From the IMG/VR virus record IMGVR_UViG_3300037467_000821, positions 3,162 through 67,161 of that record: 64,000 nt of DNA, one strand, 5' to 3'. Made by a program: the position numbers and the translations under genes. Position 1 is the first letter of the stretch. Each line of letters begins with the position of its first letter. Source of the stretch: a virus (lineage: Duplodnaviria > Caudoviricetes). This document shows positions 1-64,000 of the stretch, piece after piece. The notes under the pieces were generated by a model. That model had not been told where the DNA came from. It searched no databases and saw nothing but the letters and a program-made list of their open reading frames with translations.

Positions 1-28
1 TACCGCAAGTAACCGAGAGGAGGCGAAA

Positions 29-202
29 GTGTTCGATCTGGAAGTGTTCCACCGACTCGCGTGGGAAGACTGGTTTTCCGCTTCGGAGGAGGCGAAGAAG
101 ACGCCGCAGGGCTGGTATCACCTGGACAACAGGTGCGACGAGTGCTCCTGGATCGGCACCTTCGCCCTTCGCGGCCTCATCCGCGCCGACGCGGTAAGGT
201 AG
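29..202 (+). CDS. hypothetical protein (57 aa)
   Basis: Hand-translated; GAGGAGG SD at 17-23, GTG start, contains CxxC. Confidence 0.6.
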   Translation: MFDLEVFHRLAWEDWFSASEEAKKTPQGWYHLDNRCDECSWIGTFALRGLIRADAVR

Positions 203-209
203 GAGGGCC

Positions 210-356
210 GTGTTTGAAGCAGAGTTCCACTTCAATACCAGCCAGTCCTTCACGAAGGACTTGGTGGTGATCGCTGTCAGCCTGGCTGTGGTCTACGGGG
301 CCGTCAAGCTGTGGCTGCACAAGAGCAAGGGAAAGGCCAGCGATGGTCGACGATGA
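210..356 (+). CDS. small membrane protein (48 aa)
   Basis: Hand-translated; GGAGGG SD, one hydrophobic segment. Confidence 0.55.
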   Translation: MFEAEFHFNTSQSFTKDLVVIAVSLAVVYGAVKLWLHKSKGKASDGRR

Positions 357-573
357 GAGACAGCCCGAGGCTCCAGACGGTTCCTTCGGCGGTTTCCTGT
401 TCCTGCTCATCATCGTGCTGACAGTAATGATCGGAGTCGCGCAGTTGATCATTGCCAAGCAGTACGCCATTCTGGGGTTCGCGACGACCATCATCGCGGG
501 CCTCTGCACGGCATTCCTCGTCCGGGCGTCGCGAAGCCCCCGGGCGGGAGAGAACACGGAGGACAAGAAATGA
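343..573 (+). CDS. membrane protein (76 aa, 2 TM)
   Basis: Two hydrophobic helices; overlaps next start (ATGA). Confidence 0.7.
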   Translation: MVDDERQPEAPDGSFGGFLFLLIIVLTVMIGVAQLIIAKQYAILGFATTIIAGLCTAFLVRASRSPRAGENTEDKK

Positions 574-872
574 GCGAGTTCAAGACGAAGTTCGACGGCC
601 GTCAGCAGGGCCACCGTTTCAAGATGCTGCAGCTGATCCACGGGCTCTCGCTGGAGATCAACACCGGCATCAAGGTCAGCAGCCGGGGCTCGATCTTGCA
701 GCACGCCAAGCAGATCGGCTGGATCTCGGAGGACATCCGCTTCAAGAAGGTCGCGCTCGGTCGGCTCGTGGAAGACGCCAAGCAGGGCTTCGGGTACGTG
801 CCGACCGAGCGCATCAAGCAGGCCATCCGCAAGCCGCGCAAGGCCTCGAAGAAGTCGAAGAAGCTGGTCTAG
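570..872 (+). CDS. hypothetical basic protein (100 aa)
   Basis: High-GC3 codon pattern, coupled start/stop. Confidence 0.8.
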   Translation: MSEFKTKFDGRQQGHRFKMLQLIHGLSLEINTGIKVSSRGSILQHAKQIGWISEDIRFKKVALGRLVEDAKQGFGYVPTERIKQAIRKPRKASKKSKKLV

Positions 873-1376
873 ATGGCCTTCTCGCACCCGTTCTGTGGCG
901 GGAAACACGAGCAGGTCTCCGAGGCTCGCCTTTGCGAGCAGCAGGGTGCGCCGGGCGGGATGAGCCTTCCCCGCCGGGTCGGAGACGTCGCCATCAGAGA
1001 GTCCAACAACGCCTACGAGCGCCAGTCCGGCGCTCTGGCCGACGAGGGTTTCTACAAGGTCGGCACCACCTACTTCAAGGTGCAGAAGGCATTGCACGGC
1101 TCCGGGCGTTTGTACGCCAAGGAGCTCGTGCAGCTGCCAGAGAAGGACGAGAGCGGCAAGCTGATCTCCAAGGGTCACTGGGAGATGGCGCGGGGTGTCG
1201 TCTACCGGCTGCGCAAGGAGGACATGCTCACCGGCGAGGAGGCCGCGAAGTTCGGCCAGCTGTACGGTATCTGTGTGTACTGCTGGTCCGAGCTGACGGA
1301 CGAGCGCAGCATCGCTGTCGGCTACGGCCCCACCTGCGCCGAGAATCGTGGCCTTCCGTGGGGAGAGACAGCATGA
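873..1376 (+). CDS. DUF6011-like zinc-binding protein
   Basis: C-terminal GICVYCWSELTDERSIAVGYGPTCA matches the CxxC..LTDxxS...GxGPxC pattern. Confidence 0.8.
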   Translation: MAFSHPFCGGKHEQVSEARLCEQQGAPGGMSLPRRVGDVAIRESNNAYERQSGALADEGFYKVGTTYFKVQKALHGSGRLYAKELVQLPEKDESGKLISKGHWEMARGVVYRLRKEDMLTGEEAAKFGQLYGICVYCWSELTDERSIAVGYGPTCAENRGLPWGETA

Positions 1377-1552
1377 GGACGCCAAGCAAGGCGATCGCCG
1401 AGTTCATGCGTCGGAATGACCAGAGCGTCGAGCCTCCGAGGAAGTCGTGGTTCGTGAACACGAACCCGGATGGCAGCGAGGTGTGGGCCGACGAGGAGTC
1501 GATCCTGACGGTCTGGCCGAACGGAAGCATGACCGAGACCCCGAAGGGGTAG
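1373..1552 (+). CDS. hypothetical protein (59 aa)
   Basis: ATGA overlap with upstream gene; C-terminal part of track ORF 452..1552. Confidence 0.6.
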   Translation: MRTPSKAIAEFMRRNDQSVEPPRKSWFVNTNPDGSEVWADEESILTVWPNGSMTETPKG

Positions 1553-1554
1553 GC

Positions 1555-1758
1555 ATGGACGCCGCCACCGCATTGCACATCGCCGAGGAGGCGATCGCCG
1601 CCATGGAGGTGGCGGACAAGATCCCGACGTCAGCGAACGGTCGGGATGGAATGTGGGAAGCGCGCTTGCTCTTGTCGAGGCTGATCAATGGCACCGTCAA
1701 GGGCAAGCGCATCTCCGAAATGATCGACAAGACACTCGGTGAACTCAACGAGGGGTAG
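1555..1758 (+). CDS. hypothetical protein (67 aa)
   Basis: Fits gene packing; ATG at 1555. Confidence 0.6.
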   Translation: MDAATALHIAEEAIAAMEVADKIPTSANGRDGMWEARLLLSRLINGTVKGKRISEMIDKTLGELNEG

Positions 1759-1762
1759 AAAG

Positions 1763-1984
1763 TTGAAGAGGGTGGGATTGGCCGTCGGCGCGGGAGCAAT
1801 GCTCCTGGCGTTGACGGCATGCAACGTCCGCGAGGGCGAGCAGTGCAACAACCCGGGCGAGATCTCGCAGCAGGACGGCGTGGCGTACAAGTGCGTCGAG
1901 TCGCCCGGCGAGTTCCGCGAGAACGCCTTCGGGAAGAAGTTCCCGATCTCCCGCTGGAGGAAGATGGAGGTGGCGCCGCAGTGA
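1763..1984 (+). CDS. small lipoprotein
   Basis: Signal peptide ending in lipobox LTAC; two further Cys. Confidence 0.7.
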   Translation: MKRVGLAVGAGAMLLALTACNVREGEQCNNPGEISQQDGVAYKCVESPGEFRENAFGKKFPISRWRKMEVAPQ

Positions 1985-2163
1985 AGAGGTTCGTCGCCAC
2001 TGTTCTCGCAGCGTCGGCACTCCTTTTGACCGGCTGTGACAAGCCGGACGAGAAGTGCAAGCCGGAGGAAGAAGGCAAGTCCAAGTTCTACGACACCGGG
2101 CACATCATCACCTGCAAGAACGGCAAGTGGGTGCTGGAGAATGGCATCGGGTTCCAGCGCTAA
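1981..2163 (+). CDS. small lipoprotein
   Basis: MKRFVATVLAASALLLTGC lipobox; two further Cys. Confidence 0.75.
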   Translation: MKRFVATVLAASALLLTGCDKPDEKCKPEEEGKSKFYDTGHIITCKNGKWVLENGIGFQR

Positions 2164-2254
2164 CGAGAAGTGGTCTTTCTGGCACCACTTCTGGCGCACC
2201 TACACGATCACGCTGTTCATCGTGATCGTCACATACATCATCTGGCAAAGATGA
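2141..2254 (+). CDS. small membrane protein (37 aa)
   Basis: Hydrophobic TITLFIVIVTYIIW segment; overlaps next gene. Confidence 0.45.
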   Translation: MASGSSANEKWSFWHHFWRTYTITLFIVIVTYIIWQR

Positions 2255-2265
2255 GGAGTCGCGAA

Positions 2266-3030
2266 ATGAAGCACCCCATTTCGGTGGCTGAGCTGTTGGA
2301 GCTCCACCACCTCGGCGAGCTGTACGTCAAGTGGGCCACGAACCCGGTCGCCATGTCCGAGGAGGACGTGGAGGAGCTGCAGGAGATCTCGGATCGGTAC
2401 TCGATCAACGGGACCTCCGCGCTCTTCTCCTTCCAGAAGAAGTGGCAGCAGGAATTCGGGCTCACCGCCGCGAACACGTTCTCCATCCACGAGGTCGCCA
2501 AGGAGGTTCTGGCGGTCGCGGAGGCGCAGAAGGAGATCCGGTACGAGGAGAAGCTCATCACGAACTCCGTCGAGGACACCGGCGTTCTCGAGCTGCCCGA
2601 GTTCGGCGGCGAAGCGCCGAAGGAGTTCCGGCAGGCCCACGAGACCATGCAGGAGGTTCTCCGCGAGGAGGAGAGGCTCATGCAGGAAGAGGACGACCTC
2701 TACGAAGAGTACGAGAAGCCGACCGGCGCGGAGATGGACGAGGCGCTCCGCGAGCAGCTGCACGAGGACAATGAGGTCGACCGCGAGGCCGAGGCGCAGT
2801 ACCGCGCGGACCAGCTCCGGGACGCCCTGCTGGAGAACCAGCTCGAGACCGAGCGCGAGATCGAGATCCTCAAGCAGATCTCCAACGTCGACGAGCTGAC
2901 GCCTACGGAAAACGCCCGGCTCGACGAGCTCGTCACCAAGAAGGTGTCGGCGATGAACTCCGGCACCCACAGGATCCCGACCGGCGTGCTGGCCCAGGCC
3001 GTCGGCGGTAGTGAGAAGGGAAGCAAGTGA
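2266..3030 (+). CDS. highly acidic hypothetical protein (254 aa)
   Basis: GAGGAG SD 7 nt before ATG 2266; Glu/Asp-rich helical sequence. Confidence 0.8.
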   Translation: MKHPISVAELLELHHLGELYVKWATNPVAMSEEDVEELQEISDRYSINGTSALFSFQKKWQQEFGLTAANTFSIHEVAKEVLAVAEAQKEIRYEEKLITNSVEDTGVLELPEFGGEAPKEFRQAHETMQEVLREEERLMQEEDDLYEEYEKPTGAEMDEALREQLHEDNEVDREAEAQYRADQLRDALLENQLETEREIEILKQISNVDELTPTENARLDELVTKKVSAMNSGTHRIPTGVLAQAVGGSEKGSK

Positions 3031-3311
3031 ACAAGAGGATCATCGTGGCCCTGGCAGCCGTCCTCGGGTTCGTGCTGCTGAGCGCGGAGGGCTGCGCGCA
3101 GAAGCGGATCGGCATCGTCAACGACGTTGTCGGCCCGCCGCTCTCGAACACTCTCGGCTGCAACGCCAACAAGGGCGGCAACTGGAGCATCAGCGTCGAC
3201 CCCGACGGCCACGAGGGTGAGTCCATCGACGAGCGGGCGAAGTACCGGCAGCACTTCTGCGTGACCGAGCCCCAGGCCAAGAAGTACAAGTCGGGGAGCG
3301 TGTACCCGTGA
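3027..3311 (+). CDS. lipoprotein (94 aa)
   Basis: Signal peptide ending AEGC; two further Cys. Confidence 0.7.
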   Translation: MNKRIIVALAAVLGFVLLSAEGCAQKRIGIVNDVVGPPLSNTLGCNANKGGNWSISVDPDGHEGESIDERAKYRQHFCVTEPQAKKYKSGSVYP

Positions 3312-3445
3312 AGAAGGGCATCATCGCCACCTGCGCTATCGTGGGCCTCTTCGTGGCTATGGAGTTCATCGCTCCGGGCCACTGGAGCTTCTTCACGACG
3401 TACGTCGCGAGCACTTGGGGCGCGATCGTGAGGCGCTGGAGCTAG
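3308..3445 (+). CDS. small membrane protein (45 aa)
   Basis: Hand-translated, GTGA overlap, hydrophobic N-terminal half. Confidence 0.55.
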   Translation: MKKGIIATCAIVGLFVAMEFIAPGHWSFFTTYVASTWGAIVRRWS

Positions 3446-3517
3446 CAAGGGAGTCCCGGCGTGCGCTCGCAGATCGGCGCCGGGACGCGAGTAAATTAAT
3501 TCGCAGGAGGTGATCAT

Positions 3518-3535
3518 ATGGCCCTGTCGGCCTAA
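3518..3535 (+). CDS. 5-codon minigene MALSA with a perfect Shine-Dalgarno
   Basis: AGGAGGTGATC (3505-3515) then ATG GCC CTG TCG GCC TAA. Confidence 0.4.
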   Translation: MALSA

Positions 3536-3624
3536 ACGGGCTACGCCCGATGCCGAAGGTCAAGTTTGGGTCTAGCTCGCCAGGGTTAACGACATCCCCC
3601 GAGCCGCCCTGGCGAGCGGCCAAA

Positions 3625-3696
3625 GCCCCTATGGTGTAATGGATGCACACCGGTGTCTTCGATCCGGAGGAGAGGGTTCGAATCCCTACAGGGGCA
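3625..3696 (+). tRNA. atypical tRNA / tRNA-like element, most resembling tRNA-Arg(TCG), enlarged anticodon arm
   Basis: Acceptor GCCCCT/AGGGGC, D stem GTGT/GCAC, T arm GAGGG-TTCGAAT-CCCTA; anticodon arm CCGG-TGT-CTTCGAT-CCGG; no encoded CCA. Confidence 0.6.
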
Positions 3697-3730
3697 CGCA
3701 AGGTCAAGGAACTCCGCCCAGGCGGAGTGA

Positions 3731-3809
3731 GGAGCCATAGTGTAAAGGCAGCACGCCGGGTGCATTGAGCGCCTTAACGGTAGAGCGGGTTCGAATCCCG
3801 TTGGCTCCG
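3731..3809 (+). tRNA. atypical tRNA-like element (Asp/Glu-type body) with a 25-nt aberrant anticodon arm
   Basis: Perfect acceptor GGAGCCA/TGGCTCC, G73, D stem GTGT/GCAC, T arm GCGGG-TTCGAAT-CCCGT; anticodon unassignable (TTG possible); no CCA. Confidence 0.65.
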
Positions 3810-3893
3810 CAAGCAGCCCGGGTGACAAGTGATGATCCTTCGGGACGTGAAGACCTTGCACCCGGGCTGCCCCCATAGAGGAGGAGAGCAGCA

Positions 3894-4277
3894 ATGACCA
3901 TCATCCAGCAGGTCCGCGACGTCCTGGAGGCCAACGCGGGTACGGCCATGACGACGGCCGAGATCGCGGCGAACCTCGACGGGATCACCACCGCGCAGGT
4001 CAGCACCGCGCTGTGGCGGCTCCGTACCGAGGAGGACCTCATCAAGCAGGTCCGCACCGGCGTGCACAAGTACCTCGGTGCGAGCGAGCGCATGCCGAAG
4101 CTGGCCGCGACGATCGAGAAGACCAAGGACGTCTTCGCGGGCTCCGTCTCGGACGCCATCGCGGAGGACGAGACGGCCGACCACAAGTTCTACACCCAGG
4201 TCGGACGCGCCGCGAACGGCGATCCGATCCTCACCAACGACGCGACCGGTCAGGTCTACAGGGCGACCCCGGTTTAG
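3894..4277 (+). CDS. winged helix-turn-helix DNA-binding protein
   Basis: MTTAEIAANLDGITTAQVSTALWRL HTH pattern; strong SD. Confidence 0.75.
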   Translation: MTIIQQVRDVLEANAGTAMTTAEIAANLDGITTAQVSTALWRLRTEEDLIKQVRTGVHKYLGASERMPKLAATIEKTKDVFAGSVSDAIAEDETADHKFYTQVGRAANGDPILTNDATGQVYRATPV

Positions 4278-4292
4278 ACCCTCCCTGCGGGA

Positions 4293-4303
4293 TAGGGTAG
4301 GGT
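4293..4303 (+). promoter_or_regulatory. TAGGG-TARRNT promoter-like motif
   Basis: TAGGGTAGGGT in intergenic gap; motif recurs at 10766, 15355, 36189, 43777, 63566. Confidence 0.55.
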
Positions 4304-4326
4304 AGTACCTGAGTCGCGGCTACGGT

Positions 4327-5343
4327 TTGGAGGAACCGGTGGCAGAAGAGAAATTGCTACGTCGCATTCGCGCTCTCCTGGAGAAGGCGAACGACGAGCG
4401 AAACCACGAAGGCGAGCGCGAGGCAGCATTCGCGCAGGCCCAGAAGCTGATGGACGAGCACCGCATCGAAATGGCGATGCTCGACTACGGCAAGGGCACA
4501 CCCACCCAGCTCCCGATCGAGTACGCCATCAAGCTTCCGCCCTCGGTGTTCTCGGACAAGAAATACTCCATGCTGTACTACATCGCCGAGCACTTCGGCG
4601 TCAAGTGCGTGTGGGATGGGCGCACGGCAGAACTGATCGGCATGCAGAGCTCCATCGAGATGATGGAGCTGGTCTACACCCTGGCGATCATGGAGTTCGA
4701 GACCAAGATCGAGCCGGTCTGGAGCAAGGAGAAGTCGTTCGACGCGAACGTCTTCGCATTGCACGGGGCCGGTCGCAAGTGGGTCGACATCGCACACACC
4801 GCCAACCGGCACGGCGGCAACCCGCGAACGGGTCGGCCGGGCTCCACGACCGACGGCTCGTGGCTCAAGGCGGCTTACCGCCGGGAGTGTGCGCGCCTTG
4901 GTGTTGAGCCGCGTCGTCAGACGCAGCGGCACGAGGCGTACCAGGAGAGCTTTGCGAGTAGCTTCCTGAGCACGATCATCCAGCGCCTGCACAAGATGCG
5001 GAAGGATGCCGACGAAGCCCGTGGGGGTTCGGTCGACCATCTTCCGGCAATCATGGGCGAAAAGGAGAAGGTCAACCAGGCCTTCTGGAAGAAGTATCCG
5101 CACATGCACCCGGACGCCATCAAGAAGCGCGCCGAGGAGTACAACCGAGCTCGGGAGGCTCGGTTGGCCGCCATGACGGACGAGGAGCGGGCCAGGGCCG
5201 AGAAGGAAGCCAACAGGCCGCTCAAGATCTCGCGTAGGACCACGTACGACGAGCACGGCTGGCAGGCCGGAAACCAGGCCGCGAAGCAGGTCGACCTCCT
5301 CGGCGGGAAGAACCGTGTCGCGAACCAGAAGGAGCTGAGATGA
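4327..5343 (+). CDS. DUF2786 domain protein
   Basis: N-terminal KLLRRIRALLEKA...EREAAFAQAQKLMDEHRIE. Confidence 0.8.
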   Translation: MEEPVAEEKLLRRIRALLEKANDERNHEGEREAAFAQAQKLMDEHRIEMAMLDYGKGTPTQLPIEYAIKLPPSVFSDKKYSMLYYIAEHFGVKCVWDGRTAELIGMQSSIEMMELVYTLAIMEFETKIEPVWSKEKSFDANVFALHGAGRKWVDIAHTANRHGGNPRTGRPGSTTDGSWLKAAYRRECARLGVEPRRQTQRHEAYQESFASSFLSTIIQRLHKMRKDADEARGGSVDHLPAIMGEKEKVNQAFWKKYPHMHPDAIKKRAEEYNRAREARLAAMTDEERARAEKEANRPLKISRRTTYDEHGWQAGNQAAKQVDLLGGKNRVANQKELR

Positions 5344-5558
5344 CCAAGCCTTACAAAGAAACGCTGCCGCATTCCTTCCCGAACGCTGTCTCCGTTCCGG
5401 GGGATCGGCTCGCCGTCTACGTGGCAAAGCTGATCACGCCGAACTCGCGGTTCCCGAACGGCAGCTCGTTCGCGGTGACCGTGGACAACCAGGAGGGGTA
5501 CTGCTGGCTCTGGATGTCGGATGCCAGCTTCGAGCGCGTGAAGGAGTTGGACTTGTGA
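5340..5558 (+). CDS. hypothetical protein (72 aa)
   Basis: ATGA coupling. Confidence 0.7.
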   Translation: MTKPYKETLPHSFPNAVSVPGDRLAVYVAKLITPNSRFPNGSSFAVTVDNQEGYCWLWMSDASFERVKELDL

Positions 5559-5689
5559 TGTCTCAGCAGAGCCAGCGCGACAACTCCAGAGCGAACTGGT
5601 TGGCGGTCATCGCAGGTCTCCTGGCGATGTTCCTGTTGTTCCTGATCTACCTCGCCCGCGTTCTTTCTCAGAATGGACTTCTCGGCTAG
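5558..5689 (+). CDS. small membrane protein (43 aa)
   Basis: Hand-translated; TGATG coupling, one TM. Confidence 0.55.
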   Translation: MSQQSQRDNSRANWLAVIAGLLAMFLLFLIYLARVLSQNGLLG

Positions 5690-5778
5690 TGACTGTGTTG
5701 CGGGTGGCTACGGCCACACTCTCGTTTCTCGTCTTCGTTACGACGGGCGTGGCCTGGTGGCTCGGAATAGGAGGTTGA
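5689..5778 (+). CDS. small membrane peptide (29 aa)
   Basis: Hand-translated; fills gap, hydrophobic. Confidence 0.4.
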   Translation: MTVLRVATATLSFLVFVTTGVAWWLGIGG

Positions 5779-5779
5779 A

Positions 5780-6088
5780 ATGAACGTGTACGACCACCCG
5801 GAGAAGTTCGGGTTGCAGATGATCGGTATGGTGGACAAGTCGGACGGCAACTACCAGTACGACATGTTCGTCGTCTGGAAGAACGGTCGTCGGCTCTGCT
5901 ACGGCACCGATGAAGGCTGCTCCTGTCCGACGAACTTCGAAGGCCAGGGGGTCAACGACCTGACGCTGGCTCCGAAGGCTGACGTCATCAAGGCGCTCAA
6001 GGAATGGGCGGCCGAGGACGCGACCCGCGAGAGGGAAGCCCTCGACGCAGCGGTCGTGGAGCTCTGCTTGAAGATCCGCGCAGCCTGA
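5780..6088 (+). CDS. hypothetical protein (102 aa)
   Basis: GGAGG SD; GCSCP motif. Confidence 0.75.
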   Translation: MNVYDHPEKFGLQMIGMVDKSDGNYQYDMFVVWKNGRRLCYGTDEGCSCPTNFEGQGVNDLTLAPKADVIKALKEWAAEDATREREALDAAVVELCLKIRAA

Positions 6089-6513
6089 TGTACCGGCAGG
6101 CGGTGCTACGGGAGCTCTGGGACGAGCTCGACTCCGTCATCTACCGCCTGATGACGGATGGCTGGGAGAAAGGGCCGATGTCAGCGGCCGACATGAAAGC
6201 ATGGGGAGAGCAGCGAGGCCAGGCCCAAGGCCTGGTCTTCGCGATCGCCATGGTGTATAACATGTCCGAGCCCAACACGGAGTGGGTACGGCAAGAGGCA
6301 ATGCGGCGCTGGGAGGCCAGCCTTGGAGAGCAGACCCCTATCAGCTGTCGAGAGATCCGTCTTGTACTTCGCGACCGTGGCTGGCGTCATCATGATGATC
6401 GCATTCGTGGTGACCGGGAAGTGGTGGGCTCTCGCAATCGGAGCCGCATTCGGAGCGCTCGGGTACGGCTTGGAACGGTTCGTCGAGTCGCGGGAGGAAA
6501 AGGAGAGCAATGA
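6088..6513 (+). CDS. hypothetical protein (3' part overlaps next gene)
   Basis: TGATG coupling at 6088; last ~60 codons look non-native. Confidence 0.55.
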   Translation: MYRQAVLRELWDELDSVIYRLMTDGWEKGPMSAADMKAWGEQRGQAQGLVFAIAMVYNMSEPNTEWVRQEAMRRWEASLGEQTPISCREIRLVLRDRGWRHHDDRIRGDREVVGSRNRSRIRSARVRLGTVRRVAGGKGEQ

Positions 6514-6523
6514 GCAGCCGTGA
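6323..6523 (+). CDS. membrane protein (66 aa, 2 TM)
   Basis: Two hydrophobic segments. Confidence 0.55.
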   Translation: MESRPLSAVERSVLYFATVAGVIMMIAFVVTGKWWALAIGAAFGALGYGLERFVESREEKESNEQP

Positions 6524-7139
6524 CAAGGCACTGGCCCACATGCGGCGCCAGTACAGCAAGACCGCCACCCAGGCGCAGTTCCACGGCTGGGAGGTCGGAT
6601 ACGATCTCAAGATGGAGTACGAGGGTTCCAACGAGGACCGCCTGGAGCTGACCATCACACGCGGCCAGGAGAAGATCACGATTTGGTGGCAGGCAGGACA
6701 GCTCCGGGAAGCGCCGGAGTACACGTTCGCTGGAGCCGTCACCAAGCTCCGCAACCACTCCGCCGTGCTGCAGCAGATGGAGCAGAAGCCGGACCCGGCC
6801 CGAGCCAAGAAGCGCATGGAGCGCGCGATGGCGAAGACCGGCGAGAGGTTCGATCTGGTGGAGGTCATCCGCGACCTACCGTGGGAGCCGGACGAGCTCG
6901 ATGACAAGGCTCTGCTCCGGATGTGCTACGGGAAAACGCTGACTTGGCGCAACTCGATCACGGGCGGCGTCGAGATCGACGTCGTCAAGGCCGACCTGGA
7001 GAATCCGAGGTCCGGGCCGAACTGGAACAAGATCAACTACAAGGTCTCGCACTCCTCGGCGGGGAGGCGCGTGATCCAGTTCGTCGGCCACAGCGGTTAC
7101 CGCGCGGTGGGCGTGGACGCGTTGCTGCGGGTGGGATGA
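6510..7139 (+). CDS. hypothetical protein (209 aa)
   Basis: High-GC3 codon usage, SD GGAG. Confidence 0.8.
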   Translation: MSSRDKALAHMRRQYSKTATQAQFHGWEVGYDLKMEYEGSNEDRLELTITRGQEKITIWWQAGQLREAPEYTFAGAVTKLRNHSAVLQQMEQKPDPARAKKRMERAMAKTGERFDLVEVIRDLPWEPDELDDKALLRMCYGKTLTWRNSITGGVEIDVVKADLENPRSGPNWNKINYKVSHSSAGRRVIQFVGHSGYRAVGVDALLRVG

Positions 7140-7588
7140 TGGCCGAGACCATCTACAACGTACTCCAGGAGCTGTGGGTCAAGTGCACCGACGCGATGGC
7201 TCGCAGTGACATGGAAGGCGGGACTAGAGAGCAGTACTCGCAGAGCAAGCGCGAGGCTCTGGACGATGCGGCCGTGAAGATCAACGCGATCGTCCGACGC
7301 CAAGCGAAGGAGCTCCCCGAGATCCCGCCCGGCAAGAGCCTTTCGCTCGGGAAGATGCCTTACTTCTTCTCGGTGCCGTATCCCAAGGGGCCGAGCTTCA
7401 AGCGCTGGTTCGTAGTGGGTTTGGCAGAGGATCTGCCTGAGGGCGAAGCTGTCGAGGTGCATCGGTACGGCGATGACGAGAAGCAGGTCGTCGTCATCCG
7501 CGAGCACGAGTACGAGCGCGTGGTGCATCGCGGCAAGGACAAGGAGCGCCGGTACGTGCTCGCTTCCTTCGACAGGGAGGGTTGGTAA
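7139..7588 (+). CDS. hypothetical protein
   Basis: Coupled start; 3' part of track ORF 6923..7588. Confidence 0.7.
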   Translation: MAETIYNVLQELWVKCTDAMARSDMEGGTREQYSQSKREALDDAAVKINAIVRRQAKELPEIPPGKSLSLGKMPYFFSVPYPKGPSFKRWFVVGLAEDLPEGEAVEVHRYGDDEKQVVVIREHEYERVVHRGKDKERRYVLASFDREGW

Positions 7589-7806
7589 TGGCCGTCATTC
7601 GGCACGGCTCGGTGACGGTCTTCTTCGACATGGCCGAAATGGCCCGAGGCAAGGACGTCAAGTTTCGGCTGTACCAGCAGAACGGCGAGTCCGTCGATCT
7701 GATGATCAAGGGGACGGACCTTCTCGGTGCGCTCGTCAAGATGTCGGCTGTCATGAACGAACGCATCGACGTCCTCCAAAGAGAATTGGAGAAAGTTCAG
7801 ATATGA
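7588..7806 (+). CDS. hypothetical protein
   Basis: TAATG coupling, GGGAGG SD. Confidence 0.65.
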   Translation: MAVIRHGSVTVFFDMAEMARGKDVKFRLYQQNGESVDLMIKGTDLLGALVKMSAVMNERIDVLQRELEKVQI

Positions 7807-7973
7807 GTGTCAAGATGATCGCGGAGTTCCGTCGGAAGCCCTCGCTCGCCCGCCGGAAGGCGATCGCGCAGGAGAAGTCGGCTGAGCTCGAACGCATCGT
7901 GGCCGAGGAGATGCGGCGCGCGTTTCCGAGGATCGACATCGTCACGTTCCGCAACGGCGTTCAGGTCAACTGA
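7803..7973 (+). CDS. hypothetical protein (56 aa)
   Basis: ATGA coupling. Confidence 0.6.
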   Translation: MSVKMIAEFRRKPSLARRKAIAQEKSAELERIVAEEMRRAFPRIDIVTFRNGVQVN

Positions 7974-8182
7974 TGGGTGACTGTGCCGACGACATCATCA
8001 GCGGCAACCAGCGCGGCGGCGAAGACGACCACCTGGAAATGGCGTTCGAGGACGCCGTGGCGCACCCGCTGGTGAACAGCCAGGAGTACAACGATCAGTG
8101 GCAGGACGCCGCGTTCGACGAGCAGCAGGAGTACGCGTACGAAGAAAGCCTCGAAGAGTTCGACGAGGACGACGAGGAATGA
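7973..8182 (+). CDS. small very acidic protein (69 aa)
   Basis: TGATG coupling; D/E-rich C-terminus. Confidence 0.7.
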   Translation: MGDCADDIISGNQRGGEDDHLEMAFEDAVAHPLVNSQEYNDQWQDAAFDEQQEYAYEESLEEFDEDDEE

Positions 8183-8331
8183 GCATCAGGAGCTCCTGGC
8201 GATCCACTTTCGGTCCGGAGAATCCGAACGCCGACATCAACATCATCTTCGGAATTCTAGCAGCGGGAGTTGTGCTGATCTTCTGCGTGATGTTCCCGTT
8301 GCTAATGTGGCTGGCGACCCCCTACGAATAG
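8179..8331 (+). CDS. small membrane protein (50 aa)
   Basis: ATGA coupling, one TM. Confidence 0.6.
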   Translation: MSIRSSWRSTFGPENPNADINIIFGILAAGVVLIFCVMFPLLMWLATPYE

Positions 8332-8343
8332 GAAGAAGGACGA

Positions 8344-8505
8344 GTGATCTGGGAGTGGCTCCTGGCTCGGAAGGTCAGGCGAGCTGAGCGCCGGTATCGA
8401 TTGCGCCAGCAGCTGACCGAGGTTTCTTCGGGCTGGCACGAGGCTCGGATGTCCTGCCACGAGCAGGGTCGCGGACATCTGGCCTGCAACGGCAAGCACA
8501 TCTAG
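8344..8505 (+). CDS. hypothetical protein (53 aa)
   Basis: Hand-translated; GAAGGA SD; C-terminal CH..HxxC..H. Confidence 0.45.
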   Translation: MIWEWLLARKVRRAERRYRLRQQLTEVSSGWHEARMSCHEQGRGHLACNGKHI

Positions 8506-8518
8506 GAAGGAGGCGAAG

Positions 8519-10474
8519 ATGGCTTACATCGACGCTGGAATGGAGGGTAGGTACATCTTCGCCTCCGTCCACCCGTACGACCCGGACATGAAAGACCGGC
8601 TGAAGTACGAAATCCCCGGGGCGGCTTACGAGCCCGAAACGAAGAGGTGGAGGTATCCGCTTGATCTGGCGGTTTGCTATGCGCTTCGTGACGTCTTCGG
8701 CAAGGCGCTCCGGGTTCGTGTCCCGCTCGCGGAGTGGGCGGCGAAGGAGATCAAGCTCCGCAAGGAGCTTCAGGACCTTGCTACGGCGGACACTGCGTCT
8801 GTCCGGTTTTTGGCCGAAGAGGCCCCGGTCCTATATGCCGCGATGCAGGCCCGCCCGTATCAGCTGGTGGGTTCGGCTTGGATCTCGAGGACTGGGAGTG
8901 CCCTCCTTGGCGACGACCCGGGCCTGGGCAAGACTCTGCAGGTCATGGGTGCGGTGGTAGAGTCCGGTATTGCCGGACCGATTCTCGTGTTCGCCCCGAA
9001 GACCGCCGCGCTAGTCACGTGGCCCGACGAGCTACGTAAATGGCTCCCTGACGATGACTTCACCGTTGTCTCGCACCTCCCGGGGGTACGGCGCCGTCAA
9101 GTCATCGGCAACTACCTGCGTCGGGCTCGGGGCGCGTACGAGCGCGGCCAGCGGGCCTGGCTGATCTGCAACATGGAGATGGTGCGGATCAAGGTTCACA
9201 AGGAGAAGGATTACCGTGGCCGGGACACCAAGGTAACCAAGAAGGACTCCAGGGGCAACATCCTGACCACGGTGCACTACCCGCAGCTGTTCGATGGCAT
9301 CAAGTGGCAAGCTGTGATCATCGATGAGAGCCAGAATGCGCTGATCACGCAGACGCCGCAGTGGTGGAATCAGACGCAGGTTCGTGCCGGGCTCACCAAG
9401 CTCCCCATCGCCAAGGGTGGACTGAAGGTGGCGCTTAGCGGAACCTTCATGCGTGGCAAGCTGGAGAATGCCTGGGGCACGCTGAACTGGTTGGATCCGG
9501 AGAAATACACCAGTTACTGGAACTGGTGCCAGAAGCGCTTCACGGTGACGGACAAGTTCTTCGGTGGCCAGAACATCAGCGAGAACACTCTGGACGACAT
9601 GGAGGAGCGGGCGCTTGCGGAGTTCTACGACGAGCTCCGACCGTACATGCTTCGCCGTACCAAGGCTGAGGTCGCCACAGACCTCCCGCCGAAGCAGTAC
9701 GCCGGTACTCGGCTGGTAGAGCAGAACCCTGACTCCCCGCCTGGGATCTGGTTGCCGATCGAGGGCAAGCAGCTGAAGCTGTACCGCGAGATGAAGGCCG
9801 ATGCCGAGATGCGGCTCTCAAACGGCACGCTCATGGCGATGGGCATTCTGCACGAGATGTCGCTGCTGAAGCAGGTCGCCTCCTCGGCGGGAAGCATGCG
9901 GGTCTCGGTCGACAAGGAAGGCAAGGAGCACTACCATTACGTGCCCGAGTTGCCCTCAATCAAGTTCGACTGGCTGCTCGAATGGCTTACCGAGCGCGGC
10001 ATGTGTGGCGAGAAGTTCGGCGACAGCAAGGTCGTGATCGCCAGCCAGTACACGAGCCTGTTGAACCTGTACGTCAGTGAGTTGAACAAGTTCGGCGTAG
10101 AGACCTTTTTGTTGACTGGCGAGACCTCGCCGAACAAGCGCAAGCAGATGGCGAACCGCTTCCAGGAGCCGGGCGGCCCTCGGGTGTTCATGTTGAACAC
10201 AACGGCCGGTGGCGTATCCCTTACCCTGGACGCGGCAGATGACCTCATCCTGCTTGATGAGACCTGGATTCCGGACGACCAGACCCAGGTTGAGGACCGA
10301 ATTCATCGCGTGTCGCGCATTCACAATGTGACGATTTGGTACGTCCGGATGCTCGGCACCATTGAAGAGACGATCGCGACCGTCGCAGGCGGACGCGACC
10401 AGCTTCAGCGTAAGCTCATGGACGGCCAGCGCGGCGTGGGCTACGCGAAGCAGCTGCTCGGGGAGGCGAAGTGA
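8519..10474 (+). CDS. SNF2-family (SF2) DNA helicase
   Basis: DDPGLGKT, IIDESQ, LSGT, MLRRTK, GGVSLTL, QVEDRIHR motifs. Confidence 0.92.
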   Translation: MAYIDAGMEGRYIFASVHPYDPDMKDRLKYEIPGAAYEPETKRWRYPLDLAVCYALRDVFGKALRVRVPLAEWAAKEIKLRKELQDLATADTASVRFLAEEAPVLYAAMQARPYQLVGSAWISRTGSALLGDDPGLGKTLQVMGAVVESGIAGPILVFAPKTAALVTWPDELRKWLPDDDFTVVSHLPGVRRRQVIGNYLRRARGAYERGQRAWLICNMEMVRIKVHKEKDYRGRDTKVTKKDSRGNILTTVHYPQLFDGIKWQAVIIDESQNALITQTPQWWNQTQVRAGLTKLPIAKGGLKVALSGTFMRGKLENAWGTLNWLDPEKYTSYWNWCQKRFTVTDKFFGGQNISENTLDDMEERALAEFYDELRPYMLRRTKAEVATDLPPKQYAGTRLVEQNPDSPPGIWLPIEGKQLKLYREMKADAEMRLSNGTLMAMGILHEMSLLKQVASSAGSMRVSVDKEGKEHYHYVPELPSIKFDWLLEWLTERGMCGEKFGDSKVVIASQYTSLLNLYVSELNKFGVETFLLTGETSPNKRKQMANRFQEPGGPRVFMLNTTAGGVSLTLDAADDLILLDETWIPDDQTQVEDRIHRVSRIHNVTIWYVRMLGTIEETIATVAGGRDQLQRKLMDGQRGVGYAKQLLGEAK

Positions 10475-10722
10475 ATTCCAGCTGGTTGTGGCTGGTGATC
10501 CTGGCGGTGATTCTCGGAGCCATTGGCGGTATCCCGCTGGGATACTGGTGTGGCAAGCGAGACATGGAACTCAAATTCGAGGAGTGGCGACAGGCTCAGA
10601 TCCGCAAGAAGCAAGTCCAGTTGAACCGGAACGGACGCCGTCTGCCCGCTGTTGAGGGCGCAGGCCCTCCGATCGTTCAGCGCAGAATGGCGTTCCGGCG
10701 TGGGCCTATTCCCAAGAAATAA
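10471..10722 (+). CDS. membrane-anchored protein (83 aa)
   Basis: N-terminal TM, GTGA overlap. Confidence 0.65.
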   Translation: MNSSWLWLVILAVILGAIGGIPLGYWCGKRDMELKFEEWRQAQIRKKQVQLNRNGRRLPAVEGAGPPIVQRRMAFRRGPIPKK

Positions 10723-10726
10723 ATCA

Positions 10727-10776
10727 CTACTTTTTACCCGGTAAAAGTAGCGAACGGCCCGTGAATAGGGTAGGGT
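10727..10776 (+). promoter_or_regulatory. inverted repeat (operator/terminator) followed by TAGGGTAGGGT promoter-like motif
   Basis: CTACTTTTTACC/GGTAAAAGTAG at 10727-10750; motif at 10766-10776. Confidence 0.5.
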
Positions 10777-10818
10777 TCGTTCTAGAAATCGCACCGATCT
10801 TAGAAGGCGAGAACCTGC

Positions 10819-11298
10819 ATGTCGACGGAAACCCTGGCCGAGAACACCGAGGCCAACGAGGCCGAAGCCCGCGAATTCGCCGGTCACATGGACAAGGAGC
10901 CGACTCACCTTCACCGTGGCTACGGCGTCTGGCTGAAGGAGAAGGTCGGCTACGGCCCCGAGGCACCGGCCGACGGCGAGGAGCCGTCCGACGAGTGGAA
11001 GCACTTCGTCAAGACCATCCAGCTCGCCGTCGTGCTCTACGGCAAGTACCAGAAGTCGCCGGAGAACGCGGCCCGCAAGGTCGAGGAGGCGGCGGAGCGC
11101 GAGGAGAAGGCCGAGCAGGCCAAGGCCGAGCGCGCGAAGGCGGCCGAGGCGAAGGCGGCCGAGAAGGCCGCCGCGAAGGCGAAGGCCGACGAGGAGGCCG
11201 CTGCCGAGGGTACCGAGGCGGCCCCGGGCAAGAAGGCGACCAAGCCGAAGGCGACCAAGCCCAAGGGCGCGGCGTCGACGGTCGAGGCGCCGTTCTAG
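10819..11298 (+). CDS. putative DNA-binding protein with Ala/Lys-rich tail ending APF
   Basis: Strongly biased codons; KPKAT repeats; C-terminal TVEAPF. Confidence 0.75.
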   Translation: MSTETLAENTEANEAEAREFAGHMDKEPTHLHRGYGVWLKEKVGYGPEAPADGEEPSDEWKHFVKTIQLAVVLYGKYQKSPENAARKVEEAAEREEKAEQAKAERAKAAEAKAAEKAAAKAKADEEAAAEGTEAAPGKKATKPKATKPKGAASTVEAPF

Positions 11299-11353
11299 CA
11301 AGACTTCACCTAGGATCCGGGAGTCCTCGCAGACAAACCGGTCGGGTGACCAC

Positions 11354-11480
11354 CAGCCGAGTCCTCCACCCCCTGGGGCTCGGCTGCTGTGGTGGAGGCG
11401 AGAATGCGTACCGGCTTCGGAACAGGGCGGATAACCGGTACCGGGGAAGGTTCTCGTCTCCTCCAGAGCAGAGGAGGTGA
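11354..11480 (+). promoter_or_regulatory. structured 5' leader with SD-sequestering hairpin
   Basis: Stems 11354-61/11379-86, 11399-404/11451-56, 11408-14/11435-41, 11458-63/11471-76. Confidence 0.5.
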
Positions 11481-11481
11481 T

Positions 11482-11847
11482 ATGGGAAACAAGGCCGAGC
11501 AGCGAGCTCGCCGAAGGCGCATCCGAGAATGGATTGAGGATGAGTCTTACGAGCTAGGCGGATACTGGTACGCGTCCAGCGTGCCGAAAGAGCGGCACGG
11601 ACAACCAGGTACTTACAACAACTGGTTCTGCCGCTGCCGACCTTGCACAGACGCTTCCACATCCGCGAAGAAGAAGGAGCGGAAGCAGCGCTGGGAGGAG
11701 CGCATATGGAGCACGGCTCTGGATCCGAAGGGCTATTGGTACGCCCCGAATGCTCCGGAGCACGGGCTGTACTCAACCCTGAGGAATTGGGGCTGCCATT
11801 GCCCGCCGTGTCGTGCGGCGGAGAAGATTGAACAGGAGTCGCGATGA
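11482..11847 (+). CDS. protein with two HG-x6-W-x-C-x-C-x2-C zinc-binding repeats
   Basis: HGQPGTYNNWFCRCRPC and HGLYSTLRNWGCHCPPC; GAGGAGGTGA SD. Confidence 0.75.
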   Translation: MGNKAEQRARRRRIREWIEDESYELGGYWYASSVPKERHGQPGTYNNWFCRCRPCTDASTSAKKKERKQRWEERIWSTALDPKGYWYAPNAPEHGLYSTLRNWGCHCPPCRAAEKIEQESR

Positions 11848-12098
11848 TCAAGAAGAACGGCAAGTGGGTCGTGGGTGTCGGATTCAACAGCCAGAAGGAC
11901 GCCGAGTTATTCGAGGAGCTTCTGGCGCACCGTGGTCGGGTTGCTGTCGTCCCGCACGAGTTCGAGGCTCAGTTCGTCGAGCTGAACGAACCGATCACCG
12001 TCACCAACACGAACACCGGGGACGTCAACGGCGCCCTCGCCCAGTTCGGACATGTCGGGGGCAGCATCAACATCGCCGGGAAGAGGGTGCAGGACTGA
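11844..12098 (+). CDS. hypothetical protein (84 aa)
   Basis: ATGA coupling. Confidence 0.7.
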   Translation: MIKKNGKWVVGVGFNSQKDAELFEELLAHRGRVAVVPHEFEAQFVELNEPITVTNTNTGDVNGALAQFGHVGGSINIAGKRVQD

Positions 12099-12334
12099 TG
12101 GCCCGTCCGGAGGAGTTCAGGTTCACCGCGCACTGCTGCGGTAACGAGGAGATCGAGCTGGAGTGCCAGGTGTGCCCGGTTGGCATGCCTGCAGATGCCA
12201 GCCTTCGGATCTCGAACGGCGACGCCACCAGGATCTTCCAGGCGATCGCCGACCACGTGCACCGCGACCCGAACGCGAAGCCGTGCCACCGGATCATCCA
12301 CGACTCGGTCAACCGGAAGGCCCTGGAGGTCTAG
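12098..12334 (+). CDS. small Cys/His-rich protein (78 aa)
   Basis: TGATG coupling; HCC..CQVC..H motifs. Confidence 0.6.
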   Translation: MARPEEFRFTAHCCGNEEIELECQVCPVGMPADASLRISNGDATRIFQAIADHVHRDPNAKPCHRIIHDSVNRKALEV

Positions 12335-13477
12335 GTGTCACTGCCCATGCTGCGGACCAGCGAGCGGAGCACTTTCAAGAGGTGTCCGTTGGCGTGGGAC
12401 TGGTACTGGAACCAGGGCTGGCGTAAGGTGGGTCGCTCACCGAACGCGCTCTGGTTCGGTACCGGCGTGCACCTCGCTTTCGCTGACTGGTACCTCCCCG
12501 GCACCAAGCGCGGTATCGACCCACGCGAAACCTGGGAGAAGTACTGCAAGGACGAGATCCGGGCCATCAAGATCAGCAAAGCTGATCTAGCTGGCGGCGA
12601 CGATCTGCAGGAGTGGACGGACGCCCAGGAGCTCGGGCATCACGTGCTGGGGCATTACCTGGAGACATACGGCCACGACGAGAGCTGGGAGGTCATCGCC
12701 CGTGAGCAGACCTTCGGCGTCAAGATCCCGCACCCACGGAACAAGGGGCAGGCGATCACCAACCTGCGCGGTACGTTCGACGGGGTCTACCGAGACCTGG
12801 AGGACGGCCGCGTCAAGCTGATGGAGCACAAGACCGCCGCTACTATCAGGACCGGGCACCTCACCTTGGACGACCAGGGTGGGACGTACTGCACGGTTAG
12901 CACGTTCGCGTTGCGGGCGCAGGGACTCATCGGCCCGAAGGAAATCGTTGAGGGGATCACCTACAACTTTATCCGGAAGGCCTACAAGGACGAGCGGCCG
13001 ATGAACGAGCAGGGCTTGTACACGAACCTGCCGAAGAAGCTGCACTACGTCGAAGCGATCTGGGCCTCTGAGGACCCTGCAATCAAACAGGCTCTCCTAG
13101 GACGCACGGTGCGCTACCTCGAGAAGCTGACTCTGGTGCAGCTGGAGGCCGTCGCCAAGAAGTACGGCCTGAAGGTTCTCGGCGACGTCAGCAAGACGCA
13201 GGCGCAACTGTACTTCGACCGTCCATGGGTGGATCGGACCAAGAAGGAACAGATCGGTATGATCAACCGGATCGGTGCGGAGGCCATAAACATGGCTCGG
13301 TTCCGTTCTGGTGAGCAGCCGATCTACAAGACCCCTCGATATGACTGCGAGAATTTCTGTGATTTCTTCGCGGTCTGCGAGGTGCACGAAAGCGGCGGCG
13401 ACTACCAGGATCTCCTGGAGCAGTTGTACGTGAAGGAAGACCCGTACGCAGACCACCGCAAGTCAGCAGGAGAGTAG
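12335..13477 (+). CDS. Cas4/RecB-like PD-(D/E)XK exonuclease
   Basis: TSERSTFKRCP, GTGVH, GTFDG..EHKT, C-terminal CENFCDFFAVC Fe-S-type cysteines. Confidence 0.88.
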   Translation: MSLPMLRTSERSTFKRCPLAWDWYWNQGWRKVGRSPNALWFGTGVHLAFADWYLPGTKRGIDPRETWEKYCKDEIRAIKISKADLAGGDDLQEWTDAQELGHHVLGHYLETYGHDESWEVIAREQTFGVKIPHPRNKGQAITNLRGTFDGVYRDLEDGRVKLMEHKTAATIRTGHLTLDDQGGTYCTVSTFALRAQGLIGPKEIVEGITYNFIRKAYKDERPMNEQGLYTNLPKKLHYVEAIWASEDPAIKQALLGRTVRYLEKLTLVQLEAVAKKYGLKVLGDVSKTQAQLYFDRPWVDRTKKEQIGMINRIGAEAINMARFRSGEQPIYKTPRYDCENFCDFFAVCEVHESGGDYQDLLEQLYVKEDPYADHRKSAGE

Positions 13478-13672
13478 ATGGCGCGGACGCTGAAGAGCCT
13501 GGGGCTCGAAGAGCTGCGGTCCCTCCGGCGTCGAGCCCGCCGACAGCAAGGCCTCGGGCGGATCGGGTCAAAGGACGCGGACTACATCGTGTCTCGTCTC
13601 AACGAGGTTGAGGCTCGGATCATCTCCATGACGGAGGAGAACGAAAACGGAATGGAGGAAGTGGTTGACTAA
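13478..13672 (+). CDS. hypothetical protein (64 aa)
   Basis: GGAG SD, fills gap. Confidence 0.65.
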   Translation: MARTLKSLGLEELRSLRRRARRQQGLGRIGSKDADYIVSRLNEVEARIISMTEENENGMEEVVD

Positions 13673-14615
13673 CGCTCTGGACGGCATCGAGCTGCCGGAC
13701 AACATCGTCGACATGAATGATCTGGACGAGACGCTGAACGTCCTGGTCTACGGCGACCCGGGTGTCGGCAAGACAGTCTTCGGTGGTGGGGCGGACCTCA
13801 TCATCGCGACCGAGAAGGGCCTCGTCTCCGCCAAGCGGCAGGGCTCCAAGGCGAAGGCCTGGCCGGTCTCGTCGTGGGCGGACGTACAGGCCGCGTACGA
13901 GTGGGTCGAAGAGAAATGCGCCGAGGGTGTTCTCACCACGAAGCACTGGATCTCGGTCGACTCGGCACCGGAAATGCAGCAGCTCCTGCTGCGCTCCATC
14001 CTGGACAAGGCCGTGGCGCTGAACGACGAGCGCGACCCCGACATCCCGGCGATTCAGGACCACCAGAAGTGGCAGAACATGTTCAAGCGGTTCATCCGCC
14101 TGTTCAACGATCTGCCAGTGAACGTCCTGTACACGGCCACTCCGATGCGCGTGGAGAACGAGGAGGGCGACCCGCTCGTCCTGCCGGACTTCCAGGGCAA
14201 GGGGTTCGGTATCTCTTCGTGGGTCTGCGCGCAGATGTCTGCCGTGGGTTTCATGAAGAAGGTCGGTGTCCGGGTCAAGCCCAAGGACTCGACCAAGGAG
14301 CCGTACGTCAAGCAGGTCCGACAGATCCAGTGGCAGGCCACCGGCGAGATCTTCGCTAAGGACCGTTCGGACATGTGCGGTGAGAACACCCGGGACAAGT
14401 CGCTTCGAGAAATCGAAGTGATGATGAAGACCGTCCCGGAGACGCTGCGAGGTAACGGGGTAGCCCGTACCCCGGCTAAGCCGTCGCAGGCGGCTACGGT
14501 CGGCGAGGGGCCCGGCAAGGCCGCTCGTAAGGCCGCGCCTAAGCCCCCGGCGGCTACCGCCGCGCCGGAGGAAAAGAACGAAGTCGACATCTCCATCGAT
14601 GACGACGAGAACTGA
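13665..14615 (+). CDS. AAA-family ATPase (Sak4/RecA-like phage nucleotide-binding protein)
   Basis: VYGDPGVGKT Walker A, ISVDS Walker B, next to exonuclease and SSB. Confidence 0.88.
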   Translation: MTNALDGIELPDNIVDMNDLDETLNVLVYGDPGVGKTVFGGGADLIIATEKGLVSAKRQGSKAKAWPVSSWADVQAAYEWVEEKCAEGVLTTKHWISVDSAPEMQQLLLRSILDKAVALNDERDPDIPAIQDHQKWQNMFKRFIRLFNDLPVNVLYTATPMRVENEEGDPLVLPDFQGKGFGISSWVCAQMSAVGFMKKVGVRVKPKDSTKEPYVKQVRQIQWQATGEIFAKDRSDMCGENTRDKSLREIEVMMKTVPETLRGNGVARTPAKPSQAATVGEGPGKAARKAAPKPPAATAAPEEKNEVDISIDDDEN

Positions 14616-14623
14616 GGAGTCGC

Positions 14624-15340
14624 ATGCCCAGGTTCAAGGTCGAAGGCTTCGGCAACGAGGTGAAGGAGGCCGAGGCGGGGAGTTTCGCTCCGTATGACGG
14701 CCCCATCCCGCCGAAGAACACCCTGCTGCGGGTGAAGGTCAAGCAGTTGAAGATGAAGGTCAACAAGAACAACAACTTCATGCTCAACTGCGTCGTCGAG
14801 GTGGACATGCCGGAAGGCCACCCGAGCGCCAAGTACAACGGCTGCCCGGCGTGGTGGAACGGCAACCTCACCAAGGAGAGCGCGGGCTACGTCAACGCGT
14901 TCCTCAAGTCCATCGCGGGCTCGGAGATCAAGGGCAAGAAGCTGATCAACGAGTTCTGGGACAAGGGCGTGAACCTCATCGGCGGCAACAAGCCGACCAA
15001 GGAGAACCCGCTCGGGATCGCCGCGATCGGGTCGATGAAGATCGACGCCGACAACCCGCCGACCGGCTACATCCTTTCCAAGACCAAGAAGAACTTCCAG
15101 GACAAGTCCATCACCGAGATGGACGTGGCCGAGTGGGTTCTTCCGAAGTCCGCGACGGAGGGCGAGAAGGTCGACGATGACGGTGAGGTCGTCGACGAGG
15201 TCGAGGAAGAGGACGGCGTCGAGGTCGAGCAGGAGGACAGCGACGTCACCGACGAGGACGACGAGAACGACACCGACGAGGACGACGAGAACGACACCGA
15301 CGAGGACGACGGCCAGTACTCCGACGAGCCGCCGTTCTAA
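14624..15340 (+). CDS. single-stranded DNA-binding protein-like (DUF669-type)
   Basis: Beta-rich N-domain, long acidic tail ending YSDEPPF; follows AAA ATPase. Confidence 0.7.
   Translation: MPRFKVEGFGNEVKEAEAGSFAPYDGPIPPKNTLLRVKVKQLKMKVNKNNNFMLNCVVEVDMPEGHPSAKYNGCPAWWNGNLTKESAGYVNAFLKSIAGSEIKGKKLINEFWDKGVNLIGGNKPTKENPLGIAAIGSMKIDADNPPTGYILSKTKKNFQDKSITEMDVAEWVLPKSATEGEKVDDDGEVVDEVEEEDGVEVEQEDSDVTDEDDENDTDEDDENDTDEDDGQYSDEPPF
15247..15310 (+). repeat. 24-bp tandem repeat (about 2.7 copies) encoding TDEDDEND
   Basis: CACCGACGAGGACGACGAGAACGA repeated directly. Confidence 0.85.
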
Positions 15341-15354
15341 TCGGCGGTAAGTGA

Positions 15355-15453
15355 TAGGGTAGGGGTGCCGCGCGGGCCAGAGCTAGACGGGCGCGGCCAA
15401 GTGGGTAAACGCCGCCAGCAGCCCCTGCTCCACACTGGACGGAGGACCAGTGT
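15355..15453 (+). promoter_or_regulatory. TAGGGTAGGG promoter-like motif and RBS/start-codon hairpin
   Basis: Motif 15355-15364; ACACTGG/CCAGTGT stem (15432-38/15447-53) buries the GTG start with GGAGG in the loop. Confidence 0.5.
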
Positions 15454-15989
15454 TCACTCTGTTGCCCTACAAGGGCTACATGAAGACCGCCGAGTGCATG
15501 ACTGACTGGGACCTGAAGTCCCAGCTCTGGACGGTCAGCAACATCTTCCGAGGGCCGCGATTCACCGAGCACTCGATGATCCCTGGTATGTGGAAGGGAT
15601 ACATCTTCCAGCTGGTCTGCTACGGCTTGTCTCTCAGCTGGCACGCGCAGCAGCGTGGCCTGGAGGGGTGGCCCAAGGAAACCAAGCACATCGCGCAGTT
15701 TCGCCACATCAAGGACTCTTCGTCCAAGCCGCCGTGGATCGGCGATCCCTGGGTGCACCGGAGCCATCGGTCCCGCCTCCTTGGGCGGGAGGATTCAGAG
15801 CATTACGAGCCGCTGTTTCCCGGAACGCCGCTGAAGATGCCTACGATCTGGCCGAAGCTGGACGACAGCGACAGCCGGGGCTACAAGCTCTACGTCGACG
15901 TCGGCGATAAGTGGCTCGTCGATCGCAAGCTGTACTTCATGCCCGAGGGCATCTACCTCGGCAAGGACCGGGAGGTACTGGAAGAATGA
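15450..15989 (+). CDS. MSMEG_6728 / pyrimidine-dimer DNA glycosylase-like protein (divergent)
   Basis: MFTLLPY start, MWKGY, PPWIGDPWVHRSHRSRLL, EHYEPLFP motifs. Confidence 0.75.
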   Translation: MFTLLPYKGYMKTAECMTDWDLKSQLWTVSNIFRGPRFTEHSMIPGMWKGYIFQLVCYGLSLSWHAQQRGLEGWPKETKHIAQFRHIKDSSSKPPWIGDPWVHRSHRSRLLGREDSEHYEPLFPGTPLKMPTIWPKLDDSDSRGYKLYVDVGDKWLVDRKLYFMPEGIYLGKDREVLEE

Positions 15990-16336
15990 GCCAGCGACAC
16001 AAGATCACGTGGTTCAAGCGGGACCACGGCGACAAGTGGCAGTGGCAGGGTTTCGAGGAGGCGCTGCAGACCGACGACGACGTCACGAATTGGTTCGACG
16101 GTCTCATCAAGCAGTACGGCGACGACGCGCCGGAATCCCCGGAGATCTTCGTTCTCGACCTGGAGCACCTGGACGAGCTGAGCGGCGCGTACGAGCCCGG
16201 CGAGGCCGAGATCGAGCTCCAGCTGCTGCGCGGCTGGCTGGAGGAGGTGGTCGACATCGACAGCATCACCGTCGAGGAGGAGTTCGACGAGTACCGCGCC
16301 CGCAAGATCTCGGAGGCACAGGAGGTCAACGAGTGA
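15986..16336 (+). CDS. acidic hypothetical protein (116 aa)
   Basis: ATGA coupling. Confidence 0.75.
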   Translation: MSQRHKITWFKRDHGDKWQWQGFEEALQTDDDVTNWFDGLIKQYGDDAPESPEIFVLDLEHLDELSGAYEPGEAEIELQLLRGWLEEVVDIDSITVEEEFDEYRARKISEAQEVNE

Positions 16337-17130
16337 GGGTCGCAATCCTGGGCTGCGGTCCTGCAGGTCTGATGGCGGCACACGCCGCTGTCATCGAGGG
16401 CCACGAGGTTGACATCATCTCCAAGCGTCGCAAGTCCGAGATGTTCGGCGCGCAGTACCTGCACAAGCCGATCCCGAGCCTGCCCGAGGTTTCCAGCGGT
16501 ATCGTCTTGTACAGGCTGGAGGACGGTACGCACGAGGAGTACCGGCTGAAGGTCTACGGCCATGAGTTCGGCGGCCAGGTCAGTACGCAGCAGTTCGGAG
16601 AGCCGCATGACGCCTGGGACATCCGTGCGACGTACAACTCCCTCTGGGATCTGTATTTCGAACGGATCAAGTCCGCCGAGTGGGATCGGAGCAACTCGCA
16701 TGTGCTCACCGAGCAGATCGTCGTGAACTACGACATGGTGATCAGCTCGCTTCCCCGCCCGGTGCTGTGCTTCAACCCGCAGCACCAGTTCGCCTCGAAG
16801 AAGATCTGGGCTGTCGGTGACGCTCCGGAGCGCGGCGTGTTCGTACCTTTCAGGGTGGAGAACATGAACGTGATCTGCAGCGCCTCTCCGGAAGTTGGCT
16901 GGTACCGCGCCTCGAACATCTTCGGGTACGGCACCGTGGAGTGGGCTCTCCGGAAGAAGCCGCCGGTCGCGGGCGTGTCCGTGGTAGTCAAGCCTCTGGC
17001 CACCGACTGCGATTGCTGGCCGATGATCAGGCACGTCGGCCGATACGGCAAGTGGAAGAAGGGCGTGTTGTCTCACACCGCGTACTTCGATACCCTCGAC
17101 TACGTCGTCAAGGGAGTTTTCATCCAGTGA
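16333..17130 (+). CDS. FAD-dependent oxidoreductase (265 aa)
   Basis: Rossmann VAILGCGPAGLMAA and C-terminal VGRYGKW. Confidence 0.85.
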   Translation: MRVAILGCGPAGLMAAHAAVIEGHEVDIISKRRKSEMFGAQYLHKPIPSLPEVSSGIVLYRLEDGTHEEYRLKVYGHEFGGQVSTQQFGEPHDAWDIRATYNSLWDLYFERIKSAEWDRSNSHVLTEQIVVNYDMVISSLPRPVLCFNPQHQFASKKIWAVGDAPERGVFVPFRVENMNVICSASPEVGWYRASNIFGYGTVEWALRKKPPVAGVSVVVKPLATDCDCWPMIRHVGRYGKWKKGVLSHTAYFDTLDYVVKGVFIQ

Positions 17131-17795
17131 GACACAACGGCGAAGGCCCGGTGATCGGGCTCGATGTGGACGGTACGCTCGGTGACTACCACGGGCATTT
17201 CCTGCGGTTCGCAGAGGGGTGGCTGGGAAGGGAGATGCCCGACCCTGTCACGATCAATCCGGGCCTCCCGTTGCACAAGTTCATGAAAACCAGCAAGAGC
17301 ACCTACCGCAAGATCAAGCTGGCTTACCGCGAAGGCGGACTGAAGCGCTCGATGCCGTGCTACGAAGGAGCCCGGGATTTGGCGTACCGGCTGCGCCAGT
17401 GGCAGTGCGAGGTATGGATCTGCACCTCAAGGCCGTACCTGGCACACGGCCCGATCGTCGGCGACACACAACACTGGCTCCGACGTAACAAGATCCAGCA
17501 CGATAACATCATCTGGGGCGAACACAAGTACCGTACGCTCCGGAAGATGGCGGGCAACCGCGTGGTGGGTGTGCTGGAGGACCTGCCGGTGATGGTTCGG
17601 CAGGCCACGGACAACAAGATTCCGGTGCTCCTTCGCACACAGCCGTATAACCGCTGGCTGGAGGAAGTACCTCCCGTTCAGCTGATGGGATCGGGGCTAG
17701 ACGTTCCGCCGGTCATGCGTGTAGATGACCTATGGCAGGCCATCGGCGGATTCGCCACTCTCGTGGAGAAATGGAAGCGAGAGAACATTGCCTGA
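17127..17795 (+). CDS. HAD-superfamily phosphatase (5'-nucleotidase-like)
   Basis: GLDVDGTL motif I, CTSRP motif II, LEDLP motif IV. Confidence 0.85.
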   Translation: MRHNGEGPVIGLDVDGTLGDYHGHFLRFAEGWLGREMPDPVTINPGLPLHKFMKTSKSTYRKIKLAYREGGLKRSMPCYEGARDLAYRLRQWQCEVWICTSRPYLAHGPIVGDTQHWLRRNKIQHDNIIWGEHKYRTLRKMAGNRVVGVLEDLPVMVRQATDNKIPVLLRTQPYNRWLEEVPPVQLMGSGLDVPPVMRVDDLWQAIGGFATLVEKWKRENIA

Positions 17796-18870
17796 TTACA
17801 GTAAGGCTAAGGAGGCCGTGAGCCAGTCCATCTCAGCTTTCGATGCCGAGCATTTCGCCGAGGCGTTGCGACGCAAGGCGATGTACCCGGCGCACAAGAA
17901 CTGCCCGCAACCGCGCTACGATTGGGCGCAGGGCCCCGTATGTGGCTGTGGAACGCCGTTGATGGGAAGCAACCCGCCAGTGGGCGGGGAAGGAGAGCAG
18001 AAGGATATGAGGGTTTACGAGAGGGATTTGGTGCAGGCACCGATTCCCGCCCTCCTCAGGGACGGCTCGTTGTTGTACCTCCCGGGAAAGGGCTGGTTCC
18101 GGTTCGACGGCAATCTCTCCAGCGGATGCTGGCAGATCCTCGTCAACCCGGACGTCGAGCCGTACTGGGGCGACCCGTTGAACCGCTGGACGCCGCTCAA
18201 GAAGGGCGAACGGGTCCAGATCATCGGAGGCGAGCACTTCGTCAACTGGCTCGGATCCGCCCAGGGCGAGATGGTGGACGGCACCGAGCAGGTGATCGTC
18301 GATGGTAAGGACTCGCCGTGGTCGTTCAGCCCGAAGTACCTGGTCCGAGTGCAGGACCTCACCGACGCGCATCTTGAAGCTACGGTCAAGGGCACATTCT
18401 CGAACATGGCCGACGAACCCATCGAGATGGGCCCTGGACACGTCATGCACAGCGTTCCTGACACCGACTACGAGCACGAGCTCGCGGCAGGTGTGTACGG
18501 GGAGGACGAGGTGAACGAGCACAAGCAGATCGTCCTGGCCCTCCCGATCAAGGCCATCCCGCCGACGGAAGCCTGCCACTTCATCTTCGGTGACGAGATC
18601 AACCAGGCTTTCCTGGTGGACTGGTGCATGCAGTTCATCAAGAAGCAGATGGACTACGGCGACAGCGCCAACGACCTCGGCATGGAGGGGCAGTACGCCG
18701 AGCTGCACCGCAAGATCGGCAAGCTCCGCCGGGCCATGTGGGAGGGCAAGCCTCTCGTCAATGAGGGACTGGAGGAAGTTCTGATGGATCTCATCGGGCA
18801 CTGCTTCCTGTCCCTTCTCTTCCTCAAGAGGCCGAGCATCACTCGTTACAAGAAGGGAAGCAACAAGTGA
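17788..18870 (+). CDS. multidomain protein with C-terminal Nmad1/DUF1599 (all-alpha NTP pyrophosphohydrolase-like) domain
   Basis: FIKKQMDYG...RKIGKL...EEVLMDLIGH; start codon uncertain. Confidence 0.7.
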   Translation: MPDYSKAKEAVSQSISAFDAEHFAEALRRKAMYPAHKNCPQPRYDWAQGPVCGCGTPLMGSNPPVGGEGEQKDMRVYERDLVQAPIPALLRDGSLLYLPGKGWFRFDGNLSSGCWQILVNPDVEPYWGDPLNRWTPLKKGERVQIIGGEHFVNWLGSAQGEMVDGTEQVIVDGKDSPWSFSPKYLVRVQDLTDAHLEATVKGTFSNMADEPIEMGPGHVMHSVPDTDYEHELAAGVYGEDEVNEHKQIVLALPIKAIPPTEACHFIFGDEINQAFLVDWCMQFIKKQMDYGDSANDLGMEGQYAELHRKIGKLRRAMWEGKPLVNEGLEEVLMDLIGHCFLSLLFLKRPSITRYKKGSNK

Positions 18871-19475
18871 AGGCTCTTCCGATTTGGGGTGGTCGTCTCA
18901 CCGAGGAGGACGACAACCCGATGGGATTGATCCAGTTCGCGCTCGATCGCAAGATTCCGGACTGGGTGGAAGCTGACCTTTCGAAGCCGGTGATCGACAT
19001 CGGTCCGGGTACCAAGTTCAACCAGATGGCCGACAAGATCGTCGACTACCCCGAGTTCAACCTCGACGGCCAGCTCTCGGTGGAGGTCGAGTGGACATCG
19101 GAATCGGGGATCACCGCGAGTGGCCGAGACCCGTTGCCGTTCGGTAAGGACGAGGTCGGCGGCATCTTCGCGATCAACGTCCTGGAGCACCTCTGGGATC
19201 CGCGCCACCTGATCGACGAGGCCGCGCGTGTGCTGGCGCCGGGGTGCCCGTTCACGATCTTCGTGCCGCACCCCGACTCGGTGATGTACAAGCAGGATCT
19301 CGACCACAAGAGCCGCTTCGTCCTGGACACCTGGGACAACTACCTGAACAGCCCCTACTACGAGAAGGGGCGTAGCCGTCCGCCTCTGCGGGTCGGCTTC
19401 AACATGATCATGGCCGTCAAGGAGGACAACGTCGGCATCCTCACCCAGCTGATCAAGACGGGAGAGCCGCGATGA
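18867..19475 (+). CDS. class I SAM-dependent methyltransferase (Methyltransf_11-like)
   Basis: IDIGPG, LPF, NVLEHL, EAARVLAPG motifs. Confidence 0.8.
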   Translation: MKALPIWGGRLTEEDDNPMGLIQFALDRKIPDWVEADLSKPVIDIGPGTKFNQMADKIVDYPEFNLDGQLSVEVEWTSESGITASGRDPLPFGKDEVGGIFAINVLEHLWDPRHLIDEAARVLAPGCPFTIFVPHPDSVMYKQDLDHKSRFVLDTWDNYLNSPYYEKGRSRPPLRVGFNMIMAVKEDNVGILTQLIKTGEPR

Positions 19476-19660
19476 GCGAGGAGAAGAGCAAGGACGACCG
19501 GACCGAGGGGCAGAAGGAGCTCGACGAGGCGCTGTACCGCGTCCGGGTCGAGCTCGTCGGCGCGGTCGGTGACGTCATCAAGGCGTTGACGCCAGTCTTT
19601 TCGGAGGCCAACAAGGTCATCCAGGCGCTCGTGAAGATCTCTCGGGAGGGCAGGAAGTGA
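19472..19660 (+). CDS. hypothetical protein (62 aa)
   Basis: ATGA coupling. Confidence 0.7.
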   Translation: MSEEKSKDDRTEGQKELDEALYRVRVELVGAVGDVIKALTPVFSEANKVIQALVKISREGRK

Positions 19661-20385
19661 AGCACGGACTGATCGTCGGCGGCAAGTCCGAGGGCGGGAT
19701 CGGGCAGGCCTGCGAGAGCTGGTTCTCGGTCGACCCACGCTTCAACAGCGTGAACTGGTACGTGCCGTCCGCGGAGGAGCTGGATGTCCGAAACGACAAC
19801 CACATCAACGACTACATCGAGCGCGCCGACGAGCACGGAGTCAGCGGCTTCGACTACGTCGTGTACGCGGCGGGGGTGAACGGGCTCTGCTGGGCAGACG
19901 AGCTCTACATGCTCGAGATGGTCGACCTGTTCAAGGTCAACGTGTTCGGCTTCATTTCGCTGCTCGGGCAGATCCGGGCAACCTGGCCGGGGAAGAACTT
20001 CTCGGCCGTGGCGATCTCGTCGGACGCCGCCTACACGCCGATGCGCGGATCGGTGAACTACTGCGCCAGCAAGGCTGCTCTCGACATGGCAGTCAAGACG
20101 CTGGCACGGGAGTGGAACGTTCCGGAAGAGCTCGAGAAGGGTTCCGTCCGGGTCAACGCCGTTGCGCCGGGCATGGTGGAAGACACACCCATGTCCAGGT
20201 ACATCGAGGAGACGGTGCCCTCGTTCCGAGGCTGGACGGCGGAGAAGGCGCTCGCCTACGAGCAGAGCATGCAGCCGATGGGTCGCCGAGCCGACAAGGC
20301 CGAGGTGGCCCACCTGGTCGCCGACGTCCTGTACGGCCCGAACTACCTCAACGGCGCCATCGTCCCGCTGACGGGCGCCAAGTAG
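19657..20385 (+). CDS. SDR-family NAD(P)-dependent oxidoreductase
   Basis: GGxxxGGIG, YAAG, ISSDAA, YCASK (YxxxK), VNAVAPG. Confidence 0.92.
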   Translation: MKHGLIVGGKSEGGIGQACESWFSVDPRFNSVNWYVPSAEELDVRNDNHINDYIERADEHGVSGFDYVVYAAGVNGLCWADELYMLEMVDLFKVNVFGFISLLGQIRATWPGKNFSAVAISSDAAYTPMRGSVNYCASKAALDMAVKTLAREWNVPEELEKGSVRVNAVAPGMVEDTPMSRYIEETVPSFRGWTAEKALAYEQSMQPMGRRADKAEVAHLVADVLYGPNYLNGAIVPLTGAK

Positions 20386-20406
20386 CCTCAGCCTCTGGCT
20401 GACTCT

Positions 20407-20447
20407 GGAGCCGGGTACTGCCACCCCGACAACCCGGCTCCGGGGTG
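20407..20447 (+). promoter_or_regulatory. 10-bp hairpin with C-rich loop (terminator or regulatory switch)
   Basis: GGAGCCGGGT/ACCCGGCTCC; loop CACCCC complementary to adjacent GGGGTG. Confidence 0.5.
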
Positions 20448-20463
20448 AACGAGAGGAGAGCAG

Positions 20464-20916
20464 ATGGATTTCCTTCCGAACGAAGTGGAAATGAGGTCCG
20501 GGGGTTATCTCGGCGAGAAACGCATCAACATCGACATCTTTCTGAGCGAAGCGCCCGGACCCCGGAATGAGCGAGCCTGCCGAGTGCCTATCACCTCCGA
20601 TGCGCTCGATTACGCTTTCGAGCGCGAGGGCATCGACGGCGTTCGAAGCGTCCTGGAGATGGCGATGCGCCAGATCACCGACATCGCCATCAACGAGCTC
20701 CTGAAGGAATACCAGAAGGAGGCGCAGCGCCGGATCGAGCAGGAACGAAAGGCGAGAATGGGACCGCTGGGGTTCCTGGGAGACATCGCCGTGGCCCTGC
20801 ACGAGAAGCGAACTGGAAGGAGCCAGCGCGATGCCGATCGAAGGCATGAATGCGAAGACAGGTGCTGTGAAGCCTGCAACAACGGAACCTGCGATCACCC
20901 CGAGTGCCACAGTTGA
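20464..20916 (+). CDS. hypothetical protein with Cys-rich C-terminus
   Basis: GGAGAG SD. Confidence 0.7.
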   Translation: MDFLPNEVEMRSGGYLGEKRINIDIFLSEAPGPRNERACRVPITSDALDYAFEREGIDGVRSVLEMAMRQITDIAINELLKEYQKEAQRRIEQERKARMGPLGFLGDIAVALHEKRTGRSQRDADRRHECEDRCCEACNNGTCDHPECHS

Positions 20917-21154
20917 CATCTGCCTCCTGACGTGCAGCTGTAGCACACCGTGCTGCGAGGTTGACATCGGCGTCGGCTATGCCAACTGTGGCGCACAGCA
21001 CTGTACCGTTCATGCCTGCCCAGAAAACCAGGGCGTTCCGTCCTATGACACGTACACCGGAAAGAGCATGACCTCTTCCGAGATCGACCGGTACCAGGAC
21101 GGCGACCTGCAGGGCCTCCTGCGGCAGGACAAAGTTAGGGGGCGAAAGATCTAA
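20831..21154 (+). CDS. Cys-rich hypothetical protein
   Basis: CxxxCxC..CC..C..HC..HxC; start uncertain (overlap). Confidence 0.55.
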   Translation: MPIEGMNAKTGAVKPATTEPAITPSATVDICLLTCSCSTPCCEVDIGVGYANCGAQHCTVHACPENQGVPSYDTYTGKSMTSSEIDRYQDGDLQGLLRQDKVRGRKI

Positions 21155-21155
21155 C

Positions 21156-24100
21156 ATGGAGTACGTCTCTCTTCACCACCACAGCACGTTCAGCTACATG
21201 GACGGCTATGGCACTCCGGACGAGCACGTCGCTAGGGCTGCGGAGCTCGGGATGACGGCTCTGGCGCTGACCGAACACGGCAACGTCTCCTCGCACGTCA
21301 AGCTTGAGAAGGCGGCTAACGCCGCTGGCATCAAGCCGATCTATGGCGCTGAGCTCTACACCGCGCCTGGAAGGCACCGGTCGAAATGGCACCTCACCGC
21401 CCTGGCGGAAACGCAGGAGGGCTACCAGAACCTGAACCGGATCGTCAGCCGCTCGTGGTCCGAGAACTTCTACCAGTGGCCCACCGCTACCGCCGAGATG
21501 ATCCGCGAGCACAGCTCTGGCCTGATATTGACGTCCGGTTGCGCCGACTCGCTGCTCAGCTGTACCTTGCTGGGCGGGAAGAGCAATGGCGAGAAGCGTA
21601 CGACCGCTACATCGGACGACATGAAGGCAGCCGAGGGCGTCATCCGGTACTTCCAGGATTTGGTTGGCAAGGACAACTACTTCTTGGAAGTACAGCAGTT
21701 TCCCGAGCTGGAACGCACGTGCACGCTGAATCCTGCCTTCGCAGAGTTGTCTGCGAGGACGGGGGCACCCCTGGTCGCTACGGCGGACTGCCACTACCCG
21801 TACCCGGACGACAACGAGATGCAGAAGATCTTGCACGCTGCAGGTCGTGGTCTCGGGACGGTGGCGAAGGCGGAGGCGGGGTGGGAATACGACATTCGGT
21901 TGACGCCACCGACCAGCGACCAGCAAATCCTGCAGGCCCTGGTTGGTACCGGTTTGACAGCTTCGCAGGCGTGGCAGTCAATCGAATCTACGAAGAACAT
22001 CGCGATGCGTTCTTCCGTCGTCTTGCCCAAGAACGAGCTGCTGCGTTTCCCTCTGTCCGTCGGATACAATTCACCCAAAGATCTCCTCTGGGACAAGATC
22101 CGGGATGGATGGAAGTATCGTATGCGGACGAACCGGGTCTTCCGCCGAATGATGGCGGACCCGGCGATGAAGCAGGCCGCATCTGACAAGCTGTTTTACG
22201 AGATGTCGGTGATCGGCGACAAGGACGGCTTCTGCGACTACTTCCTGATGCTAGCCCAGGTGGTCGCATGGGCAAAGGATCAGGGCATCGCCGTCGGGCC
22301 CGCGCGTGGCAGTGCGGCGGCGAGCCTGGTTCTGTTCCTGATCCGCATCACCGAGGTCAATCCCTTGATGTTCCCGACGATGGTGTTCGAGCGGTTCATG
22401 GACGTGACCCGCCTAGACATGCCCGACGTCGACCTGGATTTCGCCGATGACCGGCGGGAAGAAGTTCGGCAATTTCTGGTCCGCACGTGGGGTATTGACC
22501 GTGTCGCCAACATCGGGAACTTCGTACGGTACAAGGGAAAGAACTCGATCGACGATGTCTCCCGGGTGCACATGATCCCCAAGTGGCAGGCGGAGATCGT
22601 AAAGTCTCGGATCATCGAGAGGTCGGGCGGTGACTCGCGAGCCTCCGACTCGCTGGAAGACACCTTCAAGACATTTCCGCAGGCACAGGCGGTGCTGGAC
22701 CAGCGGCCGGAGCTCGGCTATGCCATCCGCCTGGAGGGCAACTACCGGGGGATGTCGGTGCACGCGGCCGGTATCGTCATCAGCAACAACCCGATCTCCG
22801 ACACGTGCGCCATGTACGAGCGCGAGGTCAAGGGCGAGCCGCGTGCCGTGTTGGCGTATGACAAGAAGGACGCCGAGTACCTCGGTATGCTCAAGATGGA
22901 CTTTCTTGGGCTGTCCACGATGGGCATGATCGCCATCGCGTTGGACCTGATCGGGATGAAGCTGGAGGAGCTGTATGACATCCCTCTCGACGAACCAGAG
23001 ACTCTCGCTGGTTTCAAAAGTAATGATGTTGTCGGTATTTTCCAATTCGAAGGTCGTGCCACCCGACTTGTATGTGCCGATGTCTCCCCTGACAATTTCA
23101 TGCATCTCGCGGATATCAACGCCCTTTCCCGCCCCGGGCCGCTGTTCTCCGGAATGACCGCGCAGTACGTCGAGGTCAAACACGGCCGCAAGGAAGCCGA
23201 AGCGCTGCATCCGCTGGTAGACAAGCACACCTCCTGGACCAACGGTCAGATCGTGTATCAGGAACAGGTACTCAACATCATCCGGGAGGTCGGTGGGTTC
23301 CCGGTCGCCAAGGTCGGCGACATTCGTAAGATCATCTCGCAGAAGCTCGGCGAGATGTCCTTCAACAAGATGCAGGATGAGTTCATTGACGGAGCGGCTC
23401 GTCTCCACGGTATTGACCGAGACCTGGCAGTCCGCATCTGGAAGTTCATGGTCACGTCAGCGACGTATTCATTCAACGTCGCGCACTGCGTCTCCTACAG
23501 CATGCTGGCGTTTTGGTGTATGTGGCTTAAGCGACACCATCCACTGGCTTTCTACACGGCACAGCTCCGTAAGACAGCTGAGGACAAGTGGCCGAAACTC
23601 CTGAAGGATGCCCGGAAGCACGGCGTTAATGTGCTTCCCCCGGACATCGCTATTAGCGAGGGCACCTGGGTGCCTGACTATGAGGCTGAAGCTGTACGGG
23701 CCGGTTTCACGCAGATCAAGGGGATCGGCGACAAGACTTGGGAGCGCATCGACGAGATGCGCCGAGAGGACCCGCTCGGCTTCGTCACGTGGGCGGACCT
23801 GGAGAAGGTCAAGGGCATCGGGCCCAAGACGATCGAGAAGATCGTGACGTTCTGCGAGAACCCAGACCCGTTCGGCCTGGACCGCGTTCGTGAGATCCTG
23901 AACGAGTACAGGCGCGAGCTGCGCAATCAACGCGGTGGCTGGCGCGGGTTGCCAGTGACCACGCACATGTCCGATGACATCGGTCGGCACGATTCGATCA
24001 AGGATGTCGTCTGGATGGGGATGGTCCGGAAGAAGAACTACCAGGACTATGTCGAGAACCAGCGTACCCGTACCGGTGACGAGGTCGAAGACATCCTGGC

Positions 24101-24365
24101 TCGTACCAAGGACCCACACCTCCTCACCTCGTGCGTGCTGCAGGCGTACGATGACGGTGACGAGGACGTATACCTCCGGTTCAACCGGTGGCGCTTCCCC
24201 AAGGTCAAGGACCAGATTGAATCTCTGGAACTTGACGAGCATGTCGTGCTGGTGATTGCCGACAAGAAGGACGACTTCGGCATCTCGCTACACGTGAAGC
24301 ACCTCATCGTCATCGAGCCAGATGACGAGGATGAGGTGGACGAACTAGAGGAAGAGGAAATGTGA
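21156..24365 (+). CDS. dnaE: DNA polymerase III alpha subunit (family C) with PHP domain
   Basis: HHHSTFSYMDG, TEHGN, ADCHY (PHP); GPARGSAAASL; MPDVDLDF; YQEQ; YSFNVAH. Confidence 0.97.
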   Translation: MEYVSLHHHSTFSYMDGYGTPDEHVARAAELGMTALALTEHGNVSSHVKLEKAANAAGIKPIYGAELYTAPGRHRSKWHLTALAETQEGYQNLNRIVSRSWSENFYQWPTATAEMIREHSSGLILTSGCADSLLSCTLLGGKSNGEKRTTATSDDMKAAEGVIRYFQDLVGKDNYFLEVQQFPELERTCTLNPAFAELSARTGAPLVATADCHYPYPDDNEMQKILHAAGRGLGTVAKAEAGWEYDIRLTPPTSDQQILQALVGTGLTASQAWQSIESTKNIAMRSSVVLPKNELLRFPLSVGYNSPKDLLWDKIRDGWKYRMRTNRVFRRMMADPAMKQAASDKLFYEMSVIGDKDGFCDYFLMLAQVVAWAKDQGIAVGPARGSAAASLVLFLIRITEVNPLMFPTMVFERFMDVTRLDMPDVDLDFADDRREEVRQFLVRTWGIDRVANIGNFVRYKGKNSIDDVSRVHMIPKWQAEIVKSRIIERSGGDSRASDSLEDTFKTFPQAQAVLDQRPELGYAIRLEGNYRGMSVHAAGIVISNNPISDTCAMYEREVKGEPRAVLAYDKKDAEYLGMLKMDFLGLSTMGMIAIALDLIGMKLEELYDIPLDEPETLAGFKSNDVVGIFQFEGRATRLVCADVSPDNFMHLADINALSRPGPLFSGMTAQYVEVKHGRKEAEALHPLVDKHTSWTNGQIVYQEQVLNIIREVGGFPVAKVGDIRKIISQKLGEMSFNKMQDEFIDGAARLHGIDRDLAVRIWKFMVTSATYSFNVAHCVSYSMLAFWCMWLKRHHPLAFYTAQLRKTAEDKWPKLLKDARKHGVNVLPPDIAISEGTWVPDYEAEAVRAGFTQIKGIGDKTWERIDEMRREDPLGFVTWADLEKVKGIGPKTIEKIVTFCENPDPFGLDRVREILNEYRRELRNQRGGWRGLPVTTHMSDDIGRHDSIKDVVWMGMVRKKNYQDYVENQRTRTGDEVEDILARTKDPHLLTSCVLQAYDDGDEDVYLRFNRWRFPKVKDQIESLELDEHVVLVIADKKDDFGISLHVKHLIVIEPDDEDEVDELEEEEM

Positions 24366-24463
24366 GCTGGCCTGAAGCTATTGTTTGGTGCGTAGCCCTG
24401 GCGTCCGCAGGGCTGGTTGTGGCAGCCTTCTTCAAGGCAATGGGTGGAGGCTGGGACAAGTGA
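24362..24463 (+). CDS. small membrane protein (33 aa)
   Basis: Hand-translated, GTGA overlap. Confidence 0.5.
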   Translation: MSWPEAIVWCVALASAGLVVAAFFKAMGGGWDK

Positions 24464-24633
24464 ACGGTCTACTGATGCTCCTGTTCCGGCTGTGGATCTG
24501 GAACTCCAACAGGAAGGTCGAGAAGACGTTCGTGAAGCAACTGGACCAGGAGCAGGACACCGTTCGAATCAACTGGGCGAAGGAGTTCGGAAGCGAACAC
24601 GCCCAGGGCCGACACCACCTACGGAAGAGGTAG
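24460..24633 (+). CDS. hypothetical protein (57 aa)
   Basis: GTGA overlap. Confidence 0.5.
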   Translation: MNGLLMLLFRLWIWNSNRKVEKTFVKQLDQEQDTVRINWAKEFGSEHAQGRHHLRKR

Positions 24634-24637
24634 ACTA

Positions 24638-24928
24638 ATGGCTGAGGAAATCGCGCACACGCACTACATCGCCCGGATCGTGATCGAGCGCGTGAATCAC
24701 ATGCAGGAGCCCGCGAAGAGCCACGTGCACAACTCGGAGCCGACGCCGACCGGGCGGAAGGTCACCGAGCTGGCCACGATCACGCTGCGGAACGACGAGC
24801 TCGACAGGCTCGTGGATCGGGTCACGCAGCACCTCGGGCTCATCGAGGACATCGAGGCGATCGACGACCAGCGAAAGGGCCTGCGTGGTAGCGGCATGGA
24901 CCCGCAACCGAAGTACCGGGACCGCTGA
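24638..24928 (+). CDS. hypothetical protein (96 aa)
   Basis: GAGG SD, codon pattern. Confidence 0.75.
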   Translation: MAEEIAHTHYIARIVIERVNHMQEPAKSHVHNSEPTPTGRKVTELATITLRNDELDRLVDRVTQHLGLIEDIEAIDDQRKGLRGSGMDPQPKYRDR

Positions 24929-25218
24929 TGGCCGCGATCCTGATCATCTCCTTCTACGATGACACGCATGAGGAGATCGAGTTCAACGAGGAGAACGGCA
25001 AGTACTGGAAGCCCACGATGCAGGGGCTGATGATCAAGACGAACGGGGTTCGGGGGAGCCGCACTGTTTATCCCTGGTCCTCGATTCGCAAGTACCACAT
25101 CGAAACGGAGGTCGGTCAACGTGACCGAGAACGACTCGCAGAAGAACGAGCCCAGCAAGACCATAGCTCGGTGGGCGGACGTGGCGATGTACACGAGCAA
25201 GCCGATCCAGGCGTCTGA
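24928..25218 (+). CDS. hypothetical protein (96 aa)
   Basis: TGATG coupling; 3' end overlaps thyX. Confidence 0.65.
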   Translation: MAAILIISFYDDTHEEIEFNEENGKYWKPTMQGLMIKTNGVRGSRTVYPWSSIRKYHIETEVGQRDRERLAEERAQQDHSSVGGRGDVHEQADPGV

Positions 25219-26233
25219 CGGCCCCAGGGCCGTGTTGCTTGCGGGACCGGCTGACCCGCTCGGGCTGATCGCCGCGCAGGCGAAGACGTACGTCGGTGAG
25301 TTCGTGGACGACCTGGCTGACATCACCGACGACGAGCGTCGGCACTACCTCGGAGAGATCCAGAAGACCGCGCTGGCGATGCCGCTGGAGGCGGTGCTGC
25401 TGAACTTCTCGATCACCGGCGTCACGCGCTCGTTCACCCACCAGATGGTGCGCCAGAGGACCGCCGCATACGCGCAGGAGAGCCTGCGATTCTCTGTGGT
25501 GGAGGACGGCTTCACCGACCGCGTGGCCCTCCCGCCGAGCCTGATGGGCACCACGGCGGTCTATCAGGAGCTCCTGGAGAAGGAGAAGCACGACCAGTCC
25601 TACGGTGGCGGATGGACCCCGTCTTCGCTCCGGGAAGGACTGGAGCGCGCCATGGGGAAGCAGCCGCGCGAGGAGCGGTGGCGGCAGAAGTGGGACCACG
25701 CGCTGGAGGTTCTGCAGCAGACATACGGCGAGCTGATCAACGATGGCATGCCTGCCGAAGAGGCCCGGGGCCTGCTGCCGCACAACATCACGACCCGCAT
25801 CAAGTACAACACCAACCTGCGGGCGCTGCTGGAGCACATCGGCCTCCGGACCTGCACGCAGGCGCAGTTCGAGTGGCGGGGCGTCGCGTTCCAGATGATG
25901 CTGGCGCTGCGCGAGTACGGGCGCGGGCAGGTTTACCGTGACACCTCCTACGACGATCACGGCACGCCTCGGGTGGTCCTGCGCGACTCCGCCTGGCAGT
26001 ACGACGCCATCGCCGAGCTGTTCTCGCCGATCTGCTACCGCAAGGGCAAGTGCACGATGATGGCCTCGTTCGATCGCAAGTGCTCCATCCGGGGGCGCGT
26101 CGAGGCGAACGCGTCCATCAACCGGCCCAGCACCGAGTGGGACAAGCCCCGAGAGGCGACCGCGCCCGACGACGTCTACATCGAGCCCATCCGGCCGTCA
26201 GAGTGGATGCTCGACCCGGGCGCGGCGCGGTGA
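25121..26233 (+). CDS. thyX: ThyX-like flavin-dependent enzyme (divergent thymidylate synthase)
   Basis: GVTRSFTHQMVRQRTAAYAQESLRF (RHR-x7-S variant), ARGLLP, NLRALLEHIGLRTC..AQFEW. Confidence 0.88.
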   Translation: MTENDSQKNEPSKTIARWADVAMYTSKPIQASDGPRAVLLAGPADPLGLIAAQAKTYVGEFVDDLADITDDERRHYLGEIQKTALAMPLEAVLLNFSITGVTRSFTHQMVRQRTAAYAQESLRFSVVEDGFTDRVALPPSLMGTTAVYQELLEKEKHDQSYGGGWTPSSLREGLERAMGKQPREERWRQKWDHALEVLQQTYGELINDGMPAEEARGLLPHNITTRIKYNTNLRALLEHIGLRTCTQAQFEWRGVAFQMMLALREYGRGQVYRDTSYDDHGTPRVVLRDSAWQYDAIAELFSPICYRKGKCTMMASFDRKCSIRGRVEANASINRPSTEWDKPREATAPDDVYIEPIRPSEWMLDPGAAR

Positions 26234-26313
26234 TCTGGACGGCGATGGCCCTGTTCTGTGCAGGGGCAATCGGGCTTTACATCATCTGGTGGAGAGGAAG
26301 GATGAGACAGTGA
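26230..26313 (+). CDS. small membrane peptide (27 aa)
   Basis: GTGA overlap, hydrophobic. Confidence 0.45.
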   Translation: MIWTAMALFCAGAIGLYIIWWRGRMRQ

Positions 26314-26426
26314 ACGATAACGAACCGTACGAGGTGACCGGCAAGAAGCAGCGCCTCTGGATGCTGGCCGTGATCTGCCTGGTGATCCTGGCCGGGCTGG
26401 TCTACGTGCTCTCGCAGTTCGGATAG
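26310..26426 (+). CDS. small membrane protein (38 aa)
   Basis: Hand-translated, one TM. Confidence 0.5.
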   Translation: MNDNEPYEVTGKKQRLWMLAVICLVILAGLVYVLSQFG

Positions 26427-26434
26427 GAGGCCAG

Positions 26435-26626
26435 ATGGGTTTCAGCAATAAGTTGGAATGGACTGGAACGTTCATTACGCTCGGTGAGATGATCGAGTTC
26501 ACCGAGCGGGCCTGCAACGCCAACATCGGCATGGACGAGCAGGTTAACGTGCTCGTCGGCCAGAAGTTCAACAACCCGACCGACCCGGGCGGGGAGATCT
26601 ACCTGAGTGTTTCCGGAGGAAACTGA
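26435..26626 (+). CDS. hypothetical protein (63 aa)
   Basis: AGGAGG SD. Confidence 0.7.
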   Translation: MGFSNKLEWTGTFITLGEMIEFTERACNANIGMDEQVNVLVGQKFNNPTDPGGEIYLSVSGGN

Positions 26627-27273
26627 TGCACCCCGTCGAGAAGGTTTTGGGATTCCGCGTTGATAAGCTGAAGGGTCAGGTTCAGCACCTGGCTGCCGAC
26701 GGCAGTATCGCGGGCGTCCGACCGGCCACGGACCAGGAGGTCTCGATGTGGTCGGAGGTGATGGAGAACTATGCCGCTCGGCAGGCTGCGGCTACGGCTT
26801 CAGCCGACCTCAAGTCCGTGGCGGCCTCGAACGAGGCGTACCGCGAGGAGATGCGGAAGCTGCGCGAGTTCGCTGAGTTGAACTGGGTTTCACCGGTTCT
26901 GCCGCCTGCCACGGTTCCGACGCTCGACATGCTCGAGGAGATCGTCCAGAACCACAAAGCCCAGAAGAAGCGGCTGCTCGACAAGGCTCGCGAGATCTGG
27001 CAGATTGAGCCCGGGACGGACATCATCGACTTCGTGTTCCGGCAGCTGCAGCACCTGAACGGCGAGATGGCCGTCGAGACGGAGCAGCGGCGCCAGCAGG
27101 TGATCGAGAACCGCGCGAACGCACACCGAGGTGGCCGGGCGCAGGAGCCTCCGGCATTCCCTGGTGATCCGATGAACAGCATGCTTCAGGACGAACTCAA
27201 CAAGATGCAGCGGCGTTCGGCCGGGCAGCGCGTGGAGGGCGGCTACATCGCCAGGGCAGAGGACCTCGGGTGA
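26626..27273 (+). CDS. hypothetical coiled-coil protein (215 aa)
   Basis: TGATG coupling. Confidence 0.75.
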   Translation: MHPVEKVLGFRVDKLKGQVQHLAADGSIAGVRPATDQEVSMWSEVMENYAARQAAATASADLKSVAASNEAYREEMRKLREFAELNWVSPVLPPATVPTLDMLEEIVQNHKAQKKRLLDKAREIWQIEPGTDIIDFVFRQLQHLNGEMAVETEQRRQQVIENRANAHRGGRAQEPPAFPGDPMNSMLQDELNKMQRRSAGQRVEGGYIARAEDLG

Positions 27274-27404
27274 AGCTGCTCTTCGTGCTCGTGCTGCTCG
27301 CGACTTCCCTTGCGGGCTGCAAGGACAGCTGCTCTACGGGGGTACAGAAGGACCAGACCAACCCTCTCGAGGGAGACAGACCGGGCGTTTGCAAGGAGAA
27401 GTAA
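27270..27404 (+). CDS. small lipoprotein (44 aa)
   Basis: Hand-translated MKLLFVLVLLATSLAGC lipobox; two further Cys. Confidence 0.65.
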   Translation: MKLLFVLVLLATSLAGCKDSCSTGVQKDQTNPLEGDRPGVCKEK

Positions 27405-27670
27405 TGACCGACGCACAACCCGCTAGAGACGAGCTGGCCGAGCTGCGAGAATACGTCAGCGACCTCAAGGCAAACACCGAGAAGAGCTGGAACCGCCCAG
27501 GTTCCAGGGAGGCGCACGAACAGGAAGGCGCTGTGCGTATGGCGCAGCGCATCCTGAACACGATCGATGGGAGGATCGAGCGTGCTCGGAAGAATGGAAG
27601 GTTCTCGGAAGGAACGGGTGCAACAGCGCCGCGCAACGGCGGCGAGCCCGTGGCACAACATCAAGACTGA
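27404..27670 (+). CDS. hypothetical protein (88 aa)
   Basis: TAATG coupling, AAGGAG SD. Confidence 0.65.
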   Translation: MTDAQPARDELAELREYVSDLKANTEKSWNRPGSREAHEQEGAVRMAQRILNTIDGRIERARKNGRFSEGTGATAPRNGGEPVAQHQD

Positions 27671-28070
27671 GCCGCACTGGTGCTTCCCGCCTAGGTGGTA
27701 CCCGCAGCCGGAACGAGGTGAACAGCAGGTCGGTCCCGGCTCGCTCTGGGAGTGCCCGACGTGCTGCCTGGTCTGGACTTCGTACGGCATCTTCCTGGAC
27801 AACGATGCTGAGAACTGGCCGCGCGGTGACATGACGACCAGGCCGCTCTTCGGCGTGTCCCGTTGGCGGATCGCTGACCGTGAGGTGCAGCTGCCCCGTT
27901 CGCGGTTCAATACCGAGGCATCCTGGAAGAAGAACCTGGAGAACATCGACAACCAGGAGGACAGCTACGACTGGCGTGGCGTCAACACGCTCAACAACAA
28001 GTTCCTCCGTCGCATCATCGAGCTCATGCCGGGAGGGAGCGAGGATGTCTGGCGAAACACGATGGACTGA
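27594..28070 (+). CDS. hypothetical protein with CPTC motif
   Basis: Codon pattern; start uncertain. Confidence 0.55.
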   Translation: MEGSRKERVQQRRATAASPWHNIKTEPHWCFPPRWYPQPERGEQQVGPGSLWECPTCCLVWTSYGIFLDNDAENWPRGDMTTRPLFGVSRWRIADREVQLPRSRFNTEASWKKNLENIDNQEDSYDWRGVNTLNNKFLRRIIELMPGGSEDVWRNTMD

Positions 28071-28254
28071 GCCCCTGGACGCCTGGCTGGATGACACCGG
28101 AAAGCGCATCGCGGTGTTCATGGGCTCTCATTCTCTGGCTGTCAGTCCGGAAATGGCAGCGGTTCGAGAGCAGCTGGCCGCTGAGATCGCGCACAACATG
28201 TTCCAGTTCGTCGAGCGCCACGGCGCACAAGGAGGCAAGCATGCCGAAGGCTAA
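28045..28254 (+). CDS. hypothetical protein (69 aa)
   Basis: Gene packing. Confidence 0.55.
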   Translation: MSGETRWTEPLDAWLDDTGKRIAVFMGSHSLAVSPEMAAVREQLAAEIAHNMFQFVERHGAQGGKHAEG

Positions 28255-28549
28255 CCACGGTCTGGTGGTTCCCGGTGAGTCCATGCCGATCGTCCTGAAG
28301 CGCCGTAGTCTGACTGGGATGCTGCGTTTTATGCGTGGCAAGGCGACCTTCGCGAACCTGCAGGAGGAGTTCTTCTACGGTCAGGTGCAGGAGAAGGCCG
28401 AGCAGCTGGAGGAGCGCCTCAACGAGCTGCACGACGCGGTCGAGAAGGCCGTCGGTCTCCTGAACAACGTGACCGCTGCGGATGACGGAACCTTCCAGGA
28501 TTCGGACGACCTGCAGGAAGCGCTCGCTGAACTGAACAAGGTGCTGTGA
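28241..28549 (+). CDS. hypothetical protein (102 aa)
   Basis: AAGGAGG SD. Confidence 0.7.
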   Translation: MPKANHGLVVPGESMPIVLKRRSLTGMLRFMRGKATFANLQEEFFYGQVQEKAEQLEERLNELHDAVEKAVGLLNNVTAADDGTFQDSDDLQEALAELNKVL

Positions 28550-28788
28550 TGGCCGAGTTCGAGTACTGGACGCCACAGTCCGTGACGCGCTCCGTCATCG
28601 GCGGAGAGATGGGGCCGGGCGCTGAGCGCGAGGGCGTTACCGAGGCGGCTCGTCGTCTCTCGCACTGCCTGGCGGAGATGGCAGCCGTGTTGGAGACGCA
28701 GCAGGACGAGTACCTCGTGTACTGCGCCCAGGCCAGGGGCGTCGCCCAGAAGGCCAGGGAGACCGTGAAGGAGTGGGGAGTTCTGTAA
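28549..28788 (+). CDS. hypothetical protein (79 aa)
   Basis: TGATG coupling. Confidence 0.7.
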   Translation: MAEFEYWTPQSVTRSVIGGEMGPGAEREGVTEAARRLSHCLAEMAAVLETQQDEYLVYCAQARGVAQKARETVKEWGVL

Positions 28789-28937
28789 TGCTCGTAATGG
28801 CGGAGTGCGAAGACTTCCTGCCGTTGATCATCGGTGCCGGTGAGGTGGCCGCTAAGGTGGCGAAAAACCTCATCGCAGACATGGACGCCCTGGACCGCTG
28901 GGCGGACGATGGAGGGCCGTGCATTGACTCCGTATGA
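28788..28937 (+). CDS. hypothetical protein (49 aa)
   Basis: Hand-translated; TAATG coupling. Confidence 0.45.
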   Translation: MLVMAECEDFLPLIIGAGEVAAKVAKNLIADMDALDRWADDGGPCIDSV

Positions 28938-29271
28938 GGTAGCGCTGCTGGTGGCTACGGCGCTGTTCGTGTGCATCCTGCTCTGGGACAACCACAAGAT
29001 CCGTGGTCGCCTGGAGCGCTCGGAGGCGGACATCGTCTGGCTGGTGGCCACCGCCAAGAACACCATCGACGTGTACCAGAATACGATGGACGTGCACACC
29101 CGCGCCATCGAGCGTCTGGACGAGCAGACCGGCAAGATCGCGCAGGCGGGCGAGCGTTTTCGGCAGAGCCAGCCGAACTTCTCCAAGCTTCGTGCTGACG
29201 TGGACCGCCTGCTGAAGGCAGACTGGCACCGCGAGCCTCCGGGAGGTTCCGGGAACAGGACGGTGTTCTGA
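28909..29271 (+). CDS. membrane-anchored coiled-coil protein
   Basis: N-terminal TM; start uncertain. Confidence 0.6.
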   Translation: MEGRALTPYEVALLVATALFVCILLWDNHKIRGRLERSEADIVWLVATAKNTIDVYQNTMDVHTRAIERLDEQTGKIAQAGERFRQSQPNFSKLRADVDRLLKADWHREPPGGSGNRTVF

Positions 29272-29438
29272 TGAACAAGTTCGAGTTGATGCATGCTCGT
29301 ACCTACAGCGAGGGCACGCTGTTGAACATCCTGGACGAGCTCGGCGCAGAAATCCGTTACACCATGGGATTCCGGCAGGGCGGCCAAATCGGACCTATCG
29401 GGTTTCAGGTGTTCTGGCCGGAGCTGGCCAATGACTGA
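29271..29438 (+). CDS. hypothetical protein (55 aa)
   Basis: Hand-translated; TGATG coupling. Confidence 0.5.
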   Translation: MNKFELMHARTYSEGTLLNILDELGAEIRYTMGFRQGGQIGPIGFQVFWPELAND

Positions 29439-29754
29439 CAACATCGGAGAGCAGATGACGGACGAGGAACTCCACGACGCGCAGCCCGCCAAGGACTTCG
29501 TGTTCGAGATGGTGGACCAGGAGCCCATCAAGCTGAACCACCGGAACGTCACCGTTCCGAACTGGATCGCCAGGGACGGGCACTGGGCGGAGATCTACAA
29601 CGCCCTTGCGGCTGCACGCAACAGCCAGATGGCGAAGGCCACCGAGCTGATTGTCAAGGCCATGGAGCGCGCCCGACAGGTCGGTCGCCAAGAGGTCTAC
29701 CTGGAGCGCTCTCAGGAGGCGGCTGACCCCTCAGAGCGCGAGCCGCTGGACTGA
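29431..29754 (+). CDS. hypothetical protein (107 aa)
   Basis: Codon pattern. Confidence 0.7.
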   Translation: MTDNIGEQMTDEELHDAQPAKDFVFEMVDQEPIKLNHRNVTVPNWIARDGHWAEIYNALAAARNSQMAKATELIVKAMERARQVGRQEVYLERSQEAADPSEREPLD

Positions 29755-29769
29755 CTGCAGAAAGGCGCG

Positions 29770-29791
29770 TAGCCGCTCCACGGGGCGGCTA
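29770..29791 (+). terminator. GC hairpin, probable terminator
   Basis: TAGCCGCTC/GGGCGGCTA stem after 29431..29754; U-tract weak. Confidence 0.45.
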
Positions 29792-29802
29792 AACGTCCAG
29801 TT

Positions 29803-29844
29803 TTGCCCAAGATTGATAAGGGCGTATGCTTAGCCCTAGCTAAG
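29803..29844 (+). promoter_or_regulatory. sigma70-type promoter with overlapping palindromic operator
   Basis: TTGCCC-N16-TATGCT; CTTAGC-CCTA-GCTAAG palindrome at 29829-29844. Confidence 0.45.
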
Positions 29845-29883
29845 GGTCTGGCCGGACCTTGCTTGTTGCGTGGGGAGTGATAC

Positions 29884-30810
29884 ATGGGCATCAGAAAGCC
29901 AAGGCTCTCGGAGCTTTGCACCAGCGCTGTCACGATTTGGTACGACCCGGGCGTGACAACGGGCTGGTCTGTGATGAGCGTCCATCCAGAGGCGCTCGTG
30001 AATCCGGACTACAAGATCCTGTCCAATATCGAGCACTGGGCACACGGCCAGATCGATTGCGGACACAGGCGGGGTCTTCCGGATGTCCGAGACATCTTCG
30101 ATGGCGAGGGTCGGTTGGAGTATTCCGACCTGGCCGTCAATCTCGCCGGTGAGTGCGAGGGCATCGCCGAGATGCTGCGGATCGTTGATGACTGGCCTGG
30201 AGCCTCGGTGGGCCTCGAAGACTTCATCATGCGTTCGCAGAACAAGAGCCGCGACACGGTCTCCCCTATTCGTATCACTGCCGGGTTCGACTACGGCATG
30301 TACGACCGGGGCTTCCAGACTTTCAGGCAGCAGCCCTCTGAGGCCAAGGGCCTGTGTACCGACGAGCGGATGAAGTCCTGGGGCTTCTACGAGCGCGCTG
30401 GCGGGATGAACCATGCCCGCGATGCCGATCGGCATTCCATCACCTGGCTACGCAAGATGAAGACCAAGAAGCTTCTCCGTGAGGCGGCCTGGCCACATCT
30501 GTACGGCAAGATGCAGGTGATGGACAAGATCACCAAGGAGTTCGTGACGGTCTTCGGTCCGTACTACATTCCCTCTGGTTGGACCTGGGCCGACGTCGTT
30601 CGGCGGGAAGAGGAAGCCGCGCAGAAGCAGAAGCGCGACGACCAAATCGCTGCCGAGATCGCAGAGCGCGAGCGTGCGATGGGCGGAGAGCTCACCCCTG
30701 CGCTCATGGTGCATCCCTCGGTAAAGGACATGATCGCTGAGATCCAGGAGATGGAGTACGCCGGTGCTGACTCAGGCTCCGACGTAATCCCTGGTCAGGG
30801 CTCTGCGTAG
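29884..30810 (+). CDS. RuvC-like Holliday junction resolvase with C-terminal extension
   Basis: WYDPGVTTGWSV, VGLEDF, HARDADRH acidic active-site motifs. Confidence 0.8.
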   Translation: MGIRKPRLSELCTSAVTIWYDPGVTTGWSVMSVHPEALVNPDYKILSNIEHWAHGQIDCGHRRGLPDVRDIFDGEGRLEYSDLAVNLAGECEGIAEMLRIVDDWPGASVGLEDFIMRSQNKSRDTVSPIRITAGFDYGMYDRGFQTFRQQPSEAKGLCTDERMKSWGFYERAGGMNHARDADRHSITWLRKMKTKKLLREAAWPHLYGKMQVMDKITKEFVTVFGPYYIPSGWTWADVVRREEEAAQKQKRDDQIAAEIAERERAMGGELTPALMVHPSVKDMIAEIQEMEYAGADSGSDVIPGQGSA

Positions 30811-30817
30811 GGGTGCA

Positions 30818-30902
30818 GAGGTAGAATAGGTTTGCCCCGGCTCGCATCCCTGCTGTTTGGCCTACGAGAGGCTGTCAGCGTCTTGGGAGCGGGACCGGGG
30901 CA
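30818..30902 (+). promoter_or_regulatory. promoter-like GAGGTAGAAT and long leader hairpin upstream of primase
   Basis: TGCCCCGG/CCGGGGCA outer stem (30833-40/30895-902) with nested stems. Confidence 0.45.
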
Positions 30903-31033
30903 TTCCTGTCTGCGGAGGAACGCAGGATTTGACGGACCTGGCCGGGCACGTCGCGATCACGTGAGGAGGCGATCGGTGATTAGTATACCCTGCGGGGGCC
31001 GATGCCGGGGTTACGAACGCGCGCTCTGCGCAA

Positions 31034-33802
31034 TTGACTTTTTCGGTGTATCAGGCGCGAGGAGCTCTTAGCGTGGCTGTGGTGGATTTGCCGTACCCAT
31101 TTTCGCCTGACGAGGACGCGGGCGTCATCGCCCCCTTCGATCAGGTCGCGGTCAACGCTTATCGGCGCGCTGGCTGGAAGAATCTGATCTCGCTTCCGTA
31201 CGGTAAGCAGTCTCCCCCGCCGAAGGGCTTCACCGGCCGGAATCCCAAGAAGGCCGATGTCGAGCAGCTGAAGAACTGGATCAAGGATGCACGGGCCTCG
31301 CGTTCGGGTTCGGCAAACATCGCTCTGGTGCACACCGAACTGACGATCGCGATCGACGTCGACGATTACGAGATCGAAGGGAAGGTGAAGACCGGTGCAG
31401 AGTCTCTCGCGGGCCTGGTGGAGCTCCTGGGTCCGCTCCCAGACACGTGGCGGTCTAGCGCCCGAGGAGCTGCTAACCCTTCTGGGCAACGCTTCTTTCG
31501 TATCAAGGCTGAACACTCGCCGAAGCTCCTTGACTGGGACGACAAGCCCGGTCCGCACATCGAAATCGTCCGATGGGGACACCGGTACTCGGTAGTTTGG
31601 CCCTCTATGAACGGGCGGCTCGGCGAGGTGTACCGCTGGTACAAGGAGTACTCGGGCGAGGGTCCTGACGGTGGCATGCTGTTGGCTGCAGTTTCGATGG
31701 ATGTGCCGCTGATCGAAGAGCTGCCGTACCTGCCAGACGCCTGGGTGGAGTACCTGACCCGTGGTTTCACGCCGTATGATGACAAGCTTTCGGCTCGTGA
31801 GGACCTGAGCGACGAAACCGCGCGGGAATGGGTGCTATCTATGCCCAAGTCCGATGGTGCTCCGTGCGCTCGGATGCAGGCTTCGCTGGACGAGGCCGTC
31901 GAGGGCATGGGTGATGGTGCACACGACACCGCGCGCGACAAGCTCATGCACATGCTGCTTCTGGCCTGGGAGGGCCACACCGGCCTGAACACCGCCTCCA
32001 TTGCCCTGCGCGATGCGTTCTTCGAGGAGGTCTCGGGTCGGCGTAGCCATGGCGCTGCGAAGGCCGAATGGTACCGCAACTATAAGGGCGCGGTTGACCG
32101 GGTAGCGGCCCGGGGGAAGCCCGTTGCTAGCGCCTGTGCGTGTTGGGAAGGCGCTGGGACGGGTGAAGGGGCCGGGGCTAACGGCGGCGACCCGGCAGCG
32201 TATGAGACGAACGATGACGGTAACGCAGAGCACCTTCACACCCTCGTCGGCGACGACCTGCTCTGGTGCGAGGGCTACAAGAGTTGGATGATCTGGCATG
32301 AAGAAGATGCTGTCTGGACTCATGACGCGCACAACGCGGCTACGGCTCGAGCTCGTCTGGTGGGCCCTCGCGTTAAGGCTGCAGCGGCCCAGCTCTACGA
32401 CGTGGCGGACACGATGGAGGAAGATTCGCCCGAGCAGAAGCGGGCCCGGCGGAAGGCGCTCCGACTAGAGGAATGGGGCCGTACCTCGGGTATGGTCGGT
32501 CGGCTCTCTGGCATGCTCTCGGTTCTGAAGTCGCGGGAAGGCGTGACCGTCCCGATGAACTGGTTCGATTCTCGTCCCGATATCCTGGTCTGTAAGGGCC
32601 AGACCATTGAGCTCCTCGGAAGGGGCAGCGATGAAGGGGTTCACGTACGAGAGAGTCAGAGATCTGATTATGCCCTGCACACCACTAATCTGGAGTACGT
32701 CCCCTGGTCAGAAATCCGTAGTGGTGGGGCCGGGTCGGGGCTGGTTCGTGGGCGCCGAGCCTGGGAGAACTACCTGGACACCTTCCTGCCAGATCCCGAA
32801 GTGCGTTGGTATGTGCAGAGAATTCTCGGTTACGCTCTCTACGGTGCAAATCCAGAGCGCAAAATCGTCTTCTTCCAGGGCAAGACTTCTACTGGTAAGT
32901 CCACCATCCTTGAGTCTGTGAGCGCTGCCCTCGGCCGGTACGCCGGGCCGTTCAACCTCAGCATGTTCCGGGAGAATCCCAACGAGGCTCCCCGCCCGGA
33001 CATTGTTGAGGCGCTCCCCAAGCGCATGATCGTGGCCACCGAGGCGGACAGCGAATGGCACCTGCACGCCGACACCATCAAGCGTCTCGTTGGCGGTATC
33101 GACCAGGCCAAGGTGCGTAACCTGCACAGCAACGAGTTCATGGTGCGGTACCCGGCGTTCGTTCCGTTCGTCGGTACTAACAGCTCCCCTACGATCCAGG
33201 GCGCTGACTCAGCGTTGTGGCAGCGCATCGTCGTGATCCCTTTCGAGATCCAGCGTCTCGACGACGACAAGCGCACCGACAAGATGGCCGCCATCCGTTT
33301 GATGTCTGACTTGGCGTCCAAGATGGCGATCCTGGCCTGGCTGGTTGACGGCTACACTGGCTATGCCCGCGAGGGCCTGGCTGGCATTCCCGCCGGGGTC
33401 ACCGGCGCGACCAAGAGCTTCCGTGGTGGCGTCTCAGAGTGGCACTCCTTCATGAACGAGGCGATCGAGCAGCACCCCGGCCACCGAATCTTGGTGCAGG
33501 ATCTGTACCAAATGTACCGGCTTTGGGGCATGATGAACGACATCCCCGACAAGCAGATGGGCACCAAGCGACAGTTCGATTTCAAGCTTGAAGCCAACTC
33601 CTACCCGATCCGTCGAATGAAAAAGCCTGCCTCACAGAGCAAGGCGAACTACCTGATTGACTACAAGCTCAAGCCGGGCGCCGATGGTACCGAGGTCACG
33701 AGCGACGGTACCGAGAGCCTCGAGGGGTCGGAGGGGTCGGTGCAGTTTAACCCGTGGTCGCCGCAAAAGTACGCCGAGATTCAGGGCAGTGAGGAGGATT
33801 AG
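31034..33802 (+). CDS. bifunctional DNA primase/polymerase fused to D5/P4-type SF3 helicase
   Basis: IAIDVDDY prim-pol motif, PriCT-like HDTARD region, FFQGKTSTGKST Walker A, WQRIVVIPF. Confidence 0.92.
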   Translation: MTFSVYQARGALSVAVVDLPYPFSPDEDAGVIAPFDQVAVNAYRRAGWKNLISLPYGKQSPPPKGFTGRNPKKADVEQLKNWIKDARASRSGSANIALVHTELTIAIDVDDYEIEGKVKTGAESLAGLVELLGPLPDTWRSSARGAANPSGQRFFRIKAEHSPKLLDWDDKPGPHIEIVRWGHRYSVVWPSMNGRLGEVYRWYKEYSGEGPDGGMLLAAVSMDVPLIEELPYLPDAWVEYLTRGFTPYDDKLSAREDLSDETAREWVLSMPKSDGAPCARMQASLDEAVEGMGDGAHDTARDKLMHMLLLAWEGHTGLNTASIALRDAFFEEVSGRRSHGAAKAEWYRNYKGAVDRVAARGKPVASACACWEGAGTGEGAGANGGDPAAYETNDDGNAEHLHTLVGDDLLWCEGYKSWMIWHEEDAVWTHDAHNAATARARLVGPRVKAAAAQLYDVADTMEEDSPEQKRARRKALRLEEWGRTSGMVGRLSGMLSVLKSREGVTVPMNWFDSRPDILVCKGQTIELLGRGSDEGVHVRESQRSDYALHTTNLEYVPWSEIRSGGAGSGLVRGRRAWENYLDTFLPDPEVRWYVQRILGYALYGANPERKIVFFQGKTSTGKSTILESVSAALGRYAGPFNLSMFRENPNEAPRPDIVEALPKRMIVATEADSEWHLHADTIKRLVGGIDQAKVRNLHSNEFMVRYPAFVPFVGTNSSPTIQGADSALWQRIVVIPFEIQRLDDDKRTDKMAAIRLMSDLASKMAILAWLVDGYTGYAREGLAGIPAGVTGATKSFRGGVSEWHSFMNEAIEQHPGHRILVQDLYQMYRLWGMMNDIPDKQMGTKRQFDFKLEANSYPIRRMKKPASQSKANYLIDYKLKPGADGTEVTSDGTESLEGSEGSVQFNPWSPQKYAEIQGSEED

Positions 33803-34325
33803 CTGGGAGTTTCGGCAGGGGGTCGTAGGGGTCGCTGCTAACCGGGAATACGCTCCGTAATCGAACGGGGGGAGCGTTGCTTCGAAGGGTAATCTCCAGG
33901 GGTCTCCTAGGGGGTCGGAAGTATCCCGGGGGTAGCGACCCCTTTGTAACTTTCTGATAAACTGGGAGTAGGAGCAGGAGAAAAAAGTACTAGGAAAGTT
34001 AGGGGTTTTATACGAGGTGATCGACTCGGGGAAAATGGCCGAAAAACACGAGGAGGCGAGTGCAGACGGAAAAGCCCTGGTCAAAAAACTCCAAGGGGTC
34101 GGAGGGGTCTCCATGGGGGTCGGACCATTTTTGAGAAGCGACCCCCATTTGACCAGGCCTTTTCTTGGAAAACCCAAGGTAAGGGGTCTCGAGGGTCGTA
34201 TCTTCTGGAAATAGTTTCCGTATACGAGAGAAAGTAGCTAAAAGCCCTTCTCGTTTCGGAACTGGTGTCCCTCGTACGCGCTACGCCTTACGCGAGGGAC
34301 TATTTCCGGGGGTTCCGACCCCCGG
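33724..34325. repeat. cluster of about 12 GGGGTC(G/T) repeats with inverted repeats; putative replication origin
   Basis: Copies near 33724, 33733, 33819, 33828, 33899, 33912, 34095, 34104, 34117, 34183; inverse near 33935, 34138; IR 34070-85/34148-63; palindrome 34306-34325. Confidence 0.6.
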
Positions 34326-34351
34326 TAACCATTGTTATACGGAGAGTAATC

Positions 34352-34528
34352 ATGGATATCGAAGGCTTTCACAAGTGTGATGATGGGTGTAACTGCCCTC
34401 ATCATGGGACTCGTATGTACTACGCGAGTCGTCACAAGACGCATGCGTGCCAGGACCCCGAATGCGAGTATGCTTCAGGGTACGAGGACGTGCTCATTCA
34501 GAAGCTCTACCAGAGGAGGAGCAGGTGA
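34352..34528 (+). CDS. small zinc-ribbon protein (58 aa)
   Basis: CPHH..CQDPEC; GGAG SD. Confidence 0.65.
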   Translation: MDIEGFHKCDDGCNCPHHGTRMYYASRHKTHACQDPECEYASGYEDVLIQKLYQRRSR

Positions 34529-34806
34529 GCTTTCCACTCAGCAGCAGTGACCCGGGTGAGACAGAGTTCGGGCATGGCAAGGGTCTGCGCTCGTCGCCCA
34601 CTCAGAACGCCAACAGGTCTGAGGCGATGCAGCCTGCGTGGCCTTTCGACAGGGCACCTGAAGGACCCTGGGGTCTGAGCGTGTACGACCAGGGGAAGGC
34701 TGTGCAGCGGACGGACCCTGCAGAGCCCAACGCCGTGGCGGACATGACGGCCAAGCCCTACACCCCAGGGAACAGGACGGGCACCCAGTGGGTGCGTGAG
34801 TCGTAG
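34525..34806 (+). CDS. hypothetical protein (93 aa)
   Basis: GAGGAG SD, GTGA overlap. Confidence 0.65.
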   Translation: MSFPLSSSDPGETEFGHGKGLRSSPTQNANRSEAMQPAWPFDRAPEGPWGLSVYDQGKAVQRTDPAEPNAVADMTAKPYTPGNRTGTQWVRES

Positions 34807-34991
34807 TGCGAATCCGAGGGCGAGCCTTTCACAACTGGGCCTGGATCAGTGTGGGCTGGAGGTGGCGTGTGGGATTCACTAGGGCAGACAACAAGACTGC
34901 CTTCGGGTGGATAGTGAACGAGCCCAACCTCAAGGGGGTTCGTATTCCACTCACCTGCCACTACCTCTCCGCGTACAGGAGGCGCAAGTGA
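34806..34991 (+). CDS. hypothetical protein (61 aa)
   Basis: Coupled start. Confidence 0.5.
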   Translation: MRIRGRAFHNWAWISVGWRWRVGFTRADNKTAFGWIVNEPNLKGVRIPLTCHYLSAYRRRK

Positions 34992-35197
34992 CGCACAGGT
35001 TCATCGTGGAGGCCAGGAGGGCGCTTAGGAACGGCAAGACAACTCGCGCCCTCGAACTATGCCACCAGCACGCCTCGGCGGGAGAGCACGTGCACTACGG
35101 CTTCGAGATCTGCTGGAATGGCGACTCAGGGTGCGACAAGTTCGTGAAGGAACGCTTCCAGTGGAACGGGGAAGAGCATGTTCCAGTGGTGGGATAA
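34988..35197 (+). CDS. hypothetical protein (69 aa)
   Basis: AGGAGG SD, GTGA overlap. Confidence 0.55.
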   Translation: MTHRFIVEARRALRNGKTTRALELCHQHASAGEHVHYGFEICWNGDSGCDKFVKERFQWNGEEHVPVVG

Positions 35198-35351
35198 GCG
35201 CCAGAAGCAGAAGCGTTGTCTCCATCACGAGATCGGAGGCAACCCAGCGAACTCGAAGCCCGCGTTCTCGTGGATCGAGCAGCGACTGATTGACACGGGG
35301 CGTCGAAAGATGTTCTGGTGTACTGAGTGCGAAAGGACTTGGATCGTCTAA
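35178..35351 (+). CDS. hypothetical protein (57 aa) with CxH/CxxC
   Basis: Hand-translated; TAATG coupling to next gene. Confidence 0.55.
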   Translation: MFQWWDKRQKQKRCLHHEIGGNPANSKPAFSWIEQRLIDTGRRKMFWCTECERTWIV

Positions 35352-35989
35352 TGTCCAAATGGGACGGGGGTGACCCCAGCAAGATCGAAGCCATCCTTGA
35401 CCCCACTGGAGCGATCTCGGTATACCAGGGAAAGCAGATCCCCACTGGCAGGAAGAGGACGCGTTCCAAGGGGTACGCGGGCTATGGGGATCTGGACCCA
35501 CTGAACACTCGTTACTACAAGCTGCTCCAGGGTGAGCTGGATGTAAGCGAACTAGACAACGACGAGTTGCAGTATGGAACCACAAAGTGTGACGATGGCA
35601 AGTTCTCTATTCGAGCCGCGTACCAGGCAGCGAAGATGCCGCCCAAGATTCGTAACGCGATTCGTCGCGAACTGATGAAGCGCGCCACTCAGATGATGGA
35701 GGGCAGCGTACTCGAAGCCACTCAGCGCATCATCGAGATCGCCACTAGTCCACTCAGTGACGACAAGGACGCGTTCAAGGCTTCTGAGTGGTTGATCAAC
35801 AGGACCATGGGCAAGACCCCTGATGTGGTGGTGCACACACAAGAGAAGCCCTGGGAAGTGCTGGTTGCTGATATCTCGCGTGGATCTCGCGACGAGTCGC
35901 GTAGCGCGCGAGGGATCGAAGCGAATCCTCCACTCGAAGGGGAGATCGTGAATGACCCGGATCTCGCTGAGGATATCTCCGTGCCGTAA
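35351..35989 (+). CDS. putative terminase small subunit
   Basis: Position upstream of large terminase, helical C-terminal half; no diagnostic motif. Confidence 0.45.
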   Translation: MSKWDGGDPSKIEAILDPTGAISVYQGKQIPTGRKRTRSKGYAGYGDLDPLNTRYYKLLQGELDVSELDNDELQYGTTKCDDGKFSIRAAYQAAKMPPKIRNAIRRELMKRATQMMEGSVLEATQRIIEIATSPLSDDKDAFKASEWLINRTMGKTPDVVVHTQEKPWEVLVADISRGSRDESRSARGIEANPPLEGEIVNDPDLAEDISVP

Positions 35990-36002
35990 CCATCCCTGCT
36001 CA

Positions 36003-36191
36003 GTGGAACATGCTGAGGTGGTGAATGGTTATCGCGAATACGCGATTCTTTGGGAGCAGCAGGCCGAGCTGGAAACAGGTGGCTACGAGGAAGATATGCG
36101 AATGTATCTGCAGAGCAATCCTCGGCCATTGTTTCGTGATTGGCTGCTCCACTCGAAGAACCGCGTCGAAAATGTCGAGCCGGGCACGTAG
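36003..36191 (+). CDS. hypothetical protein (62 aa)
   Basis: Gene packing. Confidence 0.45.
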   Translation: MEHAEVVNGYREYAILWEQQAELETGGYEEDMRMYLQSNPRPLFRDWLLHSKNRVENVEPGT

Positions 36192-36228
36192 GGTAGGCTA
36201 TCCCCGTCGGCTAGTACAGGAGGGCATC

Positions 36229-36489
36229 ATGGCAGGTGGCGTTACCCCCAGGCCCCGTCGTGGGGCTCTGCAGGAAATCCCGCTGGATCTCCCGAGCACT
36301 CGTTCGGTCGAGTTCGGCAAGGTCCTTGCACTGCACACCGAAGCCACGAACCGCCGGGTCGAGCAGCCCGACGCCACGAACAACGTGCCTGCGGCTTCCG
36401 GCCAGACCATCTCGGGTCGTACGGTCAGCTCGAAGATGAAGATCCGTGGTGGCGTGTTCGCTCCGGCCGCCAAGGACGGCTTCGTCTAG
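36229..36489 (+). CDS. small, probably highly expressed virion-associated protein (86 aa)
   Basis: TAGGGTAGGCT motif at 36189 and AGGAGG SD upstream; biased codons. Confidence 0.7.
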   Translation: MAGGVTPRPRRGALQEIPLDLPSTRSVEFGKVLALHTEATNRRVEQPDATNNVPAASGQTISGRTVSSKMKIRGGVFAPAAKDGFV

Positions 36490-36739
36490 ACCCCGTGCCA
36501 ATGGGGCCTTCGAGCCCTTTGGTTGCGGGCAAAACTCCAGTGGTTCAGGTATTGAACGAGACCATCCATCCATTCGCTTGGAAGATGCGTGCGACGGCCG
36601 GTCGCGAAGCTCGGGCAGTGCGAAGGGCCTGTTCCACTGGATCAACAACCCGGCGTCGGGCCGGGGTGCACGAAGCGAACTCCCACTCGTGGCGACTGCT
36701 CTCCCTGCGAGTGGGAGTTCCTTCCACTTAGGAGAGCAG
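36490..36739 (+). ncRNA. structured intergenic RNA / leader with RBS-pairing pseudoknot
   Basis: Stems 36536-50/36627-41 and 36677-89/36708-20; loop CTGCTCTCC pairs with GGAGAGCAG RBS (36731-39). Confidence 0.55.
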
Positions 36740-37108
36740 ATGACTGAGTCAGGTATCGTGGAAGTTGATTCGGAGGAGTGGGCCCGACTCAACGAGCTTC
36801 TCCGAACCAAGTCCGAAGAGCTTGAGGAGTGTCTGCATCGTCTGGCAGACCAGAACAATCTGCAGATGTCCCTGAGCGACATGACGCAGGAGCGCGACCG
36901 CCTTAAGGCTCTGCTGCTCAGCGTTGTGCCGAACCTGGAGGCGTTTAACATCGACTATCCGGCGGCCGCCATCGCTCGTACGGCCTTCCAGGGCGGGTCG
37001 CCCGAAGAGGTCGCAGAGAAGATGGCGCTCTGGGACGCCTCTCGTGCGCAGAGGATTTCTGAGTGGAACTCGCTCGTCAACAACGTGCGCACGCAGGCGA
37101 CTGTCTAG
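36740..37108 (+). CDS. hypothetical coiled-coil protein (122 aa)
   Basis: GGAGAG SD; directly upstream of terminase. Confidence 0.7.
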   Translation: MTESGIVEVDSEEWARLNELLRTKSEELEECLHRLADQNNLQMSLSDMTQERDRLKALLLSVVPNLEAFNIDYPAAAIARTAFQGGSPEEVAEKMALWDASRAQRISEWNSLVNNVRTQATV

Positions 37109-37117
37109 GCGCACGCA

Positions 37118-38596
37118 GTGGGGATCGACTACTGGAGTGTCCAGGACAGCGTAGGCTGGGAGCCCCATCCTGGACAGCTCCAGATCGCTGAGTCGGCAGT
37201 ACGACACAAGGTAGTTGCAGCAGGTCGTCGTTTCGGTAAGTCCGATCTGGGTGGACACGATCTGCTACCGGAGGCATTCCTTGCGTACGCCCAAAGGGAA
37301 GAGCTGCGCGCGGCCGGAAAGCGCCGAGAATTCTGGATTGTTGGTCCCGAGTACTCGGACGCCGAGAAGGAGTTCCGCGTCCTCTGGAACATGCTCAGCA
37401 AACTCGAAGTACCCTTCGATCGCCCGGGTTCGTATAACGACCCGATTGGCGGTAGTCTGCACGTTTCCCTCTGGGGCGGTGCGTTTCAGGTCCATGGCAA
37501 GAGTGCCAAGTATCCTGACACCCTGGTCGGCGAGGGACTCCGAGGGGTCATTCTCAGTGAGGCGGCTAAACTCAAAGAGCGAGTGTGGCTTAAGTATATT
37601 CGTCCTACGCTAGCTGACTTCGACGGCTGGTCGCTGCACACCTCCACTCCCGAGGGCCGGAACTGGTTCTACGAGAATTGGCAGCGTGGACAGGACCCGA
37701 AGTTCCCCGACTGGAAGTCGTGGCGGATGCCCGCTTGGCGGAATCCGTACGTCTACAAGACGCCCACTTCCGACCGGGACGTCAAGAAGCTCCAGGAGAT
37801 GTTCCGCCTCCAGCGCGGGAAGCGCAGCCATGCGGAACTCGCAGAGCGATACGGGCTGAAGGTCGACAAAGAGATCCTGGCCCTCATGGCTGACCAGTCA
37901 GAGGAGTCGTTCAACCAGGAGATCGCGGCCGACTTCACTGAGTTCGTGGGTCGAGTGTTCAAGACCTTCGACGAGGAAGTCCATGTCGGGGACTTTGGAT
38001 TCGAGCGAAGCTGGGAGAGCTACGCCGCAGTCGACTACGGCTTCACCAACCCGAACGTGTGGCTACTGATTCAGGTCAGCCCCTGGGGCCTCGTTCGAGT
38101 GGTAGACGAGATCTACATGCCGGGCCTGACAGTGGAAGAGTTCGGGGACCTGATCATCCAGCGCGGGTTGAATCCACCGGGGCTGATCGAGTTCTACCCG
38201 GACCCTGCAGACCCTGGTTCCACTCGACAGCTGGAGCAGAAGCTCAAGGTCCGCGCGGTGCAAGCCACCGGCGGGGAGATCAAGCACCGGATTGACGCGA
38301 TTCGCAAGGCACTGAAGTTCGTGAACCCGCACTTGCCTTATGATCACCCAGATCGAGTGCCTGGATTGCAGGTCGCGCGTAGGTGCAAGAACACGATCCG
38401 CGAGATGCAGGCGTACCGCTACCCGGATGCTGAAGACAAACCCGCTACACTAGCGCATGAACAGCCACTCAAGAAGGACGACCACTGCCCCGAGGCATTG
38501 GGACGCTTCTACAAGGGCAAGTTCCTGACTCCCGCCCAGCGCGCGCAGCGAGCACGCGTTCGCAAGGCCAACTTTACGAGGAAGAGGGCATCGTGA
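37118..38596 (+). CDS. terL: terminase large subunit
   Basis: AAGRRFGKS Walker A, VILSEAA, STPEG, DYGFTNP, DDHCPEALGR. Confidence 0.95.
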   Translation: MGIDYWSVQDSVGWEPHPGQLQIAESAVRHKVVAAGRRFGKSDLGGHDLLPEAFLAYAQREELRAAGKRREFWIVGPEYSDAEKEFRVLWNMLSKLEVPFDRPGSYNDPIGGSLHVSLWGGAFQVHGKSAKYPDTLVGEGLRGVILSEAAKLKERVWLKYIRPTLADFDGWSLHTSTPEGRNWFYENWQRGQDPKFPDWKSWRMPAWRNPYVYKTPTSDRDVKKLQEMFRLQRGKRSHAELAERYGLKVDKEILALMADQSEESFNQEIAADFTEFVGRVFKTFDEEVHVGDFGFERSWESYAAVDYGFTNPNVWLLIQVSPWGLVRVVDEIYMPGLTVEEFGDLIIQRGLNPPGLIEFYPDPADPGSTRQLEQKLKVRAVQATGGEIKHRIDAIRKALKFVNPHLPYDHPDRVPGLQVARRCKNTIREMQAYRYPDAEDKPATLAHEQPLKKDDHCPEALGRFYKGKFLTPAQRAQRARVRKANFTRKRAS

Positions 38597-40152
38597 CTGC
38601 GCCGGTGACTTTCACGCCGTACTCCTCGGCACTGGAGTTCTTCGGGAAGAAGGCCGATTGGGTCTCGAACGATGACGACCAGGACCGAATCCGGGCGTAC
38701 GAGCTGTACGACAAGATGTACTGGACAGAGCCCGGCACCTACCTGCTCCAGAAGCGCGGAGAGGACGACCGCGAAGTCCAGATTCCCTCGTCGCGGAAGA
38801 TCGTCGAGGCCACGAACCAGTTCCTCGCGAAGGAATTCGACTACGTAGTCGAGAACGCCACTGGAACTACGGCCGAACAGAAGCAGGCCGACGACTGGTT
38901 CAGGGCGTTCTTCAAGCGCGAGAAGTTCAAGGCCAAGTTCGGCGCGTTCAAGCGCAACATGGTGAAGCGTGGCGACGCCATCTTCCATGTGAAGGCCGAC
39001 GACACGAAGGAAGTCGGGAAGCGCATCTCCATTTTGGAGGTAGACGCGGCCCACTACTTCCCGATCTGGAACGAAGACGAGAGCAGGATGCTCGGCGTCC
39101 ACCTCGCCGAGAAGATCAAGGACCCGCGCGACAAGGACGGTAAGAAGTACATCGTTCGTCGCCAGAGCTACTACCGGCCCGGCGAGGATCGCGACCCGAA
39201 CTGGGTTACCAGCGAGCTGACTTACTGGGAGATCGACGCCTGGGACGATCGGCACCTGGAGGAGAAGGAGCTCAAGCAGGTCACTGACAGTGGCCTCGAG
39301 ACCTTCGAGAAGGTTCTGGATGACATCCCGGTCATTCCGGTATACCACTGCCTGAACATCAGGTGGGGTAGCTGGTTGTACGGCGTCTCTGAGCTGCGCG
39401 GTCTGGAGATGGCCATCGCGGCTGTCAACCAGTCGCTCTCGGACGAGGACCTGACCCTGGTGACGCAGGGCCTGGGTGTCTACTGGACCAACGCAGGTCC
39501 GCCCAAGGACGCCGAGGGCAACGAGGCTGCGCTGGAGATCGGTCCTGGCGTTGTCCTGGAGGTGCCTGACGGCAATTCAGTGGGGCGACTGAATGGGGTT
39601 TCCACCACTGCGCCGTTCTTGGAGCACATGCGTTTCATCCTGGACGAGACGAACTCGGCCCTAGGTGTCAGTGGAGCTGCTGCGGGCAAGGTTGACGTCG
39701 CCGTGGCGGAGAGCGGTATCGCACTCTACCTGCAGCTCGGTCCGCTGCTGGCTAAGAACGAGGAGAAGGAGCAAGAACTCCTCGGCACCATGGACCAGAT
39801 GTTCTACGACATCACGCAGTACTGGGGACCCGCGTTCGACGAGGCAGCGTTCCTCAAGAACGTGGTGGTCAGCAGCGTTGTGGGCGACCCGGTGCCAGTG
39901 AACCGCAACGCAGTGATGACGGAGGTCATCACGCTGCACGACGCCAACCTGATCCTCACCGAGATGGCGATCGAAGCCATCGCCAACAAGCTGGGCTACA
40001 CCTACCCGGCGGGAGCGGCAGAGAAGCTCCTGGAGCAGCAGAAGAGCCGTACCGCTGCGGCCACTCCGGTGGATCCGTTCGCGCAAGATGCTGCTGCCAA
40101 TATGAACCAGGACGGAAACCCGGGCGAAGATCCAGGCGCGCAAGACGGGTAG
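38593..40152 (+). CDS. portal protein
   Basis: Follows terminase; 519 aa; IPVIPVYH..GVSEL, SGIAL motifs. Confidence 0.88.
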   Translation: MTAPVTFTPYSSALEFFGKKADWVSNDDDQDRIRAYELYDKMYWTEPGTYLLQKRGEDDREVQIPSSRKIVEATNQFLAKEFDYVVENATGTTAEQKQADDWFRAFFKREKFKAKFGAFKRNMVKRGDAIFHVKADDTKEVGKRISILEVDAAHYFPIWNEDESRMLGVHLAEKIKDPRDKDGKKYIVRRQSYYRPGEDRDPNWVTSELTYWEIDAWDDRHLEEKELKQVTDSGLETFEKVLDDIPVIPVYHCLNIRWGSWLYGVSELRGLEMAIAAVNQSLSDEDLTLVTQGLGVYWTNAGPPKDAEGNEAALEIGPGVVLEVPDGNSVGRLNGVSTTAPFLEHMRFILDETNSALGVSGAAAGKVDVAVAESGIALYLQLGPLLAKNEEKEQELLGTMDQMFYDITQYWGPAFDEAAFLKNVVVSSVVGDPVPVNRNAVMTEVITLHDANLILTEMAIEAIANKLGYTYPAGAAEKLLEQQKSRTAAATPVDPFAQDAAANMNQDGNPGEDPGAQDG

Positions 40153-40161
40153 GATAAACGC

Positions 40162-40380
40162 ATGGCCTACGACCCGAGGAAGACAGCCAGGGATGCCCTT
40201 GGGCGTTTTGCTGCCAAGGGTCGAAAGGTGACCAAGGGAGTCCGGGTCCACAAGGGCCTGGGCAAAGTCAGAGCTGGTTCCAGGCAGACAAACGTCAAGG
40301 CGAGTGGCGGCCCGATTGCCGGGGTACCCTCCTCGAAGGCGAACAAGAAGCCGAAGATTGGTACCAACGAAGACACCTGA
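40162..40380 (+). CDS. basic protein with YDPxxxxRDxxGRF N-terminal motif (72 aa)
   Basis: MAYDPRKTARDALGRF; K/R-rich. Confidence 0.75.
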   Translation: MAYDPRKTARDALGRFAAKGRKVTKGVRVHKGLGKVRAGSRQTNVKASGGPIAGVPSSKANKKPKIGTNEDT

Positions 40381-40388
40381 GGTGCCCC

Positions 40389-40571
40389 ATGGCGAGGAAG
40401 AAGCGTAAGACCTACGCAGGATTCAAGAGCAAGAAGCAGTGGCGCTGGGCCTTCGCGACCCACCAGCCTTGGGCGCGCGAGAAAGCGCACAAGACTGCAG
40501 GTGGGAAGGTAGTGCGTTTCAGGCGGCTGCCCGAGTCGAAGCACTCTGGCGTGAAGGGCAGGAGGATCTGA
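40389..40571 (+). CDS. small basic protein (60 aa)
   Basis: GAGGTG SD; K/R-rich, QWRWAFA. Confidence 0.75.
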   Translation: MARKKRKTYAGFKSKKQWRWAFATHQPWAREKAHKTAGGKVVRFRRLPESKHSGVKGRRI

Positions 40572-40573
40572 TA

Positions 40574-41140
40574 ATGCGCAGGGGCCGCTTCAATCCCAAG
40601 CAGAAGCGAGACAGCCATGGTCGCTGGACGAGTGGCGGAGGCTCTTCCTTCAAGTCTGGTGGAAAGCTGAAGGCTGTTTCGCGCGCCAGGAAGCCCAAGG
40701 CCCCGAAGACCCAGGACGTGCGCGACCACCAGCGCAAGCTGATCGGGAACGCCATCGGCGCAGGGTTCGCGGCCAGCAAGGGCGACTCGGTTCTGGCCGG
40801 TATCCACGCTGTGGGTGTCGGAACGGCAGCGTACCGACTCGGCTCGAGCAAGGTTTCCGGTTACGTGAACCAGAAGGGCCGATTCAACGCCAAGAAGCGC
40901 GCCACCTTCAACCGCCGCAAGGCCAAGGTAGATGCGGTCGTCGGCCGCGTCGAGAAGGCGCAGAACATCGCGCTCGCAGGACACACGCTTTTCGGTCTGG
41001 CGGCTACTGCAGCCGGAGTCCACAACGCAGGACGAGCAGCCGCAGGCCAGAAGCTTGCGAACGGCCCCCGGCAGCTCGGCCGTACCGCACTGAAGGCCGC
41101 CAAGCAGCGCCGAGGCGTCCACAAGATCACGACCCTGTAG
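40574..41140 (+). CDS. basic protein with FNPKQKRDSHGRW motif (188 aa)
   Basis: GGAGG SD; K/R-rich with Gly/Ala hydrophobic stretches. Confidence 0.75.
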   Translation: MRRGRFNPKQKRDSHGRWTSGGGSSFKSGGKLKAVSRARKPKAPKTQDVRDHQRKLIGNAIGAGFAASKGDSVLAGIHAVGVGTAAYRLGSSKVSGYVNQKGRFNAKKRATFNRRKAKVDAVVGRVEKAQNIALAGHTLFGLAATAAGVHNAGRAAAGQKLANGPRQLGRTALKAAKQRRGVHKITTL

Positions 41141-41149
41141 AGGTGGCCC

Positions 41150-41641
41150 ATGGCGTTCAACCCTCGCCAGCCGCGTGATAGGCACGGCCGCTGGCGTAGC
41201 AAGGGTGGCGCTGTTGGTAGCGCCCTGAAGGAGATCGGCGGAGACCCAGCGCCCAAGAAGGGGATCACCCTTCCTGGCACCGGCCGGGTCACTGTTCGCG
41301 CAGGCCTGAGCTCGGCGACGATCATGTACGGTCGCACTGTTCCACTCATTCCGGGCAAGATCAATGTCCACGTGGGCGTTCTTGGCCGGATCGAGAAGGC
41401 AGGCAGCGGTCCGAACTTCATCGAGAAGCGCGTCGACAACGTCATCGAGCGGATCGCGCAGAGACTGCCCGACAAGGCAGGCGACGTGCTGCGCGGCAAG
41501 AAGACCGACATCGGTGGAGTCACTGTAGGCGCTGGTAAGCGTCGCCGAGTGAATCCCCAGATTCGCGTCAGCAACAAGAAGAAGGCTGCTGGCCGCAAGG
41601 TCCGTACCGACTCGGCTCGAGCAAGGTTTCCGGTTACGTGA
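41150..41641 (+). CDS. basic protein with FNPRQPRDRHGRW motif, copy 1 (chimeric C-terminus)
   Basis: Identical to 41923..42414 except last 11 aa, created by the duplication junction. Confidence 0.65.
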   Translation: MAFNPRQPRDRHGRWRSKGGAVGSALKEIGGDPAPKKGITLPGTGRVTVRAGLSSATIMYGRTVPLIPGKINVHVGVLGRIEKAGSGPNFIEKRVDNVIERIAQRLPDKAGDVLRGKKTDIGGVTVGAGKRRRVNPQIRVSNKKKAAGRKVRTDSARARFPVT

Positions 41642-41913
41642 ACCAGAAGGGCCGATTCAACGCCAAGAAGCGCGCCACCTTCAACCGCCGCAAGGCCAAG
41701 GTAGATGCGGTCGTCGGCCGCGTCGAGAAGGCGCAGAACATCGCGCTCGCAGGACACACGCTTTTCGGTCTGGCGGCTACTGCAGCCGGAGTCCACAACG
41801 CAGGACGAGCAGCCGCAGGCCAGAAGCTTGCGAACGGCCCCCGGCAGCTCGGCCGTACCGCACTGAAGGCCGCCAAGCAGCGCCGAGGCGTCCACAAGAT
41901 CACGACCCTGTAG
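41638..41913 (+). pseudogene. 5'-truncated duplicate of 40574..41140
   Basis: Matches C-terminal 91 aa of that protein; produced by the duplication. Confidence 0.7.
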
Positions 41914-41922
41914 AGGTGGCCC

Positions 41923-42414
41923 ATGGCGTTCAACCCTCGCCAGCCGCGTGATAGGCACGGCCGCTGGCGTAGCAAGGGTGGCGCTGTTGGTAGCGCCCTG
42001 AAGGAGATCGGCGGAGACCCAGCGCCCAAGAAGGGGATCACCCTTCCTGGCACCGGCCGGGTCACTGTTCGCGCAGGCCTGAGCTCGGCGACGATCATGT
42101 ACGGTCGCACTGTTCCACTCATTCCGGGCAAGATCAATGTCCACGTGGGCGTTCTTGGCCGGATCGAGAAGGCAGGCAGCGGTCCGAACTTCATCGAGAA
42201 GCGCGTCGACAACGTCATCGAGCGGATCGCGCAGAGACTGCCCGACAAGGCAGGCGACGTGCTGCGCGGCAAGAAGACCGACATCGGTGGAGTCACTGTA
42301 GGCGCTGGTAAGCGTCGCCGAGTGAATCCCCAGATTCGCGTCAGCAACAAGAAGAAGGCTGCTGGCCGCAAGGTCCGCCAGCCTCGGCAGCCGCGCCAGC
42401 GGAGGTCAAGGTGA
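41923..42414 (+). CDS. basic protein with FNPRQPRDRHGRW motif, copy 2 (native C-terminus)
   Basis: GAGGTG SD; ends RQPRQPRQRRSR. Confidence 0.75.
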   Translation: MAFNPRQPRDRHGRWRSKGGAVGSALKEIGGDPAPKKGITLPGTGRVTVRAGLSSATIMYGRTVPLIPGKINVHVGVLGRIEKAGSGPNFIEKRVDNVIERIAQRLPDKAGDVLRGKKTDIGGVTVGAGKRRRVNPQIRVSNKKKAAGRKVRQPRQPRQRRSR

Positions 42415-42439
42415 CAGTAAGACCCGAGGGGGTGGAACA

Positions 42440-42520
42440 ATGGCGAAGGGCAAGCCCTCTCGCGGCACCGGCAAGGACAAGCGGCTGAGCCGCAACAACG
42501 GAAAGAAGAAGAAGCGTTGA
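42440..42520 (+). CDS. 26-aa basic microprotein MAKGKPSRGTGKDKRLSRNNGKKKKR
   Basis: Hand-translated; TGATG coupling to JAB gene. Confidence 0.6.
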   Translation: MAKGKPSRGTGKDKRLSRNNGKKKKR

Positions 42521-42858
42521 TGCCACCAGAAGTCCGGCACGCGTTGACAGCGATGGCCCGCAGCTCTCCTAAGAGGGAGATCTGCGGGTTCATCTTGGGC
42601 GACTGGTCCATCTGCCCCATCAAGAACGTCGCCGAGAACGATCGCGATTTCAGGATGGGCGACGAGGCGGTCATCAATTTCTTTACGATGAATTACGAGT
42701 CGGTGCTGGGCATGTACCACTCGCACCCCTCCGGGCGGGAAGACCCATCAGAGGCCGACATCGAATACGCTCCGGCTCGACTGCGTTACTGGATCGTCAC
42801 CGACAGTGACGTAATCGAATGGGAGTTCGGGGATGGCGAAATCAGGCGAGTCGCCTAA
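42520..42858 (+). CDS. JAB/MPN (JAMM) metalloprotease
   Basis: REICG and YHSHPSGREDPSEAD = E..HxH-x7-S-x2-D. Confidence 0.9.
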   Translation: MPPEVRHALTAMARSSPKREICGFILGDWSICPIKNVAENDRDFRMGDEAVINFFTMNYESVLGMYHSHPSGREDPSEADIEYAPARLRYWIVTDSDVIEWEFGDGEIRRVA

Positions 42859-43729
42859 GCGACCCCCGGCCAGTGAATGGTTGCTGCGGTATATCCGTTT
42901 GCAGCAGGCACAGGATGTCAAGCTTGATAGGATCCTGCGCGAAGCCGCCGCCGACGCAGAGAAGGCTGTCAAAGCCCTCGGGAACAAACAGGGCATCGGT
43001 GCCGCCGTGCGTAAGGCGCAGCTCATCGGGGGACAAGGCGCAATTACTCGCGTGTTGGCTGCACTCTGGCGCGATGTTGGCCAGCTCGTGAAAGCAGCCC
43101 GGGTTCAGGCGCAATCCGAGGCGCTGGACATTAGTTTCGACTGGGACGAAGTACTGCTCGCGCGCGTATATCGCGACGCGAAAAAGCGTCAGGCCATGCG
43201 AGAGTCTCTGCTGCTATCAGCCGACCGAAATGTAGAGGCTCTGATCCAACGGGTGTTCAACACTCGTCAGCCACTGAGCAAGCGTGTGTATCACAGCCAG
43301 GCGCTCAGCAAGGGCTGGATCGAACGGGCAATTAACTCTGCTCTGGCACGCGGAGCCACTGTAGACGAGCTCGCGAAAATCGCGAGGGATTTCATTCGGC
43401 CAGAGACGCCCGGAGGCGCGACATTCGCTGCCCGGCGGCTCGCCAGGACTGAAATCAACAACGCGTACCACGCCCAGTCGATCGAGGCACAGATGGGCAA
43501 GCCTTGGGTGATCGGAATGCGTTGGAATCTCAGTCGATCCCACAAGAAACCTGACATCTGCGATGTTTACGCGCGGCAGGGTGTTTTCCCTGTGGACCAG
43601 GTGCCGCCAAAGCCACATCCGCAGGATTTGTGTTACGTCACTCCGGAGACCATGGGTCCAGAAGAGTTCGACAAGATGCTCCTGGCCGGGGGATTCAAGT
43701 CCTGGATCGACTCGAATTACAGCTCGTAA
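42833..43729 (+). CDS. MuF-like minor head / capsid maturation protein
   Basis: ARRLARTEINNAY, W.LSRSH...DICD, PHPQDLCY. Confidence 0.85.
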   Translation: MAKSGESPKRPPASEWLLRYIRLQQAQDVKLDRILREAAADAEKAVKALGNKQGIGAAVRKAQLIGGQGAITRVLAALWRDVGQLVKAARVQAQSEALDISFDWDEVLLARVYRDAKKRQAMRESLLLSADRNVEALIQRVFNTRQPLSKRVYHSQALSKGWIERAINSALARGATVDELAKIARDFIRPETPGGATFAARRLARTEINNAYHAQSIEAQMGKPWVIGMRWNLSRSHKKPDICDVYARQGVFPVDQVPPKPHPQDLCYVTPETMGPEEFDKMLLAGGFKSWIDSNYSS

Positions 43730-43812
43730 TTTGGGTTTCGAGCGCCGATACGTCACGTTAGCTATGATTCCCGGCGTAGGGTAAGCTAGTACCCGGAACC
43801 GGAGGTTCCCAT

Positions 43813-44568
43813 ATGCGCAAGACGCGCGGGGTTGTCAGCCAGAGGTTGATTCTCCCCACTGCACCGCTCATCGTGCTCAACGACGGCACGCCGATCTACC
43901 CGATCATGGGCTCGGACCCCGAGGGCCAGGAGGGCTCCGAGGACGAAGACCCGGACGAGGAAGACGGCGAAGACGAGGACGAAGGCGAGGAGTCCGAAGA
44001 GGACGAGAAGCCGAAGCCCAAGTCGAAGTCCAAGCCCAAGGAAACCGAAGCCCAGAAGATTCGGCGCCTCAACAAGGAGAATCAGACGCGACGTCTGGCT
44101 CTGGAGGAAGCTGAGCGGAAGCTTCGGGCCATCGAGGACGCGGACAAGTCGGAGCTCGAAATCGCCAGGCGCGACCTCGAAGAGCTGCAGGCAAAGACCA
44201 AGGGCCACGACGAGACGCTGAACAACCTGCGGATCGAGAACGCCTTCCTGAAGCTCAGCGGTTACAACTGGCACGATCCGGACGACGCGCTGGAGTACCT
44301 CCGCAAGACCGGGGAGGTCACCATCGACGACGACGGAACGGTGGACGGGCTCGAACAGGCTGTGAAGGACCTCGCCAAGAAGAAGCCCTACCTTCTCAAG
44401 GCGAAGGAAGACGAGGAAGACGAGGAGCCGAAGTCGCGACGCACCGGCGGCGCACGCGGCCCCTCGGGAGCAAGCGTAGGGTCGGGACCCGGGTCCAAGA
44501 AGGGCCAGGCCAAGTCGGCCCAGCGCAAGACGCTGATCGAGAAGTACGGCCTGGGATACGGACGCTGA
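43813..44568 (+). CDS. capsid scaffolding protein
   Basis: Acidic N-region, coiled coil, KKKPYLLK; upstream TAGGGTAAGCT motif at 43777. Confidence 0.85.
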   Translation: MRKTRGVVSQRLILPTAPLIVLNDGTPIYPIMGSDPEGQEGSEDEDPDEEDGEDEDEGEESEEDEKPKPKSKSKPKETEAQKIRRLNKENQTRRLALEEAERKLRAIEDADKSELEIARRDLEELQAKTKGHDETLNNLRIENAFLKLSGYNWHDPDDALEYLRKTGEVTIDDDGTVDGLEQAVKDLAKKKPYLLKAKEDEEDEEPKSRRTGGARGPSGASVGSGPGSKKGQAKSAQRKTLIEKYGLGYGR

Positions 44569-44584
44569 AGAAGGAGATCCTCCG

Positions 44585-45016
44585 GTGCCACGTTATGACA
44601 AGTACGAGCCGTTTGCGAATGGGTTCCGTGCCCAGCTCGCAGCGGACTGGCCGCGTGCTGACGCCGTCGGGGGAGTCCCTTACGGTGTCGGTCTCGACGC
44701 CAGTGGCAAGGTCGTCAAGGGTGCCGGGACTTCCGGCATCATGGGCCAGCTGATCCTGGTCCAGAACACGCAGAACACCGGCATCAAGTGGCGCGCCGGT
44801 GACTGGGTGGACGTGCAGACCTCGGGCGAGGCCGTCGAGTGGGCCACCACGGCGGGCGTCGCGGGCGTCGCGGCCACCAACTACTACATCGTCTCGGCTA
44901 CCGGCGCCATCGTGGCGGGTGGTGCAGCAGCAGCGACGGGCCAGATCTATCTCGGCACGACCGTCGAGGCGGAGCGGCTCATCGTCCGCTACAACAAGGT
45001 CCCGGTGGCCCCGTAA
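44585..45016 (+). CDS. capsid decoration/cement protein
   Basis: Small beta-rich Ala/Gly/Thr protein between scaffold and major capsid. Confidence 0.65.
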   Translation: MPRYDKYEPFANGFRAQLAADWPRADAVGGVPYGVGLDASGKVVKGAGTSGIMGQLILVQNTQNTGIKWRAGDWVDVQTSGEAVEWATTAGVAGVAATNYYIVSATGAIVAGGAAAATGQIYLGTTVEAERLIVRYNKVPVAP

Positions 45017-45038
45017 TTCAGGAAGGAGACACAAGCAG

Positions 45039-46298
45039 ATGAACACGAACACGCTGAACAGCGCCTCCTTCCCGCTGGAGGTCTTCAGGGCTCCGCTCGC
45101 CCGCTCGGCTGCGCCGGGCAAGAGCCTCGTCGACCTCAACAAGCTGAACCTGTTCCAGGCCTTCATGGGCTCGGAGCGCGGTTACGCGGTCGAGGGCGAC
45201 ATTCTCTACCCGATGAACGATGGGGTCGACCCCAACGCTCTCTGGGCGGAGTTCCAGGCCACCCTCGAGATCCACAACGAGCGTCGGCAGACCATCGTCA
45301 ACATCCTGACCTTCCCGGTCAATCAGTTGATCGAGACGATCCCGGACGCGACGAGCGTCGAGTTCCAGCGAGCGACCGAGTTCGGTGTCCCGAAGGCCGT
45401 CGGCATCCGGCAGTCCTACTTCCAGATGGCGTACGACTTCGAGGACTTCGACCTCGCGACGCGGTACACCTGGAAGTTCCTGCGTGACGCGGACGTCCGG
45501 CTGATCGAGGGCACGCACCGCGCGATCCTGGAGGCGGACAACCGCCTCATCTTCCGGCACGTCATGGCGGCGCTGTTCGACAACCGCAACCGCGTGGCGG
45601 ACATCCGGAACCAGAACTACAACGTCTTCGCGCTCTACAACGCGGACGGCACGATCCCGCCGAAGTGGAAGGACACCACCTTCGACGGCACCCACTCGCA
45701 CTACGTGGTCTCCGGCTCGGCGACGTTCGATTCGCAGGACCTGGAATCGGCCGTCAACCACATCGCGCACCACGGGTTCAGCCAGGAGAACGGCACGCAG
45801 TTCGTGCACATCCTGAACTCGGCGCAGATGGCCGTCGCGAAGACGTTCCGCGCGGGCGCCACCATCAACGGTGTCGTCTGCAACTACGACTTCATCCCGG
45901 CTCCGAACCAGCCGACCCTGTTCGTTCCGAACGCGGAGGGGCTGCTCGGTGAGCGTCCGCCGACGGAGTGGCGCGGTCTGCCGGTCATCGGTTCGTACGG
46001 CAACGCCCTCCTCGTCGAGGAGGACTACATCCCGGCGAACTACATCCTCACGCTCGGCTCCGGCGGGCTCGGCGATCTGCAGAACCCGGTGGGCCTGCGT
46101 GAGCACGCGAACCCGGCGTTCCGTGGCCTGCGCCTGATCCCCGGCAACCAGCAGGCGTACCCGCTGATCGACTCCTACTACGCGCGAGCGTTCGGTACGG
46201 GTGTCCGGCAGCGTGGTGCAGCAGTCATCACCCAGGTGAAGGCCTCGGGCACGTACGACCGCCCGGCGTCCTACGACCGCGACCTGATGGCCGCCTAG
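45039..46298 (+). CDS. major capsid protein
   Basis: Position, 419 aa, strong codon bias, ATEFGVP..YDF motifs. Confidence 0.88.
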   Translation: MNTNTLNSASFPLEVFRAPLARSAAPGKSLVDLNKLNLFQAFMGSERGYAVEGDILYPMNDGVDPNALWAEFQATLEIHNERRQTIVNILTFPVNQLIETIPDATSVEFQRATEFGVPKAVGIRQSYFQMAYDFEDFDLATRYTWKFLRDADVRLIEGTHRAILEADNRLIFRHVMAALFDNRNRVADIRNQNYNVFALYNADGTIPPKWKDTTFDGTHSHYVVSGSATFDSQDLESAVNHIAHHGFSQENGTQFVHILNSAQMAVAKTFRAGATINGVVCNYDFIPAPNQPTLFVPNAEGLLGERPPTEWRGLPVIGSYGNALLVEEDYIPANYILTLGSGGLGDLQNPVGLREHANPAFRGLRLIPGNQQAYPLIDSYYARAFGTGVRQRGAAVITQVKASGTYDRPASYDRDLMAA

Positions 46299-46310
46299 GA
46301 GGGCTGATCG

Positions 46311-46718
46311 ATGGGAAGGATGATCAACCCGTACGAGAAGCCGCTCACGCGTGAGGATTACGAGTACCTCAAGGCGCGCGAGGAGCAGTTCAAGATCGCC
46401 GAGAACATCCGGCACTTCGGACCGCTCGGACAGGTCGAGGGCCACGAGTGGCCTGAGCCCGAGGAAGACGTTGTCGTCGAGGAGGAGAAGGTCGAGGAGC
46501 AGGCTCCACAGGCCGACTACGACCCGGACGACGTCGTCTTCGTCGACTCGATCGGCTACGGCGAATGGCAGGCCCTCCTCAAGGAGATGGGCCTCTCGGC
46601 GCAGGGCGACAAGGTCACTGTCCGGACGCGTCTGCTCGACGCGATCAAGGAGCGTGGCGGCGTCCGCGAGGTCGTGGACTTCGACGGTGACGAAGAGGAT
46701 GACGACAACGAGGAGTGA
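46311..46718 (+). CDS. hypothetical virion protein with SAP/LEM-like segment
   Basis: WQALLKEMGLSAQGDKVTVRTRL; follows capsid. Confidence 0.65.
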   Translation: MGRMINPYEKPLTREDYEYLKAREEQFKIAENIRHFGPLGQVEGHEWPEPEEDVVVEEEKVEEQAPQADYDPDDVVFVDSIGYGEWQALLKEMGLSAQGDKVTVRTRLLDAIKERGGVREVVDFDGDEEDDDNEE

Positions 46719-46782
46719 TCCTCGGCGACTGGGCGGATCTGCGGTGTAGGCTGCAGGTCCGCCCTTTCCTCTAGGAGGGGAA

Positions 46783-47112
46783 ATGGCCGACCTCGCTGAG
46801 ATCGAGGAAGTGCAGCAGGCACTCGGCGGTGCTGAGTACGCCGAAGAGAACGGCTACGACGGCAGCAAGATCGAAGATCTGCTGGACAGCGGCGAGACCC
46901 TCAACTCCATCGCGGCAAAGTTCTGGGAAGGCCGTTGGACCGCCAGCGCAGAGCTGATCGACATCAGCGAGAGTGGCTCCTCGCGTGGCCTCTCGGCGGT
47001 CACCAAGAACGCCAGGGATCTGGCAGCGTTGTACCGGGGCCGGGCCGACTCTGAGGTCGGCAACCCTACCCCGACCCGTGGCATTCGTTCGCACCGCATG
47101 AAGAGGGTGTGA
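46783..47112 (+). CDS. head-to-tail adaptor
   Basis: Position; DISESGSSR..S motif. Confidence 0.7.
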   Translation: MADLAEIEEVQQALGGAEYAEENGYDGSKIEDLLDSGETLNSIAAKFWEGRWTASAELIDISESGSSRGLSAVTKNARDLAALYRGRADSEVGNPTPTRGIRSHRMKRV

Positions 47113-47519
47113 TGGGACAGAACCCAGCCGCATTGCGGGTGCTGCGAAAGCAGACCAAGCGGTTCATCGATGACGATCCATTCGACATCGTCCTGATCCC
47201 GCGCGCTAAGACTCGCGTCCCGGGCGGGGGATACGAGATGACGGATCAGCCTCCTCGGCCCTCCCAGCGGGTGAAGCTGATCTACACCGGCTCTGCCCGG
47301 GGCATTGGCGGAGCCGAAGGCGTGCAGGTCACCGGCGATGGCGTAGAGCGACGTTACGACTACGTCATCGTCGGTGAATGGGACATGGTCATCGAGGCAG
47401 GAGACCATTGGACGGATGCACTCGGGAATCGGTGCGAAGTCGGCGGTTTGATTCCGGACAACGAGTACGAGCGTCGGGCCACGGCGTCTATTTACGGAAG
47501 GCGAGCGGAGGGCGGCTGA
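47112..47519 (+). CDS. head-to-tail stopper
   Basis: Position, beta-rich, GDHW. Confidence 0.65.
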   Translation: MGQNPAALRVLRKQTKRFIDDDPFDIVLIPRAKTRVPGGGYEMTDQPPRPSQRVKLIYTGSARGIGGAEGVQVTGDGVERRYDYVIVGEWDMVIEAGDHWTDALGNRCEVGGLIPDNEYERRATASIYGRRAEGG

Positions 47520-47872
47520 TGGGGTTCGAGTGGAACTCGCGCGAACTGAACACCAACCTTCGTCGGCTGCCTGTTCAGGTAGATAGGGCTGTGGCCACAG
47601 TAGTGCAATTCCAGGCTGCTCGCGGCGAGGCCTACATGAAGACGCACGCGCCATGGACGGACCGCACCAGCGCGGCTCGAAATGGTCTGTTCACGCTAGC
47701 ATTTCACCTCCCATTCGTCAGGCACGAAATCCTGTTCTCGCATGCAGTCGCGTATGGTATTTGGCTGGAAGTCGCCAACGATGAGCGATTCGCCATCCTG
47801 CTGCAGTCGATCAAGGTGATCGGCGAGGACACGATGAAGCAGCTCGAAGGTTTGTTCGGGAGGTTGCAGTGA
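47519..47872 (+). CDS. neck/tail completion protein (HK97 gp10-like)
   Basis: APWTDRTSAARNGL, YGIWLE. Confidence 0.7.
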   Translation: MGFEWNSRELNTNLRRLPVQVDRAVATVVQFQAARGEAYMKTHAPWTDRTSAARNGLFTLAFHLPFVRHEILFSHAVAYGIWLEVANDERFAILLQSIKVIGEDTMKQLEGLFGRLQ

Positions 47873-48300
47873 ACGACGCATTCTGGGGGTTGATCGCGCA
47901 CGACCCTGTGCTGAACGCTGCTCCCTGGAATCTCAACGAGGACAACGTGGCCTCCATGTTCGCCTTGGACGGCAGCAGGACGCCACCGAAGAATCCAGAC
48001 GGATACTTCATCATCATCAGGACCGAAGCTGCACCGCCTGGCGTGGCGCTGAAGACGACGGTCTCTGTGTGGGTGCACCGATCCCGTTCCAAGGGCACCA
48101 CATACAACGGGATCAATGCCATTCTTGACCGGATCATGGAGATCATGAAGAATGCCACGCATGTGGTGGGTACGGATGGCAGCAAGCTGACGCAAACAGA
48201 CTTCGCAGGCCTCGGCGGGGAGCAGCACGATCCGGGTTACGATACGCTGACTCGATACGTGGCGTTCAACTGTCTGTCTGGGAAAGCCGTCATGAGGTAG
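47869..48300 (+). CDS. tail terminator
   Basis: Position before major tail; size 143 aa. Confidence 0.6.
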   Translation: MNDAFWGLIAHDPVLNAAPWNLNEDNVASMFALDGSRTPPKNPDGYFIIIRTEAAPPGVALKTTVSVWVHRSRSKGTTYNGINAILDRIMEIMKNATHVVGTDGSKLTQTDFAGLGGEQHDPGYDTLTRYVAFNCLSGKAVMR

Positions 48301-48326
48301 GATAAGCGCGGGAAACAGGAGGAACG

Positions 48327-48641
48327 ATGGGCATCGAAATCAACAAGGATGCAGCCGAGACGGACCTTTCGTCCGACCCGAGCGCATTCACTGCGGTTGC
48401 GCCCCGGACGCCGCCCGAGGATCTCGACGCGGACGCCAAGTACGTCGAGTACAAGGGCCAGGCGACGCACCGCCGGATCAGCGAAGCCGACTGGCAGGCT
48501 GCGGGCGTGGCGGACCAGGGTGACGTCGAGTGGTCCCGTGACACCAACATGCGTGTCGGTGTCGACCACTTCACCGACGAAGCGTTGGAGGTCCTCCGGC
48601 GCGACGGCGGGTTCTCCGTCCCGGCTCGCAACCAGGAGTGA
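48327..48641 (+). CDS. hypothetical virion-module protein (104 aa)
   Basis: AGGAGG SD; upstream GGTAGGAT motif. Confidence 0.7.
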   Translation: MGIEINKDAAETDLSSDPSAFTAVAPRTPPEDLDADAKYVEYKGQATHRRISEADWQAAGVADQGDVEWSRDTNMRVGVDHFTDEALEVLRRDGGFSVPARNQE

Positions 48642-48642
48642 C

Positions 48643-48822
48643 GTGGACTTCCGCTGCCCCACCAAGCTGCACCTTCGACGAGAAGGCGATCTGATCGAGG
48701 TCGTCTGTCGCTCGACGCGCTGCGGCTACGGGCAGGGGATGGTCGTCCTGCACTACTTCACTCTTGACGGAGTGCACGTCGACACCAAGCTCTACAAGGA
48801 TCCAGGGAGGATCGCACAATGA
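48643..48822 (+). CDS. small zinc-ribbon-like protein (59 aa)
   Basis: FRCP..H and CRSTRC. Confidence 0.55.
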   Translation: MDFRCPTKLHLRREGDLIEVVCRSTRCGYGQGMVVLHYFTLDGVHVDTKLYKDPGRIAQ

Positions 48823-49676
48823 CGTCGCTGGGAACAGCGCTCCCGTACGGAATGCGGGACGTGAAGATCACGGAGTACGCCGACGCGGGTGGCACTGTCC
48901 TGGGTGACACCTCGCTCGACCTTCCGAACATGCAGAAGTTCAGCTGGTCTGAGACCGAGGAGTTCCAGGAGCTTCGCGGTGACGACAAGCTCGTGACCAC
49001 CCGAGGCAAGGGTGCCCAGGTCGACGGCTCCGTCGAGGCGGGCGGTTTGCCGCTGCCCTGCTGGGCGATCTTCACCGGTGGCCAGATCATCGAGGAGGGG
49101 CTCACGCCCAACCGGCGCGTGATCCTCCGGAAGTTCGCCACGAATTCGCGCAAGTACTTCCGCGCGGAGGGACAGGCGATCTCGGACTCGGGCGGCGACA
49201 TCCACGCCATCCTGTACCGGTGCCGCTGCAACGACTCGATCGAAGGCGAGTTCGCGGACGGTGAGTTCTTCATCACCTCGGCCTCGTTCCTCGGTCTGCC
49301 GCTGCTCGACGCGGACTTCGACCTGCTGTACGATTTCATCCAGAACGAGACCGCAACGGCCATCCCGACCACGCCGGTTGCGAACCCCACGCTGCTCGCT
49401 GCGCCGGTCTTGACGGCGGGCACCACTACAGCCACGACCCAGGTTCTCAACTGGGTGGCCATCGCGGGTGCCACGAGCTACCAGGTGTACGAGAAGATGT
49501 CCACCGGTCCGTGGACCGCTGTGTCCGCTGCTCGTGGTGGTCAGCCTGCGGCGGTCGCAACCACGACCATCACCGGCCTCGTCACCGCCACGCAGTACCA
49601 GTACAAGATGATCGCGAAGAAGACGCCGAACAGCAACTCGGCGATGTCCAACACGGTCACCATCACCACCTCGTAA
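48819..49676 (+). CDS. major tail protein with C-terminal FN3/Ig-like domain
   Basis: LPYGMRDVKI, ELRGDD, Thr-rich beta C-domain (LNWVAIAGATSYQVY). Confidence 0.88.
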   Translation: MTSLGTALPYGMRDVKITEYADAGGTVLGDTSLDLPNMQKFSWSETEEFQELRGDDKLVTTRGKGAQVDGSVEAGGLPLPCWAIFTGGQIIEEGLTPNRRVILRKFATNSRKYFRAEGQAISDSGGDIHAILYRCRCNDSIEGEFADGEFFITSASFLGLPLLDADFDLLYDFIQNETATAIPTTPVANPTLLAAPVLTAGTTTATTQVLNWVAIAGATSYQVYEKMSTGPWTAVSAARGGQPAAVATTTITGLVTATQYQYKMIAKKTPNSNSAMSNTVTITTS

Positions 49677-49701
49677 CGAACTATCGGACAAGGAGCACCA
49701 G

Positions 49702-50286
49702 ATGCCGTCCACCTACGACCTCACTTCCTGGAATCTCGAAGACGAGCGGGACTTCACTGTGCCGTCGGGGCAGAAGTGCAGGATCAAGGACCTCGGCCTG
49801 GAGGACATGGCCGCCCTCGGCATCATCGACCAGATGGACACCCTGGGGATGCTGGTCGAGAAGGAGCACGTGCAGCGGGTCCAGGGCAAGAGGCCGCAGG
49901 ACCGCAAGACCAAGAAGCCGACGAAGGCGCAGCAGGCGAAGAAGGAGCAAGGCGAGATCGCCGATTGGCTCCGGGACCGCACCAAGATGGCTGCCATCGG
50001 CACGATGCTCGACAAGATCGCTTCCGCCTGTGTGGTGGAGCCGGTCGTCGAGAACCCGTGGGTCCTGGTGGACCCCGACGACCCCTCGAAGGGCGAGCGT
50101 AAGCTCGGTCGGAACGAGCGGATCGAGATCGCCCTCTACGCGGACAAGCTGCCGTTCGCGGATAAGATGGCGATCTTCGAGGAGGCCTTCAAGGGAATGG
50201 AGGACCTCGAATCCTTTCGTGAAGGACCCGGCGAGGATGTGGCAGCACTACCGGATGTCGAAGAGCCTGCGGAAGTCTCCAAGTGA
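49702..50286 (+). CDS. tail assembly chaperone (gpG-like)
   Basis: Between major tail and tape measure. Confidence 0.85.
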   Translation: MPSTYDLTSWNLEDERDFTVPSGQKCRIKDLGLEDMAALGIIDQMDTLGMLVEKEHVQRVQGKRPQDRKTKKPTKAQQAKKEQGEIADWLRDRTKMAAIGTMLDKIASACVVEPVVENPWVLVDPDDPSKGERKLGRNERIEIALYADKLPFADKMAIFEEAFKGMEDLESFREGPGEDVAALPDVEEPAEVSK

Positions 50287-50485
50287 GCTTCTGAGCATTA
50301 GGCATCCAGTTCGAGCCTTCTACTTCGACAGGGCAGTTTGGTTGTTCGGGACCACTCTGGAGGCAGACCTTGAAGCTGCTGCTGAAGGAGTGAAGAGCGA
50401 GAAGCGTGCCAAGGCGAAGCAGCAGATGGTTTTGGCAACCTGGCTCGGCGGCAAGGGTATGTACCGCGACCCTGCGAGGCGATAG
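49702..50485 (+). CDS. tail assembly chaperone frameshift product (gpGT-like, +1 shift, about 260 aa)
   Basis: Overlapping +1 frame open to 50485; TCC TTT CGT at 50212-50220. Confidence 0.7.
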
Positions 50486-50494
50486 GAAGGCGAG

Positions 50495-53400
50495 ATGGCC
50501 GATTACGACCTTGGCAAGGCACACGGCAAGGTTGTCATTGACTACGAAGACAAGGGCGGCAAGCAGGCCCAGTCTGAGATGTCAAAGATCGACCAGTGGG
50601 CACAAAAGCTCCACGGGACGTTCGGCCGTCTCCGCACCCAGCTGACCGGCGTGCACAAGGACTTCGGCGAGACCGGAGCGCGGATGTCGCGCACATTCGC
50701 CATCATGGCCGGTGGCACCGCCATTCTGCTCGGCTTGAGCCGGGCCACCAGCACCTTCACTGGAAGGCTGTTCCAGCTCAAGGGTGGAATGTCGATCTTT
50801 GGGGCCTTGGGCCTAACGCTCGGGGGCCTCCCGAAGAGCGTGCAGGGGTTCCCGAACATTATCAAGCAGATCATCCTGCTATCCGCAGCAATCACGCTGT
50901 TCGCGGGTAGCACAAAGCTATTGAACCAAGTGTTCGTAGCGCTCGGACGTTTCGCTGCTTCCACGCAGATCGTCCAGAGGCTGACTGCAGCCTTCCCGTT
51001 CCTAACCGGCGCTATCGGTGGCCTGGCAAAGCACATCCCCAGCATCGGTCAGATCGGCGACAAGCTCAACGATCTCGCCAAGCCGATCCACACCATTGCC
51101 AAGCTAGCCCTTGGCATCGGCGCCATGATCACCGTGGTGAGAAGCGGTGTGAATGCAGCCTTCGCACTCACGAAGGCGCTCGCCAAGATGGCCGCTGTAG
51201 CTCTCGCGATCGACGCGGGCGCCAAGGTAGTGCTGGGCCTGGTATCGGCCCTGAAGGAACTCTCGGGCGTAGTGGGCATCTTGCCCGGCGCGCTCGCGGT
51301 TGTGGGCGTCACCCTTCTGACTGCCACCCTTGGCATGAAGGGTTTCAAGGACGCGCTCAAGAACATGGACGACGTCGAGAAGTTCGACGAAGCCCTGAAA
51401 AAGCTTGCTCCCTCGGCGGCTGACACGGCTCGCCAGATCAAAAACATGGTGCCGGAGTTCCAACGCGTTCAGCGCGTAATCCAGCAGCACCTGTTCGCAG
51501 ATCTGGCTGGAGACGTTAAGCGGCTGGGAGAGAACTATTTCCCCGTTCTCCAGAACGGCATCGGCCGTGTCGCGATCGAGCTGAACGGCATTGTTCGGCA
51601 ATTCCTGGCCTTCGCTAACACTGGCCGAGCTGTCAGCGGTATCAACGAGATCATCTCCACGACAGTTGGCGTGCTGAGCCACCTGCGCGGTGCTGTTCAG
51701 CCGTTCCTGAGTGCTCTGCTGGATATTACGGTGGTCAGCGCCCAGGCCTTCGGCGGGATGTTCGGCAACATCCAGGGTGCTGCAGAGGCATTCGCAACCT
51801 GGACAGCATCTATCCGGGCTGACGGCTCGTTGCTGAACTGGATCCAGAACGGCATTCAGGCGTTCAAGGATCTGGCCGGGATCTTGTTCAACATCTTCGG
51901 AATTGTCAACACGTTCTTCTCGGCGTTCAATACCGGCGGGCAAACTACTCTCGGAACCATCAAGCAGCTGACGGATGAGCTTATCGTTTTCCTGCAGGTG
52001 GGAGATGGTCGCCAGGCTTTGGAGCTTCTGGCAGGCAGTATTGAGCGCCTGGCCAATGTGGCCAAGGACGTTTTGCTGGTAGCCTTGCAGGAGCTCGGGC
52101 CGGTATTCATCGCACTGCGTCCATTCGTCGAGGAGCTGACAAAGTCCATCGGCGGAACGCTCATTGCTGCGCTCAAGATCCTGGGGCCCATCCTGCAGGG
52201 CATCGCTGAAGCTTTGTCCTTCATGGCGCCGGTACTGGGACCGATCATCGGGTTCTTCTTGGGTCTCGGTATCGCAGGCAAGGCCTTCATGTTCATCATT
52301 GGGCCGATGATCGTCGCCATCAACCTGCTGATCTCTACATTCACTGCACTGAGGACCGCGTTCACCATCATCCGAACGGCCTGGATGGTTCTGCAGTTCG
52401 TGTTCGCGGTTAGCCCATGGACCATCATCATCGCGGGCATCATCCTGTTGGTGACTCTGATCGTCCTGAACTGGGATAAGATTGTTGCCTTCCTGATTCC
52501 CATCTGGGAGTGGATCAAGGAAAAGGCGATCGCGATCTGGGGCGCTATTCGCGATTTCTTTGTTGGATCGTGGAACAAGATCCAGGCTGATGCCAAGGCC
52601 ATTTGGGAGGGCCTCAAGTCGTTCTTCGGTAAGATTTGGGAAGCGATTAAGTTCATCTTCCTGAACTTCACCGTAGTCGGCTTGATTATCCAGTACTGGG
52701 ATGACATCAAGAACTTCACGATCAATGCTTGGAACGCGATCGTAAACTTCCTCACGGGAATCTGGAACTCCATCGTGGAGTCTACCAGGTTCATTTGGGA
52801 GCCGATCGTTGAGATCTTCAAGTCGATCTTCTCAATCATCAAGGATCTGTTCGTCATCTTCTACGGCGGCCTGGCGATCATCGCCATCCACGTCTGGGAA
52901 ACGATCAGGGATGGCACAGTTGCCATCTGGAACGGGATCGTAGACTTTTTCACGAAGCAGTTCCAGTGGATTAGCGATACGTTTCACTCGTTCTTTGACC
53001 CGATCTGGAAGTGGTGGGTTGATCTACATATAGCCATTTTCAACACGGTCCTTGGCGCGTGGAACTCTGTCACGAAATTCCTGGGAGAGACCTGGGCGTG
53101 GGTCCAGGAGCAGTGGCACGCGTTTTGGGACCCGATCGCCGACGCCGCTGTTGCGTTGTGGAACACAATCAAGAATGCCATCAACGACGCAAACATCTGG
53201 ATCGGCACCAAGCTCATAGAGGCCTGGACCTGGATCCAGCAGCAGTGGCACGCATTCTGGGATCCGATCGCCAACTTCTTCGTGGGAATCTGGAACAGCA
53301 TCAAGGGCACGGTGGGAGATGGCGTTAACAGCGTCGTCGAGTGGATCCGTGGCCTACCTGGCAAGATTCTCGGCGCACTCGGAGACCTCGGCGGCCTGCT

Positions 53401-53959
53401 CGCTTCGGCGGGAAGGAAGATCATCCAGGGCTTCTTGAATGGATTGAAAGATGCATTCAAGGACGTCCAGAACTTTGTCGGTGGAATCGCAGACTGGATC
53501 CGTGACCACAAGGGCCCGCTTCCCGTCGACGCCAAGCTGCTCACCCCGGCGGGTAACGCCATCATGGGTGGTCTGCTCGATTCCATGGCTGCCATGAAGC
53601 CGCAGGTGATCGGTTTCCTTGAGGGGCTGACCGATGATATCGCCAACGGCCTGAACGGTGCATCGGGCAAGATTCTGGACGCGAATGCATCTCTGTCTTC
53701 GTCTGCACACGTTGCCGTACTTAATAGCGCGGCTTCGGCCATGACCGACCCGGCAGCGCTCTCCCGTACCGTTCCGGCCCTTGCAACGGCCTCTTCGGGG
53801 GCTAGCGACGGGGGTAGCGCGGGCGCTAGTACGTTCACGGTTGAGAACCTCACCATCCAGGTACAGACCCTGGCAGACCCGACCAACCCGATCGAGTGGA
53901 AGAAGGTTATCGACGCCATCCACGAGGGTCTTCGTCAGAAGGAGAATGAGCAGAAGTGA
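50495..53959 (+). CDS. tape measure protein
   Basis: 1154 aa, amphipathic repeats with periodic Trp/Phe. Confidence 0.95.
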   Translation: MADYDLGKAHGKVVIDYEDKGGKQAQSEMSKIDQWAQKLHGTFGRLRTQLTGVHKDFGETGARMSRTFAIMAGGTAILLGLSRATSTFTGRLFQLKGGMSIFGALGLTLGGLPKSVQGFPNIIKQIILLSAAITLFAGSTKLLNQVFVALGRFAASTQIVQRLTAAFPFLTGAIGGLAKHIPSIGQIGDKLNDLAKPIHTIAKLALGIGAMITVVRSGVNAAFALTKALAKMAAVALAIDAGAKVVLGLVSALKELSGVVGILPGALAVVGVTLLTATLGMKGFKDALKNMDDVEKFDEALKKLAPSAADTARQIKNMVPEFQRVQRVIQQHLFADLAGDVKRLGENYFPVLQNGIGRVAIELNGIVRQFLAFANTGRAVSGINEIISTTVGVLSHLRGAVQPFLSALLDITVVSAQAFGGMFGNIQGAAEAFATWTASIRADGSLLNWIQNGIQAFKDLAGILFNIFGIVNTFFSAFNTGGQTTLGTIKQLTDELIVFLQVGDGRQALELLAGSIERLANVAKDVLLVALQELGPVFIALRPFVEELTKSIGGTLIAALKILGPILQGIAEALSFMAPVLGPIIGFFLGLGIAGKAFMFIIGPMIVAINLLISTFTALRTAFTIIRTAWMVLQFVFAVSPWTIIIAGIILLVTLIVLNWDKIVAFLIPIWEWIKEKAIAIWGAIRDFFVGSWNKIQADAKAIWEGLKSFFGKIWEAIKFIFLNFTVVGLIIQYWDDIKNFTINAWNAIVNFLTGIWNSIVESTRFIWEPIVEIFKSIFSIIKDLFVIFYGGLAIIAIHVWETIRDGTVAIWNGIVDFFTKQFQWISDTFHSFFDPIWKWWVDLHIAIFNTVLGAWNSVTKFLGETWAWVQEQWHAFWDPIADAAVALWNTIKNAINDANIWIGTKLIEAWTWIQQQWHAFWDPIANFFVGIWNSIKGTVGDGVNSVVEWIRGLPGKILGALGDLGGLLASAGRKIIQGFLNGLKDAFKDVQNFVGGIADWIRDHKGPLPVDAKLLTPAGNAIMGGLLDSMAAMKPQVIGFLEGLTDDIANGLNGASGKILDANASLSSSAHVAVLNSAASAMTDPAALSRTVPALATASSGASDGGSAGASTFTVENLTIQVQTLADPTNPIEWKKVIDAIHEGLRQKENEQK

Positions 53960-55161
53960 CCACGTTCGGTGTGATCCAGGTTGGCCGGATCGCTCTCCGC
54001 GAGGACTCCTCGGTCGACTTGTCGAATGGTGATTTCGGGCCGCGCTTCAGCATTTCCGGCCAGGAGTCGATGCCCCGGGTCACCAGGACGCAGCTCAAGC
54101 AGCGCGTCGAGGACATCCTGGCTCTGCAGGGTACGCTCCAGCCGGTAACGTTCTCCTTCAAGCCGGAGCTGAACGGCTACTACTGGATCGAGAATGCCAG
54201 CAGCACTTACGACGTCTGGAACCCAGACAACGTCGGTGTGATGCCCTGGTCTCTGGATATCTCACAGGCAGGCCAGGCGTCCAACACTGATCTGGAGTCT
54301 CGCCTGTCCGGGCCTGCGACCAAGTCCAACGACCACGCCGCCACCGGTGAGCGTTGGCACGCACCGCCTGTGGGGCACAACGCCTGGACCGCTGGAGCTA
54401 CGGTTCCAACTGTGGTCACGCGCACCACGACTGACGGCGCCATGACGGTGTACCGAGGCGTGGACGTCAACGAGAATCCTCGCTGGGGAGCAAGTCCGAC
54501 GGCCTTCCTGGCGGGAAGGTGCAGGATCACAGACCAGAACGGTCTGGAGCGAATCGCCACGCAGTTTGATCTGGCAGCTACAGGCTGGGAGATGCACAAT
54601 GGAATCGTCAAGGTCGCGGTCAACGCCGGAACCGGTCTGTTCAACATCTCCGCCTGGACCAGCGGGGCATGGCAGTCCAAGCTCTGGGAGCTGTTCCACA
54701 GCACGGGCCCGGCTATCACCCTCGGGGTTCCTGACTACGCGACGGTTCTTCGTAACGATTACGAGTGCGTATCAATCCGAATCACGAAGTCACTATCTCC
54801 TGGTCGGGTAACGGTTGACTTCACTCTCCGACGCGGCTCTCGATTCGTTGAGATCTACGTTCAGCACCAGTTCGGGACAACGCTTAAGATTGTCCGGAAT
54901 ACCACGGAGGCTTCGACAGCTTCTACCGGATACATTGTTGCCACCGCAGCCGACGGCGCGAGCAACAAGTTTATCCTGGGAAGCACCAAATCCTTCACGG
55001 CCGACAACGTAAACGGAGGAATTTCCAAGGCCGCTACATCGACGCTGGATGCTTTCGTCGGTGTGGTTGTGAATGGCGCGGGGGCGGGTGACGTCGCAGC
55101 CGACCTGTTCAAGCAATACCTGGGTGCACCATCCGAATTCGTGCAGGGAGTGAGGCGATAG
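53956..55161 (+). CDS. minor tail protein (distal tail-like)
   Basis: Follows tape measure. Confidence 0.8.
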   Translation: MTTFGVIQVGRIALREDSSVDLSNGDFGPRFSISGQESMPRVTRTQLKQRVEDILALQGTLQPVTFSFKPELNGYYWIENASSTYDVWNPDNVGVMPWSLDISQAGQASNTDLESRLSGPATKSNDHAATGERWHAPPVGHNAWTAGATVPTVVTRTTTDGAMTVYRGVDVNENPRWGASPTAFLAGRCRITDQNGLERIATQFDLAATGWEMHNGIVKVAVNAGTGLFNISAWTSGAWQSKLWELFHSTGPAITLGVPDYATVLRNDYECVSIRITKSLSPGRVTVDFTLRRGSRFVEIYVQHQFGTTLKIVRNTTEASTASTGYIVATAADGASNKFILGSTKSFTADNVNGGISKAATSTLDAFVGVVVNGAGAGDVAADLFKQYLGAPSEFVQGVRR

Positions 55162-57902
55162 TGGCAGTCACCGAGGTCCTTCGGGGGCTGGGCTCGTGGT
55201 CGCTGCAACTCAGCGCAGCCACCCCGAAGAGTGTCCTGAAGAAGATGGACTTCTTCGGGCATATCGCCATCAATACTGGCAAGGTAGACCCCCGGATTGC
55301 CGGTGATGCGCTACTTCGATCGTCCCGTTACGTGGGCGTATATCGCGCAAAGAAGGACAAGGCTGGGCGCAACATCGGTGGCGTCGGCATGGCTTTCTGG
55401 CTCGGCGATCACGAGGACAAGGGCGACCTGCTGGAAAGCAACGTCACCTTCAACAACCAGACTTTCGCAAACACGATCCGAGCCCTGCTCCCCGCCAGCG
55501 GGGTAGGCGGAGCCGTGATCGAGGGCACACTCTCCAACAGCCCTGGGAACTACACCGGAAACTTTCAGTACAACAGCCGACGAAAGGCCATCGACTACGT
55601 CTGCCAGACCAAGGGAGCAGACTGGCGCGTCAATGGCGATGGCACTCTGGACGCTGGCCTAGAGAGCGAGCTGTTTCGCGTCATTCCGCGCTCGGCTCTG
55701 ATTCGCCGGAATTCTGGCCGTGACATGTTTGTCCAGGGTTTCACCGGATCCATCGAGACCTCCCAGGACGTCGAGGACTTCACTACTCGCACCCTGTTGC
55801 TGGCGAACGGCCAGGAGGCAGCCACGGTCACTGCCACGGCTGACATCTCGCCGGGCTTGAACCCGTTCCGAGATCTGCGCGGCAACCCGGTGAAGCTGAC
55901 CCGGATCATCTCGGAGTCCGACACCGATACCACAAACGCACAGGCTCGCGCGCAGTTGCAGTTGAATCGATTCAGCGGTTCGCGCGACTCGATCGCCTGT
56001 TCCACAACTGACTACGACCTCAAGGGAACTGTAGTCGTCGGCGACTACATGTGGGTGTACGACCCTGACGCCGGTGTGCAGGACACGGGCAACGAGCTGC
56101 GCTTCATGGGTGAGCTCATTTACCCCATCAAGCTTCGCCTGGTTCAAATGGATTGGCCGATTATCGACGGTATGTCGGTGGCCTTTCGAACCGGCAGCGG
56201 AGAATGGATCGACCTCACCAGTTATATCTCCTGGGAAACCGGAGCCTCCAACCTGACTGTGGGCGGATACAATCGGTCTCTCGTGGGGCCGACTGACAGC
56301 GCCCCGGCGGGAGGAAGGCCTGTCGCAGACACTTCGGTGCCTGACGCCCCCACCTGGAACCCGCCATTCACGCACTCGGTGTATCAGTCGGTTCGTGGCG
56401 AGAGCCGTGCGCAGGTACAGCTGAAATGGAACTATCCGCTGAATGTCGATGGGTCCACCATCATCGACGGTGACCACTTCGAGTTGCGGTTCCGATCCGG
56501 TAGCACCCCGATCTTTCCGAGCACACATGCCCAGATGGCTGCGTTCACGCACAACCAGTTGGCGCTCGGAACGCACAACCAGCCGATCACGTACACGCCG
56601 GGGCCATACGAGTACCGTAGCGTGCCGTGGGATCAGAACACCTTTCTGTTGCAGGATCTCCCGACGAACATGCCGTTCGACGTCGAGGTCCGTGCAGTAG
56701 ACAGCGCCAAGCCCCCGAACGCCGGTGCCTGGTCATCTATCCAGACCTTCCAGACCAGTTCAGACACGCTCCCGCCAGCAACTCCTGCTCCACCTGTGAT
56801 TGCGGCTGGCCGGTTGAGCGTGCAGATGACGCACACGCTGGGCCGCGCGGACGGGGGCACTTATAACCTCGATGCCGACCTGAACCACTTCGAGCTGCAC
56901 GGCCAGTACGAGCCGCTGTTTACGCCGAGCACCTCGACCATGCTGGGAAAGATTACGGCCAACAACGGCATGATCCTGGGTCAGATTCCAGCTGTGGGAT
57001 CTGTCAAGATTGACTCGGTTGCGCCGGTTTACTACAAGGTCATAGCGGTTGACAACGACGGCAATAAGTCCCCGGCCTCCTCGGCTGTGCAGGCTACCGT
57101 CGTTTTGCTAGACAGCGCCTACATCTCCGAGCTGACGGTCTCGAAGGTCTCGGCGGGAACGATCACTGCTGAGTGGTTGAACGCCGGTCGTATTTGGAGC
57201 GGTACAGACGGTGGTGCACGCGCTCAGGTCGTCCCGGCGGGCTTCGAAGCGTATAACTCGAGTAACGTGCGCACGTTCTTCGTCGAGGCCGCCACGGGCA
57301 ATGTGACGATGACGGGTAAGTTTCAGACTGGGCTCAGTTCCGTTTCTGACCGTGTGGTTATCGACCCGGTGTTGCCCCAGCCCGATGGAACCACCGTACC
57401 GGCCGTGTGTTGGTTCGATGATGGCGACCCGAACAACTATATCCGCAGCTCCACCGTGGGAACGACTTACACGATGGCGGTCCGGAGTCGAACCGATGAG
57501 TCGTACAAGGGTGGGTTCGTCTTGTTCGACCTCCCGACTGGCGGCGGTTCTGCCTACATCGGCTATCGGGAGACCTCGTCCTCGACGTTCTGGTATCACC
57601 AGATTGGATCCTCGGGCGCTCACAGGTTCTCAGGACACTTCGGACAAGTCCACACCGACGGTGGAAAGAGTGCCCTGTACATCGACCAGATCGGTGGGTC
57701 CGGTACGAGTCAATCGTTTACATACGGACCGACGATGACCACAACTCCATTGCCCTTCGTTGAGATCCAAGGTACGTCGGGAACGCCGCCCACTGCTTCG
57801 TCTCACGCTGTGACTGCAAGATCGGCTACTGGAGCAAGCATCCAATATCCTGCAGGTAACTGCGACATCTTCATTTGGGCTATCCGATACGCCGTGATCT
57901 GA
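55161..57902 (+). CDS. minor tail protein / baseplate hub-central fibre with FN3-like domains
   Basis: 913 aa; VPDAP, FDVEVRAVDS, YYKVIAVDNDGNKS. Confidence 0.85.
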   Translation: MAVTEVLRGLGSWSLQLSAATPKSVLKKMDFFGHIAINTGKVDPRIAGDALLRSSRYVGVYRAKKDKAGRNIGGVGMAFWLGDHEDKGDLLESNVTFNNQTFANTIRALLPASGVGGAVIEGTLSNSPGNYTGNFQYNSRRKAIDYVCQTKGADWRVNGDGTLDAGLESELFRVIPRSALIRRNSGRDMFVQGFTGSIETSQDVEDFTTRTLLLANGQEAATVTATADISPGLNPFRDLRGNPVKLTRIISESDTDTTNAQARAQLQLNRFSGSRDSIACSTTDYDLKGTVVVGDYMWVYDPDAGVQDTGNELRFMGELIYPIKLRLVQMDWPIIDGMSVAFRTGSGEWIDLTSYISWETGASNLTVGGYNRSLVGPTDSAPAGGRPVADTSVPDAPTWNPPFTHSVYQSVRGESRAQVQLKWNYPLNVDGSTIIDGDHFELRFRSGSTPIFPSTHAQMAAFTHNQLALGTHNQPITYTPGPYEYRSVPWDQNTFLLQDLPTNMPFDVEVRAVDSAKPPNAGAWSSIQTFQTSSDTLPPATPAPPVIAAGRLSVQMTHTLGRADGGTYNLDADLNHFELHGQYEPLFTPSTSTMLGKITANNGMILGQIPAVGSVKIDSVAPVYYKVIAVDNDGNKSPASSAVQATVVLLDSAYISELTVSKVSAGTITAEWLNAGRIWSGTDGGARAQVVPAGFEAYNSSNVRTFFVEAATGNVTMTGKFQTGLSSVSDRVVIDPVLPQPDGTTVPAVCWFDDGDPNNYIRSSTVGTTYTMAVRSRTDESYKGGFVLFDLPTGGGSAYIGYRETSSSTFWYHQIGSSGAHRFSGHFGQVHTDGGKSALYIDQIGGSGTSQSFTYGPTMTTTPLPFVEIQGTSGTPPTASSHAVTARSATGASIQYPAGNCDIFIWAIRYAVI

Positions 57903-57911
57903 GGAGGCGAC

Positions 57912-58487
57912 ATGGCACCTCGATATGACATCCGCGAAGTTCAAGATCGTGGACACTACTGGCAGGTGGTCTATGACGTCACCCACGACAACGGCTTCGC
58001 GACTGAACACGGGCATTCGATACCGAAGGAAACGTTGGAATGGCGAGCAGCTGAGTACGGGCTCGACCCGACGACAGAGTTCGAGACCATCCTGGATATC
58101 GTGCTCGCTGAACCGTTCGTCGAACCGGCCGAACAGGTTGGCAGTGTGCCGGGTATGGAGCTGATCGACGCTCCTGACATCGAGACGGCGAAGGCACATC
58201 ACATCAGTCGATGTGCTCGGGCGAAGCTCAAGTGTCGAATCATGACCCGCAAGAACGTTGGCGGGAACACCAAGACATTGGTTGAAATTCCTAACCCGTT
58301 CGATGTGATCCGCAATTCTGCGGTAATCGATCCGAACGTGGTGCTGATCAAGCGGGAGCATGTACGCCGCGTCCGCGCTGAACGAGCTGCACGTCGTGTA
58401 GAGAATACGAACGGCCGCGCCGAGCGACTCGCTAGAGAGCTGAACATTGACCTGGAAAGTTTGAAGCGAGGGATGGGCCGTGGCTGA
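57912..58487 (+). CDS. hypothetical tail-module protein (191 aa)
   Basis: GAGGAGG SD, position. Confidence 0.7.
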   Translation: MAPRYDIREVQDRGHYWQVVYDVTHDNGFATEHGHSIPKETLEWRAAEYGLDPTTEFETILDIVLAEPFVEPAEQVGSVPGMELIDAPDIETAKAHHISRCARAKLKCRIMTRKNVGGNTKTLVEIPNPFDVIRNSAVIDPNVVLIKREHVRRVRAERAARRVENTNGRAERLARELNIDLESLKRGMGRG

Positions 58488-59403
58488 CACTTTCACTCCG
58501 AAGCTCGGTCTTCGGCAGTACGACGCGACACTCAACTACGCGGTCTCCAAGTTCAGTGCTGATAACCTTCTGGTCGACAACGCGATCGGTACGGTCATCT
58601 GTACCTCTACGACGCGACCAAGCACCGGCCTTTTCGATGGAATGATGCTGTGGGAGACAGACACGCAGCGGTTTGTGATCCGCTCTTCGGGTGCTTGGAG
58701 CCCCGTAACCCAGCGCATTATTGTGGCCAACAACACCGCGCGTGACGCCATCACCACCAAGTACGACGGGTTGATGGTGTACCGGCAGGACCGCGATTGG
58801 AACGAGGTCTACGACGGTGCTGCGTGGCGTGTGGTGGGTACGGCGCACTGCACCTCGGTGGCCGATCGCGACGGTGCTAGTGGTATCGCTAGCCCGTACA
58901 ACGGCCAGCTGGCCGTTACCACGGACACGAACACCGTATGGGCTCGGCAAGGTGGAGCCTGGGTGGACTTGTTCGCCGGGACCACCCGCCTCATCGGCGG
59001 TACGCGACGCAGCACCAACACGGGCAACATCACCAGCACTGAGACCGTCTACTCAACGTCAGGCGCGCTCGCGCTTCCGGCGAGTTCGTTGTTCTTCGTG
59101 CGAGCGGTATGTAACCATTTCATCTCGGTTTCCGGTGATGAGTTCGAGTTTCGCATCCGGGAAGACACCGTTTCGGGGAATGCGATCAAGACGGACTTCC
59201 GAGACAGTGTGGAGTTCGCGGGCATCCCGAAGACCTACGAGTACATGGGTTTCTTCGTAACGACAACGGCTCTTGCCTCAAAGACGTTCGTGGCCACAGT
59301 GAAGCGCTCCGGTGGTAGTGGAAACATCGTGGCACAGGCCGACTCGGCGGTCTTGGTCAATTACCTCGGACCGAGTAGCCTGCTGCCCACTAACAACCCG
59401 TAA
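58480..59403 (+). CDS. minor tail protein
   Basis: TPKLGL start, repeated TSxxxR...DG...YxxD units. Confidence 0.75.
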   Translation: MADTFTPKLGLRQYDATLNYAVSKFSADNLLVDNAIGTVICTSTTRPSTGLFDGMMLWETDTQRFVIRSSGAWSPVTQRIIVANNTARDAITTKYDGLMVYRQDRDWNEVYDGAAWRVVGTAHCTSVADRDGASGIASPYNGQLAVTTDTNTVWARQGGAWVDLFAGTTRLIGGTRRSTNTGNITSTETVYSTSGALALPASSLFFVRAVCNHFISVSGDEFEFRIREDTVSGNAIKTDFRDSVEFAGIPKTYEYMGFFVTTTALASKTFVATVKRSGGSGNIVAQADSAVLVNYLGPSSLLPTNNP

Positions 59404-59425
59404 GATATAAGGGAGGGAGGGCATC

Positions 59426-59605
59426 GTGAGCAACCCACTGGACTGGTGCAGCCTCGTTGAAGCTTACGCCGGGAACAGCAAGGAGCATGCAGCCGCTGTG
59501 TCGGTGGCTCAGAGGGGCATTGATTCCCAGCGGGAACCACGTCTCATCGAGGACTACTGGGAGGCCGTGCACAACCGTGCACGCGAACTCATGGCGCGCA
59601 CCTGA
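59426..59605 (+). CDS. hypothetical protein (59 aa)
   Basis: Hand-translated; GGAGG SD. Confidence 0.55.
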   Translation: MSNPLDWCSLVEAYAGNSKEHAAAVSVAQRGIDSQREPRLIEDYWEAVHNRARELMART

Positions 59606-59617
59606 AAGGAGGAAGCC

Positions 59618-60604
59618 GTGCAACCATCAGACGTGACTGCGTACGGTTGTGACTACAGCGGTCGGGAGTTCACCCCAGACCAGCTTCAGGCCTACCCTGG
59701 CGTGCGCATCGACTGGCTAGCGCGATACATCGGGTATCCGGGCAATGTGAAGTGCATCAGCCACTACCCCGGTGCCTACCGTGCACACCGAGACGCTGGG
59801 CGCCCGGTCGTGCTGTACCATCAGATCGGCTATCGTGACTTCGAGGGTGGCGAGTCGTCGGGCCGTGCACAGGCACAGACCGCACTCATTGACGCGAAGA
59901 ACCAGGGGTGGTCGGGAGAGACGCCGATCCTCGCGTGCTTTGACCGTCGGATGCCCGCTTTTACGCGCGGGGGCGTGTCGTACCGTGCCATCTGGCTGGA
60001 CGAGGTGCGCGCCTACATGGCGGGGTTCCGGTCTGTGATCGGTTACGAGGACTCAGGCTTCTACGGCTTCGAAGACACGATGGGGCCGTGTGTCGCGGAG
60101 GACTGGGTTCGCTTCCGCATGCAGTGTGGAGCGCGTAGCCAACACATCTCGGGCATCAGCGCGTGGCAGGAGAACAACGAACAGCCGTACTTGCTCGGGG
60201 AGCAGACGGATCGCCTGGAGCTATACATCTCGCTCGCTGCATTGGCGGGCACTGCACAGGAGGAAGACAAGCCCATGATCATGCTCGCAACAGGTGACAG
60301 GGACCCGGGTCCCGACAAGAAGGTGTACTGGATCGCTCCGACCGAGCGCGGGCTCGTCAAGGAATGGGTCCAGACTCCAGTGCTGGCTGCGTGGTTCACT
60401 GCACACGGTGCCAAGACCGTGGCGTTGGACCAGGACATCCTGAACGGCATCACGATGGCGGACCCCAAGGGTGACGTCACGGCCATCGTGGCAGGTCTGA
60501 CCCCTGCGATGATCTCGGCGATCAACAGCCTGAACCTGGATGGCTTGAACGAAGAGGAGACTGTCGCCGCCGTTCAGGAGGCTCTCCGCCGGGGGACAGC
60601 GTGA
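59618..60604 (+). CDS. endolysin, DUF1906/GH25-like glycoside hydrolase
   Basis: GCDYS..WLARYIG..CFD..SGFYG TIM-barrel pattern; position. Confidence 0.8.
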   Translation: MQPSDVTAYGCDYSGREFTPDQLQAYPGVRIDWLARYIGYPGNVKCISHYPGAYRAHRDAGRPVVLYHQIGYRDFEGGESSGRAQAQTALIDAKNQGWSGETPILACFDRRMPAFTRGGVSYRAIWLDEVRAYMAGFRSVIGYEDSGFYGFEDTMGPCVAEDWVRFRMQCGARSQHISGISAWQENNEQPYLLGEQTDRLELYISLAALAGTAQEEDKPMIMLATGDRDPGPDKKVYWIAPTERGLVKEWVQTPVLAAWFTAHGAKTVALDQDILNGITMADPKGDVTAIVAGLTPAMISAINSLNLDGLNEEETVAAVQEALRRGTA

Positions 60605-60756
60605 CCCAGCCACAAGGGACGCCGGTCGCCATGGCTACAGTCCTGGAGGTTCAGCGCCAGAGGATCGCTCAGCTCACCGAGGAGAACATCATGCTCACGG
60701 CCGCGCTGAACGAGAAGGAGCTGCAGATCCAGGCTCTGCAGGACGACACGAACTAG
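60601..60756 (+). CDS. small coiled-coil protein (51 aa)
   Basis: Hand-translated; GTGA overlap. Confidence 0.55.
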   Translation: MTQPQGTPVAMATVLEVQRQRIAQLTEENIMLTAALNEKELQIQALQDDTN

Positions 60757-60769
60757 CAGAGGAGGATAC

Positions 60770-61072
60770 GTGCCGCCGATCGCCGAGTTGCAGCCTTGGC
60801 TTACGAATGGTCCGGCCATCGGCCTCGTATTCTGGCTTCTCTTCCAACTGTTCCAGGGCAAAATCGTGACACGAAAGGTGCACGAGGACGCCCTAGAACA
60901 GGTTCGGAAGCAAGCCGAGGTCTGGGAGAAGGTAGCTAATAACTACAAAGCCTCCCTTGACGCTAGGGATGGTGTTGTACCGGCGCAGCTCGAATCAGCG
61001 CGACTCGTGGAGGCGATGGCAAAGGCAATTCAGGAGTTGCCAGCGGCATCGGGTGAGGAGACCAAGGCATGA
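60770..61072 (+). CDS. lysis-cassette membrane protein (1 TM plus coiled coil)
   Basis: GAGGAGG SD; TM at N-terminus. Confidence 0.7.
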   Translation: MPPIAELQPWLTNGPAIGLVFWLLFQLFQGKIVTRKVHEDALEQVRKQAEVWEKVANNYKASLDARDGVVPAQLESARLVEAMAKAIQELPAASGEETKA

Positions 61073-61293
61073 CTTGGCTCGACAGGTTCTTCGGAAAAGA
61101 GGGCCGCCCGGAGCCTAACCCTGGAGCGGCACGTGCACAGAACGAGCTTTTAGCTTCCGAGCGTTCTGTGCAGAAGAGTAGGATAGAGGGGGAGGAGGGC
61201 CGCGCTCTTGCAAAGAGGCTAAAGGAGATTCGGATGCAGAATCACCTGGCTGAAGGCCTTCGCACCAAACTCCAGGAGGCTCTGCGTGACTGA
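61069..61293 (+). CDS. lysis-cassette protein (74 aa)
   Basis: C-terminal QNHLAEGL typical of actinophage lysis-region ORFs. Confidence 0.65.
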   Translation: MTWLDRFFGKEGRPEPNPGAARAQNELLASERSVQKSRIEGEEGRALAKRLKEIRMQNHLAEGLRTKLQEALRD

Positions 61294-61603
61294 AATCATT
61301 CGCTGGGTGTATCTGATCGGCTCTCCAGCCGCAGTGGTCTTCCCGTTCTATTACCACTGGACCGCCAGGTGGTACAAGAGCCGCGAGGGTAGGCTGCTGA
61401 TGCTGGTCTCGTCCCTGCCGTTCTTTCTGTACCTCTCGGCTGTGATTGCCATACTGCTTCCCGGTGAGCCGATCAAGGATGCGCTAAGACTCATGCTGGT
61501 CGGCCTGGCGTCCACGGTCTCGTGGGCGCTTCTGTTGGTCTACCGGAAGATTCGCAAGGACGGCATGAAGAAGATTCGCAGCCGCAAGCAGGAACAGGAG
61601 TAG
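61286..61603 (+). CDS. putative holin (3 TM)
   Basis: Three hydrophobic helices, basic C-tail, near lysin. Confidence 0.65.
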   Translation: MTEIIRWVYLIGSPAAVVFPFYYHWTARWYKSREGRLLMLVSSLPFFLYLSAVIAILLPGEPIKDALRLMLVGLASTVSWALLLVYRKIRKDGMKKIRSRKQEQE

Positions 61604-61607
61604 GAAG

Positions 61608-63236
61608 ATGCCCCTGGGCTCGGCAGTAAAGAGCACGATTGACATCGACTTCACCCGAGCCCAGGGCGTCAACTCCTCGGGTCGGATCACGTTCCAGCCG
61701 CCACGGATCCGCATCGGATCCACCATGATCTCCACCTACAAGGTTTCGGTGGATATCCTGGAGGGTGTCGGCACAATTGACATCGTTCGGTTGCCAACGG
61801 GCGTGTACCACGTGCGCGAGGAGATCGACGGCAGGCCACCATACGAGTGGGACTTCACGCTTCCTCTCAGCGCGCCTGCAACTATCCAGTACGAAGAGAT
61901 CGCGCCAGTTGCACCGGTACCCGAGTACTTCACGTACGTCAGGACGGTCAATGGCAATCCGCCTGACCCGGTGACCGGCGACATCGTTCTGTCTGGCAGC
62001 GGCGGCAGTGTCCCGGACGCAACCGGTTCCGTCAAGGGAATCGTGCAGCTGACTGGCGACCTGGGCGGTACCGCAGCATCACCTGCACTCAGCGCAGCGC
62101 GCATTGCCGAGATCGCCGCGAAGTACGTCAAGCCGGGAGGCGGCATCCCGTCCTCCGACATGGCGACAGCCGTGCAAACAAGCCTCGGCAAGGCTGACAC
62201 GGCCTCGCAGCCGGGGCATACGCACAGCAGTTCCCAGATCACAGACTTCACAACGGCCGTCGACGCGCGGGTACAGCTGATCGTGGATGCAGCACCGGCT
62301 GCGCTGGACACTCTCAACGAGCTCGCGGCGGCACTGAATGACGACCCGAACTTCGCAGCGACTGTCACGACCGCCCTGGCGGGAAAGCAGCCGCTTTCGA
62401 CGGATCTGACCGAGATCGCCGGGTTGGCCCCTGCGAACAACGACTTGCTGCAGCAGATCGCTGGCGCTTGGGCGGTTCGTACTCCTGCGCAGGTCAAGAC
62501 CAGCCTGGGACTTGTCAAGGGCGATGTCGGACTTAGTGCTGTCACCAATGACGCGCAGGTTCCGCTCTCCTTGTTCGACGCCGCAGGTGATATCCTGGTC
62601 GGCACCGGCAATGACACTGCGTCAAAGCTCGCCAAGGGCACTGATGGCACGTTCCTCGGTGTCAGCGGTGGCAGTCTCGGGTACTACACCCCCGCAGGCG
62701 GAAGCGGAGATCTGGATCTCTATCCTCCGACTGCGGCTGGCCTGAAGGAATGGACAGCAGATCCGCAGGTATGCTCGGTCGACTTTGCACACAACAATGG
62801 CGTTCTGTTGCTCATGCGCATGCATTGGCGGCAGGCCTCCGGGCTGCTCAGCGAGATCGGATTCTGCGTCACCTCTGGCGCCTCTGGTCCTGGCTCGTAC
62901 TCGGGCGTGGCTCTGTACCAGGATGGAACCGGTGTTGTCAACAAGCTCGGGGAATCGGCCGACGCGGGCGTGCAATGGACTTCTCAGGGTCCGAAGTCTG
63001 TCGCTCTGGTTACGCCGGTCAGCGTCGTGAAGGACATGTTCTACTACCTGGGAATTCTCTGGCAGGGTAGCAGCGCGGGTCGCATCGCAGGTGTTCCAGC
63101 GGTTATCCTTGATGCGCTGATGAACGCGGGTGTACGTCGATCCGTGTACCTCACCGGCCAGACCGGGTTCCCCGCTACAATCAACATCGGTACGGCCAAC
63201 ACGAACAACGCGACTTACTGGATGAGTGCGAAGTAA
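61608..63236 (+). CDS. tail fibre / receptor-binding protein
   Basis: DATGSVKGIVQL, APAALDTLNELAAALNDDPNFA fibre motifs; C-terminal beta domain. Confidence 0.8.
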   Translation: MPLGSAVKSTIDIDFTRAQGVNSSGRITFQPPRIRIGSTMISTYKVSVDILEGVGTIDIVRLPTGVYHVREEIDGRPPYEWDFTLPLSAPATIQYEEIAPVAPVPEYFTYVRTVNGNPPDPVTGDIVLSGSGGSVPDATGSVKGIVQLTGDLGGTAASPALSAARIAEIAAKYVKPGGGIPSSDMATAVQTSLGKADTASQPGHTHSSSQITDFTTAVDARVQLIVDAAPAALDTLNELAAALNDDPNFAATVTTALAGKQPLSTDLTEIAGLAPANNDLLQQIAGAWAVRTPAQVKTSLGLVKGDVGLSAVTNDAQVPLSLFDAAGDILVGTGNDTASKLAKGTDGTFLGVSGGSLGYYTPAGGSGDLDLYPPTAAGLKEWTADPQVCSVDFAHNNGVLLLMRMHWRQASGLLSEIGFCVTSGASGPGSYSGVALYQDGTGVVNKLGESADAGVQWTSQGPKSVALVTPVSVVKDMFYYLGILWQGSSAGRIAGVPAVILDALMNAGVRRSVYLTGQTGFPATINIGTANTNNATYWMSAK

Positions 63237-63246
63237 GGAGAGCTAC

Positions 63247-63549
63247 ATGAGTGACCGCAGTGAGGTCCAGGTGCCCAACAGCGAGGGCGAATACCCGATC
63301 GAGCCGAAGGTGGCCGCCGCACGAGTCGCCGCGTTCGTGGTGGCGCTGATCGCCGCGTTCCTGCTGAAGACCGTCCCGGTCATGGCCGGAATCCTGCCGT
63401 TTCTGCAGGACTGGGGTGGCCAGCTCCTCACTGACGTGCTTCTGGCCGCATTCGCCGGGGTCGCTGCCTGGTGGGCGGGATGGAAGGCTCGGCACGTGCA
63501 GCGCCCGCAGGTCGGCGGAGGGCCTGTGATCCCAACTCAGCACGAGTAG
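63247..63549 (+). CDS. second holin-like membrane protein (2 TM)
   Basis: AAGGAG SD; EPKVAAA..two TM..GWKARH. Confidence 0.65.
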   Translation: MSDRSEVQVPNSEGEYPIEPKVAAARVAAFVVALIAAFLLKTVPVMAGILPFLQDWGGQLLTDVLLAAFAGVAAWWAGWKARHVQRPQVGGGPVIPTQHE

Positions 63550-63565
63550 CCCGCCGGTTCGCCGG

Positions 63566-63677
63566 TAGGGTAAACTAGCTATTGCCCGGTCGGCCTGGTT
63601 GAGTTTCGCGGCTCCTCCCAGGCCACGCCCGAACAGCCCCGTCGTAGAGCTTCCTCCGGCTCCGCGACGGGGCTGTT
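63566..63677 (+). ncRNA. putative small RNA with anti-SD loop downstream of TAGGGTAAACT promoter motif
   Basis: 13-bp stem 63632-44/63665-77; apical loop TTCCTCCG. Confidence 0.4.
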
Positions 63678-63848
63678 GCCTATACGAGCGCGATCGCAGG
63701 GAGATCTTCCCTCCCTTCTTCTCCCTCCCTTTCCGTGCGCGTATGCGCACACAAGAACAGTGCAAGCTTCGCTTGCACAGAGCGCGCGTAGCGCGCCCCT
63801 CCGCGTGTGCGCGTAGCGCGGTATAAGCCGCGCCCGCGCCCGAAGAAA

Positions 63849-63887
63849 GGGGGAAAGGGGGAGGGGTAGGGGGTGGGGGTATGGGGG
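63849..63887 (+). other. G-quadruplex-forming sequence (six runs of 4-5 G)
   Basis: GGGGGAAAGGGGGAGGGGTAGGGGGTGGGGGTATGGGGG. Confidence 0.7.
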
Positions 63888-64000
63888 TAAGTAGTTACAT
63901 ACGCAGTACGCGCGTCGCTGCGCGCGAAAAGATACGTTCGCGCGATCCACTTGTTCGCGGAGCGCGCGGTCGCGCGATCCTTTACCGCGCTCGCGTCGCG

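Follow-up and report, generated by a model that had tools for sequence, protein, structure and literature searches.

Carbon transfer mediated by a flavin has its textbook example in ThyX, which is also a drug target. Stacking by His53 (T. maritima numbering is used throughout for ThyX) and hydrogen bonds among His53, Tyr91 and Asn85 have been described, and these three residues provide folate pterin stacking, pocket gating and the general acid for methylene transfer; Tyr91 and Ser88 are described as strictly conserved, and in Tyr91 mutants flavin oxidation is 1000-fold slower (PMC11940539). In several phages, homologues of ThyA have been retooled so that C5 of the nucleotide receives a substituent other than methyl, which is the start of thymidine hypermodification (PMC8989533, PMC5977210). 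The Thy1-family protein gp130 of Bacillus phage SP-15, a phage having 5-dihydroxypentyl-uracil, has been hypothesised to be a hydroxymethyluridylate synthase (PMC5977210). Finally, Pbunavirus phages have modified thymidines that bear sugar-like groups (362 and 390 Da), to which no genes have been assigned, and their mark occurs at TG sites only, on about a quarter of T (PMC12191111).

The window, by which we mean the whole 64,000-nucleotide stretch analysed here, contains at 25121..26233 (plus strand) an open reading frame for a ThyX-like flavoprotein of 370 aa, of the L/F/Q type without His53 and Tyr91. It matches Pfam Thy1 (PF02511) with an E-value of 3.7e-31 and a score of 109 bits versus about 250 for canonical cellular relatives. 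Its AlphaFold model has a pLDDT of 80.5, and comparison of the model to T. maritima ThyX (1o26) by Foldseek gave a probability of 1.0 and a TM of 0.71. The reading frame is a genuine ThyX-fold gene. One automated gene call (P0001) wrongly placed the start at Met23; because GGAGG lies 9 nt 5' of the GTG at 25121, and because the WAD motif common to homologues falls upstream of Met23, we take that GTG as the correct start. The gene is the sole thymidylate-synthase-like gene in the complete 67-kb phage genome, where there is no match to Thymidylat_synt (PF00303) anywhere and where no ThyA, dCMP deaminase, dUTPase or thymidylate kinase was found. Megablast of the region against phage records returned no match, and our literature search found no functional study of the subfamily of ThyX-like proteins lacking His53 and Tyr91 (His/Tyr-less below).

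In order to map active-site residues, we aligned both the protein and a 29-sequence profile to 1kq4/8rep with HMMER and checked the T. maritima numbering by counting residues. Conservation was then counted in 83 members having the long form of the protein, 80 short viral relatives, 80 cellular relatives and 80 control viral ThyX sequences. The dUMP-binding residues Q75, R78, S88, R90, R147 and R174 all align (to Q108, R111, S121, R123, R216 and R243, respectively) and are conserved in 83/83 members. Among the FAD-binding residues, R78, R80 (R113), E58 (E90) and R165 are kept, N163 is N, D or S, and both H79 and H178 are replaced by Q (Q112 and Q247). The folate-pocket triad is replaced altogether (H53 by L85, N85 by A118, Y91 by F124), so the signature of the folate/NADPH pocket, His53 stacking together with the Tyr91/Asn85 hydrogen-bond network, is absent. 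Further replacements are R74 by H107 and E86 by Q119. The ThyX signature RHR-x7-S is likewise absent and reads RQR-x7-S, with the serine kept. The corresponding codons, all on the plus strand, are 25373-25375 (L85), 25451-25459 (R-Q-R), 25472-25474 (A118), 25481-25483 (S121), 25490-25492 (F124), 25847-25849 (R243) and 25859-25861 (Q247). Leucine occupies the His53 position in 81 of the 83 members and phenylalanine the Tyr91 position in all 83; glutamine stands for H79 in 75/83, and histidine is never found there in long forms. An earlier note, made by eye from the sequence, had claimed that Q75, R78, S88, R90 and R174 were kept, that RHR had become RQR and Y91 had become F, and that the folate-stacking His53 was lost; the HMMER mapping gives the same assignments and does not restore a His53 equivalent. 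The alignments indicate that the contacts to dUMP, and apparently most of those to FAD, have survived while the residues holding or using folate are lost, and that this triad-less state (L/A/F) is under purifying selection across the 83 members.

The same residues bear on two alternatives. The first, which we consider credible though not the favoured one, is that the protein is still a thymidylate synthase giving dTMP, the remodelled pocket representing a different route of flavin reduction or methylene loading. Retention of all dUMP and apparently most FAD contacts is consistent with it, and the PDB titles of T. maritima ThyX S88A, Y91F and H53A tell of variants that still fold and crystallise; the roughly 1000-fold slower methylation half-reaction upon Tyr91 mutation (PMC11940539) argues against it, as does the frequent additional loss of Ser88 in the sister clade described below (I-type). 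The second is some other role on a uracil nucleotide, e.g. reduction of dUMP to a dihydro form, hydroxylation, or a non-catalytic dUMP/FAD-binding subunit regulating or scaffolding its flavoprotein partner (see below) or the replicase. The residues proposed as acid catalysts of carbon transfer are gone while nucleotide and flavin sites are kept, and from the general chemistry of ThyX a uracil-stacked flavin could in principle transfer hydride. However, strict conservation of the active-site arginines, Gln75 and Ser88 in the 83 members argues for catalysis on a uracil nucleotide, and no precedent is known to us. We regard such a role as improbable.

The distribution of the two forms is sharply divided. 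His53, RHR and Tyr91 are kept by 77/80 cellular relatives and by all 80 control viral ThyX sequences, and His53 is missing from 80/80 short viral relatives as well as from 81/83 long ones; the His/Tyr-less form among the 80 cellular relatives consists of 3 MAG contigs only. In the tree, a single branch with SH-aLRT of 100 divides the His/Tyr-less viral forms from the forms keeping both residues. A search of 185,579 species genomes gave one fragmentary match to the long form and no more; in IMG/VR, related stretches number at least 171 for the long form and at least 481 for short forms. On these counts and the tree, the His/Tyr-less forms make up a large virus-only clade. Of five cellular genomes tested, four have no thymidylate synthase besides the canonical relative. 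That cells relying on this enzyme keep the His53/RHR/Tyr91 residues speaks against plain dTMP synthesis by the His/Tyr-less form; in its favour, canonical ThyX is common in phages, so phages do gain from a thymidylate synthase of their own.

Two segments distinguish the long form. A variable insertion of about 48 aa (residues ~140-187; 25538..25681, plus strand), seen in the alignment and modelled with lower pLDDT, occurs in long actinophage forms and is absent from T. maritima ThyX and short viral forms; the earlier estimate of about 45 aa was close. A C-terminal extension past the Thy1 domain (residues ~265-370; 25913..26233, plus strand), delimited by the Pfam domain boundary and the alignment, terminates in a nearly invariant EW..DP.AAR. 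Four cysteines, C245, C305, C311 and C321 (C-x59-C-x5-C-x9-C; 25853..26083, plus strand), lie two residues past the R174 equivalent (C245) and within the extension (the other three). According to the member counts, all four are present in 75/83 members, and six members lose all four at once (S/G, E/D, R/P, S). The four-cysteine motif is likewise found in canonical cellular ThyX, so that the cysteine-bearing extension pointed out by the earlier note is present but its cysteine motif is not new. Since the cysteines descend from canonical cellular ThyX and one lineage has dropped the whole set, they probably form one structural metal site. We also considered an Fe-S electron relay accounting for the partner protein and rejected it as a core feature, in view of the joint loss in six members that retain the rest of the active site and of the same motif in canonical cellular ThyX.

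The partner is a 265-aa FAD-binding protein with a GCGPAG motif (phrog_8720; 16333..17130, plus strand), here called FADox, which was characterised by locus counts and by structural and profile comparison. It starts with GTG at 16333, with AGGAGG just 5'. FADox always lies upstream of the ThyX-like gene on the same strand. All 61 of 61 untruncated long-form loci have it; an HMM detects it in 58/80 short-form loci, and 38/40 I-type loci carry a homologous family (hhalign probability 98.9%). It is found in 0/160 control loci (80 cellular and 80 canonical-viral ThyX). Across loci the two genes are often translationally adjacent. FADox is an obligate companion of the long-form ThyX-like gene, which bears out the earlier suggestion that a neighbouring FAD enzyme is a partner. 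Because all His/Tyr-less forms belong to one clade, the association counts as a single evolutionary event, and common inheritance with the DnaE replication module could account for it. The sequence searches run on FADox gave no significant match, those in 301 Actinomycetota genomes gave matches at the GxGxxG level only, and its alignment has no stretch conserved enough to serve as a search pattern in viral contigs. The top VIA structural neighbour is UDP-galactopyranose mutase (UGM; 4dsg), with Z of 14.3 over 248 residues; group A flavin monooxygenases, PPOX and DAAO follow at Z 11-13, a spread of about 2 Z units. If the product were dTMP, FADox would be a dedicated reductase or a C1-loading helper and the module would feed the DnaE replicase; however, the FADox fold is that of oxidases, monooxygenases and mutases and not of known flavin reductases.

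The remaining genes of the module are all on the plus strand, and its accessory genes differ from locus to locus. A HAD-type (NT5C) nucleotidase (17127..17795), a frequent accessory, has a start overlapping the FADox stop (GTGA), and HAD phosphatases go with the FADox/ThyX-like pair in all viral clades; a nucleotidase in this position would be odd in a dTMP supply line. The DnaE-type replicative DNA polymerase (21156..24365) lies between FADox and the ThyX-like gene and is found in 141/163 loci, and also in 14/80 canonical-ThyX control loci. Placement of the ThyX-like gene in a replication module beside DnaE, as the only thymidylate-synthase-like gene of a complete 67-kb genome, is what a dTMP-supplying enzyme would be expected to show. 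The accessory reading frame at 17818..18870 (27/82 loci) has a C-terminal part of about 60 aa weakly similar to DUF1599 (Nmad1; E 0.018), and a member of its family matches DUF1599 at E 5.6e-5; a methyltransferase-like protein (phrog_6636; 18867..19475) occurs in 11/82 loci. Directly upstream of FADox, 15450..15989 encodes a putative T4 endonuclease V-like (Pyr_excise) pyrimidine DNA glycosylase, with an Atlas feature score of 0.91 and all 30 matches within the Pyr_excise family, and with no Pfam or PDB sequence match. As the DNA-level actor it was set aside, being present in 13/80 long-form loci and in none of the other clades. Pfam/PHROG scans of the neighbouring open reading frames named neither 5-HMUDK nor aGPT-Pplase/AADT.

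A FabG-like short-chain dehydrogenase (SDR; 19657..20385) is encoded in 54/163 loci, spanning all three viral clades. The earlier note had proposed that SDR and FAD enzymes make a larger aldehyde, with which the ThyX-like protein would alkylate C5 of dUMP to a 5-alkyl-uracil; in the version weighed here, the SDR is an indispensable step. Recurrence of SDR genes beside the module in three viral clades (E. coli phage FEC19 is one case) and the ability of ThyX to take formaldehyde on flavin N5 (structures 7ndw and 7ndz; PMC11940539) are in line with such chemistry, and by our own arithmetic the 362-Da nucleoside has the mass expected if dU is reductively alkylated by an aldopentose. However, an SDR was found in roughly one locus in three, none is annotated close to the pair in the Pbunavirus and Microbacterium phage NarutoRun loci examined, and no aldehyde-forming logic is legible in the sequences. 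The SDR was rejected as a core partner, and we find this version of the pathway quite unlikely.

We favour a two-flavoprotein system modifying C5 of dUMP over plain dTMP synthesis, with a probability of roughly 0.45. Because the folate residues are lost and a second flavoprotein always comes along, the product may differ from ordinary thymidylate. The ThyX-like protein would be the nucleotide-binding half of this viral system, with dUMP still stacked on its reduced flavin and activated at C5. The carbon unit (or electrons) would bypass the canonical folate/NADPH pocket, being prepared or delivered by FADox. The product would be a C5-substituted dUMP rather than plain dTMP, carrying a hydroxymethyl or a sugar-derived polyhydroxyalkyl group. 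The HAD phosphatase, joined in some phages by the SDR and the methyltransferase, may process this nucleotide further into the precursor of a modified thymine in phage DNA.

A larger aldehyde or sugar on C5 stays plausible since Pbunavirus, with its sister module, has sugar-like thymidine derivatives. A more specific and rather doubtful form of the favoured reading is that the ThyX-like protein and the UGM-like FADox perform flavin-N5-based C-C alkylation, putting a sugar-derived chain on C5 of dUMP to give 5-(polyhydroxyalkyl)-dUMP; this would also be the origin of the 362/390-Da thymidines of Pbunavirus, and the actinophage branch of Cluster D, DJ and Microbacterium phages, to which the window belongs, would make the same or a related base. 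By our arithmetic, an ether of 5-hmdU accounts for 362 Da just as well as dU reductively alkylated at C5 by an aldopentose. Restriction of the Pbunavirus mark to TG sites suggests an enzyme acting on DNA, and a ThyX-type enzyme acting on the nucleotide pool cannot by itself account for it; such a mark needs no pool enzyme, which suits the dTMP alternative. We looked for TG-specific protection via palindrome avoidance, and TG-containing 6-mers were less depleted than others with p = 0.06, which is not significant. A limited literature search found no report of modified DNA in Cluster D, DJ or related actinophages.

These results concern a large group annotated throughout as 'ThyX-like thymidylate synthase' without residues regarded as essential and with an obligate second flavoprotein. 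The accepted ThyX mechanism may tolerate far more variation than believed, with a new way of carbon or electron loading, or phages may have turned ThyX, like ThyA before it, to the making of a new nucleotide. The answer bears on the genes behind thymine hypermodification of therapeutic Pbunavirus phages. New here are the substitutions fixed in 83 relatives, their separation by one branch, the FADox partnership and the inheritance of the cysteine set from cellular ThyX.

Compared to canonical ThyX (T. maritima TM0449, M. tuberculosis ThyX; Pfam Thy1), the protein has the fold and the dUMP contacts in common and differs in its 48-aa insertion, its C-terminal extension of about 105 aa, its viral range and its FADox partner. 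The nearest cellular relatives, at about 30% identity, are the four-cysteine ThyX proteins of Coriobacteriia, Bathyarchaeia, Methanomassiliicoccus and other anaerobes, which share the R.C.(Q/R)AQ ... C-x4/5-C-x8/10-C set but, unlike the phage protein, keep H53, RHR, S88 and Y91 and have FADox nearby in 0/80 cases. SP-15 gp130 is similar in being a Thy1-family protein with an adjoining FabG-like SDR in a phage with a 5-alkyl-uracil. As a precedent it supports neither side, being too divergent to align at the motif positions and having no FADox homologue in the 45 kb around it. The ThyA-derived dUMP hydroxymethylases of SPO1, PhiW-14, ViI and M6 offer a possible functional analogy with an unrelated fold. 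The I-type sister clade, i.e. the 'ThyX' of Pbunavirus (PB1-like), Wifcevirus FEC19 and Cronobacter phage Ss1, also lacks His53 and Tyr91, with I/(V,T,A) in their places and Ser88 often lost too. Its members are shorter, without the insertion and the long C-terminus of the actinophage form, and their hosts are Pseudomonadota. Hypermodified T is known for Pbunavirus DNA. The I-type gene order (FADox homologue, ThyX-like gene, HAD phosphatase, beside a DnaE-type polymerase) is the same as in our module. UGM, the best structural match of FADox, and TrmFO/MnmG are flavin-N5 covalent catalysts; FADox has 265 aa versus about 365-470 aligned-target residues. In UGM the ring-opened sugar is bound to flavin N5 as an iminium, in the way that ThyX and TrmFO form an N5-methylene iminium.

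The ThyX-like gene (25121-26233, + strand) encodes a product of 370 aa that matches Pfam Thy1 (E 3.7e-31) and also the PHROG thymidylate-synthase families. GTG 25121 is the true start, because GGAGG precedes it and a homologue-conserved WAD motif lies upstream of Met23; one public automated gene call (P0001) begins at Met23 and shortens the protein. The AlphaFold model, calculated with 29 homologues as input, has a pLDDT of 80.5, and a Foldseek comparison matches it to T. maritima ThyX structures (probability 1.0, target TM about 0.7). Residues were mapped by HMMER alignment of the protein, and also of the family profile, to T. maritima ThyX chains, and the mapping proposed in the earlier note came out the same in both. 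Q75, R78, R80, S88, R90, R147, R174 and E58 are kept (T. maritima numbering). The loss of H53 was borne out, with Leu85 at that position, as were the changes of RHR to RQR (H79 is Gln112) and of Y91 to Phe124; in addition, N85 is Ala118, H178 is Gln247 and R74 is His107, and codons were checked for all of these. The insertion, previously put at about 45 aa, measures about 48 aa (residues 140-187), and the cysteine-containing C-terminal extension is indeed present as about 105 aa beyond the ThyX core, with C305, C311 and C321 among a set of four cysteines. Across 83 family members, Leu replaces H53 in 81, Phe replaces Y91 in all and Gln replaces H79 in 75, and the dUMP-binding residues are conserved in 83/83. 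In ThyX, His53 stacks on the folate pterin and hydrogen-bonds to Tyr91 and Asn85, Tyr91 and Ser88 are termed strictly conserved, and mutation of Tyr91 makes flavin oxidation 1000-fold slower (PMC11940539). Because of these roles and because the new states are fixed across the 83 members, the functional triad has been exchanged as a whole for hydrophobic residues of similar size, and not by drift. Judged from the alignments, the uracil-nucleotide site is intact, the flavin site appears so too, and the canonical folate/NADPH pocket residues are absent.

A tblastn search gave 113 full-length homologues (36-52% identity) from Cluster D mycobacteriophages (Hawkeye, Gumball), Gordonia phages and Microbacterium phages; each one is annotated as 'ThyX-like thymidylate synthase'. 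Large protein databases hold more than 100 clusters at 50% identity (E <= 1e-30). Among prokaryotes (185,579 species, one genome each) this long form, with insertion and extension, was found only on one fragmentary MAG contig. Its next-nearest proteins are short ThyX-like proteins of 210-300 aa, and we compared 80 viral and 80 cellular loci with these relatives, with 80 canonical-type viral loci as control. His53 is absent from all 80 short viral relatives (Leu or Ile instead), as is Tyr91 (Phe, Val, Thr, Ala or Met instead), whereas H53, RHR and Y91 are present in 77/80 cellular relatives (Coriobacteriia, Bathyarchaeia, Methanomassiliicoccus and others) and in 80/80 controls. In a 94-sequence tree, a single branch (SH-aLRT 100) splits the canonical from all His/Tyr-less forms. 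The latter consist of an L/F clade with Leu/Phe at H53/Y91 (support 93), which includes the long forms of the window, and an I/x clade with Ile at H53 (support 99), which includes the 'ThyX' of PB1-like Pseudomonas phages, E. coli phage FEC19, Cronobacter phage Ss1 and Rhizobium phage TM30. The I-type proteins of TM30 (L247:2788-3588) and Ss1 (L248:3830-4546) lack the cysteine set and have Thr at Ser88.

The partner of the ThyX-like gene, FADox (16333-17130, +), encodes 265 aa and has the dinucleotide-binding motif GCGPAG at its N-terminus (phrog_8720, E 1.8e-89); its automated call in the Atlas record starts at a Met inside the GxGxxG motif, shortening the protein. Its model (pLDDT 96) has a two-domain FAD fold, closest to UDP-galactopyranose mutase (Z 14.3 over 248 residues) and then to group A monooxygenases, protoporphyrinogen oxidase and D-amino-acid oxidase (Z 11-13). 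The Atlas clusters of FADox are viral, and 301 Actinomycetota genomes gave generic GxGxxG segment matches only. In Microbacterium phage NarutoRun the gene immediately 5' of the ThyX-like gene encodes a FADox homologue (39% identity, E 2e-51). FADox is present in 61/82 long-form loci, and in every locus lacking it the sequence ends at or before DnaE, which is located between both genes. The FADox HMM matches 58 of the 80 short-form viral loci; the partner is there invariably upstream, on the strand of the ThyX-like gene, and in many cases 0-150 nt from it. The HMM matches 0/80 cellular and 0/80 canonical-viral control loci, all these counts being subject to locus truncation and to the sensitivity of an L-type HMM that scores I-type partners weakly. 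In the I/x clade, 38/40 loci carry an upstream protein of about 320 aa that is a FADox homologue (hhalign probability 98.9%, E 1.7e-17). These comparisons show the loss of the folate/NADPH pocket residues to coincide with the gain of FADox, from which we infer that FADox would supply what the lost pocket once handled, either the carbon donor or electrons.

Clustering of ORFs across 163 loci gave further companions: DnaE (141/163), SDR (54/163), a HAD phosphatase, which is of NT5C type where it occurs with the pair in L-type loci (69/123) and of PNKP-phosphatase type in I-type loci (34/40), and, recurrently, small DUF1599 or DUF3310 domains and a DnaQ-like exonuclease. In the 80 canonical-ThyX viral control loci, DnaE occurs in 14, and FADox, the NT5C-type nucleotidase and SDR are all absent. 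The genome of the phage in the window yielded no ThyA, dCMP deaminase, dUTPase or thymidylate kinase. The nucleotidase start GTG overlaps the FADox stop (GTGA, 17127-17130), and this suggests that the two may be translationally coupled within the cassette. In FEC19, of an unrelated coliphage genus, gp35-gp37 (L246:3989-6437) place flavoprotein, ThyX-like protein, HAD phosphatase and FabG-like SDR in a row beside the polymerase. Directly upstream of FADox, an ORF (15450-15989, +) resembles T4 endonuclease V-type pyrimidine-dimer DNA glycosylase by language-model features only (score 0.91), with no match in Pfam and PDB sequence searches; homologues occupy the same position in 13/80 related loci, including NarutoRun. 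The window covers almost the whole of an IMG/VR phage record that is complete at 67,161 bp, with GC of about 0.62 and genes on the + strand. On both strands of the whole window, two palindromes made of G and C alone are nearly missing: GCCGGC occurs 0 times (33.6 expected) and CCGCGG once (31.6 expected, both Markov expectations); this scarcity is strong restriction-site avoidance, at sites without T or A.

Of the 83 members, 75 have the complete set C245, C305, C311 and C321, and six have none of it (S/G, E/D, R/P and S instead). These six include the lineage of NarutoRun gp53 (L002:9025-10344) and loci L025, L026, L029 and L033, in which a salt bridge seems to have taken the place of a metal site. 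Their joint loss shows the cysteines to be a single, dispensable unit. Canonical cellular relatives from Coriobacteriia, Bathyarchaeia, Methanomassiliicoccus and other anaerobes (L165-L244, e.g. L202:5872-6555 and L184:6001-6699) carry the same set, invariably one Cys two residues past the R174 equivalent and three C-terminal, and such a protein is the sole thymidylate synthase in 4/5 genomes tested. The site is for these reasons inherited and does not conflict with normal ThyX activity. We read it as a predicted structural metal site; to our knowledge, no metal site has been described in ThyX. An obligate Fe-S relay was dropped in view of the joint loss and the presence in canonical cellular enzymes.

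As to function, we tentatively favour, with a probability of about 0.45, a non-methyl C5 substituent on the uracil nucleotide that would feed thymine modification, because the range is virus-only while cells and many phages retain the canonical enzyme, the proposed acid catalysts are lost, the partner is mutase/oxidase-like and a nucleotidase is adjacent. Plain dTMP synthesis with a helper is a possible but weaker candidate: the gene is the only thymidylate-synthase-like one in the phage, it is located in the replication module, and the FADox association amounts to a single evolutionary event. Other alternatives are jointly unlikely.

New here are the actinophage branch of the His/Tyr-less module, the controlled contrasts of cellular with viral and of canonical with His/Tyr-less forms, the demonstration that both families of partner protein are homologous, and the ancestral nature of the Cys motif. 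Among known systems, roughly a quarter of T in the DNA of Pbunavirus F8 and 14-1 is reported to be replaced by thymidine derivatives of 362 and 390 Da, of sugar-alcohol or aldopentose character, to which no genes are assigned (PMC12191111); later papers likewise assign none. By arithmetic, 362 Da equals dU plus aldopentose by reductive alkylation and also 5-hmdU ether-linked to tetritol, so the mass does not decide. The Pbunavirus mark is TG-restricted, requiring a DNA-level enzyme, which counts for plain dTMP synthesis. The presence of these sugar-like thymidine derivatives in Pbunavirus DNA counts for a non-methyl substituent.
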